Source of the DNA: a virus | Lineage: Duplodnaviria > Heunggongvirae > Uroviricota > Caudoviricetes | Virus record (IMG/VR): IMGVR_UViG_2529292833_000014 | Length of the DNA: 10,899 nt | Reading direction: 5' to 3' (one strand) | Shown here: positions 1 through 10,899 of the stretch, piece by piece | Numbering within the stretch: the stretch's first letter is position 1 | Layout of the letters: every line of letters starts with the position of its first letter | Position numbers and translations under genes: made by a program | The notes under the pieces: generated by a model | Database searches by the model: none | Seen by the model: only the letters and a program-made list of their open reading frames with translations | What the model was told of the DNA's origin: nothing

Positions 1-1230
1 ATGAGCAGAGCACTTAACAAACTGAGCGATACACAGCTAAGAAAAATCAACGGCACACCAGCCCCAAAAACCACATTTCTTAATGACGGTGGAAACCTGA
101 GCGTCAGGCATTCCACCAGCGGCTTGTTAACCTGGTATTTCACCTACAGGGCAGGAGCTGGACGCCAGGTATCACCGGAACGCCTGAAGCTGGGAAATTA
201 TCCTGATCTGAGCCTGAAAGCAGCCAGGGAAAAAGCGGCACAGTGTCGCGCATGGCTGGCAGAAGGAAAAAATCCACGCCATGAGCTTAATTACTCCATA
301 CAGGAAGCACTAAAGCCGGTAACGGTGGGTGATGCGATCAGCTACTGGCTGGAAATGCACGTAAAGGAAAACCGTGTCGATTACGTATGCCTGAAAAGCC
401 GCCTGAATAATCACGTCATACAGCATATTGGCAATATGCCACTGGATAAATGCGAGTTACGTCACTGGCTGGCCTGTTTTGACCGGATACGCAAAAAATC
501 CCCTGTAACGTCTGGTCACATGATGCAGGCGTGTAAACAGGCGCTTAAGTTCTGCCGTAAACGTCGCTACGCAGTCAGTAACGTTCTGGATGATCTTAAC
601 GTGGTGGACGTTGGCAAAAAACCAGGCATAAGCGAACGCGTGCTGAGCAACAAAGAACTTGGCGAATTATTACAGGCGCTGGATAAAAAAATATTCCCGC
701 CCTACTACAGCGCACTAATCCGCCTCCTGATTGTGTTCGGCTGCCGAACCGGAGAACTGAGATTATCGGAGATCAGGGAGGGGGATTTTAAGGAAATGCT
801 CTGGACAGTACCGAAAGAGCACAGCAAAACGAAGGTCGCCATATTCAGGCCAATACCGGAAAGCATTTTACCGTTCGTCACGCAGCTGGTGGAGCAGAAC
901 AGACACACAGGGCTATTACTCGGGGAACTGAAACAGGAAGCCAGTGTGTCGCAATACGGCAGATTCATGCACAAAAAATTAAACCATCCGCACTGGTCAC
1001 TACACGATATACGGCGCACGTTTACCACGATGCTGAACGATTTAGGCGTGGATCCGCATATTGTCGAACAACTCACCGCTCACCAGATGCCAGGGATGCA
1101 GCGAGTCTATAACCACTCCCGTTATCTCGATGCGAAACGTAATGCGCTGGACATGTGGACAGAGCGGTTAGAGATACTGGCGGGTACTCACAAAAACGTA
1201 ACCACACTGCCAATAGCCAGAGAAATATAA
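1..1230 (+). CDS. int: Tyrosine recombinase / phage-type integrase (P4-like Int family), 409 aa
   Basis: Full-length ORF. C-terminal region has the HxxR box (HDIRRTF) and a downstream tyrosine (RVYNHSRY) typical of tyrosine recombinases; N-terminus resembles the P4/CP4-57 integrase arm-binding region. The ATG is at window position 1, so upstream signals cannot be assessed. Confidence 0.9.
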   Translation: MSRALNKLSDTQLRKINGTPAPKTTFLNDGGNLSVRHSTSGLLTWYFTYRAGAGRQVSPERLKLGNYPDLSLKAAREKAAQCRAWLAEGKNPRHELNYSIQEALKPVTVGDAISYWLEMHVKENRVDYVCLKSRLNNHVIQHIGNMPLDKCELRHWLACFDRIRKKSPVTSGHMMQACKQALKFCRKRRYAVSNVLDDLNVVDVGKKPGISERVLSNKELGELLQALDKKIFPPYYSALIRLLIVFGCRTGELRLSEIREGDFKEMLWTVPKEHSKTKVAIFRPIPESILPFVTQLVEQNRHTGLLLGELKQEASVSQYGRFMHKKLNHPHWSLHDIRRTFTTMLNDLGVDPHIVEQLTAHQMPGMQRVYNHSRYLDAKRNALDMWTERLEILAGTHKNVTTLPIAREI

Positions 1231-1250
1231 TTTTTTTTGCGATTTTTTAG

Positions 1251-1310
1251 AACTGACACAACGTGAAACAACGAGACACCACGACGAACAACGGCGAACA
1301 ATCTGGAACA
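1251..1310. repeat. Helically phased direct repeat array, five to six 10-bp units (consensus ACGnnGAACA)
   Basis: Seen directly: units ACGTGAAACA, ACGAGACACC, ACGACGAACA, ACGGCGAACA, ATCTGGAACA begin at 1261, 1271, 1281, 1291, 1301 with exact 10-bp period, 20-80 bp after the int stop. Confidence 0.5.
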
Positions 1311-1597
1311 AACTTGATTAACATCTGACTGACACCCTAAAAAGTTGATTTTCAGTCGTTTTACTGGCTTTTTGTACATTGGCGAATCACTCTTAAAAAC
1401 ATGTAAAAAAGGCGTAAAAACAGAATTTTATGCCTTTGCACCACAATGAATTAAAAGAGTTTTTATTCTCATTACCACACTTCTGTAAAATGACCGCCGC
1501 CAGTGTTTGCCATTCCATAAACACCCTGACACAATCCGACGCACCACAACACAATAGGACACCAAATAACTCTTTAAGAAATATCAAAGGGGGAATT

Positions 1598-1786
1598 GTG
1601 TTAAGCACAGATCGCTTTATACGTGAAAAAGAATGTCAGCAACTTACAGGCCTGAGCCGTTCATGTCGGTACCGCCTGGAAAAAACCGGACAATTCCCAT
1701 CACGGCGTAAGCTCGGCGGTCGTTCCGTTGGCTGGTCTTTATCCGAAGTTCTGGCATGGAAGGAAAGCTGCGAGGCAGTTCACTAA
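1598..1786 (+). CDS. alpA: AlpA-family (MerR-like HTH, excisionase/activator type) regulator, about 62 aa from a GTG start
   Basis: Motif QQLTGLSRSCRYRLEKTGQFPSRRKLGGRSVGWSLSEVLAWKES matches the AlpA/Xis-type HTH pattern (LGGR.VGW). GTG at 1598 follows AAAGGGGGA by 4 nt; the ORF is open back to 1430, but that N-terminal extension lacks an RBS and looks non-coding. Confidence 0.7.
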   Translation: MLSTDRFIREKECQQLTGLSRSCRYRLEKTGQFPSRRKLGGRSVGWSLSEVLAWKESCEAVH

Positions 1787-1838
1787 TCAGGCTGGCGGCA
1801 CACAGCCGCCACCCATCCACTAATACAGAGATCTAACC

Positions 1839-2216
1839 ATGAATACTGGATATTCTCCCGAACAAGGGCGGGGCTTCGTTCGTCCTGAAAAACAGAATCT
1901 GCAAAATTTTGCCGAAATTATTCCGGTTATTTCCGGCCTTACTGGCGGGAGTGAAACCAATATTGTTAACGCCAGAGCGTTGCAGATGTTTGATGATAAA
2001 AAGGGAGTAAATTTAACTTACACCCCTGACGGCAATCAGAATATGAGCATTATCTCTGAGTCAGGTTTCTACAAACTAATAAAAACAAAAAGCGCCCCGT
2101 TGCCGGAGCGCCTTTGTGAACAATTAACCTACTGCGCAAAAAATGAATCTGAGCAGTGGGATTATATCAACCGTGTGGCGAAGCGCCACAATTGCCGGAT
2201 AACAGGCAAAACAAAG
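1839..2216 (+). pseudogene. Bro-N-like (phage antirepressor N-terminal domain) gene remnant; only the N-terminal ~125 codons look protein-like
   Basis: Translation DDKKGVNLTYTPDGNQNMSIISESGFYKLIKTKSAPLPERL resembles the Bro-N core (EKGV.LT...GG.Q.MSIINESGLYSLI..S..PEA). The same frame then runs on to 3251 as Ser/Arg-rich low-complexity sequence, antisense to better ORFs and across a promoter region. End coordinate is approximate. Confidence 0.3.
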
Positions 2217-2314
2217 GCCACCCGCTACGGTGGCCCCTCGACACAAGCTACACGTTATCCCCAACGCATGAGCATCACCAACAATGCCACATTTGCGGCT
2301 GGTGGGCAATGTGA

Positions 2315-2503
2315 TCAGTCAGATTTGGTTCGTTCCAAGGTTTGCAACGAGAGCTTTTTCCTGTGCTCTTTAAGGAATTTCTCAAGAGCAAAAGCACATG
2401 GCGCGAATCTTTCTGATTCATGCTCTATCTTTCTGCGCCGTCTTTTCCGTGCCGGTGATAATGTTTTGGTCAATTCTTTATCGGTCATTGTGTTGTCCTG
2501 CAT
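2315..2503 (-). CDS. Hypothetical small basic protein (62 aa)
   Basis: ORF on the minus strand directly downstream of the 2546..2851 gene and co-oriented with it; Lys/Arg-rich (ARKRRRRKIEHE). No recognisable domain. Weak support. Confidence 0.3.
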   Translation of the reverse strand: MQDNTMTDKELTKTLSPARKRRRRKIEHESERFAPCAFALEKFLKEHRKKLSLQTLERTKSD

Positions 2504-2545
2504 AGCAATGCGCCGTAATACCTTACACCACGGCGCTGGTGATGG

Positions 2546-2851
2546 TCACTCCTGCTCTTTGGCCTTGCGACGCTGGAGTTCTTCACGCGCGACGGTGATG
2601 AGTTGCCCGATCTCCTCGGCTGCTTTGACTCCGATTTTTTCCACCTGCGCCAGTGCATCGAGCGAAGAAACCAGGGGATTTTCTCCGCTTCCTTCTGCCT
2701 GGCGGCGGGCGATCTCACCGCGAACGGCTGTAATCACGAAAGCGGCTATTGTTTCCCCTTCCGTTTTCGAATTTTCCATTTCCTCGATTACATCATGGGG
2801 GAAGCGGATATTTTTCATTTGCGATCTGCTGTTGATATTTCCTGTTGCCAT
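2546..2851 (-). CDS. Putative small DNA-binding regulator (101 aa), possibly ribbon-helix-helix type
   Basis: Protein-like composition, in contrast to the Ser-rich opposite-strand frame. The N-terminal segment KNIRFPHDVIEEME followed by helical stretches is compatible with an RHH fold (inference). Transcribed divergently from the operator-bearing promoter region. Confidence 0.5.
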   Translation of the reverse strand: MATGNINSRSQMKNIRFPHDVIEEMENSKTEGETIAAFVITAVRGEIARRQAEGSGENPLVSSLDALAQVEKIGVKAAEEIGQLITVAREELQRRKAKEQE

Positions 2852-2872
2852 CAGAATGTCCGGTTATTTTGA

Positions 2873-2975
2873 GGTGTGCATACATTACACCAAAAGGTGT
2901 GTAAATAAAACACTTGACACTGTAGCGCACTTAAATTTAATCTGTACACACACCAATGATTGTGGTGTATGTACA
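2873..2975. promoter_or_regulatory. Divergent regulatory region: sigma70-like promoter (TTGACA 2914..2919, N16, TTTAAT 2936..2941) with repeated operator-like motif GGTGTRYRTACA
   Basis: Seen directly: GGTGTGCATACA (2873..2884), GGTGTGTAAATA (2896..2907), and an inverted pair TGTACACACACC (2943..2954) / GGTGTATGTACA (2964..2975) with a 9-bp spacer, immediately downstream of the -10 element. Confidence 0.5.
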
Positions 2976-3047
2976 GCAAAGCCCCGCAGTGCTGGAACAC
3001 ATGCAGGGCTTCTAACCACCAACGATAGCGAAAGTATCGAGGTAGCT

Positions 3048-3251
3048 ATGAGAAATTATACCAGACACCCGCAAGGGCGGGACTCGTACAACCTGAATAA
3101 ATACATCTGGCGTTTTATCGCCCTGAGCACGGCACAACCGCGCGTGATTACCATTGAGGCCACCAGCGAACAGGAAGCGCGTCAGCAATCTCCTGATGGC
3201 TGCGTGATGGTATTCGCTGCCCGTATTCGCCAGGGGGAACACCATGATTAA
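3048..3251 (+). CDS. Small protein (67 aa), Icd-like (host cell division inhibitor-like) family candidate
   Basis: ATG at 3048 preceded by GAGGT; motifs YIWRF and VMVFAARIRQGE resemble small prophage/satellite proteins annotated as Icd-like (from memory, moderate certainty). It is the C-terminal part of the long 1839..3251 reading frame. Confidence 0.5.
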   Translation: MRNYTRHPQGRDSYNLNKYIWRFIALSTAQPRVITIEATSEQEARQQSPDGCVMVFAARIRQGEHHD

Positions 3252-3453
3252 CCTGTCACTTACTGACCTTAACCGCGTTCAGTTTCGTGAGAAATTTACC
3301 GGGCAGCTACTGGTCAATGTGGATAAAGGTCGCGTGGTGTGTAATTACCACCTGCCAGATGAAGCCATTGTCGCAACAAGGGAATCATTACAGGAACTCG
3401 CAGAACGTGCCGGAATGATTAACGCGAATATTCAGGGGGTGAGCCATGCATAA
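3244..3453 (+). CDS. Hypothetical small protein (69 aa), paralog 1 of a tandem pair
   Basis: RBS GGGGG 6 nt upstream; start overlaps the previous stop by 8 nt; shares a (V/Y).(V/L)(D/E)KGRV.C core with the next gene. Confidence 0.6.
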   Translation: MINLSLTDLNRVQFREKFTGQLLVNVDKGRVVCNYHLPDEAIVATRESLQELAERAGMINANIQGVSHA

Positions 3454-3658
3454 TCATGAAACGCACTTACCTGTAGTGCTGAATGTGCCATCAGATTATA
3501 CGGGGCGCGTACTGGTGTATCTGGAAAAAGGCCGGGTTAAATGTCAGTGCCGTTTAATGGAAAACGAATTTATTAGCACTCTTGCGGGATTTTCTGAAAT
3601 GCTCACTAAATCGGGTGTTAGTGCAGACCAGTTACGCGGGGGCGATTATGCGAAATAA
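3446..3658 (+). CDS. Hypothetical small protein (70 aa), paralog 2 of a tandem pair
   Basis: RBS GGGGGTGAG upstream; overlaps the stop of paralog 1; about 30 percent identity to paralog 1 by eye (TG..LV...KGRV.C...L.E). Confidence 0.6.
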   Translation: MHNHETHLPVVLNVPSDYTGRVLVYLEKGRVKCQCRLMENEFISTLAGFSEMLTKSGVSADQLRGGDYAK

Positions 3659-3866
3659 ACATGATATTGAAGACCTGGCATTTGAAGCCCTGCACTCTGC
3701 GAAAAAAATCAGGGAAGTCGTCAATATGTGGATGAACAGCCTTAGCACCGATGAATCCGATAGCAGAGAGGAAATTCTTATTTCTTTGTTGTTAGACCTG
3801 GCAAATACACAGGTTTCTCTGACATCTGATATTGAACTCGCCGCTAAAAATCTGCCTCTGGAGTAA
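3648..3866 (+). CDS. Hypothetical small acidic protein (about 72 aa)
   Basis: ATG at 3648 in the 3582..3866 frame, overlapping the previous stop by 11 nt, G-rich RBS upstream. No recognisable domain. Confidence 0.45.
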   Translation: MRNKHDIEDLAFEALHSAKKIREVVNMWMNSLSTDESDSREEILISLLLDLANTQVSLTSDIELAAKNLPLE

Positions 3867-3872
3867 AAAAAC

Positions 3873-4172
3873 ATGAAACAGAAAAATTCTGGCTTTACTG
3901 CCAGTGGTCTCCCTCGGCCTGAAATCCGCCCCGGCGATATTTTCCGGGATAACTACGGTGGCACGGTAACGATTAAAAGCGTGGCGGGGCGGGGCGTTAC
4001 TTACCGCCGTGATGGGTACGGCTATGACTGCGTGATGCCTGCTTATCAGTTCCGGCGTGATTTTTCACTGATACAGGCCACACCACGCAAACAGCCCACC
4101 AGCAACGCAAAGGCACGGGCAAATATTCAGAAAATGAAAAACATGATTAACGCATTCAGGGGCAAAAAATGA
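3873..4172 (+). CDS. Hypothetical protein (99 aa)
   Basis: RBS GGAG about 8 nt upstream; stop overlaps the start of the replication gene (ATGA). No recognisable domain. Confidence 0.6.
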   Translation: MKQKNSGFTASGLPRPEIRPGDIFRDNYGGTVTIKSVAGRGVTYRRDGYGYDCVMPAYQFRRDFSLIQATPRKQPTSNAKARANIQKMKNMINAFRGKK

Positions 4173-5584
4173 AACTGGCACCGAACTTAAAAAAACAGCC
4201 ACACGACAAAATGACCGAAGTCATTATTTTTGCGGGTAGTGATGCCTGGGCGCACGCGAAACAGTGGCAGGAACAGGACGGGCGACTTGCTGGTGATAAC
4301 GTCCCGCCTGTATGGCTGGGAGACAGCCAGCTTGACGAACTGGCAGACCTGAAAATTATCGACGATGGTCGCTATTGTGTCCGGCTGTACAAGGCAGGCC
4401 ACATCAAGCCGTCAAATATTAATGCTATCGGGCAAAAGCTGGCGGCGGCAGGTGTACGGGATGCGAATTATTACCCTGATGGAATGCACAGCCAGAAGCT
4501 GGAGAACTGGCACGACTACCTGCAACGGATCCGCGAACAGGCAGAGCGCGGGGAAATACTTACTGACGAGCAATACAGCCAGCGAAAAACCACGCTACCA
4601 ATGAGCATTGGATCTGCAGGGTACGACACACAGCTTGATTATGTCGTTAAGGGCGTGATTCCGGCTAATTCATTGTGCAGCACATACGGCGCGAGCGGTT
4701 CCTATAAATCGTTCCTCGCGTGTTCCTGGGCGTGTCATGTTGCCACTGGCCGTCACTGGGGAGGCCGCAGGGTGGCGCATGGTTCGGTGATGTATGTTGT
4801 CGGTGAAGGTGGCATTGGTGCCCCCCGCCGTATCAAGGCATGGGAAATCGTTAATGATGAACGGGTGGAAAATCTGTACCTGGTAAACCGCCCGATTTTT
4901 CCGGCAGTCCCGCTTGATGTTGATGAAATGGTCATCGCTTCCCGCCAGGTTGAACGGGAAACGGGTAAACCGGTACGCATGATTATTCTTGATACGCTGG
5001 CGCGTTGCTTTGGCGGTAATGATGAAAATGACGCGCGGGATATGGGGGCGTTTATCCGTGGATGTGACGAACTGAAACGCCGCACAGGGGCCACGGTGCT
5101 GGTGGTTCACCATTCCGGCAAGGATGAAACAAAGGGGGCGCGTGGTTCCAGTGCATTTCGTGCATCTCTGGACGCTGAATACCGTATTCGCCGTGAAGGT
5201 GCAGACAGTGAAGCCCTGGTTATCTCCTGCACAAAAATGAAGGACGCGGAGGAACTGAAAGAGGCCGCATACGATTTACGTGTGGGGGAGCTTTTTACCG
5301 ACACTGACGGGGAGTTAATCACGTCGCTGGTTGTTGTGGATAAGCCGCGCCCACCCGTTGAACTGGAGCGCATCGAGGAAGCCGGGAACAAGACGGAGAA
5401 TCATGCCGCGCTATGGGGCTGTATCCGTTCACGCACACAGCGCGGAGATAAATGCACTATTCCGTTGTTGCGCGATGATATGAAAAAGCTGGGGTATGAG
5501 ATGAAACACTTCCGGCGCTGGCTGTACAAGCTGGAAGGTGATGGCGTTATTGCTATTGACGGTGATGACGTGCGCCCACTGTAA
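4169..5584 (+). CDS. Replication initiator / RepA-like (AAA_25, RecA-fold) ATPase with a probable C-terminal DNA-binding domain, 471 aa
   Basis: P-loop-like YGASGSYKSFLA, Walker-B-like hydrophobic stretch ending in D (MIILDTLARCFGG), and VLVVHHSGKD typical of RepA/DnaB-like AAA_25 proteins; followed immediately by an iteron cluster. Translationally coupled to the upstream gene. Confidence 0.8.
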   Translation: MKLAPNLKKQPHDKMTEVIIFAGSDAWAHAKQWQEQDGRLAGDNVPPVWLGDSQLDELADLKIIDDGRYCVRLYKAGHIKPSNINAIGQKLAAAGVRDANYYPDGMHSQKLENWHDYLQRIREQAERGEILTDEQYSQRKTTLPMSIGSAGYDTQLDYVVKGVIPANSLCSTYGASGSYKSFLACSWACHVATGRHWGGRRVAHGSVMYVVGEGGIGAPRRIKAWEIVNDERVENLYLVNRPIFPAVPLDVDEMVIASRQVERETGKPVRMIILDTLARCFGGNDENDARDMGAFIRGCDELKRRTGATVLVVHHSGKDETKGARGSSAFRASLDAEYRIRREGADSEALVISCTKMKDAEELKEAAYDLRVGELFTDTDGELITSLVVVDKPRPPVELERIEEAGNKTENHAALWGCIRSRTQRGDKCTIPLLRDDMKKLGYEMKHFRRWLYKLEGDGVIAIDGDDVRPL

Positions 5585-5776
5585 AAAGTGGGTAGTAAAA
5601 GTGGGGAGTGTGGGGAATTTAACAAAATTGAAACGTGATTCCCCACTTTCCCACCTGTATATACCCCAAAAAGTGGGGAATAAAAAACACATTGAAAAAC
5701 ATCACGTTAGAATCACAAAAAAAAGAAGTGGGGAGACGTTGGGTAATTTCAAAAAGTGGGTAGTAAAAGTGGGGAG
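5583..5776. repeat. Iteron-type origin of replication: two identical 26-bp direct repeats flanking further AAGTGGGGA(G) copies and an AT-rich spacer
   Basis: Seen directly: AAAAAGTGGGTAGTAAAAGTGGGGAG at 5583..5608 and 5751..5776 (identical); extra copies at 5609..5617, 5671..5680, 5726..5735 and one inverted at 5639..5648; AT-rich stretch 5680..5725. Confidence 0.65.
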
Positions 5777-5785
5777 CAGTGAGGA

Positions 5786-6037
5786 ATGACCAGAAAAACC
5801 AGAGATAAGACAGCGCCAAAATATAAAGCGTTAGACATGACAGAGCACGCCTTAAAGGTGGCAATCAGAACGATAGACCGCCACGCTGGGGAAGGATACG
5901 CGAAAGCACACCCCGAACTGATAAGCGCATTCATGACCACGACGGCGGCAAACTTTGCCACGCTGACAGAACGGGAGATTGCCGAAGCGGAACAGGTGAC
6001 AACCATCAACGTTAAAACTGGAGAGCAGACAGCATGA
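5786..6037 (+). CDS. Hypothetical protein (83 aa)
   Basis: GGGGAG 9 nt upstream of the ATG; stop overlaps the ssb start (ATGA). No recognisable domain. Confidence 0.5.
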   Translation: MTRKTRDKTAPKYKALDMTEHALKVAIRTIDRHAGEGYAKAHPELISAFMTTTAANFATLTEREIAEAEQVTTINVKTGEQTA

Positions 6038-6399
6038 CAGCACAGATAGCGGCTTACGGGCGGCTGGTGGCTGACCCGCAGTTAAAGACCACCAGCAAGG
6101 GTACACAAATGACGATGGCTAGTATGGCGGTCCCCCTTCCGTGCAGCCAGGCAGATGACGGAACGGCGACGATGTGGTTATCCGTCCTGGCGTTTGGCAG
6201 ACAGGCCGACGCACTGGCAAAACACCACAAAGGCGAACTGGTGAGCGTGGCGGGTAACATGCAGGTAAGGCAGTGGACAGGCCAGAACGGCGAAACGCGG
6301 CAGGGCTGGCAGGTTATCGCAGACAGTGTAATCAGTGCCAGAACGGCGCGACCGGGCGGCAAAAAAAAGGTCAACAGGACCAGGCTACTGACGCACTGA
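6034..6399 (+). CDS. ssb: Single-stranded DNA-binding protein (OB-fold core), 121 aa in the zero frame; the canonical acidic tail is encoded in the -1 frame
   Basis: WLSVLAFGRQADALAKHHKGELVSVAGNMQVRQWTGQNGETRQGWQV aligns with the E. coli SSB core (WHRVVLFGKLAEVA...GQLRTRKWTDQSGQDR). The zero frame ends ...GGKKKVNRTRLLTH without a tail. Confidence 0.75.
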   Translation: MTAQIAAYGRLVADPQLKTTSKGTQMTMASMAVPLPCSQADDGTATMWLSVLAFGRQADALAKHHKGELVSVAGNMQVRQWTGQNGETRQGWQVIADSVISARTARPGGKKKVNRTRLLTH

Positions 6400-6458
6400 A
6401 CAGGGCAAAACAACAGTCGGGGAATGATGATCCGTACGGCGATAATATACCGTTTTAA
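6363..6458 (+). other. -1 frame segment encoding the SSB linker and acidic tail (...QQSGNDDPYGDNIPF), reached from the ssb frame at the A8 run / A_AAA_AAG heptamer (6363..6369)
   Basis: Seen directly by translating the -1 frame from the A run 6361..6368. The tail tip DNIPF matches the conserved SSB C-terminus (DDDIPF in E. coli SSB). Confidence 0.6.
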
Positions 6459-6475
6459 ATTCTGCAAATAAAAAA

Positions 6476-6504
6476 ATGCCGGAAGAAAATAGATTTTCCG
6501 GCAT
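6476..6504 (-). terminator. Intrinsic-terminator-like hairpin oriented for leftward transcription
   Basis: Perfect 9-bp stem ATGCCGGAA (6476..6484) / TTCCGGCAT (6496..6504) with an 11-nt loop. The A7 run at 6470..6476 becomes the U tract only on the minus strand; there is no T run after the hairpin on the plus strand. Confidence 0.4.
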
Positions 6505-6675
6505 GCTACATAAATCCCGACCAAAGGAAGTAAATACATTAACACGAATTATCAGCACTGAAGTTGTCACGGCAGATTTTATACAACATTGCACTTGGTT
6601 GCATGTATTCGCATAGCAAATATCGGTGATAGCATATATCCACAATTATTTTTAATGAATGCAAAGAGGATGCGT

Positions 6676-7716
6676 ATGGTTGATTTATATTCGCCTGCCC
6701 AGCTTGTGCAGGTGGCTAATGCTGAAGATGTGCAAAAAAAATTAAATGCGTTGTTTACCAGTTTGTTTTTCACTCGCTCGGTAATGTTTGAATCGAGAGA
6801 CATTATTCTTGATACGATCGACGATCCAAATATCCCGATCGCGGCGTTTTGCTCTCCTATGGTGGGCAGTAAGGTTTCACGAGATGAGGGATACGAATCA
6901 AAAACAATTCGCCCTGGCTATATGAAACCGAAAAGCAGCATTGATCCAAATAAGTTAGCTGTGCGCCCTGCTGGTGTGTCACCTGAGCAATACAATGCTT
7001 TTGGGGCGCGTAATATTAAAGTTAAACAGGCGATTGTAAATCAGGCTAAAGCTATTCGTGCACGTATTGAATGGCTTGCTGTTCAGGCAATCACAACGGG
7101 GAAAAATATCATTGAGGGCGATGGTATTGAACGTTATGAGCTGGACTGGAATATAAAACCACAAAATATTATCACGCAGTCTGGCGGTGCTGAGTGGTCA
7201 GGTAAGGATAAAGAAACTTTTGATCCAAATGATGATATTGAGAGCTACGCAGAATTTAGTGAGGGCGTCACTAATATCATCATTATGGGCGGTAATGTAT
7301 GGAAGAAATACCGTTCATTCAGAGCGATAAAAGAGGCTCTGGATACCCGTCGTGGTTCTAATTCCGAACTGGAAACGGCCCTTAAAGACCTTGGTGATTC
7401 GGTGAGTTTTAAAGGGTATATGGGCGATGTTGCGATTGTTGTTTACAGCGGACGTTATACCGACGAGGACGGAACTGAAAAACATTTCCTTGATCCTGAT
7501 TTGATGGTGCTTGGCAATACGGCTCTTCAGGGGATTGTCGCCTATGGCGGTATTCAGGATCCGGAGCTAATCCGAATGGGGCTGACTAAAGCCGAACTTG
7601 CACCGAAAAACTATATTGTGCCTGGTGATCCGGCTATTGAGTACGTACAAACGCACTCTGCACCACAGCCAATACCGGCCCGCATCAATCGTTTTGTTAC
7701 CGTTCGCATTGGCTAA
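6676..7716 (+). CDS. Major capsid protein, lambda gpE-like (about 346 aa)
   Basis: Long collinear matches to lambda gpE as recalled: ITQSGGAEWSGKDKETFDPNDDIESYA vs ITQSGGTEWSKRDKSTYDPTDDIEAYA, and LDTRRGSNSELETALKDLGDSVSFKGYMGDVAIVVYSGRY vs LDTRRGSNSELETAVKDLGKAVSYKGMYGDVAIVVYSGQY. Start chosen at ATG 6676 (GAGG 6 nt upstream); the ORF is open from 6589. Confidence 0.9.
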   Translation: MVDLYSPAQLVQVANAEDVQKKLNALFTSLFFTRSVMFESRDIILDTIDDPNIPIAAFCSPMVGSKVSRDEGYESKTIRPGYMKPKSSIDPNKLAVRPAGVSPEQYNAFGARNIKVKQAIVNQAKAIRARIEWLAVQAITTGKNIIEGDGIERYELDWNIKPQNIITQSGGAEWSGKDKETFDPNDDIESYAEFSEGVTNIIIMGGNVWKKYRSFRAIKEALDTRRGSNSELETALKDLGDSVSFKGYMGDVAIVVYSGRYTDEDGTEKHFLDPDLMVLGNTALQGIVAYGGIQDPELIRMGLTKAELAPKNYIVPGDPAIEYVQTHSAPQPIPARINRFVTVRIG

Positions 7717-7725
7717 GGGGGAGCA

Positions 7726-8067
7726 ATGGCTACTCATTACACTGAACTCATGTCTGGCACTGAAGCACTGGTTACTACGCTGGGGATATTTTCAGCCAAT
7801 AAAGGGGTAATACCTGCGTTTACGCCACTGATGCAGGAAGATGCAACTGGTGCGCTAGTGGTATGGGATGGAACGAGCGCAGGCAAAGCGGTTTATGTTT
7901 CCGCTGTACAAATCGACACAGCGAAAAAAACACAGGCACAGGTTTATAAGACAGGTGTTTTAAATGTTGATGCTCTGAACTGGCCTGAGTCTGTAAAAGA
8001 ACTGTCGGCAAAGGTTGCCGCGTTTGTTGGCTCAGGTATTTCTGTTCAGCCGCTGGCTCGTGTGTAA
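7726..8067 (+). CDS. Head decoration protein, lambda gpD-like (113 aa)
   Basis: FTPLMQEDATGALVVWDGTSAGKAV...YKTGVLNVDALNWPE matches lambda gpD [25 protein letters not shown]...YKSGTFRYEDVLWPE (recalled); similar length; RBS AAGGGGGAG. Confidence 0.85.
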   Translation: MATHYTELMSGTEALVTTLGIFSANKGVIPAFTPLMQEDATGALVVWDGTSAGKAVYVSAVQIDTAKKTQAQVYKTGVLNVDALNWPESVKELSAKVAAFVGSGISVQPLARV

Positions 8068-8078
8068 AGGGGGATACA

Positions 8079-8462
8079 ATGCAGAATCATTACAATGACC
8101 TTAAGCCAATTGCCGAAATGATGTATCCGGATCCAGCAGTAGAGGAATTAAAGGCTATTGCTGACAAAATGCGTTTAAGTGAACGCCTTGTTGATATGAA
8201 TCAGGTGATGGAACTTACTACCCTTAGCCGTCGCACATTGCTAAACCTTGAGGCTCGCGGAGAGTTCCCCGAACGCGTACAGGTTACGGAAGGGCGTGAG
8301 GCCTGGTATTTAAGCGAAGTGATCGACTGGATAAACAATATTCCTCGAGCTTCTGAATATTGCCGCGTACCTGTCCCAAAAAAGCCAGATGCGGCGCTAT
8401 GCCTCAAGATTGAGCGTGTACGCCGCAATGCACGGGATGGTCGCTATAAGTTGATTGGTTGA
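8079..8462 (+). CDS. AlpA/MerR-like HTH domain protein (127 aa) with N- and C-terminal extensions
   Basis: Central segment MNQVMELTTLSRRTLLNLEARGEFPERVQVTEGREAWYLSEVIDWINN has the AlpA/excisionase-type HTH pattern; RBS AAAGGGGGA. Sits between the decoration gene and the cos site. Confidence 0.65.
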   Translation: MQNHYNDLKPIAEMMYPDPAVEELKAIADKMRLSERLVDMNQVMELTTLSRRTLLNLEARGEFPERVQVTEGREAWYLSEVIDWINNIPRASEYCRVPVPKKPDAALCLKIERVRRNARDGRYKLIG

Positions 8463-8488
8463 TGAAATTAGGGCCCGTTCTGGCTGGC

Positions 8489-8600
8489 GGGTCCTTTCCG
8501 GCGATCCGGTAGGCTACGGGGCGGCGACCTTGCGGATTTTCGCTATTTATGAGCCTTTTCGGGTTGGTGGTGGTGGTTTTGTTTTTCGCTCTATCTCTAT
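8489..8600. other. Lambda-type cos site (cosQ-proximal region, cosN with 12-nt cohesive-end sequence GGGCGGCGACCT at 8519..8530, divergent cosB-like region)
   Basis: Seen directly and compared with the recalled lambda termini: GGGTCCTTTCCGGCGATCCGGTAGGCTACG / GGGCGGCGACCT / TGCGGATTTTCGCTATTTATGAGCCTTTTCGGGTT versus lambda GGGTCCTTTCCGGTGATCCGACAGGTTACG / GGGCGGCGACCT / CGCGGGTTTTCGCTATTTATGAAAATTTTCCGGTT. Sequence diverges from lambda downstream of about 8567. Confidence 0.8.
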
Positions 8601-8663
8601 GAATAAAAAGGGAAAGATAACACCAACACACCAACCTGAAACCTTAACTAAGTGGGGATATTG

Positions 8664-9206
8664 ATGAAATCGCACCTGATGAACAAAAAAACTATGGCGC
8701 AAAGCTGCCGCGTAAGTGCGACAGCGTTCGACAAGTGGGGAGTAACTCCCGTTGAGCGTAAAGGCCGTGAGGCGTTTTATGATGTTGCTAGCGTGATAGA
8801 CAATAGGGTTAACAATGCAATTAACCAGCTTACAAACGACAAAGGCGAGATTGATGATGATGAACTTTTACGCGTAAGAATCAGATTGCTGACAGCACAG
8901 GCGGAAGCGCAGGAACTTAAAAACGAGCGCGAACGCGGCGAGGTGATTGATACAAAGTTTTGCATCTACGCGATTTCAAAACTAGCGAGTCAGATTTCAT
9001 CAATCATGGACAGCCTCCCGCTCACAATGCAAAGGCGCTTTCCCGATATAAGGCCGTATATGCTGGATGAACTAAAAAGGGAAATAGCCAAAGCATGTAA
9101 CGCATGTGCAAGACTTGACGAAAACCTGCCACAGATACTGGCTGATTACCTGATGGAAACTACCGGAAGCGCGCCTGAGAAGTTGCTACAGAACAAAGGC
9201 GAGTAA
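8664..9206 (+). CDS. Terminase small subunit homolog, lambda gpNu1-like (candidate packaging-redirecting protein)
   Basis: RLLTAQAEAQELKNERERGEVIDTKFCIYAISKLASQISSIMDSLPLTMQRRFPDI matches lambda Nu1 RLTRAQADAQELKNARDSAEVVETAFCTFVLSRIAGEIASILDGLPLSVQRRFPEL (recalled); the N-terminal NKKTMAQ aligns with Nu1 NKKQLAD. Start is uncertain: ATG 8664 has the best RBS (GGGGA, 5 nt), ATG 8679 fits the Nu1 alignment best, and the ORF is open from 8652. Confidence 0.85.
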   Translation: MKSHLMNKKTMAQSCRVSATAFDKWGVTPVERKGREAFYDVASVIDNRVNNAINQLTNDKGEIDDDELLRVRIRLLTAQAEAQELKNERERGEVIDTKFCIYAISKLASQISSIMDSLPLTMQRRFPDIRPYMLDELKREIAKACNACARLDENLPQILADYLMETTGSAPEKLLQNKGE

Positions 9207-9279
9207 CCGCCGCCCCGTAACGGGCCATAATTCCAGGAAGGACCTGACGACACCAGGCTATCAGAGCGATGGGGGCACA

Positions 9280-9561
9280 ATGACAGAAGCCGAAATACTG
9301 CGATTAATCCGCCGCGTTACCGGAATCAGCCAGCAGGCTGACGAACAGGCCACGCAGCCGGACAGCGTGACCGCTGAAAATTATGTGCGTGTTGTTGCTG
9401 AGGTGATGCGCCGTGACGGTATCGAGCTTAACGGCGTGGATATGCGCAACATACGCACCAGAGTTCTGGAGATGTTGTCGTACCGTCGCCGCGTGCAGAT
9501 GTACCAAGAGAAAGAAAAAATTACTTACCACTGGAAGAAGCCGGAACGGTTACGACGTTAA
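9280..9561 (+). CDS. Hypothetical protein (93 aa)
   Basis: ORF with GGGGG 4 nt upstream of the ATG; no recognisable domain; last gene before the non-coding boundary region. Confidence 0.45.
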   Translation: MTEAEILRLIRRVTGISQQADEQATQPDSVTAENYVRVVAEVMRRDGIELNGVDMRNIRTRVLEMLSYRRRVQMYQEKEKITYHWKKPERLRR

Positions 9562-9567
9562 CTTGTG

Positions 9568-9607
9568 GTGACATACCGTGACGGAGAGTGACACACAGTG
9601 ACAAAAA
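9568..9607. repeat. Four GTGAC repeats at exact 10-bp spacing (9568, 9578, 9588, 9598)
   Basis: Seen directly: GTGACATACC GTGACGGAGA GTGACACACA GTGACAAAAA, starting 7 nt after the stop of the last element gene. Confidence 0.5.
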
Positions 9608-10093
9608 AGACGGTATTTAAATCGGGTGGTGTTTAATACCCCCAGGGGGATAGAAATCCCTACACCTCATTGCTTATGGGACCGCCCGCCTACCCTTGTT
9701 CACATCGCCGCAGGTTCGAAAACTTTTTTTGGGAAGGTGTGCACGGGATTGATAGATGAGGTCTATCTATAAAAAATCACAAAATCCGCGCCATTGCTGG
9801 ATCCGCCAAAAATCCCCCACCTTACGGCAGACAAAGAAAACGCGAATTATGGGCCTGTTGCAGAGAAAAAAGGTCTCACTAGTTTTGCGCACCCTAGCAT
9901 CGAGGTTCGTCAGCCTCCCATCAGCAACCAGATAACTAATCTCGCTGGTGGGCATGATGCCGATATGGGGACTTCCATAACGGTTTATCCGTGATCATCC
10001 ACCAGCTTCATGGCGGATAGCCGGAAAATGATAACGGTATAGCCCGTCGCTTGTGTCTATTTGTTCCGCATTGTTGCATACAGTGCACCGAAC

Positions 10094-10117
10094 GGTGTAG
10101 TTAATGGTGTAGTTAAT
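10094..10117. repeat. Perfect tandem duplication of the 12-mer GGTGTAGTTAAT
   Basis: Seen directly at 10094..10105 and 10106..10117, in the AT-rich region upstream of the Smr-domain gene. Confidence 0.85.
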
Positions 10118-10335
10118 TTGCGATTTTTAACGTTATTTGCAGCGATGTTTGTTGGTTAAATTCAATAAGTTATGCGCATTTAATTATAAATATCGTGAAT
10201 GAATAATCATGCATAAGCATTTTGCTTAAAATATCGGCAATATTTGGAACTTATTACTGGAATTTTGGGTAATACGTTGTTGGACCGACCCGGTCTGGTT
10301 ATCATATCGCGCTCTTAATTGCGGGAGGATGTAAC

Positions 10336-10899
10336 ATGAACCTTGACGACAAATCGCTGTTTCTTGACGCCATGGAAGATGTCCAGCCGCTGAAACGAGC
10401 TACAGATGTCCACTGGCATCCAACGCGTAACCAACGTGCGCCGCAGCGTATCGACACGCTGCAGCTTGATAATTTCCTCACCACCGGATTTCTCGACATC
10501 ATCCCACTAAGTCAGCCGCTGGAGTTTCGGCGGGAAGGGTTGCAACATGGGGTGCTGGATAAGCTGCGCAGTGGTAAATATCCGCAACAGGCGAGCCTGA
10601 ATCTTTTGCGCCAGCCGGTGGAAGAGTGCCGCAAAATGGTGTTCAGTTTCATTCAACAAGCCCTGGCGGATGGTTTGCGTAATGTGCTGATTATTCATGG
10701 TAAAGGGCGGGAAGATAAATCGCATGCCAATATTGTCCGCAGCTATGTGGCGCGCTGGCTGACCGAATTTGATGATGTTCAGGCATATTGCACTGCGCTA
10801 CCGCATCATGGCGGCAGCGGGGCGGGTTACGTCGCACTACGTAAAACGGCGCAGGCGAAGCAAGAAAACTGGGAGCGCCACGCTAAGCGCAGTCGTTGA
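10336..10899 (+). CDS. smrA: Smr-domain protein, SmrA/YdaL-like (187 aa), chromosomal
   Basis: Full ORF with RBS GGGAGGAT; Smr-type motif LIIHGKGRED (HGxG); the 187-aa length and MNLDDKSLFLDAMEDVQPLK N-terminus fit E. coli SmrA (YdaL) rather than the 183-aa SmrB, as recalled. The symbol is held with moderate certainty; the product class is firm. Confidence 0.75.
   Translation: MNLDDKSLFLDAMEDVQPLKRATDVHWHPTRNQRAPQRIDTLQLDNFLTTGFLDIIPLSQPLEFRREGLQHGVLDKLRSGKYPQQASLNLLRQPVEECRKMVFSFIQQALADGLRNVLIIHGKGREDKSHANIVRSYVARWLTEFDDVQAYCTALPHHGGSGAGYVALRKTAQAKQENWERHAKRSR

Follow-up and report, generated by a model that had tools for sequence, protein, structure and literature searches.

A candidate RHH repressor–operator immunity switch within a long open reading frame of an EcCICFT073-type phage satellite

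The island and its divergent control region

The window is the whole 10,899-nucleotide stretch of viral DNA analysed here. Judged by its annotation, it is an Escherichia coli phage satellite, a phage-inducible chromosomal island (PICI) of the EcCICFT073 type, a class recognised by its gene order, a size of ~10–15 kb, flanking att repeats and the absence of lysis and tail genes. The annotated order runs from int and alpA through small genes and a primase/helicase to a late zone with captured capsid genes, and it recurs in EcCICFT073, capsid and decoration genes included. A 26-bp att repeat lies just left of the window and again at 10093–10118, giving an element of ~10.2 kb. According to PMC6092414, helper-phage induction and transfer have been shown for EcCICFT073, AlpA belongs to a known activator family of Gram-negative PICIs, and expression of the EcCICFT073 gene ‘ORF3’ is activated by AlpA.

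The genes around the control region at 2852–3047 are as follows.

1598–1786, plus strand: alpA, 62 aa (Pfam Phage_AlpA, 3e-18)
1839–3251, plus strand: long ORF, 470 aa, starting 53 nt after the alpA stop and ending in frame as Icd
2315–2503, minus strand: orf62, a small leftward ORF downstream of ylcI, 62 aa (phrog_21027, 2e-14)
2546–2851, minus strand: ylcI-family gene, the proposed repressor, 101 aa, with an RHH-like DNA-binding domain at residues ~9–50
3048–3251, plus strand: icd-like gene, 67 aa (NCBIfam NF033153 phage_ICD_like, 1e-19)

The icd-like gene, annotated separately in most relatives, is the first of a rightward small-gene/replication operon that continues with further small genes, DUF4222 and a RepA helicase. 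The leftward orf62 is annotated in several relatives and in EcCICFT073.

YlcI is a member of the YlcI/YnfO family (NCBIfam NF041551), scoring 64.2 bits against a cut-off of 30 over residues 9–50. We searched it for the RHH pattern, which within ~45 residues comprises an alternating polar/hydrophobic strand and two helices, A and B, joined by a G-x-S/T/N turn. The alignment contains a strand QMKNIRF, P18, helices at 19–28 and 35–54 and, between them, a G-E-T/S turn at 32–34 in which E33 is invariant; a long C-terminal helix follows the RHH-like domain. The scores behind this assignment are modest. Curated RHH families gave no significant match, with PSK_trans_fac as the only, sub-threshold, Pfam hit (E 0.004), and sequence searches of the PDB returned no RHH match and a weak helix-hairpin-helix-like match between the C-terminal part and Hef. 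The closest structural matches are RHH antitoxins, and a Foldseek search against the PDB gave nothing significant. Alignment to Arc/Mnt by hhalign, with Arc and Mnt sequences entered by hand, was weak (P = 0.018, 20 columns); it lined up the strand plus helix A of YlcI, in register, on the Arc/Mnt strand.

The preliminary description read 2852–3047 as an operator-dense divergent control region. The repeats and the promoter are present. The segment is not simply intergenic, as it lies inside the plus-strand ORF 1839–3251. Its promoter elements and repeated 12-bp sites (no strand assigned to the latter) are listed here from left to right.

2873–2884: O_L1, GGTGTGCATACA, an exact motif match that overlaps the predicted leftward −10 and start
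2882–2887, minus strand: probable −10 of the ylcI promoter P_L, TAATGT
2896–2907: O_L2, GGTGTGTAAATA, 2 mismatches, in the leftward spacer/−35 zone, 23 bp from O_L1
2914–2919, plus strand: P_R −35, a perfect TTGACA hexamer, its position taken by a TTGAC/TTGAA-like hexamer in the 87 relatives, in a conserved island (identity 0.70)
2920–2930: O_R1, CTGTAGCGCAC, a possible degenerate operator where the canonical site lies directly 3′ of the −35
2936–2943, plus strand: predicted P_R −10 zone, TTTAAT (2936–2941, spacer 16) or TAATCT (2938–2943, spacer 18)
2943–2954: O_R2, TGTACACACACC, exact, in inverted orientation, over the predicted P_R start site
2964–2975: O_R3, GGTGTATGTACA, exact, forming a palindrome with O_R2

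The rightward promoter was first described as a near-consensus TTGACA-N16-TTTAAT. Both hexamers and the 16-nt spacer are where they were placed, but ‘near-consensus’ overstates the match, as TTTAAT carries a T at −11. A consensus scan rejects this hexamer because it lacks the A at position 2 (−11), and the scan found no promoter anywhere in 2300–3500. TAATCT, at an 18-nt spacer, includes both key bases, although it agrees with the consensus at only 3 positions of 6. The −10 in other types is TAnnnT with a spacer of 17, and the −35 in relatives is TTGAC/TTGAA-like, with variants TTGCAA, TTTACG and TTGGCG. We kept the P_R call on purely comparative grounds, with a predicted start near 2948–2951. 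On the minus strand, the predicted P_L −10 is equivalent by position to a GTATAC that most other types conserve and that reads TATACT on this strand. Identity is 0.65 at 2879–2893, so that the hexamer sits in a conserved island with variable operators on either side; a weak TTTTAT at 2905–2910 is the −35 candidate. Across the alignment, the promoter hexamer zones are conserved islands amid hypervariable operator positions.

Within the 10.9-kb window, the motif GGTGTRYRTACA has 3 exact matches, all within the 103 bp of 2873–2975, and none in 200 dinucleotide shuffles. As the pattern was derived from its own copies, the independent support for it is comparative. The inverted pair of 12-mers reported earlier (O_R2 and O_R3, 1 mismatch, 9-bp spacer) is confirmed, and a repeat-finding tool extends its arms to 14 nt (2942–2955 and 2963–2976, 93%, 7 nt between them). 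So are the two upstream copies in the same orientation, which do overlie the putative leftward promoter: O_L1 covers the predicted P_L −10 and start, and O_L2 its spacer and −35 zone. Centre-to-centre spacings are 23, 47 and 21 bp, and the canonical O_R1 position fills the 47-bp gap; confidence in O_R1 itself is low, because it matches the window's own 12-mer weakly. A distal half-site, GGTGTGCA, is present at 9736–9743 as stated. We read it as a chance match, since the bases that follow it, CGGG, depart from the 12-mer; the 8-mer has a chance expectation of 0.44, and 14 of 200 shuffles held at least 2 matches.

Operator types and the YlcI domain in 87 islands

We compared 87 related islands, EcCICFT073 among them; a contig search with a single Icd protein had found 3 loci, and an alignment query on viral contigs 80. 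All share one layout, with a site at the ylcI start that abuts the leftward −10, a −35 in fixed position, and sites after the −35 and after the −10. The repeat sequence falls into about 16 types with 2–5 copies within each type, mostly spaced by 22–23 bp, for a chance expectation by our own calculation of ~0.03 extra sites per type at no more than 2 mismatches of 11. The concerted change of 3–5 copies per type calls for a factor acting in trans. The O_L site is position-equivalent in most types, ~20–31 nt from the ylcI ATG, and it escaped detection in a small number, type F and the QQKTARI types among them; several other types have weaker sites at the O_L2 position. The O_R1 position, degenerate in the window's type, holds the strongest copy in every other type (in the frame GTG-N5-CAC), and a site equivalent to O_R2, direct or inverted, follows the −10 in all types.

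These types track a single protein. Operator type corresponds one-to-one with the N-terminal 50 amino acids of YlcI (AMI 0.98). Its AMI with Icd is 0.10, one Icd cluster being found with 13 operator types, and with AlpA it is 0.24, one AlpA cluster being found with up to 6. YlcI ranges in length from 59 to 101 aa, and its type-linked variation is limited to the first ~50 codons. The sequence of orf62 is common to different operator types, so orf62 is not the specificity determinant. In one locus (L003), int and alpA are identical to the window's copies, whereas YlcI and the operators differ.

Within the domain, the variation that matches the operators centres on the β-strand. With the rest of the domain controlled for, operator cores and strand residues have a partial rank correlation of 0.41, a value reached in 0 of 2000 permutations; in three loci (L002, L003 and L009), the helices are near-identical while strand and operator differ. 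The exception is one pair of types with the same strand, QQLNARF, and different operator cores. Given that the operators lie right beside the sequence for the YlcI domain, linkage within one recombination cassette could account for part of the covariation. Since operator type matches the YlcI N-terminus and not Icd or AlpA, we infer a repressor/operator immunity module spanning both divergent promoters. The earlier proposal of a repressor-controlled divergent switch, with the 2546–2851 product acting on the repeats, gains strong support from the layout shared by 87 islands and from the AMI of 0.98. The comparison makes it highly likely that the 12-bp sites are bound by the adjacent RHH protein, which would act there as a repressor.

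The leader hairpins and the long reading frame

The last 70 nt of 2852–3047, downstream of the operators, contain a conserved leader hairpin that the preliminary description missed, and a second predicted one.

2979–3011, plus strand: leader hairpin 1, AAGCCCCGCAGTG...CACATGCAGGGCTT, followed by the conserved CTAACCACCAA
3017–3043, plus strand: leader hairpin 2, CGATA-loop-TATCG, a predicted fold

Hairpin 1 folds in the window, and 6 of its pairs stay paired despite changes on both sides (RNAalifold, 14 variants). Hairpin 2 combines an unchanging stem with a hypervariable loop among 48 leader variants; it shows no covariation, and the structure is therefore tentative. A flanking ACC/GGU pairing includes part of the icd Shine–Dalgarno sequence (GAGG, 3039–3042). 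An Rfam scan of the whole window with E up to 1 identified no leader family and no C4, isrK or CI-like RNA. On the leader's minus strand it picked up a SymR-like match with two hairpins that scored 25 bits, below the cut-off of 61; it also gave a miRNA match that we discounted as spurious; with these as the only matches, an annotated immunity RNA was rejected.

The whole switch is embedded in the long ORF, a feature that went unmentioned earlier and that we did not expect. From a degenerate Bro-N-like N-terminus with weak Bro-N/Ant matches, the frame runs antisense through orf62 and ylcI and then through the operators, the leader and icd. The stretch opposite ylcI translates into a sequence with much S, L, R and C, such as a shadow frame would give. 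No stop interrupts the frame within the hypervariable operators in 20 of 21 types, where 1.24 would be expected; the same is true opposite ylcI in 20 of 21, where synonymous recoding gives an expectation of 6.9. It is in frame with icd in 70 of the 87 relatives and in EcCICFT073, and this fusion is lost in about 16 of the 87. Selection thus appears to keep the frame open across the switch, which suggests that the frame is translated and that its translation has a role.

A proposed immunity switch, its alternatives and its counterparts

We give a probability of roughly three in four to the reading of 2852–3047 as a PICI immunity switch, in which a YlcI RHH repressor acts on phased sites over P_L and P_R inside a long frame that is read through. 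Two back-to-back σ70 promoters would drive ylcI and the 62-aa ORF leftward (P_L) and the icd-like/replication operon rightward (P_R), both under the control of 4–5 copies of a 12-bp site (GGTGT-N4-ACA) phased by ~2 helical turns. The RHH domain of YlcI would read these sites through its N-terminal β-strand. Binding would be cooperative: occupancy of the spacer site, the +1 site and the one near +20 would shut P_R, and the site over the P_L −10 and start would let YlcI limit its own synthesis. Each island lineage would then carry a matched DNA-binding domain and operator set that together define an immunity type. AlpA would activate transcription from upstream, and translation of this transcript most likely continues without a break across the operators and leader hairpins. 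The replication operon would in this way be expressed even with the repressor present, and the convergent transcription of ylcI would be opposed.

A wider generalisation, which we offer tentatively and hold to be possible but rather doubtful as a whole, is that PICIs of the EcCICFT073 family have a 59–101-aa RHH master repressor, overlooked because it lies antisense within a long annotated ORF, in at least 16–21 heteroimmune types. The repressor would not be inactivated; AlpA-driven, translated read-through would instead bypass the internal promoter and silence ylcI, making the system a protein-repressor counterpart of RNA-based P4 immunity.

Among the alternatives, the one that survives best, although we consider it unlikely, makes YlcI and the 62-aa ORF an RHH-antitoxin/toxin pair or an autoregulated cassette with an incidental effect on P_R; in a variant, YlcI is an activator. 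The nearest structural matches of YlcI are, as noted, antitoxins, and an RHH gene followed by a small ORF resembles type II toxin–antitoxin gene order. However, the 62-aa ORF has no toxin family match and goes unannotated in several relatives (L002, L003, L005 and L007), operator conservation is highest in the copies at P_R (spacer, +1, +20) and not in those at P_L, and sites at +1 and in the spacer occupy repressor positions.

Distinctly less probable is that the type-specific repeats are RNA pairing sites, like seqA, seqB and seqC with the CI RNA of P4 or c4 of P1, and that the YlcI domain hitch-hikes with them. In the immI region of P1, icd is the first gene after c4, and in our islands a conserved structured leader follows the repeats. 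C4/isrK-like immunity RNAs are placed in the same zone of relatives of these islands by PMC10111431. The window itself, however, has no match to C4, isrK or any other such Rfam family, and several types have direct repeats throughout, which rules out pairing between their copies. The copies keep to set places relative to the promoters (next to the leftward −10, immediately behind the −35, at +1), O_L and O_R1 would fall outside the P_L and P_R transcripts, and operator cores follow the β-strand residues while the rest of the protein is nearly constant.

Reading of the repeats by either copy of AlpA or by the Icd-like protein, in place of YlcI, appears very unlikely. Two Icd families (phrog_6196 and phrog_1743) are labelled ‘transcriptional repressor’ in PHROGs, and AlpA activates PICI genes (PMC6092414). 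Operator type is nonetheless almost independent of both proteins, and the window and L003 combine identical AlpA and integrase with different operators. Least credible of all is that the segment is ordinary coding sequence of the 470-aa protein, with ylcI a shadow ORF and the repeats non-regulatory: PGAP annotates 1839–3251 as that one protein in this genome and the frame is kept open, but the translation across the operators is hypervariable between types and constrained only in lacking stops, YlcI matches a curated family and has a predicted RHH fold, and the ylcI start is conserved, with a good Shine–Dalgarno sequence in several types and PGAP annotation of both ylcI and a short icd in most genomes.

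The preferred reading, a YlcI repressor acting on the array, resembles known RHH repressor systems. A YlcI dimer, as expected of an RHH protein, would read the repeated sites with a ribbon made of its two strands; the covariation of operator cores with strand residues is indirect evidence for this. In the immI region of phage P22, the RHH repressors Mnt and Arc act at the divergent promoters Pmnt and Pant. Shared with it are a small RHH repressor gene divergent from the repressed operon, operators over back-to-back promoters and a self-regulating repressor. Unlike P22, the satellite shows no significant sequence similarity to Arc/Mnt, has an array of 4–5 sites at ~22 bp where P22 has one 21-bp operator per repressor, controls a replication operon and not an antirepressor, and carries the region inside a long ORF; it is also not a phage. 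The plasmid RHH repressors ω of pSM19035 and CopG of pMV158 bind repeat arrays, as dimers on several short direct or inverted repeats over a promoter that governs replication genes; repeat length and spacing differ from those here, no sequence relationship is detectable, and the context here is a satellite. Lambdoid immunity regions share swappable repressor specificity, multi-copy operators, conserved flanks and many heteroimmune types, whereas here the repressor is RHH and not HTH and the cassette boundary falls inside its gene. As in P1 immI, an Icd-family protein is the first translated gene of the regulated operon, behind a structured leader, but no c4-like RNA was detected here and the downstream genes are for replication, not an antirepressor.

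The Stl/Rpr systems of SaPIs and other Gram-positive PICIs, as presented in PMC6092414, also set a leftward repressor divergent from a rightward replication/packaging operon, with specificity that is diverse between islands. Stl is a larger HTH repressor inactivated by helper-phage proteins; YlcI is a 59–101-aa RHH protein. A figure legend in PMC6092414 reports that cloned alpA triggers excision and replication of EcCICFT073 in a non-lysogen; on that report, induction proceeds without a helper and derepression by a phage antirepressor is not required.

The order of elements is that of satellite P4: an alpA homologue, a Bro-network long ORF, an internal repressible promoter, an in-frame nested short gene and a primase/helicase. 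The left operon of P4 has the promoters PLE and PLL, nested eta/kil genes and CI RNA immunity. ORF 1839–3251 shows this nesting, containing P_R and being in frame with icd. When the long ORF of P4 is translated from the late promoter upstream, termination is prevented (summarised in PMC10111431). The P4 immunity factor, CI RNA, acts on termination; here a protein repressor apparently acts at the promoter, from a gene antisense in the long ORF. No homology to P4 Eta/Kil and no CI/C4-type RNA was found in the window, and a tblastn search with Icd against 50,697 phage records gave one satellite-like match and none to P4 or P1. The resemblance to P4 is one of organisation and not of membership.

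The global repressor of Gram-negative PICIs is called unclear in PMC6092414. YlcI is a candidate for that role, and our literature search found no earlier description of YlcI-family proteins, of the operator array or of the module. If YlcI is the repressor, this would explain the silence of these satellites, predict heteroimmunity groups among co-resident islands and offer a natural series of matched β-strand/operator pairs for the study of RHH recognition, while the open frame across the operators yields a concrete prediction on how AlpA overrides repression. Of 5426 complete E. coli genomes, 1873 gave a full or partial match to a 761-nt query spanning ylcI, the control region and icd.

An EcCICFT073-like island between abgR and smrA

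E. coli chromosomes carry the window's sequence at 99.9% identity, with abgR on one side of the insertion and smrA on the other. A direct repeat of 26 bp, CGGTGTAGTTAATGGTGTAGTTAATT, occurs once directly left of the window (5954–5979 of the locus L001) and again at 10093–10118; this attachment-site core is itself a tandem duplication of GGTGTAGTTAAT. Because the repeat bounds both ends, the mobile element between abgR and smrA is placed at about 10.2 kb. Gene content and order, capsid and decoration genes included, are the same as in EcCICFT073, the model Gram-negative phage-inducible chromosomal island (PICI).

Genes of the island, in window coordinates
1–1230, integrase gene, the leftmost of the window
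1598–1786, alpA
2546–2851, leftward, YlcI/YnfO-family gene (ylcI)
3048–3251, rightward, icd-like gene
between the icd-like and helicase genes, small genes and DUF4222
4169–5584, RepA-family helicase gene
6034–6458, SSB gene, frameshifted according to PGAP
right of the SSB gene, major capsid and decoration genes
8079–8462, second AlpA-like gene
8664–9206, TerS-like gene
9280–9561, last ORF of the island

The frameshift in the SSB gene suggests that this copy of the island may be partly decayed. In the window's genome, PGAP annotates no leftward gene and names a single 470-aa plus-strand ORF (1839–3251) 'Icd-like', whereas in most other genomes ylcI and a short icd are separate genes. The ylcI-family and short icd-like genes of CFT073 carry high-numbered locus tags and were apparently added to the annotation later.

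Putative promoters and repeats upstream of icd

The preliminary description had read TTGACA-N16-TTTAAT as a near-consensus rightward promoter, here P_R. Both hexamers are present, TTGACA at 2914–2919 and TTTAAT at 2936–2941, but the crucial A at −11 is missing from TTTAAT and a consensus scan finds no promoter; TAATCT at 2938–2943, with an 18-nt spacer, offers an alternative −10. The inverted pair of 12-mers also described is found at 2943–2954 and 2964–2975 (arms of 14 nt, 93%), with the two same-orientation copies upstream, one exact (2873–2884) and one with two mismatches (2896–2907). GGTGTRYRTACA has three exact matches in the window, all inside 103 bp of the control region, and none in 200 shuffles. 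The half-site noted at 9736 is an 8-mer expected by chance (0.44) that does not extend into the 12-mer. Centre-to-centre distances of the sites are 23, 47 and 21 bp, the 47-bp gap being centred on 2920–2930, immediately 3′ of the −35.

A 761-nt query across the region finds matches in 1,873 of 5,426 complete E. coli genomes, many with both flanking genes kept and the middle swapped. We compared 11 annotated E. coli loci and 80 IMG/VR loci, the latter found via the conserved Icd protein, with upstream content playing no part in the choice. In 87 loci, the gene upstream of icd belongs to the YlcI family, and the ~190–208 nt between the two have a constant layout; islands with the same repeat sequence form a type.

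Layout of the spacer, from ylcI towards icd
~20–31 nt from the ylcI ATG, leftward-side site abutting a conserved GTATAC
about +60–66, TTGAC/TTGAA-like −35, with a few variant hexamers
immediately after the −35, site with the frame GTG-N5-CAC
after the −10, site whose orientation, direct or inverted, depends on the type
often present, additional weaker sites

The conserved GTATAC, which reads TATACT on the minus strand, is likely to be the −10 of the leftward promoter, P_L. Consecutive sites are mostly spaced 22–23 bp apart across types, and their sequence depends on the island, as in GTGTGTTTCA, GTGGCTGACA, TGTGCGCACA, ATGTATATCAC, GTGTTCAACAC, GTGCGATTCA, GTGCAAGTCA, GTGGGCCACA, GTGTAAGACA, GTGGATTCCA and TGGTATTCA. 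Among type representatives, conservation peaks at the promoter hexamer zones (identity 0.65–0.70) and is lowest in the columns of the putative operators (0.2–0.4). The window, whose type is GGTGT-N4-ACA, departs from this layout only in its degenerate post-(−35) site and a palindromic pair downstream. EcCICFT073 (L098 27931–38655; NC_004431 1377930–1388654) carries the same module, with a 59-aa YlcI-family gene, operators of type GTGGGGGACA / GTGGGCCACAC and a long open frame from alpA to icd.

Covariation of the repeats with YlcI

YlcI, whose family extends across Enterobacterales, matches NCBIfam YlcI_YnfO_N over residues 9–50 (8e-18). In the alignment, a strand and an R-x-P motif come before helix A, a G-E-S/T turn and helix B, and the AlphaFold model (pLDDT 81) has helices at 19–28 and 35–54 and a long helix at 59–100. 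Sequence-level searches against curated ribbon-helix-helix (RHH) families returned nothing significant; family match, alignment and model together give good but not conclusive support for an RHH-like DNA-binding domain. RHH repressors at divergent promoters are well known from P22 Mnt and Arc and from plasmid CopG and omega. Residues ~52–100 (window 2546–2700) are an inserted helical segment of the 101-aa form, absent in 59-aa forms and common to several operator types. This insert, LDALAQVEKIGVKAAEEIGQLI, resembles a helix-hairpin-helix, with a profile match to the Hef HhH domain (E 0.013), and is modelled by AlphaFold as one long helix instead; it could serve in oligomerisation or inducer sensing.

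In each island, three to five copies of the repeat change in concert, and a matching trans factor must therefore change too. When operator type was clustered against each neighbouring protein, with agreement between clusterings scored as AMI, the first 50 residues of YlcI matched it one-to-one (AMI 0.98). The C-terminal part of YlcI is common to several types, its RRKAKEQE tail occurring in both 101-aa and 59-aa forms, and so is a 62-aa ORF downstream of ylcI; the variable cassette therefore comprises the first ~50 ylcI codons and ~125 bp of operators. Immunity cassettes that can be swapped are already known among lambdoid phages.

Part of this association could reflect linkage, ylcI and the operators being adjacent. 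With the rest of the domain controlled for, operator-core identity still correlates with the seven strand residues (partial rank correlation 0.41; 0 of 2,000 permutations). In loci L002, L003 and L009, the helices are near-identical, and the strands (QSLTARI, QLTTVRV and QMTTIRV) and operator cores (TGTAAGCCA, TGTGTTTCA and TGTATATCA, respectively) differ. Both comparisons argue for direct recognition of the operators by YlcI, although the strand QQLNARF occurs with two different cores.

A possible alternative, that ylcI and the 62-aa ORF form a toxin–antitoxin pair, could explain autoregulation but leaves the best sites, over P_R, unexplained. RNA-level pairing of the repeats, as in P4 or P1, is disfavoured by types with all-direct repeat sets, by sites tied to promoter landmarks beyond the P_L and P_R transcripts, by the covariation with YlcI strand residues and by the lack of a match in Rfam. 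Binding by AlpA or Icd is highly improbable given the covariation data: operator type agrees poorly with AlpA (AMI 0.24; up to 6 types beside one AlpA cluster) and with the Icd core (AMI 0.10; 13 types beside one cluster), and L003 encodes the same integrase and AlpA as the window, under the same WP accessions, with a different YlcI domain and operators. A plain coding sequence with ylcI as a shadow ORF is contradicted by the match of YlcI to its family, by its fold and by the repeats changing in concert.

A long open frame across the operators and a proposed mechanism

Followed backwards, the icd frame stays open across the leader and the operators and then antisense to ylcI and to the 62-aa ORF, and in the window the long ORF begins at ATG 1839, 53 nt past the alpA stop. 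In the variable operator part of 19 representatives, this frame has 11 stops, against 67 and 54 in the other two plus frames; the 11 fall in only three representatives, two of which have another plus frame free of stops. Counted from ylcI, the longest open frame over the ylcI start is the identical wobble-aligned frame in 87 of 87 loci, and it is fused in frame to icd in 70; elsewhere it mostly stops shortly before the icd ATG (~19–32 nt in L003 and L004), in a few loci further upstream. It is open over the variable part in 20 of 21 types (1.24 expected from dinucleotide shuffles) and opposite ylcI in 20 of 21 (6.9 expected from synonymous recoding). The long ORFs have a conserved N-terminus in common (MNTGYSPEQGRGFVRP...), along with a Bro-N-like segment that is degenerate and the motif NNATFAAGGQC; further downstream, their translation looks like an unconstrained shadow frame. 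Selection appears to act on translatability and not on the long-ORF protein.

The motif, in full M-S-I-(T/A)-N-N-A-T-F-A-A-G-G-Q-C (plus frame, window 2269–2319), is kept in 11 of 12 loci, L010 being the exception; it is conserved despite differing N-terminal parts and lies just upstream of the frame's antisense overlap with the 62-aa ORF. Between the alpA stop and the long-ORF start, a GC-rich hairpin with no U-tract, GGCGGC-ACACA-GCCGCC, occupies 1789–1813.

The icd leader (2979–3047), which is conserved and matched no Rfam family, contains two predicted hairpins. In the first (2979–3011), pairing survives double changes at six pairs across variants; in the second, the stem is invariant, the 7-nt loop is hypervariable, and part of the icd Shine–Dalgarno sequence would be paired. 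The leader could act in attenuation, in stability or in translational control, and ribosomes on the long ORF would melt both hairpins.

Beyond the covariation of sites and protein domain, we infer each step of the mechanism. In the silent island, YlcI dimers on phased sites would repress P_R, and hence icd and the replication operon, and would also throttle P_L; in a naive recipient cell, P_R would fire for as long as it takes YlcI to build up. On helper induction, AlpA would activate its own promoter, a step shown for EcCICFT073, and transcription would then proceed rightward through the long ORF, where coupled translation would take it past operators and leader as far as the replication genes; this transcription would also collide with that of leftward ylcI. 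EcCICFT073 likewise has a 428-aa ORF 53 nt past alpA, probably the 'ORF3' whose expression was shown to require AlpA (PMC6092414). Cloned alpA alone is reported to trigger EcCICFT073 excision and replication in a non-lysogen (PMC6092414), a result more in keeping with a bypass than with an antirepressor. The arrangement resembles that of satellite P4, in which the long eta ORF comes after an alpA homologue and holds both the nested kil gene and an internal promoter that can be repressed; such nesting of a short gene and a promoter within a long gene, and prevention of termination by eta translation from the late promoter, are described for P4 (PMC10111431). In the literature searched, the YlcI family as a Gram-negative PICI repressor, its many operator types and an antisense ylcI inside an ORF kept open over operators appear undescribed.

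Between the second AlpA-like gene and the TerS-like gene, a near-perfect 87-nt hairpin (8556–8642) is rich in GGTGGT/ACCAAC repeats and drew only a spurious miRNA match from Rfam. In one arm, GTTGGTGGT complements the conserved leader segment ACCACCAAC (3016–3024), a 9-mer match with a chance expectation of ~0.08; the hairpin could act as a terminator, as a site for packaging or as a partner in pairing. Just past the last ORF, 9566–9605 holds four direct GTGAC copies ~10 bp apart (GTGGTGACA..GTGAC..GTGAC..GTGAC), which could be integrase arm-type or packaging-protein sites.

What the first reader, a model, noticed from the sequence alone, without database searches (positions are those of the whole stretch)
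5583..5776. Iteron-type origin immediately downstream of the replication ATPase gene
Two identical 26-bp direct repeats 168 bp apart bracket at least four more AAGTGGGGA(G) copies (one inverted) and an AT-rich 45-bp stretch. This is the expected layout for an origin bound by the upstream Rep protein through its C-terminal domain and melted at the AT-rich spacer.
Basis: seen in the sequence. Interest (0 to 1): 0.5.

Follow-up and report, generated by a model that had tools for sequence, protein, structure and literature searches.

The report
Replication origin of a phage satellite
The repeats are real and are almost certainly the replication origin of a small E. coli phage-parasitic island (a PICI), a kind of origin already described, so the finding is correct but ordinary.

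Summary
The 201-bp gap between the rep stop codon (5582-5584) and the next gene (5786) holds about eleven copies of a GTGGG(G/T)A motif, against 0.14 expected by chance. They are split into two sets by a 24%-GC stretch. The window is a roughly 10-kb phage-inducible chromosomal island (PICI) at the abgR-smrA site, the same site and att core as the published EcCIEC2733.1. Fillol-Salom et al. 2018 already described this layout for Gram-negative PICIs and showed one such origin, from EcCICFT073, to be functional. In 77 of 86 related rep loci across Enterobacterales, short repeats sit in the same place, mostly in the same order. The repeat sequence tracks one residue at the start of the recognition helix of a predicted C-terminal winged-helix domain of Rep: His gives GTGGGG, Asn GTGAGG, Ser/Gly GTGCGG and Lys GTGGGGG. 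Four closely matched E. coli His/Asn pairs follow this rule. Regulator-operator, second cis site, DnaA-dependent and promoter readings were tested and rejected. The origin reading is well supported, but no replication or binding experiment exists for this Rep type. One difference from studied cases: this Rep is a RepA/DnaB-like (RecA-fold) helicase, not the SF3/SF6 type. Verdict: new member of a known kind, low to moderate interest.

The parts
3873..4172 (+). DUF4222 gene, overlapping the rep start by 4 bp (ATGA). It always precedes rep in related islands, whatever the Rep type.
   Evidence: Pfam DUF4222, E=1.8e-23; annotations of relatives
4169..5584 (+). rep: a 471-aa RepA-family (AAA_25, RecA-fold) helicase. 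It has a ~130-aa N-terminal domain, no primase domain, and a C-terminal winged helix.
   Evidence: Pfam AAA_25, E=6.5e-44; RSF1010 RepA 1g8y is the only PDB sequence hit; RadA/Rad51 fold matches; AF2 model
5366..5581 (+). Coding region for the predicted winged-helix domain (Rep residues 400-471: helices 410-425, 431-440, 448-457; beta hairpin 461-470).
   Evidence: pLDDT 83-93. The Foldseek matches listed include the winged-helix DNA-binding domains of DtxR, PcaR, LexA, Fur and MexR and linker histone H1, with probabilities 0.95-0.99.
5507..5509 (+). Codon for His447, at the N-cap of the recognition helix (K446-H447-F448-R-R-W451). This is the residue that covaries with iteron base 4.
   Evidence: H gives G, N gives A, S/G gives C, K gives G(G) across 86 loci and four matched pairs
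5582..5785 (.). The whole origin region: the complete rep to orf83 intergenic gap.
5583..5608 (+). Left 26-bp repeat, made of two 13-bp iteron units (cores 5588-5594 GTGGGTA and 5601-5607 GTGGGGA).
5610..5616 (+). Third direct iteron core, GTGGGGA.
5640..5648 (-). Inverted iteron AAGTGGGGA. It forms a 12-bp perfect inverted repeat with 5670-5681. A degenerate inverted copy lies at 5650-5656.
   Evidence: (I3)
5656..5663 (.). TGTATATA core midway between the head-to-head iterons. It is conserved independently of iteron specificity, and its function is unknown.
   Evidence: TGTATA at offset ~82 in 33 of 86 loci, about 10-fold above background; Xenorhabdus has CATATATAC at the same place
5671..5679 (+). 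Direct iteron AAGTGGGGA bordering the AT-rich stretch.
5678..5727 (.). AT-rich spacer (24% GC), the presumed DNA unwinding element.
   Evidence: the lowest-GC window sits between the iteron sets in 47 of 86 loci
5726..5785 (+). Right iteron set: 5726-5734, degenerate 5738-5745, the right 26-bp repeat 5751-5776 (two units), and degenerate GTGAGGA at 5779-5785, which doubles as the Shine-Dalgarno sequence of the next gene.
5786..6037 (+). orf83 (phrog_1231, function unknown), the first gene after the origin. Many related islands with other Rep types begin to match the window exactly here.
6034..6399 (+). Island-encoded single-strand DNA-binding protein, probably part of the replication module (flagged frameshifted in the RefSeq twin).
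   Evidence: Pfam SSB, E=8.6e-17

Best explanation
5582-5785 is the Rep-dependent vegetative replication origin of a phage-inducible chromosomal island. Several copies of the island's Rep bind the ~11 GTGGG(G/T)A iterons through a C-terminal winged-helix domain. His447, at the start of the recognition helix, reads the fourth base of the core. Rep is a RepA/DnaB-like RecA-fold helicase. Loading of Rep on both sides strains and opens the 24%-GC spacer (5678-5727). Rep then assembles as a ring helicase on the single strands without a separate loader, the island's own SSB coats the strands, and host primase and polymerase take over. This would happen after helper-phage induction and excision, and would yield the multimeric DNA that is packaged from the cos site at 8519. 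What is shown directly: the repeats, their enrichment, the conserved layout, the concerted iteron changes, the covariation with Rep residue 447, and the predicted winged-helix fold. What is inferred: actual binding, the melting site, self-loading, and use of host DnaG.
For: The repeats are 9 copies against 0.14 expected, and the AT-rich spacer is in the lowest 0.6% of 45-nt windows. The window is a PICI with int, AlpA, DUF4222, rep, SSB, capsid E-like, decoration D-like and Nu1-like terS genes. It has a lambda cosN and sits at the abgR-smrA site with the att core of the published EcCIEC2733.1. [quoted passage not shown] SaPI Reps bind such iterons through a C-terminal winged helix (PMC9371898). 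In 77 of 86 related loci there are at least 5 copies of a short motif within 320 bp after the rep stop, with a median 69-fold enrichment and the same order of elements. All iteron copies, including the inverted one, change together between relatives (alignment A3). The residue-to-base association is H with G in 11/11, N with A in 28/28, S with C in 7/7 and K with G in 31/32. Four matched E. coli backgrounds follow it; window versus L088 are identical over the last 33 residues except H447N. Islands with a different Rep family but 98%-identical AlpA2 and about 80-90% similar downstream genes carry unrelated repeats (GGTAGA) at the same position, and the similarity resumes at 5785. A 17-kb circular record from K. 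pneumoniae carries the same module (KSF with GTGCGG), consistent with an episomal form.
Against: There is no experimental test of this Rep type. The one validated Gram-negative PICI origin (EcCICFT073) uses a D5/primase-type Rep unrelated to this one in its ATPase domain. Rep's C-terminus and the iterons are under 300 bp apart, so linkage alone would produce some association between them. Linkage does not, however, explain why all copies change in concert. The Foldseek E-values for the small winged-helix domain are weak (0.04-0.3). This Rep has no primase domain, so priming is unexplained. The full-length AF2 model is poor in the ATPase core (mean pLDDT 67).
Confidence: 0.85

Rival explanations
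1. The repeats are Rep-binding sites whose main role is control rather than initiation, for example autoregulation, copy-number control by handcuffing, or exclusion of co-resident islands. On this reading, initiation happens elsewhere or needs another site.
For: Iterons in plasmids serve both roles (established knowledge; reviews listed). E. coli genomes carry up to 8 related places. At least five iteron specificities exist.
Against: The AT-rich spacer sits between the two sets, as in validated SaPI and PICI origins. No second iteron cluster covaries with Rep elsewhere in the island. The repeats lie downstream of rep, not at its promoter. Co-resident islands in Xenorhabdus share the same specificity, which argues against strong exclusion.
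Confidence: 0.08
2. The repeats are operator sites for an island transcription factor (one of the two AlpA-like proteins), or a promoter, controlling the downstream orf83-ssb-capsid operon.
For: The array ends in the ribosome-binding site of the next gene. AlpA-family regulators are encoded at 1430-1786 and 8079-8462.
Against: L003 has a 98%-identical AlpA2 and similar downstream genes but completely different repeats, which go with its different Rep. The iteron sequence tracks a Rep residue. No sigma-70-like promoter or terminator was found in 5300-6100.
Confidence: 0.04
3. The repeats are a packaging or recombination site (cos/pac/att), or repeats without function.
For: Satellites carry cis sites for packaging and integration.
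Against: A perfect lambda cosN lies at 8519-8530, next to the Nu1-like gene. The att repeats lie at the island ends. The layout is conserved across Enterobacterales, with concerted changes that argue for selection.
Confidence: 0.02

Closest known systems
PICI / SaPI rep-ori modules (SaPI1, SaPIbov1, EfCIV583; Gram-negative EcCICFT073; Fillol-Salom et al. 2018, PMC6092414; Qiao et al. 2022, PMC9371898)
   Same: The origin lies directly 3' of rep, with two sets of short iterons around an AT-rich centre. Rep is both initiator and helicase and carries a C-terminal winged helix. The rep+ori pair is exchanged as a unit between islands. The island context is the same (int, alpA, cos, ~10 kb), and the island site matches the listed EcCIEC2733.1.
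   Different: The ATPase here is AAA_25 / RecA-fold (RSF1010 RepA-like, SF4-like). It is not the SF3 or SF6 AAA+ type of SaPI Reps, nor the D5/primase type of EcCICFT073. This Rep has no primase domain. Most iterons point one way, with one head-to-head pair around a conserved TGTATAYA core. This specific origin has not been tested.
IncQ plasmid RSF1010 oriV with RepA helicase, RepC initiator and RepB' primase
   Same: The helicase family is the same (1g8y is the only PDB sequence hit), and the origin has iterons next to an AT-rich region.
   Different: In RSF1010 iteron binding is done by a separate protein (RepC), and priming by RepB' at ssi hairpins. Here the DNA-binding domain is fused to the helicase, the iterons are 7-9 bp cores rather than 20-mers, and no RepC or RepB' homologue was seen among the ORFs scanned.
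Satellite phage P4 alpha protein with ori and crr
   Same: Both are satellites of temperate coliphages. In both, a single replication protein combines helicase and C-terminal origin binding and recognises short repeated octamers.
   Different: P4 alpha is a primase plus SF3 helicase, and P4 needs a second repeat cluster (crr) kilobases away. Here the two extra AAGTGGGGA copies at 8650 and 8733 do not follow Rep type.
Iteron plasmids with Rep_3-type initiators (pPS10 RepA, F RepE, R6K pi)
   Same: A winged-helix initiator binds directly repeated iterons beside an AT-rich unwinding element.
   Different: Those initiators are not helicases. Their iterons are 17-22 bp at regular spacing, and DnaA boxes and host DnaB/DnaC loading are required. 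No DnaA box occurs in any of 91 origins of this class.

Membership tests
PICI/SaPI-type replication origin | Lies immediately 3' of the replication initiator gene | tested here: met
   The first iteron overlaps the rep stop codon at 5582-5584. The position is the same in 77 of 86 related loci.
PICI/SaPI-type replication origin | [quoted passage not shown] | tested here: met
   The left set is 5586-5679 and the right set 5726-5785. The spacer 5678-5727 is 24% GC.
PICI/SaPI-type replication origin | The cognate Rep is a helicase with a C-terminal winged-helix domain specific for the iterons | tested here: met
   Predicted winged helix at residues 400-471. The residue 447 to iteron base covariation includes four matched pairs. 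Physical binding was not tested.
PICI/SaPI-type replication origin | The rep-ori segment drives Rep- and ori-dependent autonomous replication | not testable with these tools
   Only indirect support: a circular 17-kb record carries the same module. The published test used EcCICFT073.
PICI/SaPI-type replication origin | The host element is a PICI (int, alpA, unidirectional genes, ~10-15 kb, att sites, no tail or lysis genes) | tested here: met
   The att core and abgR(lysR)-smrA site are those of the listed EcCIEC2733.1.
PICI/SaPI-type replication origin | Rep ATPase of the SF3/SF6 AAA+ or D5-primase type, as in the experimentally studied members (a property of studied members, not a formal criterion) | tested here: not met
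   AAA_25 / RecA-fold with RSF1010 RepA as the only PDB sequence hit. The D5-type Rep is found instead in the sister island L003.
Iteron plasmid origin (Rep_3 initiators) | The initiator is a WH1-WH2 Rep_3 protein without helicase activity | tested here: not met
   Pfam finds only AAA_25 in Rep.
Iteron plasmid origin (Rep_3 initiators) | DnaA boxes within the origin | tested here: not met
   There is no TTWTNCACA in 91 origins of this class. Within 5582-5785 the closest match has 2 mismatches and is an iteron.
IncQ (RSF1010) oriV | RepA-family (AAA_25) replicative helicase | tested here: met
IncQ (RSF1010) oriV | Separate iteron-binding initiator (RepC) and a dedicated primase acting at ssi hairpins | tested here: not met
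   No such domains were found in the ORFs scanned. The DNA-binding domain is fused to the helicase. ssi sites were not searched for.
P4 ori/crr | A second cis-acting cluster of the same repeats at a distance (crr) | tested here: not met
   The copies at 8650 and 8733 are kept in islands with unrelated Rep and iterons, and one lies in a conserved coding motif.

The most novel reading that the evidence does not exclude
This rep-ori module may represent an uncharacterised class of one-protein initiators: a RecA-fold, RepA/DnaB-like (SF4-type) helicase that finds its own origin through a fused winged helix and loads itself. In many relatives it also carries a Zn-ribbon/Toprim primase. Its origin specificity would be re-set by a single residue (His/Asn/Ser/Lys at position 447 paired with G/A/C/G at iteron base 4). 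That would give satellites a simple way to diversify into replicon specificity groups that do not cross-react.
Probability: 0.35. Interest if true: 0.45.

Novelty: new member of a known kind. Interest (0 to 1): 0.25.

Why it matters
Mostly this confirms the annotation: it marks where this island's origin lies and which protein fires it. That is useful for annotating the roughly one third of complete E. coli genomes that carry related modules (1868 of 5426). It is also useful for building PICI-based delivery vectors. The one piece that goes beyond the literature I could search is the one-residue to one-base specificity rule, together with the fact that the initiator is a RecA-fold helicase. These make a clean, cheap mutagenesis test of origin recognition possible.

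Tried and rejected
1. AlpA operator: rejected, because L003 has a 98%-identical AlpA2 but unrelated repeats.
2. P4-like second cis site: the extra AAGTGGGGA copies at 8650 and 8733 are conserved regardless of Rep type, and one encodes a conserved FDKWGV motif.
3. DnaA-dependent origin: there is no DnaA box in the origin or in 91 relatives. The perfect box at 5335-5343 lies in rep coding sequence and is kept only in a few close relatives.
4. Promoter or terminator: none found in 5300-6100.
5. Known RNA: no Rfam hit in the window.
6. Coding potential of overlapping ORFs (for example 5538-5789): the origin alignment has 1- and 2-nt indels, so no reading frame is kept.
7. Phage collection: no similar module in 50,697 phage records.
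8. Full-length fold search: only RecA/Rad51 cores, nothing informative for the N-terminal domain. Pfam at relaxed thresholds gave nothing for residues 1-150.
9. Literature search for the iteron string returned only unrelated papers.
10. Exclusion between co-resident islands as the driver of specificity change: weakened, because Xenorhabdus genomes hold two islands of the same specificity.

Full report
OBSERVATION. An exact 26-bp direct repeat lies at 5583-5608 and 5751-5776, 168 bp apart. Each 26-mer is two 13-bp units. AAGTGGGKA occurs seven times in 5586-5775, once inverted at 5640-5648. The whole window holds nine copies where 0.14 are expected, and no shuffle out of 200 reached nine. With core-only and degenerate copies (5610, 5650 inverted, 5738, 5779) there are about eleven sites. 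The stretch 5681-5725 is 24% GC, and only 0.6% of 45-nt windows in the window are as AT-rich.

CONTEXT. The window is 99.9% identical to E. coli O114:H49 strain 90-9280 between abgR and smrA. It encodes the following, all on one strand:
- a tyrosine integrase and an AlpA regulator;
- two phrog_340 proteins and a DUF4222 protein;
- the AAA_25 'helicase RepA family' protein, followed by the repeats;
- a small ORF and an SSB;
- lambda E-like capsid and D-like decoration proteins;
- a second AlpA-like protein and a Nu1-family small terminase.
A perfect lambda cosN (GGGCGGCGACCT) lies at 8519-8530. This is the gene set of a Gram-negative phage-inducible chromosomal island (PICI). The supplementary table of Fillol-Salom et al. 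2018 lists a 10.5-kb PICI, EcCIEC2733.1, at 'lysR-smrA' with att core ACATTATTAATATCGTGA. That 18-mer lies 192 bp upstream of the window's first base in the twin locus, and a 3-mismatch copy lies near window 10181.

WHAT IS ALREADY KNOWN. [quoted passage not shown] It also shows that the EcCICFT073 rep-ori segment maintains a temperature-sensitive plasmid only when both rep and ori are intact (PMC6092414). For SaPIs, Rep proteins are self-loading helicases whose C-terminal winged helix recognises six to twelve short iterons just downstream of rep (PMC9371898).

COMPARATIVE TEST OF THE LAYOUT. I collected 80 loci encoding relatives of Rep from one genome per species, several E. coli loci and contigs encoding chosen Rep variants. 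In 77 of 86 loci with enough sequence, a short motif occurs at least five times within 320 bp after the rep stop codon. The median enrichment over the rest of the locus is 69-fold. The order of elements is largely the same from Escherichia to Xenorhabdus, Pectobacterium, Serratia and Morganella:
- two or three direct copies;
- one inverted copy;
- a TGTATAYA-like core;
- one direct copy;
- an AT-rich stretch;
- three to five direct copies.
The lowest-GC 40-mer lies between the two sets in 47 of 86 loci.

WHO BINDS THE REPEATS. Three lines of evidence point to Rep.

First, modularity. A sister island (L003) has 98%-identical AlpA2 and about 80-90% similar downstream genes, but a D5/primase-type Rep. 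At the same position it carries unrelated repeats (GGTAGA / TCTACC). Many E. coli genomes match the window only from position 5785 onward. The repeats therefore travel with rep, not with the regulators or the downstream operon.

Second, concerted change. In an alignment of eight E. coli origins, every copy, including the inverted one, reads either GTGGGG or GTGAGG, while the flanking spacing is kept.

Third, residue-to-base covariation. AlphaFold2 predicts residues 400-471 with pLDDT of about 90 as three helices plus a beta hairpin. The closest solved structures include the winged-helix DNA-binding domains of DtxR, PcaR, LexA, Fur and MexR and linker histone H1, with probabilities 0.95-0.99 and rmsd 2.3-3.3 A, though the E-values are weak for so small a domain. 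His447 is the residue just before helix 3, in the motif K-H-F-R-R-W-L-x-K-L. Across the loci the pairing between this residue and the iteron is as follows:
- His goes with GTG-G-GG in 11 of 11 loci;
- Asn goes with GTG-A-GG in 28 of 28;
- Ser goes with GTG-C-GG in 7 of 7;
- Gly goes with C in 1 of 1;
- Lys goes with G in 31 of 32, with an extra G in the core.
Clades are not independent, so I looked for matched pairs. Four E. coli helix backgrounds exist in both His and Asn forms: RRWLYKLEGDG, RRWLYKLESDG, RRWLGKLEKDG and SRWLRKLEKDG. In all eight cases the origin next to the gene has the predicted iteron. The window and L088 are identical over the last 33 residues except H447N.

One caveat applies. 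The codon and the iterons are under 300 bp apart, so linkage contributes to the association. Linkage does not explain why all copies in an origin agree with each other.

RIVALS AND NEGATIVES. The following alternatives were tested.
- No sigma-70-like promoter or intrinsic terminator is found in 5300-6100, so the gap is probably read through from rep.
- No DnaA box occurs in this or any of 91 related origins. The perfect box at 5335-5343 lies in rep coding sequence and is kept only in close relatives.
- The two extra AAGTGGGGA copies at 8650 and 8733 stay the same in islands with other Rep types, so they are not a P4-like second site.
- Rfam finds nothing in the window.
- The phage collection holds no similar module.
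- The plasmid collection holds circular records that are really satellites. One is a 17-kb K. pneumoniae record with the KSF/GTGCGG version of this module, which fits an episomal replicating form.

WHAT DIFFERS FROM THE STUDIED CASES. The ATPase core is AAA_25. RSF1010 RepA is the only PDB sequence hit, and the core gives RecA/Rad51 fold matches. It is therefore a RecA-fold, DnaB/RepA-like helicase, not the SF3 or SF6 AAA+ helicases of SaPI Reps or the D5 type of EcCICFT073. Relatives in Xenorhabdus carry an N-terminal Zn-ribbon plus Toprim primase; the longer relatives in Serratia and Pectobacterium probably do too, but their domains were not scanned. The window's protein instead has a ~130-aa domain of unknown function that is 61% identical to the N-terminus of the D5-type Rep in L003. 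How priming is achieved is open. A conserved TGTATAYA core between the head-to-head iterons is also unexplained.

VERDICT. This is a new, untested member of a known kind of origin, in an island that sits at the site of a catalogued PICI. Confidence that it is the Rep-dependent origin is 0.85. Interest is low to moderate (0.25). The modest added value is the single-residue specificity rule and the different helicase superfamily.

Noticed in passing
window 8519-8530: A perfect lambda-type cosN sequence, GGGCGGCGACCT, lies about 120 bp upstream of the Nu1-family small-terminase-like gene (8652-9206). The island is therefore probably packaged by a lambdoid cos helper.
   Followed up: partly
window ~10093-10116 and ~10181-10198; L001 4641-4658 and 4786-4809: There are two candidate att repeats. 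One is a 24-nt perfect direct repeat, CGGTGTAGTTAATGGTGTAGTTAA, which is the att listed for another PICI (EcCIDI14). The other is the published EcCIEC2733.1 att core, ACATTATTAATATCGTGA, perfect on the left and with 3 mismatches on the right. Which one is the crossover site was not resolved.
   Followed up: partly
window 1839-3251 (+) and 2546-2851 (-): The 470-aa plus-strand ORF that RefSeq calls 'Icd-like' has no Pfam hit. It overlaps a minus-strand 101-aa ORF that is 68% identical to the annotated YlcI/YnfO protein of a sister island. The long ORF is probably a mis-call and the YlcI/YnfO gene is missing from the annotation.
   Followed up: partly
window 6034-6399: The island SSB is 121 aa here against 136-141 aa in relatives, and it is flagged as frameshifted in the RefSeq twin. 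A replication accessory gene may be decaying.
   Followed up: no
window 4169-4570 (Rep residues 1-131) and 3873-4172: The Rep N-terminal domain is confidently folded (alpha/beta, pLDDT ~88) with no family match. It is 61% identical to the N-terminus of an otherwise unrelated D5-type Rep (L003). A mosaic junction therefore lies inside rep near residue 135. This domain always follows a DUF4222 gene with an ATGA overlap, which suggests the two work together.
   Followed up: partly
window 5656-5663: A TGTATATA core sits midway between the head-to-head iteron pair. It is conserved across iteron specificities (exact TGTATA in 33 of 86 loci at the same offset; CATATATAC in Xenorhabdus). Its role is unknown; it could be a second melting point or a host-factor site.
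   Followed up: partly
window 5335-5343 (-) and 3318-3326 (-): There are two perfect DnaA-box 9-mers, TTATCCACA, in 10.9 kb. The first is 250 bp before the rep stop, inside rep coding sequence, and is kept only in a few close relatives, so it is probably chance.
   Followed up: partly
window 8650-8658 and 8733-8741: Two more AAGTGGGGA copies lie at the start of the terS-like gene. They are conserved in islands with unrelated Rep and iterons, so they are not Rep-linked.
   Followed up: yes
L096 (CP018459.1, 16,971 bp) and L097 (NZ_CP148328.1, 10,790 bp): Two circular 'plasmid' records are really satellites carrying integrase, capsid and terminase genes. These are probably excised episomal forms assembled as separate replicons.
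   Followed up: partly
L087 7006-7120; L100 1974-2140: In two E. coli islands the origin is truncated after the left iteron set or the AT-rich region, and the downstream genes are partial. These are examples of decayed replicons.
   Followed up: no

Follow-up and report, generated by a model that had tools for sequence, protein, structure and literature searches.

A lambda-type capsid and decoration gene pair in an exchangeable cassette of a cos-type Gram-negative PICI

A gene for a major capsid protein of the lambda gpE type (E) and one for a decoration protein of the gpD type (D) lie side by side in an element of about 10 kb that also encodes an integrase, an AlpA regulator and a replicase. 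The question that this locus raises is what use a satellite makes of two shell proteins. To answer it we analysed the window, a 10,899-nucleotide stretch of DNA held in IMG/VR as a virus of the Caudoviricetes (IMGVR_UViG_2529292833_000014), together with its chromosomal flanks and related loci. A first-pass annotation had proposed that the element substitutes its own shell subunits into helper-built procapsids, plausibly changing capsid size. The features of the window are collected in Table 1.

Table 1. Features of the window and the matches on which their assignments rest
Position	Strand	Feature	Evidence or remark
1..1230	+	Tyrosine integrase, 409 aa, arm-binding domain	Pfam Arm-DNA-bind_3, Phage_integrase
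1598..1786	+	AlpA regulator, 62 aa	Pfam Phage_AlpA 2.7e-18; accession same in EcCIDi14
2546..2851	-	YlcI/YnfO-family gene	NCBIfam YlcI_YnfO_N 8.2e-18; annotated likewise in EcCIDi14
3102..3251	+	Icd-like domain	NCBIfam phage_ICD_like, aa 422-465 only
3873..4172	+	DUF4222 protein	Pfam DUF4222 1.8e-23; directly upstream of replicase, likewise in related islands
4169..5584	+	RepA-type helicase/replication initiator, 471 aa	Pfam AAA_25 6.5e-44, PHROG 2850 1e-248
5582..5776	no strand	Iterons, AAAAAGTGGG-type repeats	Direct-repeat families D3, D4 (17582-17776 of locus L001)
6034..6458	+	SSB gene, frameshifted in this copy	Pfam SSB; RefSeq note 'frameshifted'
6578..6635	+	Capsid-operon upstream element, TTTATACAnCATTGCAC-N4-TTGCA then GGTGATAGCAT (extended -10-like)	
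6676..7716	+	Lambda gpE-family major capsid protein, satellite-specific lineage, 346 aa	Pfam, PHROG, PDB
7726..8067	+	gpD/SHP-family head decoration protein, 113 aa, probable cognate partner of the capsid protein	
8079..8462	+	Second AlpA-family HTH protein, 127 aa, third gene of the clade-A cassette	
8487..8552	+	Lambda-type cos site	cosN exact match to lambda
8664..9206	+	Full-length Nu1-type small terminase (TerS), 180 aa	Pfam Phage_Nu1 1.3e-23
9280..9561	+	Conserved PICI protein, 93 aa	PHROG 1561; 86% identical to EcCICFT073 c1504
10094..10117		Doubled 12-mer, GGTGTAGTTAAT x2	Probable integrase arm-type sites
10189..10198		attR core AATATCGTGA	Right end of 10,372-bp island; EcCIDi14 homology stops exactly there

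A cos-type PICI at the abgR-smrA site

The island spans 10,372 bp, the distance between direct repeats of AATATCGTGA, of which the left copy (attL) is 174-183 nt ahead of the first position of the window. Table S1 of a study of 2018 (PMC6092414) lists this sequence as the att for lysR-smrA. The core genes abgR and smrA flank the island, and core genes extend over 12 kb on either side. The doubled motif near the right end, which the 2018 table gives as 'att core' for EcCIDi14, a reference PICI, has a partner copy 22-45 nt upstream of the window start. A 69-nt repeat (D1) was also considered as the att site, and was ruled out by the comparison with EcCIDi14 and by the same table.

Within these limits the integrase and alpA genes occupy the left end and are co-oriented with the remaining island genes. 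AlpA is a hallmark regulator of Gram-negative PICIs. The island has its own replicase, and the iterons directly 3' of rep are probably the replication origin, a position that agrees with published PICI origins. A helper-type cos and a terS gene serve packaging, while lysis and tail genes and a complete head module were absent from the main ORFs (Pfam, PHROG) and from the annotated flanks. In agreement with the first-pass annotation, no portal, protease/scaffold or large terminase gene was found by Pfam and PHROG scans of the main ORFs, and portal, protease and TerL were likewise absent within 12 kb on either side. The window represents a complete cos-type Gram-negative PICI with an EcCIDi14 backbone at the abgR(lysR)-smrA att, att-bounded at a specific chromosomal site and within the ~8-15 kb class; helper induction, high-frequency transfer and helper interference have been shown for EcCICFT073 only.

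Other classes of element did not fit. The cf-PICI EcCIEDL933 shares with the island the int/alpA/rep logic and a capsid protein of its own. However, cf-PICIs carry a whole set of protease, portal, connectors, HNH, TerS and TerL, and our scans of the main ORFs found capsid, decoration and TerS only, with no protease, portal, head-tail connectors, HNH or TerL. Insertion within a helper is a feature of four relatives (L004, L005, L013 and L018), but the flanks here are abgR and smrA. No Sid, Psu, delta/epsilon or alpha primase family of P4-like satellites was detected with Pfam and PHROGs, and an Rfam scan of the window gave no match to the P4-type immunity RNA. The only findings in favour of a lambdoid prophage remnant with its other head genes outside the window are E, D, Nu1 and cos themselves. 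That reading is refuted, and its probability practically nil, by abgR and smrA with 12 kb of core genes beyond them on each side, by the att repeats 10,372 bp apart, by the PICI gene set and order, and by near-identity to EcCIDi14. The earlier view of a helper-dependent satellite and not a decayed prophage is thus upheld.

An over-called plus-strand CDS of 470 aa (annotated at 1839-3251) hides the minus-strand YlcI/YnfO gene, and outside its Icd-like part this CDS had no Pfam match. The frameshift in ssb may mean that this island is in part decayed.

The capsid and decoration pair

Both the E and the D frame are intact, and RefSeq annotates them at identical coordinates. They are tightly spaced with strong ribosome-binding sites, the capsid ATG being preceded by AAGAGGA and the decoration gene by the Shine-Dalgarno sequence GGGGGAG. 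The capsid protein matched Pfam Phage_cap_E (PF03864) over profile positions 4-327 of 329 (E 3.6e-41; 141.8 bits, curated cutoff 22.9), PHROG 29 'major head protein' (1e-88) and, in the PDB, lambda gpE chains (7VI9, 2e-77) and 3BQW (1.5e-121). It is 42% identical to lambda gpE end to end and of the same length, with domains neither gained nor lost. Its fold is certain, because of this identity to the solved gpE and the crystal structure of a 55%-identical homologue. The decoration protein matched Pfam HDPD (PF02924) over positions 2-111 of 116 (2.3e-15; 57.2 bits, curated cutoff 29.1), PHROG 49 'head decoration' (1e-26), the SHP of phage 21 (PDB 1TD0, 2.8e-16) and lambda gpD (1e-12), to which it is 40% identical over 78 aa. 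NCBIfam held no model matching the pair. The Pfam, PHROG and PDB matches confirm the earlier description of full-length lambda E and D homologues in a satellite, and its statement that their order is inverted was also correct: in lambda, D (5747-6079) precedes E (6135-7160).

The two proteins appear to have evolved together. Their identities co-vary among loci (r = 0.92, from 78 non-independent pairs), and in all 80 loci the decoration gene stands next to that for the capsid. The capsid N-arm and about 30 residues at the start of the decoration protein are among the segments that diverge most from phages yet are conserved among satellites, and their lambda counterparts, the gpE N-arm and the gpD N-terminus, share a beta-sheet (PMC5701804). 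Most plausibly, the satellite capsid and decoration proteins form a co-adapted pair.

We then compared the capsid protein with those of phages and other satellites. Its identity to phage capsid proteins did not go beyond 47% in any comparison, and among 50,697 records no phage capsid exceeded 42% identity. All 15 inspected loci with a capsid at least 51% identical, from nine genera, were int-alpA-replicase islands, always with E then D; the only phage-clade match (42%) with its contig inspected had a full head module in D-E order. A tree of 56 satellite-type and 66 phage-type protein clusters separated the two groups in 50 of 50 bootstraps, and the split was lost only with the inclusion of P0044, a lambda/satellite chimera. 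The species-representative genome scan yielded four loci, and locus contexts were gathered via protein look-ups. Judged by sequence comparison, these results show the E/D pair to belong to a satellite-only lineage. Identity to helper capsid proteins is 42-45%, a level at which a fit with the helper portal and scaffold is not assured.

In clade-A orthologues from five genera, the capsid gene had dN/dS ratios of about 0.02-0.08 and the decoration gene ratios of 0.07-0.11; these values, the lowest of which come from clade-A orthologues only, are rough because dS is saturated. They indicate strong purifying selection on the pair. Among 5,426 complete E. coli genomes, at least 395 have both genes (nucleotide identity 84% or more), a count of the clade-A allele that leaves clade B aside.

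An exchangeable cassette between ssb and cos

The comparison with EcCIDi14 (Fillol-Salom et al. 2018, Table S1) revealed how the pair is placed in the island. Outside 6459-8487 the two islands are 94.8%, 97.9% and 99.5% identical in nucleotide sequence; the accessions of Int (WP_001352457.1), AlpA, DUF4222, RepA and TerS are the same, as are the doubled GGTGTAGTTAAT motif and the right-end core. Between the ssb stop, where EcCIDi14 homology ends at 6458, and cosQ, the segments differ. EcCIDi14 has a clade-B cassette consisting of a 68-aa ORF, a 351-aa capsid protein, a 111-aa decoration protein and a 137-aa c1501-like protein, whereas in the island this is replaced by the clade-A set of capsid, decoration and AlpA-like proteins. 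EcCIDi14 is inserted in an IS110 copy and not at abgR-smrA. The clade-A cassette was found with at least three integrases and at least three replicases. These results show that E-D-AlpA is an exchangeable cassette, with the ssb stop and cos as its limits.

The third gene is nearly constant, adjoining 79 of 80 near-identical capsid genes, and its product matched Pfam Phage_AlpA (1.7e-8) and the AlpA structure 8C3T (1.7e-10). Upstream of the capsid gene, the element at 6578-6635 is conserved in eight loci from seven genera, as revealed by a cross-genus alignment (A4) only, and may be a regulated promoter. A generic sigma-70 scan found no promoter upstream of the capsid gene. TTGCA-N-TGCA was not above chance when counted within the window alone, and no copy was present upstream of alpA.

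The cassette is also found inside helper genomes. In IMG/VR, a virus-biased database, 57 of 80 cassette copies (L004, L005 and L013 included) adjoin fragments of a helper-type E gene. The 11capE-type helper-embedded PICIs (PMC10111431) carry the same cassette and are likewise cos-type, with lambda-like helpers; in the one of E. coli KW21, identity is 98% for the capsid and 96% for the decoration protein, and the same AlpA-like gene is present. They differ from the chromosomal island of the window in lying within the helper E gene, in their integrase and primase, in often being without TerS and in carrying defence cargo. One relative retains a gpC-like protease/scaffold gene in the order E-D-C, 50% identical to lambda gpC.

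Packaging and the role of the pair

Near the E/D pair lie two features on which the first-pass annotation was silent, the cos site and the Nu1-type small terminase gene. The exact 12-nt lambda cohesive end, GGGCGGCGACCT, occupies 8519-8530 as cosN, with flanks about 85-94% identical to the lambda ends (left 32/34, right 27/32), and the cosB side diverges from lambda. TerS is 37% identical to gpNu1 over residues 3-180, the C-terminal part included. Redirection of the Rpp type employs an Rpp of ~144-153 aa, which forms heterodimers with TerS of the helper, and the 180-aa Nu1 homologue is not of this kind; BLASTP found no similarity between it and RppA, and a PDB sequence search with TerS gave no match, hence no tie to RppC or to the gpNu1 DNA-binding-domain structures. 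Lambda and the island have these protein families, the cohesive end and a cos site followed by Nu1 in common. The two differ in protein sequence (37-42% identical), in the reversed E/D order and in cosB, and the island has none of A, W, B, C, Nu3 and FI.

Packaging is likelier to be hijacked by cos and the Nu1-type TerS than by the E/D pair. The island TerS, encoded directly after a lambda cosQ/cosN cut site with the island's own cosB, would bind this cosB and recruit the helper large terminase, and the 10.4-kb genome would be packaged into heads of lambda size as about four concatenated units. By arithmetic, four island copies (10,372 bp each) add up to 41.5 kb, 85.5% of lambda. The earlier argument, that 10 kb would not fill a lambda head as a monomer and that this fits size redirection, loses its force with this sum and with the packaging of a model island as phage-length DNA.

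That model E. coli PICI, EcCICFT073, provides the published tests. Its E-then-D pair, c1499/c1500, was described in 2018 and occupies the same position, with ssb before it and the packaging gene after it. Of 29 reference Gram-negative PICIs, 21 have a capsid gene (PMC6092414, PMC10111431), so that a satellite E/D pair is not new. The proteins are 55% and 54% identical to those of the island (c1499 is PDB 3BQW). EcCICFT073 differs in having RppA (144 aa) in place of a full Nu1-type TerS, in lacking the second AlpA gene and in its site, ycfD-phoQ. Deletion of c1499 or c1500 neither relieved interference with lambda nor changed transfer, and all packaged DNA was phage-sized (Fillol-Salom et al. 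2018, PMC6092414); the authors state no phenotype for c1499. Of the genes downstream of ori, each expressed singly from pBAD, rppA (c1503) was the only one to inhibit lambda. These tests concern a 55%-identical homologue and three helpers (lambda, phi80 and the native one). Any structural role of the pair is therefore dispensable with the helpers tested. A search of the available literature found no later paper on the function of these capsid and decoration genes.

What the pair does in the island is best considered against this background. We tentatively prefer, at somewhat less than an even chance, a PICI packaged through cos and TerS in which E and D are a co-adapted shell and cement pair acting on the helper portal and scaffold, auxiliary and not essential. 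The genes at 6676-8067 and 8079-8462 would form a separately promoted, exchangeable cassette; E and D would be late proteins that build head shells on a portal, protease/scaffold and tails supplied by the helper, and the satellite decoration protein would stabilise the satellite capsid lattice. The benefit may be a shell supply independent of helper E and D, which would matter most in the helper-embedded relatives because the helper E gene is interrupted there. For a chromosomal island like that of the window, the pair would be auxiliary or redundant. By analogy with EcCICFT073, the pair would not be an interference factor, and capsid-size redirection is not indicated.

Redirection by the pair would mean that satellite E and D force the heads to be small, so that they hold the island and shut out the helper genome. 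It draws on Ccm of the staphylococcal island SaPIbov5, which is likewise a cos-packaged satellite's homologue of the helper major capsid protein, and on a Pasteurella PICI that encodes a capsid homologue and makes small heads (PMC6092414, PMC6893505); the satellite lineage also has its own conserved signature segments, and a lambda-scaled T=4 head of ~20.9 kb would, on speculative arithmetic, suit two copies (20.7 kb). However, Ccm makes small capsids and blocks the helper whereas the homologous E. coli pair does neither, and Ccm has no decoration partner and belongs to an unrelated host and helper lineage. Since the packaged DNA is phage-sized, a Ccm-like role is not supported for c1499/c1500, whose deletion was neutral for interference and transfer with all three helpers. 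Moreover, the island capsid protein has the length of gpE with no domain added or missing, and cos and TerS already explain selective packaging. We consider redirection improbable, contrary to the first-pass annotation; with another helper, redirection by this allele would be unlikely rather than excluded, because the tests used a 55% homologue and three helpers. Subunits that co-assemble into incoming lambdoid capsids and spoil them would suit a satellite region in which interference functions are common, and a pair that has diverged from helper proteins. Such poisoning is very unlikely, since only RppA inhibited lambda in the pBAD experiments, plaquing was not restored by deletion of c1499 or c1500, a PADLOC scan of the pair and its neighbours gave no significant defence-family match, and a conserved cognate cement protein would be needless.

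The cassette might also be a functionless passenger, recently recombined from a helper-embedded satellite or a helper. Its exchange between backbones, the lack of a phenotype for the EcCICFT073 pair, the frameshifted ssb and the published 'dynamic late zone' capture model all suit this idea. Against it stand intact frames with low dN relative to saturated dS across five genera, non-embedded islands included, together with the failure to find a phage source more than 42% identical, the fixed E-D order, conserved promoter element and constant partner gene, and the retention of both genes in the E. coli genomes counted above; we regard a passenger as unlikely. We give a similarly small chance to a further possibility, that the E/D pair marks a halfway stage between classical and capsid-forming PICIs, in which, with natural lambdoid helpers, shells made wholly of satellite capsid and cement protein would be built on stolen portal, scaffold and tail, perhaps with another T number (T=4 for two copies), and alternative cassettes would be swapped among identical backbones to match or escape helper head types.

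Capsid genes in PICIs and the failure of the Ccm analogy have both been published since 2018; the satellite-only lineage, the purifying selection, the exchange of E-D-AlpA cassettes and the helper-E-embedded majority of IMG/VR copies are new. The puzzle is that the E/D pair is strongly conserved across Enterobacterales satellites and swapped as a unit, without a known phenotype. The island and EcCIDi14 constitute a natural isogenic pair that differs only in the cassette, and the role of the cassette is thus directly testable.

Island architecture and the exchangeable capsid cassette

The window DNA was 99.9% identical to E. coli strain 90-9280. Core genes occupy the 12 kb on each side of the island, with abgR on the left and smrA on the right, and no portal, protease or large terminase gene was found in either 12-kb flank. 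The earlier description of a satellite lacking these three genes held.

Features of the island and nucleotide identity of its segments to EcCIDi14
Feature	Window position	Remarks
int	1-1230	
alpA	1598-1786	
Small variable region		between alpA and the DUF4222 gene
'Icd-like' CDS (RefSeq, 470 aa)	1839-3251	+ strand
YlcI/YnfO-family gene	2546-2851	- strand
DUF4222 gene		directly before the replicase gene
RepA-type replicase	4169-5584	
Iterons	5582-5776	after the replicase
Small ORF		between the iterons and ssb
ssb, frameshifted	6034-6458	
Capsid gene (E)	6676-7716	346 aa
Decoration gene (D)	7726-8067	113 aa
Second AlpA-family gene	8079-8462	after the capsid and decoration genes
Cohesive end GGGCGGCGACCT	8519-8530	
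Nu1-type small terminase	8664-9206	180 aa, after cos
Conserved 93-aa ORF		after the small terminase
Doubled 12-mer, right copy	10094-10117	
att core, right copy	10189-10198	
Segment compared with EcCIDi14	1-3246	94.8%
Segment compared with EcCIDi14	3428-6458	97.9%
Segment compared with EcCIDi14	6459-8487	essentially unalignable
Segment compared with EcCIDi14	8488-10198	99.5%

The att crossover core was AATATCGTGA, whose copies are 10,372 bp apart and which is the published lysR-smrA att of the 2018 supplementary table. A 69-nt repeat was rejected as the att site after comparison with EcCIDi14 and that table. The doubled 12-mer GGTGTAGTTAAT occurs within the element at either end, its left copy falling 22-45 nt ahead of the window start, and the junction repeat AATATCGTGA is about 70-130 nt farther out. 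GGTGTAGTTAAT is given in the 2018 table as the EcCIDi14 'att site core' (PMC6092414); an integrase arm site is the more probable reading of this doubled motif. The left junction of EcCIDi14 is a degenerate core copy within an IS110.

Two further features concern annotation and decay. The Icd-like model covers only residues 422-465 of the 470-aa CDS, which matched no other family and looks over-called; within its span the other strand carries a YlcI/YnfO-family gene (8e-18), annotated likewise in EcCIDi14, and AT skew changes sign over 2250-3000. Relatives including EcCIDi14 and EcCICFT073 have an unbroken ssb gene, and given its frameshift in the window copy, this particular island may have decayed in part.

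EcCIDi14, one of the reference phage-inducible chromosomal islands (PICIs) of Fillol-Salom et al. 2018 (PMC6092414), shares with the window the protein accessions for Int, AlpA, DUF4222, RepA and TerS. The unalignable block comprises the upstream element and the capsid, decoration and AlpA-like genes (clade A). EcCIDi14 instead carries a 68-aa ORF and genes for a capsid protein (351 aa), a decoration protein (111 aa) and a further protein (137 aa), a cassette of the same type as that of EcCICFT073 (clade B). One breakpoint is the stop codon of ssb and the other lies at the very start of cos, so the capsid module is an exchangeable cassette. The difference is a natural allele swap. The window island is thus a known type, an EcCIDi14 backbone with an alternative capsid cassette. 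Compared with EcCIDi14 8579-11058, the capsid cassettes were only ~55% identical at the protein level. Clade-B cassettes contain a conserved 68-75-aa ORF with an ATGA overlap with the capsid start codon (locus L006, 9795-10001; CFT073, 5463-5669; EcCIDi14, 8994-9200); this ORF had no Pfam match and is absent from the clade-A cassette of the window.

The lambda cohesive end GGGCGGCGACCT, absent from the first-pass annotation, occurs exactly and once. Of the 34 nt starting at its position, 32 agree with the lambda left end, with similarity then fading through the cosB region, and 27 of the 32 preceding nt agree with the lambda right end. The small terminase, likewise missing from the first-pass annotation, starts ~110 nt downstream and is 37% identical to gpNu1 over residues 3-180. 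This identity covers its C-terminal part, the part of gpNu1 reported to contact the large terminase, and the protein showed no similarity to RppA (c1503 of EcCICFT073). The cos match, together with a gpNu1-like protein unrelated in sequence to RppA, makes an island TerS packaging route likely, in which TerS would act on the island's own cosB and recruit helper gpA. Four island copies amount to 41.5 kb, or 85.5% of lambda, and five to 107%; the four-copy size fits published concatemer packaging.

A satellite lineage of capsid and decoration genes

Profile searches of both translations bore out the assignment of lambda gpE-like and gpD-like genes. The capsid ORF had an end-to-end match to Pfam Phage_cap_E (E 3.6e-41) and further matches to PHROG 29 'major head protein' (1e-88) and the solved lambda gpE structure (7VI9, 2e-77), and was 42% identical to lambda gpE over its full length. 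The decoration ORF matched Pfam HDPD (2.3e-15) and the structures of phage 21 SHP (2.8e-16) and lambda gpD (1e-12). Both frames are unbroken and closely spaced, each with a strong Shine-Dalgarno sequence upstream, and RefSeq gives identical genes. E precedes D in the window whereas D precedes E in lambda, an inversion the first-pass annotation had read correctly.

The best capsid match among 50,697 phage records was lambda itself, at 42%. Proteins of a large collection formed two groups, either 100-50% or at most 43% identical to the window capsid. All 15 upper-group loci inspected (from Escherichia, Kluyvera, Superficieibacter, Cedecea, Kosakonia, Lelliottia, Edwardsiella, Salmonella and Serratia) were int-alpA-replicase islands with E then D, and the one lower-group contig inspected (42% identical) had a full head module in the order Nu1-A-W-portal-protease-D-E. 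In a neighbour-joining tree, with one chimeric sequence taken out, 56 satellite-type and 66 phage-type clusters fell on opposite sides of a split recovered in all 50 bootstraps. Satellite capsid proteins were 38-47% identical to four helper-type proteins, including 45% to EcCICFT073's own helper. The window E/D pair belongs to a satellite-only lineage.

Both genes are constrained. Among clade-A orthologues from five genera, capsid dN was 0.05-0.14 with dS saturated, for a ratio of about 0.02-0.08, and the decoration gene ratio was about 0.07-0.11. Both genes were present at a minimum of 84% nucleotide identity in ~395 of 5,426 complete E. coli genomes.

In a 4,432-bp ENA metagenome scaffold, the gene at 2801-3829 encodes a hybrid capsid whose first ~222 codons are lambda E and whose remainder is 100% window-type at the protein level. 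Lambda-type portal, C and D genes lie before it and satellite decoration and AlpA-like genes after it, and the junction falls on the sole 17-nt exact match between both genes; the hybrid reflects either genuine recombination between helper and satellite or a chimeric assembly. In the island of Lelliottia sp. SL45 (10001-12752), E and D are followed by a gpC-like S49 protease/scaffold gene, the complete reverse of lambda C-D-E, and a head-completion-protein homologue lies near alpA (5117-5518). Its gpC-like protein was 50% identical to lambda gpC, and its best phage match was likewise 50%. This PICI looks like an intermediate towards capsid-forming islands, a hint that a larger part of a head module was once present in the lineage or can be regained by it.

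The decoration gene followed the capsid gene at every locus inspected, including 80 of 80 IMG/VR loci, and pairwise identities of the two proteins co-varied (r = 0.92, over non-independent pairs). Among the segments most unlike phages yet conserved within satellites were residues 1-20 of the capsid protein, its N-arm, at 21% identity between satellite and phage groups, and the N-terminal ~30 residues of the decoration protein, at 13-19%. The lambda gpE N-arm builds a single four-stranded sheet together with an E-loop hairpin and the N-terminus of gpD (PMC5701804). These patterns suggest that each decoration protein may fit its own lattice.

Published phenotypes and a possible role

EcCICFT073, a model E. 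coli PICI, was found in the CFT073 genome; window E and D are 55% and 54% identical to its c1499 and c1500, and c1499 is identical across 339 aligned residues to PDB 3BQW, a 'putative capsid protein of prophage'. The first-pass annotation had proposed Ccm-like size redirection or helper exclusion. The EcCICFT073 authors put the Ccm analogy to a direct test and found that all packaged DNA was of phage size and that deletion of c1499 or c1500 neither restored lambda plaquing nor changed transfer by the resident helper (PMC6092414). Interference and packaging specificity were later credited to RppA, the only inhibitor of lambda when each gene downstream of ori was expressed from pBAD (PMC6739421), and a review repeated the negative result (PMC6893505). 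The proposed mechanism is thus contradicted in the closest studied homologue, while the accompanying view of the element's nature stands in part. A capsid gene is the commonest late gene of Gram-negative PICIs (21 of 29 reference islands), and satellites inserted in the helper E gene with their own E have been described (PMC10111431). None of the later papers searched gave satellite capsid genes a function.

The null phenotypes show that the lattice is dispensable when a lambda, phi80 or CFT073 helper supplies its own shell, and that in that system it serves neither to interfere nor to switch capsid size. Strong constraint, a complete fold, an obligatory cognate cement and satellite-specific signatures are what is expected of a lattice-building protein, and a decoy or relic fits them less well. 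We tentatively favour, at somewhat less than even confidence, a co-adapted shell and cement pair that would assemble on the helper's portal and scaffold, would most benefit satellites interrupting helper E, and would be auxiliary in chromosomal islands such as that of the window. The window island and EcCIDi14 form a clean natural pair for testing what these conserved genes do.

EcCICFT073 itself lies ~8 kb from the icd attachment site of its lambda-like helper prophage (CFT073 locus, 44933 onward), whose decoration protein is of the phage 21 type and whose capsid protein shares 62% identity with lambda E.

Cassette mobility and a putative promoter

Cassettes with at least 98% identical capsid protein occurred with at least three integrase types and at least three replicase types, with or without TerS. 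At 57 of 80 IMG/VR loci, a proportion biased by a database that favours prophage-linked DNA, the cassette was <10 kb from helper-type E fragments; these are satellites embedded in the helper capsid gene. E-D satellites also lay inside a helper portal gene in Edwardsiella tarda and inside a P2-like tail gene cluster in Salmonella enterica, in keeping with the published helper-embedded PICI class. A helper-embedded satellite of E. coli KW21 has the same cassette, with HEPN and DUF262 genes (11291-13007), possible defence cargo, in place of TerS.

Upstream of the window capsid gene (6578-6635), TTTATACAnCATTGCAC-N4-TTGCA followed by GGTGATAGCAT is conserved in seven genera, and the clade-B cassette has an ATTGCA-N5-TGCAAT palindrome adjoining a perfect extended -10. 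The TTGCA motif was not found upstream of alpA. We read the upstream element as a candidate regulated promoter belonging to the cassette. In many genera, satellite capsid operons, including those of CFT073, EcCIDi14, L006 and the E. tarda satellite, are preceded by conserved TTGCA-containing repeats or palindromes beside an extended -10-like box.

Follow-up and report, generated by a model that had tools for sequence, protein, structure and literature searches.

Positions 8489-8663 of the 10,899-nucleotide stretch analysed here (the window; virus record IMGVR_UViG_2529292833_000014) most likely constitute the cos site of a phage-inducible chromosomal island (PICI), a small phage satellite, of about 10.2 kb in E. 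coli, of the EcCICFT073/EcCIDi14 type. We propose, with a probability of roughly 60%, that the small terminase encoded by this island (TerS) binds the island's own cosB and directs the large terminase (TerL) of a helper phage to a helper-compatible cosN. The general packaging strategy is already known, a helper-like cosQ and cosN joined to a different cosB having been described as the hallmark of PICIs in E. coli (PMC6092414, PMC6739421, PMC9026076); the TerS version is a new variant of it.

The island and its distribution

The island consists of int, alpA, a RepA helicase gene, the genes of a gpE-like capsid protein and a gpD-like decoration protein, cos and terS, in this order, and sits between abgR and smrA, with attL 47 bp before position 1 of the window (Table 1). 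The ssb gene is frameshifted in this copy. Tail, lysis and TerL genes are absent from the island, so that it must depend on a helper phage for the large terminase subunit. Over 73% of its length the window shows 97% identity to the island of clone D i14, which in our view is the reference PICI EcCIDi14; TerS (WP_000835284.1) is the same in both, as is the sequence rightwards from cosN. EcCIDi14 is located in an IS110 transposase gene (PMC10111431).

The original prediction described the cos site as private. It is in fact widespread: 533 of the 5,426 complete E. coli genomes contain 8463-8663 over at least 80% of its length, and some 10-15% of the complete genomes of this species, O157:H7 and Nissle 1917 among them, carry the module. 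All the genomic contexts sampled, in the 5,426 E. coli genomes and in 97 IMG/VR contigs, are PICIs, and a TerL-sized ORF follows terS at none of the 36 evaluable IMG/VR loci. Some copies elsewhere carry IS insertions in terS. In Enterobacter/Citrobacter-type contigs, relatives lie within the capsid gene E of lambda-like prophages, and a Kosakonia PICI is embedded in its lambda-like helper prophage (L014 and L081, respectively). The cos sites of these two are alike at 41 of 42 positions from cosQ to cosN and differ in cosB; they share 29/30 of the cosQ-cosN spacer together with the variant cosN GGGCGGCAGACT. Such agreement between the cosN of a PICI and that of its helper was seen in this one Kosakonia pair only.

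Table 1. Features of the island and its cos site within the window.
Feature	Position	Strand	Sequence	Observation
cosQ	8489..8495	+	GGGTCCT	30 nt 5' of the top-strand nick; same 7-mer and spacing in lambda/DE3
cosN cohesive end	8519..8530	+	GGGCGGCGACCT	12/12 against the annotated 'cos site' of phage DE3/lambda
Conserved block	8541..8553	+	CGCTATTTATGAG	lies where lambda has I2, between cosN and cosB
R3-equivalent, proposed primary TerS binding site	8562..8581	+		in the register of N15 R3 and of Monarch-type GGTTGTTGTTTAA
AT-rich spacer core	8592..8604	+	TATCTCTATGAAT	between R3 and R2, where lambda and Monarch have IHF site I1
R2-equivalent, inverted relative to R3	8628..8638	-	ACACCAACCTG on +, CAGGTTGGTGT on -	
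Degenerate R1-like element	8650..8663	+	AAGTGGGGATATTG	adjoins the terS start codon
terS, full-length small terminase, 180 aa, Nu1/gp1 family	8664..9206	+		Pfam Phage_Nu1 (PF07471), E = 1.3e-23
attR, 26-bp direct repeat	10093..10118	+	CGGTGTAGTTAATGGTGTAGTTAATT	bounds the satellite; exact repeat in L002 at 2954 and 13093

cosQ and cosN are of the lambda type

The close identity to the lambda termini stated in the original prediction was confirmed by alignment with the annotated lambda/DE3 cos site. cosQ and cosN are identical in the two sequences and their spacing is kept, and the flanks of cosN are 83-87% identical (26/30 nt on the left, 8489-8518, and 29/35 nt on the right). The cohesive end occurs at 8519-8530 as the sole exact match within the window (+ strand, 0 mismatches), and by homology nicks are predicted at 8518/8519 on the top strand and at 8530/8531 on the bottom strand. 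The PICI-type cos sites of three genera all keep this cosQ; among lambda-like phages the 7-bp cosQ is highly conserved (PMC4669245). A blastn search with 8440-8700 against 50,697 phage records returned 85 lambda-like matches of 87-89% identity (E down to 9e-20), and as all of them are confined to 8487-8565, the similarity to deposited phages ends where cosB begins.

The CGCTATTTATGAG block to the right of cosN, which we used as the alignment anchor for cos comparisons, is common to lambda-type, N15/Monarch-type and PICI-type cos sites of many genera. In 95 of the 97 IMG/VR relatives, 120 nt separate TATTTATG, with which the conserved sequence right of cosN starts, from the terS start codon. 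At least eight cosN variants are seen. Among the 97 IMG/VR contigs that carry this cosB there is none that starts at cosN, a proxy for packaged ends that is uninformative either way.

The window holds no second cos site, which distinguishes it from EcCICFT073. Sibling islands have second cos sites with a bona fide phage-type cosB, and one sibling has phage-type cos sites only, with neither terS nor rpp. Rfam gave no match within the window, and no sigma-70-like promoter was found around cos.

cosB descends from the N15/Monarch class

As originally predicted, the elements of lambda cosB are missing: the R sequences (CGTTTCCGTTCTTCTT, or CGTTTCC(G/T)TTCT) do not occur between 8531 and 8663, and the IHF consensus WATCAANNNNTTR is absent at 8/9 or better from bp 1-150 of the window and from the E. 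coli siblings, whereas the same scan found matches in lambda and in Monarch-type sites. The predicted GGT tract is present as well (GGTTGGTGGTGGTGG, 8562-8576). The sequence that replaces the lambda elements, which had been called unrelated, shares however about 76% identity with cosB of N15/Monarch-type prophages, and judged by its sequence cosB is derived from this class. A second copy of TTTTCGCT does exist, at 8583-8590, and we rejected its reading as a functional repeat: as the repeat is only 8 nt long, with about 0.3 copies expected by chance per 200 nt by our estimate, and as the siblings have TTGTTTGCT in its place, we treat it as chance.

N15 R3 was defined by block mutations as bp 48-59 (Feiss et al. 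2015, PMC4669245) and has the sequence GAGGTTGTTGTT, in the same register as in the window. Monarch-type prophages (L010, L011 and L016) have GGTTGTTGTTT at the R3 register, an IHF-like site, an inverted R2 and R1. The window shares the layout of R3, spacer and inverted R2, with the ~76% DNA identity extending through cosB. Counted from the left end, its in-register R3, GGTGGTGGTTTTG, occupies bp 51-63 (8569-8581), and GGTGGTGGTTTT (bp 51-62) is homologous to the N15/Monarch GGTTGTTGTTT with T-to-G changes at bp 54 and 57, while R2 differs from the phage-type R2 CAGGTTGTTGT by a single T-to-G change. Compared with the Monarch order R3 - I1 - inverted R2 - R1, R3 and the inverted R2 are conserved, whereas the IHF consensus has been lost and only a degenerate R1 is left. 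The spacer core aligns with the Monarch-type TATCTAATTGATA, which itself scores 8/9 against the IHF consensus, and the pattern TATC...TGA.T in the R3-R2 spacer is kept across PICI types.

R3 is the best-conserved island of cosB across PICIs of E. coli, Kosakonia and Superficieibacter, and it is together with R2 that it makes up the conserved islands over these three genera; R2 is invariant in 95/95 IMG/VR relatives, with variable flanks. An inverted ACACCAACC is present in cosB, an extra half copy of R2 (ACACCAAC) lies at 8620-8627, and R2 belongs to an inverted repeat of 13 nt (8557-8569 / 8629-8641) with 92% complementarity. In register, R3 and R2 of the PICI class agree at just 9 of 13 positions, and as the GGT repeat permits several registers, the exact bases contacted are uncertain. 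At the R1 position the siblings L007-L009 have AAGTTGGTGTATTA, which agrees with the reverse complement of R2 at 11/11 positions. Since the R1-like region varies among relatives, a role of R1 in the window is doubtful.

R3 and R2 lie at about bp 51-63 and 110-120 in the window and, by our count, at about bp 53-68 and 105-120 in lambda, and in both terS follows directly downstream of cos. The lambda R motif is unrelated to the R sequences of the window, which also has neither the I1 consensus nor a clear R1, and the terS start codon is 145 bp past the nick instead of 190 bp.

It is very improbable that the cos-like sequence and terS are the decaying, non-functional remains of a defective prophage. 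The frameshifted ssb of this copy, its degenerate R1 and missing IHF consensus and the IS insertions in terS of some copies elsewhere would fit such a relic, yet terS is intact here, cosQ, cosN, R3 and R2 are kept in hundreds of genomes and across genera, and R2 is invariant with fixed spacing. Moreover, the module is found at different chromosomal sites and inside helper prophages, which points to ongoing mobility.

The recognition helix of TerS and the R sites change in step

TerS scores 83.8 bits against the Phage_Nu1 profile (cutoff 30), and its match to phrog_57 covers residues 1-172. It is 37% identical to lambda Nu1 over 178 aligned columns (TerS 6-166, Nu1 3-180) and, over the whole length, 48% identical to N15 gp1 and 51% to the Monarch-type TerS. 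A scan of species-representative genomes with the single protein gave no match, whereas a profile scan did, and a sequence search of solved structures with TerS gave no meaningful match. At the N-terminus, the Nu1/gp1 alignment and a predicted helix-helix-hairpin-helix pattern fit a winged helix-turn-helix, but the AlphaFold model is of low confidence (pLDDT 55.9). The DNA-binding domain is 33-40% identical to that of lambda; the central helical domain is 44-52%, and the segment homologous to the presumed TerL-binding C-terminus 31-50%, identical to phage TerS.

We also considered the AlpA-like protein encoded at 8079-8462 as the reader of cosB and rejected it, as siblings with identical cosB and terS carry an unrelated gene there. 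Since the gene upstream of cos varies among siblings with the same cosB and terS, it is TerS, and not the product of that gene, that would read cosB.

The recognition helix is SATAFDKW in the window and SVQAFDKW in N15 and Monarch; more generally it is SVQAFDKW in phages and xxTAFDKW in PICIs, with T20 invariant in 18 PICI TerS. In more than 80 loci the helix and the R3/R2 motifs change in step. SVQAFDKW is found in 34/34 phage-type loci, 33 of which combine it with an upstream GTTGTTGT, and the SAT, GVT and GLT helices go with a GGTGGTGG-like motif in 19/19 loci; a lambda-type helix goes with lambda R3 in 26 of 29. An xxT helix with phage-type R3 alone was never seen among the loci compared. 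This covariation may represent one or a few evolutionary events only.

Were cosB and terS those of an unsequenced helper class, the site would be read equally by the helper TerS, and nothing about it would be private to the satellite. Such plain mimicry of a helper is conceivable, given that the module is clearly descended from N15/Monarch-type phage cosB and terS and that sibling islands have phage-type second cos sites or, in one case, neither terS nor rpp and cos sites of the phage type only. We consider it improbable, as none of the 50,697 deposited phage records has this cosB, matches beyond 8565 or has a TerS more than 48% identical, every context examined in the E. coli genomes and IMG/VR contigs is a PICI with no TerL after terS, and the xxT helix was never seen with phage-type R3 alone.

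Discussion

The system to which this module must be compared is cos1/Rpp of EcCICFT073 (Fillol-Salom 2018, 2019; Murialdo & Feiss 2022), which belongs to the same island family and occupies a syntenic position. The two islands have in common the order capsid-like gene, decoration gene, variable gene, cos, DNA-binding protein gene and 93-aa ORF, and in EcCICFT073 rppA fills the slot held here by terS. Both have cosQ and cosN as in lambda/phi80 and a non-helper cosB, which in EcCICFT073 is read by an island-encoded winged-helix protein (PMC6739421) and, judging from sequence, may be so read here. They differ in the protein and in the site. Rpp is a protein of 135-153 aa without the C-terminal domain (PMC9026076) and without the TerL-binding end, whereas the island protein here is a full-length TerS of 180 aa; TerS and RppA give no BLASTP alignment, and RppA matches the DNA-binding part of the TerS profile only. 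The cosB described here has repeated, inverted R elements of recognisable phage ancestry, whereas Rpp-type cosB is without repeated R sequences (PMC9026076). The proposed R3 of EcCICFT073, CACCACCACCAC at bp 54-65, is a GGT/ACC repeat whose orientation is opposite to that in the window. A literature search, itself incomplete, found no paper dissecting cos or TerS of the TerS-type E. coli PICIs.

The comparison raises an alternative that we think unlikely, albeit much less so than a relic or helper mimicry: the island TerS could act as Rpp does, mixing with the helper TerS, which would bridge to TerL, while the island protein reads cosB and poisons helper packaging. Rpp forms heterodimers with TerS, and transfer of EcCICFT073 needs the helper TerS (PMC6739421, PMC9026076). 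terS lies at the exact rpp locus of sibling islands, adjoining a cos site with helper-type cosQ and cosN, and the identity of the central helical domain to phage TerS makes mixed oligomers conceivable. In the Kosakonia pair the C-terminal domain of the island TerS is just 38% identical to that of the helper, and as no phage TerS examined exceeds about 50% identity to it in this domain, direct binding to TerL is not assured. For the same reason a search for phage TerS that resemble it closely at the C-terminus, the best reaching about 50%, does not allow the helper phage to be predicted. Nevertheless, the island TerS, unlike Rpp, retains all parts of Nu1, among them a segment homologous to the C-terminus that binds TerL, this segment is conserved within the PICI family, and no similarity to RppA is detectable. 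In the Superficieibacter TerS homologue the C-terminal half is lambda-like (62-67% identity), as would be expected if it were selected to fit the TerL of the helper.

We favor direct recruitment of TerL by the island TerS. According to this model, a lambda-like helper phage would induce the island, leading to its excision and replication. The predicted N-terminal winged-helix domain of TerS would then bind the island cosB at R3 and at the inverted R2, probably spanning a bent AT-rich spacer, and the retained C-terminal domain would place the helper TerL on cosN. As cosN and cosQ are kept helper-like, we propose that they can be nicked by the helper enzyme and serve for termination, and as the helper TerS would fail to recognise the island cosB, packaging of the island would be insulated from that of the helper. 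The original prediction, cleavage by a lambda-type TerL with recognition supplied by a different small subunit, is consistent with the full-length terS of the island, its lack of a TerL, the covariation of helix and R sites and the Kosakonia pair. It missed the satellite nature of the element, the published PICI hallmark and the widespread, N15/Monarch-derived cosB. In the proposed use of its own small terminase to redirect the large terminase of a helper to satellite DNA, the island may be analogous to the staphylococcal SaPIs (PMC6739421, PMC6092414). The latter differ in that they package by the headful (pac) mode with a TerS of an unrelated family, whereas the island has a cos site with a helper-type cosN.

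Compared with N15 and Monarch, no terL adjoins terS in the island. More tentatively, and with somewhat less than even odds, TerS-type enterobacterial PICIs may have evolved a third, satellite-only specificity within the N15/Monarch lineage, through a Gln-to-Thr change at the start of the recognition helix paired with T-to-G substitutions in R3 and R2. In that case the full-length island TerS would cooperate directly with a lambda-type helper TerL, independent of the helper TerS and invisible to it, and cosN would serve as a swappable junction by which the cosB/terS cassette is refitted to helpers with other cohesive ends.

If true, this would be a second, mechanistically distinct capture of lambda-like packaging by cos-type Gram-negative PICIs, in which the helper small terminase is replaced rather than hijacked via Rpp. 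The pairing of Q-to-T in the helix with GTT-to-GGT in the DNA would offer a natural specificity switch for studying how Nu1-family small terminases read R sites, and the cos/TerS pair could serve as an orthogonal part for engineered packaging systems. As the module is common in E. coli, its mode of packaging bears on the spread of these islands and of their cargo.

Identity of the element

Gene content, an att-type repeat and the likeness to known islands identify the element as a phage-inducible chromosomal island (PICI), a satellite requiring a helper phage. Its genes run from a tyrosine integrase, AlpA and an Icd-like/anti-repressor-like protein, through a RepA-type helicase, an SSB (frameshifted) and capsid and decoration proteins resembling lambda gpE and gpD, to an AlpA-like HTH protein. 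Next come the cos site, a Nu1-family protein of 180 aa and an ORF of 93 aa; tail, lysis, portal and large-terminase genes are missing. In E. coli O114:H49 strain 90-9280 the island sits between abgR and smrA, flanked by a 26-bp direct repeat that sets its length at ~10.2 kb. Across 73% of its own length the element is 97% identical to the island of clone D i14, located among IS fragments; EcCIDi14 is a reference PICI in an IS110 transposase gene (PMC10111431). The right end of EcCICFT073 is syntenic, with rppA in the place of the Nu1-like gene (terS).

The SSB gene, annotated as frameshifted in the window, is intact in EcCIDi14. The ORF annotated 'Icd-like' matches the Icd/'transcriptional repressor' phrog solely in its last ~90 residues, bears a weak likeness to anti-repressor (Ant/Bro) proteins at residues 49-84, and the Icd-like product of EcCIDi14 has just 68 aa. 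The gene directly upstream of cos belongs to phrog_2790 ('excisionase and transcriptional regulator'); its place is taken by an unrelated 137-aa protein (phrog_1999) with weak head maturation protease similarity in EcCIDi14, EcCICFT073 and O157-type siblings, and the two look like alternative alleles.

Features of the window and their coordinates (bp counted from the predicted left cohesive end, nick 8518/8519)
Feature	Position	Description
Icd-like ORF	1839-3251	470 aa
SSB gene	6034-6458	frameshifted
Gene upstream of cos	8079-8462	127-aa AlpA-like HTH protein
cosQ and spacer	8489-8518	opens with GGGTCCT
cosN	8519-8530	GGGCGGCGACCT
Inverted repeat	8557-8569 / 8629-8641	13 nt, 92% complementary
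GGT tract	8562-8576	putative R3 equivalent
bp 51-63	8569-8581	GGTGGTGGTTTTG
Second TTTTCGCT copy	8583-8590	regarded as chance
Inverted copy	8628-8636	ACACCAACC
Putative R2 equivalent	8628-8638
R1	8650-8663	degenerate
terS	8664-9206	180 aa
terS-orf93 gap	9207-9279	73 bp

A lambda-like cosQ and cosN joined to a different cosB

The original prediction held cosQ and cosN to be near-identical to the lambda termini, and this is borne out. The 12-mer at cosN, annotated as the cos site of phage DE3/lambda, has its sole exact copy in the window here; the 30 nt to its left are 26/30 identical to lambda, with cosQ at exactly lambda's distance from the nick, and the 35 nt to its right are 29/35 identical. 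When 8440-8700 was searched by sensitive blastn in 50,697 phage records, 85 lambda-like phages matched (87-89% identity, E down to 9e-20). All matches end at 8565: the likeness to lambda takes in cosQ, cosN and the CGCTATTTATGAG block next to them, and the cosB region has no match in these deposited phages. The lambda R sequence is not present in this cosB and a GGT tract is, as had been proposed. The second TTTTCGCT copy that had been pointed out does exist, but as an 8-nt repeat that sibling elements lack we regard it as chance rather than as a functional repeat.

The rest of cosB had been taken for unrelated sequence, a view that has to be given up, as it is ~76% identical overall to the cosB of 'Monarch'-type prophages, with candidate R3 and R2 equivalents in place. 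In N15, block mutations defined R3 at bp 48-59, where scrambling GTTGTT (bp 54-59) caused a ~100-fold yield loss, and Monarch-type prophages share the recognition helix and R3 of N15 but have a complex R3-I1-R2-R1 layout (Feiss et al. 2015, PMC4669245). The N15 sequence at bp 48-60 is GAGGTTGTTGTTT; three Monarch-type prophages (L010, L011, L016) have GGTTGTTGTTTAA at bp 51-63, followed by an IHF consensus matched at 8/9, by ACAACAACC in inverted orientation and by a third copy in direct orientation. The GGT tract of the window falls in the same register, an inverted copy follows, and a repeat search joined the two regions by an inverted repeat (estimated chance expectation ~0.01 per 200 nt); together these point to the tract as R3 and to 8628-8638 as R2. 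Their positions are similar to those of R3 and R2 in lambda, about bp 53-68 and 105-120 by our own count. R1, degenerate in the window and variable among relatives, is clear in three sibling PICIs (L007-L009), which have AAGTTGGTGTATTA, an 11/11 match to the reverse complement of R2. No IHF consensus of at least 8/9 occurs in the PICI-type spacer. Judging by these likenesses, the window's cosB is a derivative of the N15/Monarch cosB.

The adjoining small terminase and its recognition helix

The protein next to cos is, as judged from its sequence, a full-length small terminase and not Rpp. It matches Pfam Phage_Nu1 well over threshold and phrog_57 across residues 1-172, whereas RppA matches just positions 12-52 of that profile and gives no BLASTP alignment with the window's protein. 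Full-length identity to lambda Nu1 is 37%, and the aligned part takes in the C-terminal region through which Nu1 binds gpA. Identity is 48% to N15 gp1 and 51% to TerS of the E. coli prophages L010/L011, and no TerS among the phage records exceeds 48%.

Compared by domain, the DNA-binding domains of PICI TerS form one group (69-96% identical), at 55-62% to N15/Monarch vs 33-40% to lambda. The C-terminal domain is mosaic: two E. coli PICIs agree at 71%, and none of the phage TerS compared exceeds 50%. In a Superficieibacter PICI (L015:1501-2004) a PICI-type DNA-binding domain (helix GVTAFDKW) precedes a C-terminal domain that shares 62-67% identity with TerS of N15 and of lambda type (lambda, Kosakonia prophage); the protein is a chimera, suggestive of domain swapping to fit the helper TerL. 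The module also occurs in damaged form: an O157:H7 strain (L094:849-2698) has an IS3 element inserted into terS, and a 232-aa protein cluster (P0085) fuses the N-terminal two thirds of TerS to the 93-aa ORF, implying deletion of the C-terminus and intergenic region.

We tabulated recognition helix against upstream motif for 80 Nu1-family loci from a profile scan of species-representative genomes, together with E. coli siblings and metagenomic relatives. Lambda-type helices, S(I/V)RTIQNW, had lambda R3 upstream at 26/29 loci; SVQAFDKW had GTTGTTGT at 33/34, across many genera (Pseudomonas, Aeromonas, Erwinia, Trabulsiella, others) and many different cosN sequences; and SATAFDKW, GVTAFDKW or GLTSFDKW, all in PICI contexts, had a GGTGGTGG-like tract at all 19. 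A Gln to Thr change at the start of the recognition helix, opposite lambda Arg17 in the alignment, is common to the PICI helices; this Thr20 is invariant in 18 PICI TerS. R2 changes in step with the helix: phages have CAGGTTGTTGT, E. coli PICIs CAGGTTGGTGT and the GVT/GLT group CAGGTGGGTGT. The PICI types probably form a single clade, and the covariation may therefore stem from few independent events.

Distribution

Comparison of eight PICI-type sites, drawn from the genera Escherichia, Kosakonia and Superficieibacter, shows six conserved islands, namely cosQ, the left half of cosN, GCGCTATTTATGAG, the R3 tract, TATC...TGA.T and R2. An IMG/VR scan with an R3-containing pattern returned 97 contigs, in 95 of which the TATTTATG motif that starts the conserved block right of cosN lies exactly 120 nt from the terS start codon; in these 95 relatives ACACCAACCTG is invariant despite varying flanks, and the recognition helix is SCRVSATAFDKWG in 92. 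No TerL-sized ORF follows terS at any of 36 evaluable IMG/VR loci, the next ORF encoding a 91-93-aa protein. At least 80% of 8463-8663 was found in 533 of 5,426 complete E. coli genomes, and the 3' half of terS in 793, O157:H7 and Nissle 1917 among them; all genomic contexts inspected were PICIs. With this spread and no phage match, the site is 'private' to a satellite family, not to the window's element.

Link to the helper

A 55-57%-identical group of TerS proteins (Enterobacter, Citrobacter, other Enterobacteriaceae) comes from PICIs inserted in capsid gene E of lambda-like prophages, followed by the 3' part of E and then FI, FII, Z, U, V, G, T and H, an arrangement already described as 'helper-embedded PICI' (PMC10111431). 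On Enterobacter, Citrobacter and Kosakonia-type contigs of this kind (L096-L099, L101-L103, L014), variable cargo lies 3' of terS, namely FRG and DUF3892 proteins or a 402-aa protein.

In Kosakonia sp. S29 a helper E fragment follows the PICI cos/terS (L014), and 15.3 kb upstream this contig also has the prophage's own lambda-type terS/cos (L081). The two cos sites share cosQ, 29/30 of the spacer and a variant cosN, GGGCGGCAGACT; past cosN, L014 has the GGT tract where L081 has lambda-type R3. This is the pattern expected if the helper TerL cuts and the satellite supplies its own recognition, and it fits the earlier proposal, which we judge sound, of a lambda-type large terminase directed by a different small subunit.

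As a separate observation, cosN (also at homologous positions in L003, L006, L015, L100 and L104-L200) behaves as a recombination junction. At least three sequence types lie to its left, assorting independently of cosB on the right; EcCIDi14 has the left side of EcCICFT073 and the right side of the window, and the same PICI cosB occurs next to at least eight different cosN 12-mers (e.g. GGGCGTCAGGCG, GGGCGGAGACC., GGGCGGAAGGC.).

Packaging mechanism and other PICI modules

In the best reading, the island TerS would bind its own cosB, at R3 and R2, and present a helper TerL to a helper-compatible cosN/cosQ; heads of full size would then take up the island DNA, probably as 4-5-mers, given its 10.2-kb size and by analogy with EcCICFT073 (PMC6092414). 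TerS may contact TerL directly or, as with Rpp, through mixed oligomers of island and helper TerS. The C-terminus of the Kosakonia PICI TerS, just 38% identical to its helper's TerS, speaks against direct contact. In favour of it, the C-terminal domain is retained and conserved in island TerS, and in one homologue the C-terminal half has become lambda-like by acquisition. An AlphaFold model of TerS was too weak to inform the mechanism.

The cos sites of EcCICFT073 combine cosQ and cosN like those of lambda/phi80 with a different cosB, read by Rpp as a heterodimer with the helper TerS (Fillol-Salom et al. 2018, PMC6092414; 2019, PMC6739421). Rpp has 135-153 aa without the TerL-binding C-terminus, and in four Rpp-type cos sites analysed there are no repeated R sequences, a single R3 being proposed at bp 48-65 (Murialdo & Feiss 2022, PMC9026076). 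In EcCICFT073 cos1 the proposed R3 (L004:2612-2623, bp 54-65) is CACCACCACCAC, the same GGT/ACC triplet repeat as in the window at a near-equal distance from cosN, on the opposite strand; Rpp and the window's TerS have no sequence similarity, and the common repeat may be coincidence.

Siblings of the island have a further cos site (cos2), in inverted orientation, separating terS/rpp from the 93-aa ORF (L007:2410(-), L008:2411(-), L009:2383(-) and, in EcCICFT073, L004:3309(-)), with an ordinary phage-type cosB of three R elements from at least three different families (CAGATCCGTTCTTCTT, CATGTCG(G/T)T..., ATGTCCGGTT). No second cosN occurs in the window, where the gap between terS and orf93 is just 73 bp against ~255 bp in cos2-bearing siblings. 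A sibling island of E. coli S1-CAM-02-A (L012:1440-2103), without annotated terS or rpp, has two convergent cos sites, one with a Monarch-type cosB and the other with a cosB of EcCICFT073 cos2 type; the locus may here house a third, protein-free packaging module.

The 2018 paper, which itself studied EcCICFT073 and PmCI172 alone, mentions a terS homologue in some Gram-negative PICIs (PMC6092414), and SatelliteFinder lists terS as a core PICI component (bioRxiv 10.1101/2022.09.14.508007); the literature searched held no dissection of a terS-type E. coli island cos site. The terS-type site belongs to the published strategy in which a PICI cos combines helper-type cosQ/cosN with a satellite-specific cosB. 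What appears to be new is its anatomy, with R3 and an inverted R2 from the N15/Monarch cosB, the change in the recognition helix that matches the R sites, and the use of a full-length TerS in place of Rpp.

Follow-up and report, generated by a model that had tools for sequence, protein, structure and literature searches.

A Nu1-type small terminase encoded beside the cos site of an Escherichia coli PICI is a candidate packaging-specificity subunit

Introduction

What use can a satellite make of a small terminase (TerS) encoded directly 3' of its own cos site, when the same element encodes no large terminase (TerL)? This question is raised by an open reading frame at positions 8664-9206 of a 10,899-nucleotide stretch of DNA, hereafter the window, from the IMG/VR virus record IMGVR_UViG_2529292833_000014. 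The element is one of the PICIs, which carry virulence and defence genes between enterobacteria. To our knowledge, Rpp is the only packaging-hijack mechanism that has been worked out for Gram-negative cos PICIs.

Gram-negative PICIs that encode a TerS are already catalogued and are common. The catalogue of 2018 includes islands with a terS homologue, and the IHE3034 and 18098 islands are described there as islands that 'encode TerS' (Fillol-Salom et al., PMC6092414). When their resident prophages served as helpers, these two islands, EcCIIHE3034 and EcCI18098, yielded only <1 to 110 CFU on transfer, and the search for a helper was unsuccessful (PMC6092414). In SatelliteFinder, the small terminase is a core component of PICIs that is 'responsible for redirecting the packaging' (PMC10085698). 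The interpretation presented below restates this working assumption of the field, and our literature searches found no functional study of a Nu1-type TerS from a Gram-negative PICI. The N15-like domain of the protein, its cosB, the cos pattern of helper-satellite pairs, the chimeric proteins and the genome counts go beyond the published work that we found.

Results

The window contains a Gram-negative PICI

The att repeats and gene content identify the element in the window as a 10,139-bp Gram-negative PICI of E. coli. The attR core, CGGTGTAGTTAATGGTGTAGTTAATT, is a 26-nt direct repeat at 10093-10118 (no strand), and its attL counterpart is found 10,139 bp upstream, just beyond the window edge. 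The window extends from the start codon of the integrase gene to the chromosomal smrA gene, which begins at 10336. The window matches E. coli O114:H49 strain 90-9280 with 100% identity, and in that strain the island is located between abgR and smrA. This site differs from that of the reference PICIs EcCIIHE3034 and EcCI18098, which are inserted between cspD and clpS. Since the island is not inside the late gene of a helper, it is not a helper-embedded PICI. The att core is the sequence given in the 2018 supplementary table for EcCIDI14 (the 'IS110 transposase' site). The att sequence of EcCIEC2733.1, an island reported at lysR-smrA in the same table, is absent from the window. The abgR/lysR-smrA site is used by islands of the terS type, as in the window, and of the rpp type, being also the site of EcCIEC2733.1.

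All island genes lie on one strand. The tyrosine integrase (1-1230, +; Pfam, RefSeq) is followed by the alpA regulator (1598-1786, +; RefSeq), then by small ORFs and a DUF4222 protein, and by a RepA-type helicase of the AAA_25 family (4169-5584, +; Pfam, PHROG). An identical pair of 26-nt repeats, AAAAAGTGGGTAGTAAAAGTGGGGAG, is located directly 3' of the helicase gene at 5583-5608 and 5751-5776; these are probably origin iterons, marking the replication origin. The packaging end of the island comprises a major capsid protein of the lambda gpE family (6676-7716, +; 42% identity), a head decoration protein of the lambda gpD family (7726-8067, +; 40% identity), a 127-aa AlpA-like helix-turn-helix protein directly 5' of cos (8079-8462, +), the terS gene, and a conserved 93-aa ORF (9280-9561, +) that matches PHROG 1561, a group of unknown function. 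An integrase, alpA, a replication module with its origin, genes in one direction, a length of ~10 kb and att repeats are all features of a PICI, and no tail or lysis genes were found in the island. A tblastn search with nine lambda proteins (Nu1, A, W, B, C, D, E, FI and FII) detected homologues of Nu1, D and E only; none of A, W, B, C, FI or FII was found in the window. The island is therefore not a capsid-forming PICI (cf-PICI), a class that encodes TerL, portal, protease and head-tail connectors.

Further features of the island are as follows. The 127-aa protein at 8079-8462, the second AlpA-like protein of the island, ends 26 bp 5' of cosQ and matches PDB 8c3t (E 1.7e-10); at this position EcCIIHE3034 and EcCICFT073 encode a hypothetical protein of 137 aa instead. 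RefSeq places a 470-aa 'Icd-like' protein, for which no Pfam match was obtained, at 1839-3251 (+). In related islands the Icd-like gene encodes ~66 aa and small genes occupy the opposite strand, and the window has (-) strand ORFs at 2315-2503 and 2546-2851; the long 'Icd-like' ORF was probably over-called across a region of antisense genes. The SSB gene (6034-6399) is frameshifted, encoding 121 aa as compared with 136-140 aa in related islands, and is a pseudogene in RefSeq. Two adjacent, overlapping small ORFs (3244-3453 and 3446-3658) both match PHROG 340, of unknown function, and look like a tandem duplication. Finally, the 93-aa ORF is always found 3' of terS or rppA, the EcCICFT073 copy being 86% identical, and might have a packaging-related role.

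The ORF 3' of cos encodes a Nu1-family small terminase

The terS gene (8664-9206, +) starts with an ATG and encodes 180 aa; Pfam, PHROG and BLASTP support its assignment, and RefSeq carries the label 'terminase small subunit' at the same coordinates. The protein matches Pfam PF07471 (Phage_Nu1) over aa 33-148 with an E-value of 1.2e-23 and a score of 83.9 bits, above the curated family threshold of 30, and PHROG 57 ('terminase small subunit') over aa 1-172 with an E-value of 1.3e-52. NCBIfam gave no model match. The ATG is located 133 bp 3' of a cosN 12-mer, with the candidate cosB between cosN (8519-8530) and the gene. The sequence-only reading had described a Nu1-type TerS directly 3' of the element's own cos and lacking a TerL, and the Pfam score, the position of cosN and the tblastn search bear this out. 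The C-terminal domain of a TerS is expected to bind the cognate TerL encoded alongside it; this element has no TerL gene.

The same reading had placed homology to lambda Nu1 in both the N- and C-terminal parts of the protein. The pairwise BLASTP alignment confirms this, because it covers aa 6-166 of the window protein and 3-180 of lambda Nu1, with 37% identity (E 3e-35). From this alignment the protein can be divided into a DNA-binding domain at the N terminus (~aa 1-45), a short linker (46-84), a central region (85-126) and a C-terminal domain (127-180), which are 43%, 26%, 52% and 41% identical to lambda Nu1, respectively. Conservation between satellite and lambda-type TerS is highest in the central region, lambda aa 99-140, with 52-55% identity as against 26-43% elsewhere. 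The predicted secondary structure (helices at 8-14, 19-24 and 41-56, and two strands) fits a winged helix, for which the model has a pLDDT of 57; this AlphaFold2 model, built from a 22-sequence alignment, is of low confidence. A search of solved structures with the single terS sequence returned no terminase match, and the family profile matched lambda TerS 1-98 (6hn7_B) weakly, with an E-value of 0.003, and 1j9i with an E-value of 1.

Among 50,697 phage records, the closest phage protein to the window TerS is N15 gp1, with 47.6% identity, and no phage TerS is more than 60% identical. The C-terminal domain is of a type that carries a 14-residue extension, TTGSAPEKLLQNKGE, and in a tblastn search of these records its identity to phage TerS did not exceed 55%. 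When the last 84 aa were used to query a large protein collection, they retrieved only fragments of the same family and no cognate helper. Scanning genome contigs for relatives yielded mainly lambda-type prophages, with two satellite-type loci only. Tiny contigs 98-100% identical to lambda Nu1/A were also present in assemblies of Kitasatospora, Paenibacillus, Bradyrhizobium and others (loci L012-L017, L019, L021, L030-L033, L035, L039, L041, L043, L044, L053 and L055); such lambda-identical short contigs in unrelated bacteria are most likely lambda DNA contamination.

A helper-type cosN is followed by a different candidate cosB

The cosN 12-mer, GGGCGGCGACCT (8519-8530, +), reproduces the lambda cohesive-end sequence exactly and is present as a single copy in the window. 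A cosQ-like GGGTCCT (8489-8495, +) is located 30 bp 5' of cosN, spaced as in lambda; the same heptamer is found at lambda 48473-48479, which we take to be cosQ. The right flank of cosN (8531-8556, +; core TTTCGCTATTTATGA) is near-identical to lambda bp 13-38. The lambda-like sequence ends at about 8557-8566, and what lies beyond is unrelated to lambda cosB. The cosN-to-ATG region measures 145 bp in the window and 190 bp in lambda. No match to the IHF consensus WATCAANNNNTTR was found in 8531-8663 with up to two mismatches, and a second cos such as that of EcCICFT073 was not found in the window.

Counted from the cohesive end, R3 occupies bp 50-65 in lambda and bp 48-60 in N15, and the R3 equivalents of PICIs have been argued to fall at bp 48-65 (Murialdo and Feiss review, PMC9026076). 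On the basis of conservation and of this positional argument, we propose that TTTCGGGTTGGTGGTGGTGGTTTTGTT (8557-8583, +) is the R3 equivalent of the satellite cosB. Within it, bp 48-65 (8566-8583) read GGTGGTGGTGGTTTTGTT, and bp 48-60, GGTGGTGGTGGTT, agree in register with the N15 R3 interval, GAGGTTGTTGTTT, at 8 of 13 positions. A putative inverted R2-like element follows at 8619-8641 (-); its arm, CACCAACCTGAAA (8629-8641), is complementary to 8557-8569 at 12 of 13 positions and lies at bp 111-123 from cosN, about as far as lambda R2. No third repeat was detected in the window cosB.

The motif GGTGGTGGTG(G/T)TT(T/G)TT and the inverted CACC(A/C)ACCTG are kept in the window, in EcCIIHE3034 and in the satellites of locus L059 and of the enterobacterial loci L127, L005 and L006. 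In the L068 satellite the GGT repeat is kept, but the copy of the inverted element is weak. Across the satellites with a conserved GGT cosB, TerS identity drops to 54%. This cosB is found in most of the TerS-type satellites examined and is absent from their helpers, and EcCICFT073, which carries rppA, has another sequence in the R3 interval. The GGT-repeat cosB co-occurs with the satellite type of DNA-binding domain.

The DNA-binding domain resembles that of N15

The putative recognition helix of the window TerS, TAFDKWGV, is near-identical to QAFDKWGV of N15 gp1 (7 of 8 positions) and agrees with RTIQNWQE of lambda at a single position of 8. Like N15 and unlike lambda, the window protein is without the GGG wing insertion and without ~17 residues of α3 and the linker. 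To judge from these features, the DNA-binding domain is N15-like and not lambda-like. The likeness to N15 gp1 thus comprises a short wing and α3, the recognition helix, and an R3 of G/T triplet repeats in register. The two systems differ in that N15 gene 1 is followed by its own TerL gene whereas terS has no adjacent TerL gene in the window, and the C-terminal half of the window protein is 37% identical to that of N15. N15 TerS (gene 1, L067:89-595) has an N-terminal domain that is closest to the satellite family (59-61% identity) and a C-terminal half of the lambda type (76-80% identity); it may have arisen by recombination that joined this half to a DNA-binding domain of the satellite type. 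With lambda gpNu1, the window TerS shares the Pfam family, the cos-terS arrangement, the cosN 12-mer and the cosQ spacing, but it has neither the overlapping A gene nor the longer, unrelated cosB of lambda.

Helper and satellite share cosQ and differ in cosB

Relatives whose TerS shows 54-56% identity sit inside lambda-type E genes; one such TerS is P0105 (54% identity), whose islands lie in the capsid E gene of lambdoid prophages. Islands inside a late gene of their helper prophage are known as helper-embedded PICIs (Mageeney et al. 2023, PMC10111431). By re-centring on the helper D gene, helper and satellite were brought into one locus, and three such pairs were compared (L068, L127 and L005/L042). 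All three helpers are lambda-like, with a Nu1 86-88% and a gpA 88-89% identical to lambda and a lambda-type R3. The cosQ is common to satellite and helper in every pair and cosN in two of them (L068 and L005/L042). In L005/L042 (Kosakonia sp. S29, FONB01000025.1) an unusual cosN variant, GGGCGGCAGACT, is common to both partners. The L127 satellite has the cosN GGGCGGCGACCT, from which that of its helper, GGGCGGCGTCCT, differs by one base. Within each of the three pairs cosB differs, the helper having the lambda-type R3 and the satellite GGT repeats. A common cosQ and cosN with a different cosB is the pattern expected if the helper TerL cuts satellite DNA that a different TerS selects.

Two satellite TerS proteins are chimeric (L127:18824-19321 and L006:10001-10498). 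Their N-terminal ~100 residues are of the satellite type, and their C-terminal half is near-identical to that of a lambda-type helper Nu1 (the helper Nu1 of L127 is at 4430-4972). These chimeras mirror the logic of lambda-21 hybrids, in which the TerS C-terminal half specifies TerL binding (PMC9026076). That satellites have gained a helper-type C-terminal half is the best indirect evidence available that this half engages the helper TerL. The L068 satellite departs from this arrangement, its C-terminal domain being ~37% identical to that of lambda Nu1 and its helper having an 87% lambda-like Nu1. A further combination was observed in a PICI of E. coli PapRG-04-4 (L149:6420-7313, NZ_CP049201), which encodes a 194-aa TerS with a lambda-like long N-terminal part and a C-terminal half of the window type; it has a cosB with CATGTCGG-type repeats and the cosN GGGCGGCAGACG, and next to the island are P2-like genes for baseplate and tail.

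EcCIIHE3034 has the same order as the window of capsid, decoration protein, small ORF, cos, terS and 93-aa ORF, and its cosN-to-ATG region is ~90% identical. The two TerS proteins share 87% identity, with 96% in the DNA-binding domain and 74% in the C-terminal domain. Between the two genes the overall dN/dS is 0.17, each domain having a value of 0.08-0.20, and terS is under purifying selection. The dS reaches 1.09 in the C-terminal domain, as compared with 0.25 in the DNA-binding domain. Because dS is far higher there and dN/dS is low throughout, the C-terminal half has been exchanged and not degraded.

terS and rppA occupy the same slot

The terS family is present in 793 of 5,426 complete E. 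coli genomes (~15%), with intact, near full-length copies in 763 of them. DNA similar to rppA was found in 110 of these genomes (~2%) by a nucleotide search that may miss the more distant RppC type, which makes the terS-type cassette ~7 times more frequent than rppA-like DNA. The int-alpA-rep-E-D-cos-terS layout is kept at several att sites and across genera. EcCICFT073 (L148) has the same module as the window, with rppA replacing terS and the 93-aa ORF next to it, and TerS-type islands (L059-L062) are inserted between roxA and phoQ, at the same site and with the same backbone as EcCICFT073. Since either terS or rppA is found 3' of cos in the same module and at the same att site, the two genes are alternative, exchangeable cassettes.

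Discussion

Our preferred reading, which we hold with moderate confidence on the comparative evidence given above, is that the ORF provides a Gram-negative PICI of the cos type with its packaging-specificity subunit. After induction and replication of the island, the N15-like winged-helix N-terminal domain would bind the island's own cosB, in which an R3-like element of GGT repeats (bp 39-65 from cosN) is joined by an inverted R2-like copy (bp 111-123). The central and C-terminal part of the protein would recruit a lambdoid helper's large terminase, a member of the gpA family. This helper TerL would nick the helper-type cosN beside cosB, and island concatemers would be packaged into helper-derived heads. 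Four copies of the 10.14-kb island amount to 84% of the lambda length. We infer DNA binding, TerL recruitment and any interference with the helper by the satellite TerS.

That a satellite-encoded small subunit could pair with the helper TerL and redirect packaging to the satellite cosB, thereby blocking packaging of the helper, had been suggested by the sequence-only reading. Selection of a satellite-specific cosB is favoured by the GGT cosB, the common cosQ and cosN, the chimeras and the selection on terS. Neither a pairing of the window's C-terminal type, which reaches no more than 55% identity to phage TerS, with any TerL nor a block of helper packaging is supported by the comparisons. Counting against the proposed mechanism as a whole are this C-terminal type, the mismatch between satellite and helper in L068, the poor transfer of related islands, the low confidence of the structure model and the weak N-terminal likeness to the solved lambda domain.

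Rpp offers the closest comparison. As in the window, the gene of Rpp PICIs is located directly 3' of a cos that has a helper-type cosQ and cosN and a private cosB, and both proteins are proposed to retarget the helper terminase. Rpp does so by forming a heterodimer with the TerS of the helper (Fillol-Salom et al. 2019, PMC6739421). RppA, RppB and RppC comprise 139-154 aa, consist of a DNA-binding domain and a coiled-coil dimerisation helix, are without the Nu1 central and C-terminal regions, and need the helper TerS to reach TerL; unlike them, the window protein is a complete TerS of 180 aa. It is not a truncated or diverged Rpp either, given its length, the lack of any BLASTP alignment and an hhalign probability of 0.1% against RppA.

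We regard it as unlikely, though deserving of attention, that the satellite TerS acts in the manner of Rpp and co-assembles with helper Nu1 through its central region instead of working alone. A mixed oligomer would then bind the satellite cosB, the helper subunits would contact TerL, and recognition of the helper cosB would be poisoned, resulting in interference. The central region is indeed the best conserved with lambda-type TerS and is near helper-identical in the L127 and L006 chimeras, so that mixed oligomers seem hard to avoid. The occurrence of terS and rppA in the same slot, backbone and roxA-phoQ site points in the same direction, given that Rpp heterodimerises with the helper TerS (PMC6739421), and co-assembly would account for a C-terminal domain unlike that of any phage TerS. 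However, the residues that make the dimer contacts of the lambda DNA-binding domain (I11, F12, G13, S43, A44, I47 and A51) are mostly replaced in the window protein (by S, C, R, V, A, I and a gap), and the protein has lost the α3 segment that in lambda carries Y50 and E65, the residues gripped by Rpp. The window TerS has no sequence or profile similarity to RppA. Co-assembly would also make superfluous a complete C-terminal domain that is under selection (dN/dS 0.15-0.17), a domain that the Rpp proteins do without.

It is very improbable that the protein serves interference only, as an anti-phage decoy that titrates the helper TerL or binds helper DNA and is dispensable for packaging of the island. 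PICIs commonly interfere with their helpers, Rpp acts at the TerS step, and a satellite-specific C-terminal module could be a high-affinity trap for TerL. A decoy leaves unexplained, however, why a cosB distinct from that of the helper is found at the lambda/N15 TerS-binding position and co-varies with the type of DNA-binding domain, and why cosQ, and in most pairs cosN, stays compatible with the helper. The least credible alternative is an inert remnant of the head region (E, D, cos, Nu1) of a degraded lambdoid or N15-like prophage, which the neighbouring lambda E and D homologues, the frameshifted SSB gene and the poor transfer of related islands might suggest, but which is at odds with a dN/dS of 0.17, intact ORFs in 763 genomes, a layout conserved at several att sites and across genera, and an E-D-cos-Nu1 order that is not the Nu1-A-W-B-C-D-E order of lambda.

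The packaging-specificity subunit that we favour has a counterpart in SaPI TerS, a satellite small terminase that, as far as the summary of Ubeda 2007 in PMC6739421 goes, packages satellite DNA through the helper TerL. The analogy is one of function; the SaPI system is a headful (pac) one of Gram-positive bacteria and has a separate protein, Ppi, that blocks the phage TerS.

The comparisons suggest a modular family. At least two types of DNA-binding domain with their cosB can be distinguished, namely an N15-like type with GGT repeats and a lambda-like long type with CATGTCGG repeats (L149). These appear to have been recombined with at least three C-terminal types, one helper-identical, one of an Enterobacter type and one specific to E. 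coli satellites (none >60% identical among 50,697 phage records). This last type of C-terminal module may capture a helper TerL in a manner unlike the helper's own TerS, possibly giving a broader helper range. It is conceivable, although we hold this only tentatively, that E. coli PICIs use their Nu1-type TerS as a mix-and-match adaptor, which would be the main hijack route in E. coli.

These results do not overturn current views. The comparative data predict which bases make up the satellite cosB, and also that cosN must match the helper. The C-terminal half is predicted to decide which helper TerL is used, and transfer of TerS-type islands, unlike that of Rpp islands, is predicted to survive loss of the helper TerS. 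Such predictions may be of use for the choice of helpers and for the engineering of PICI-based delivery vehicles.
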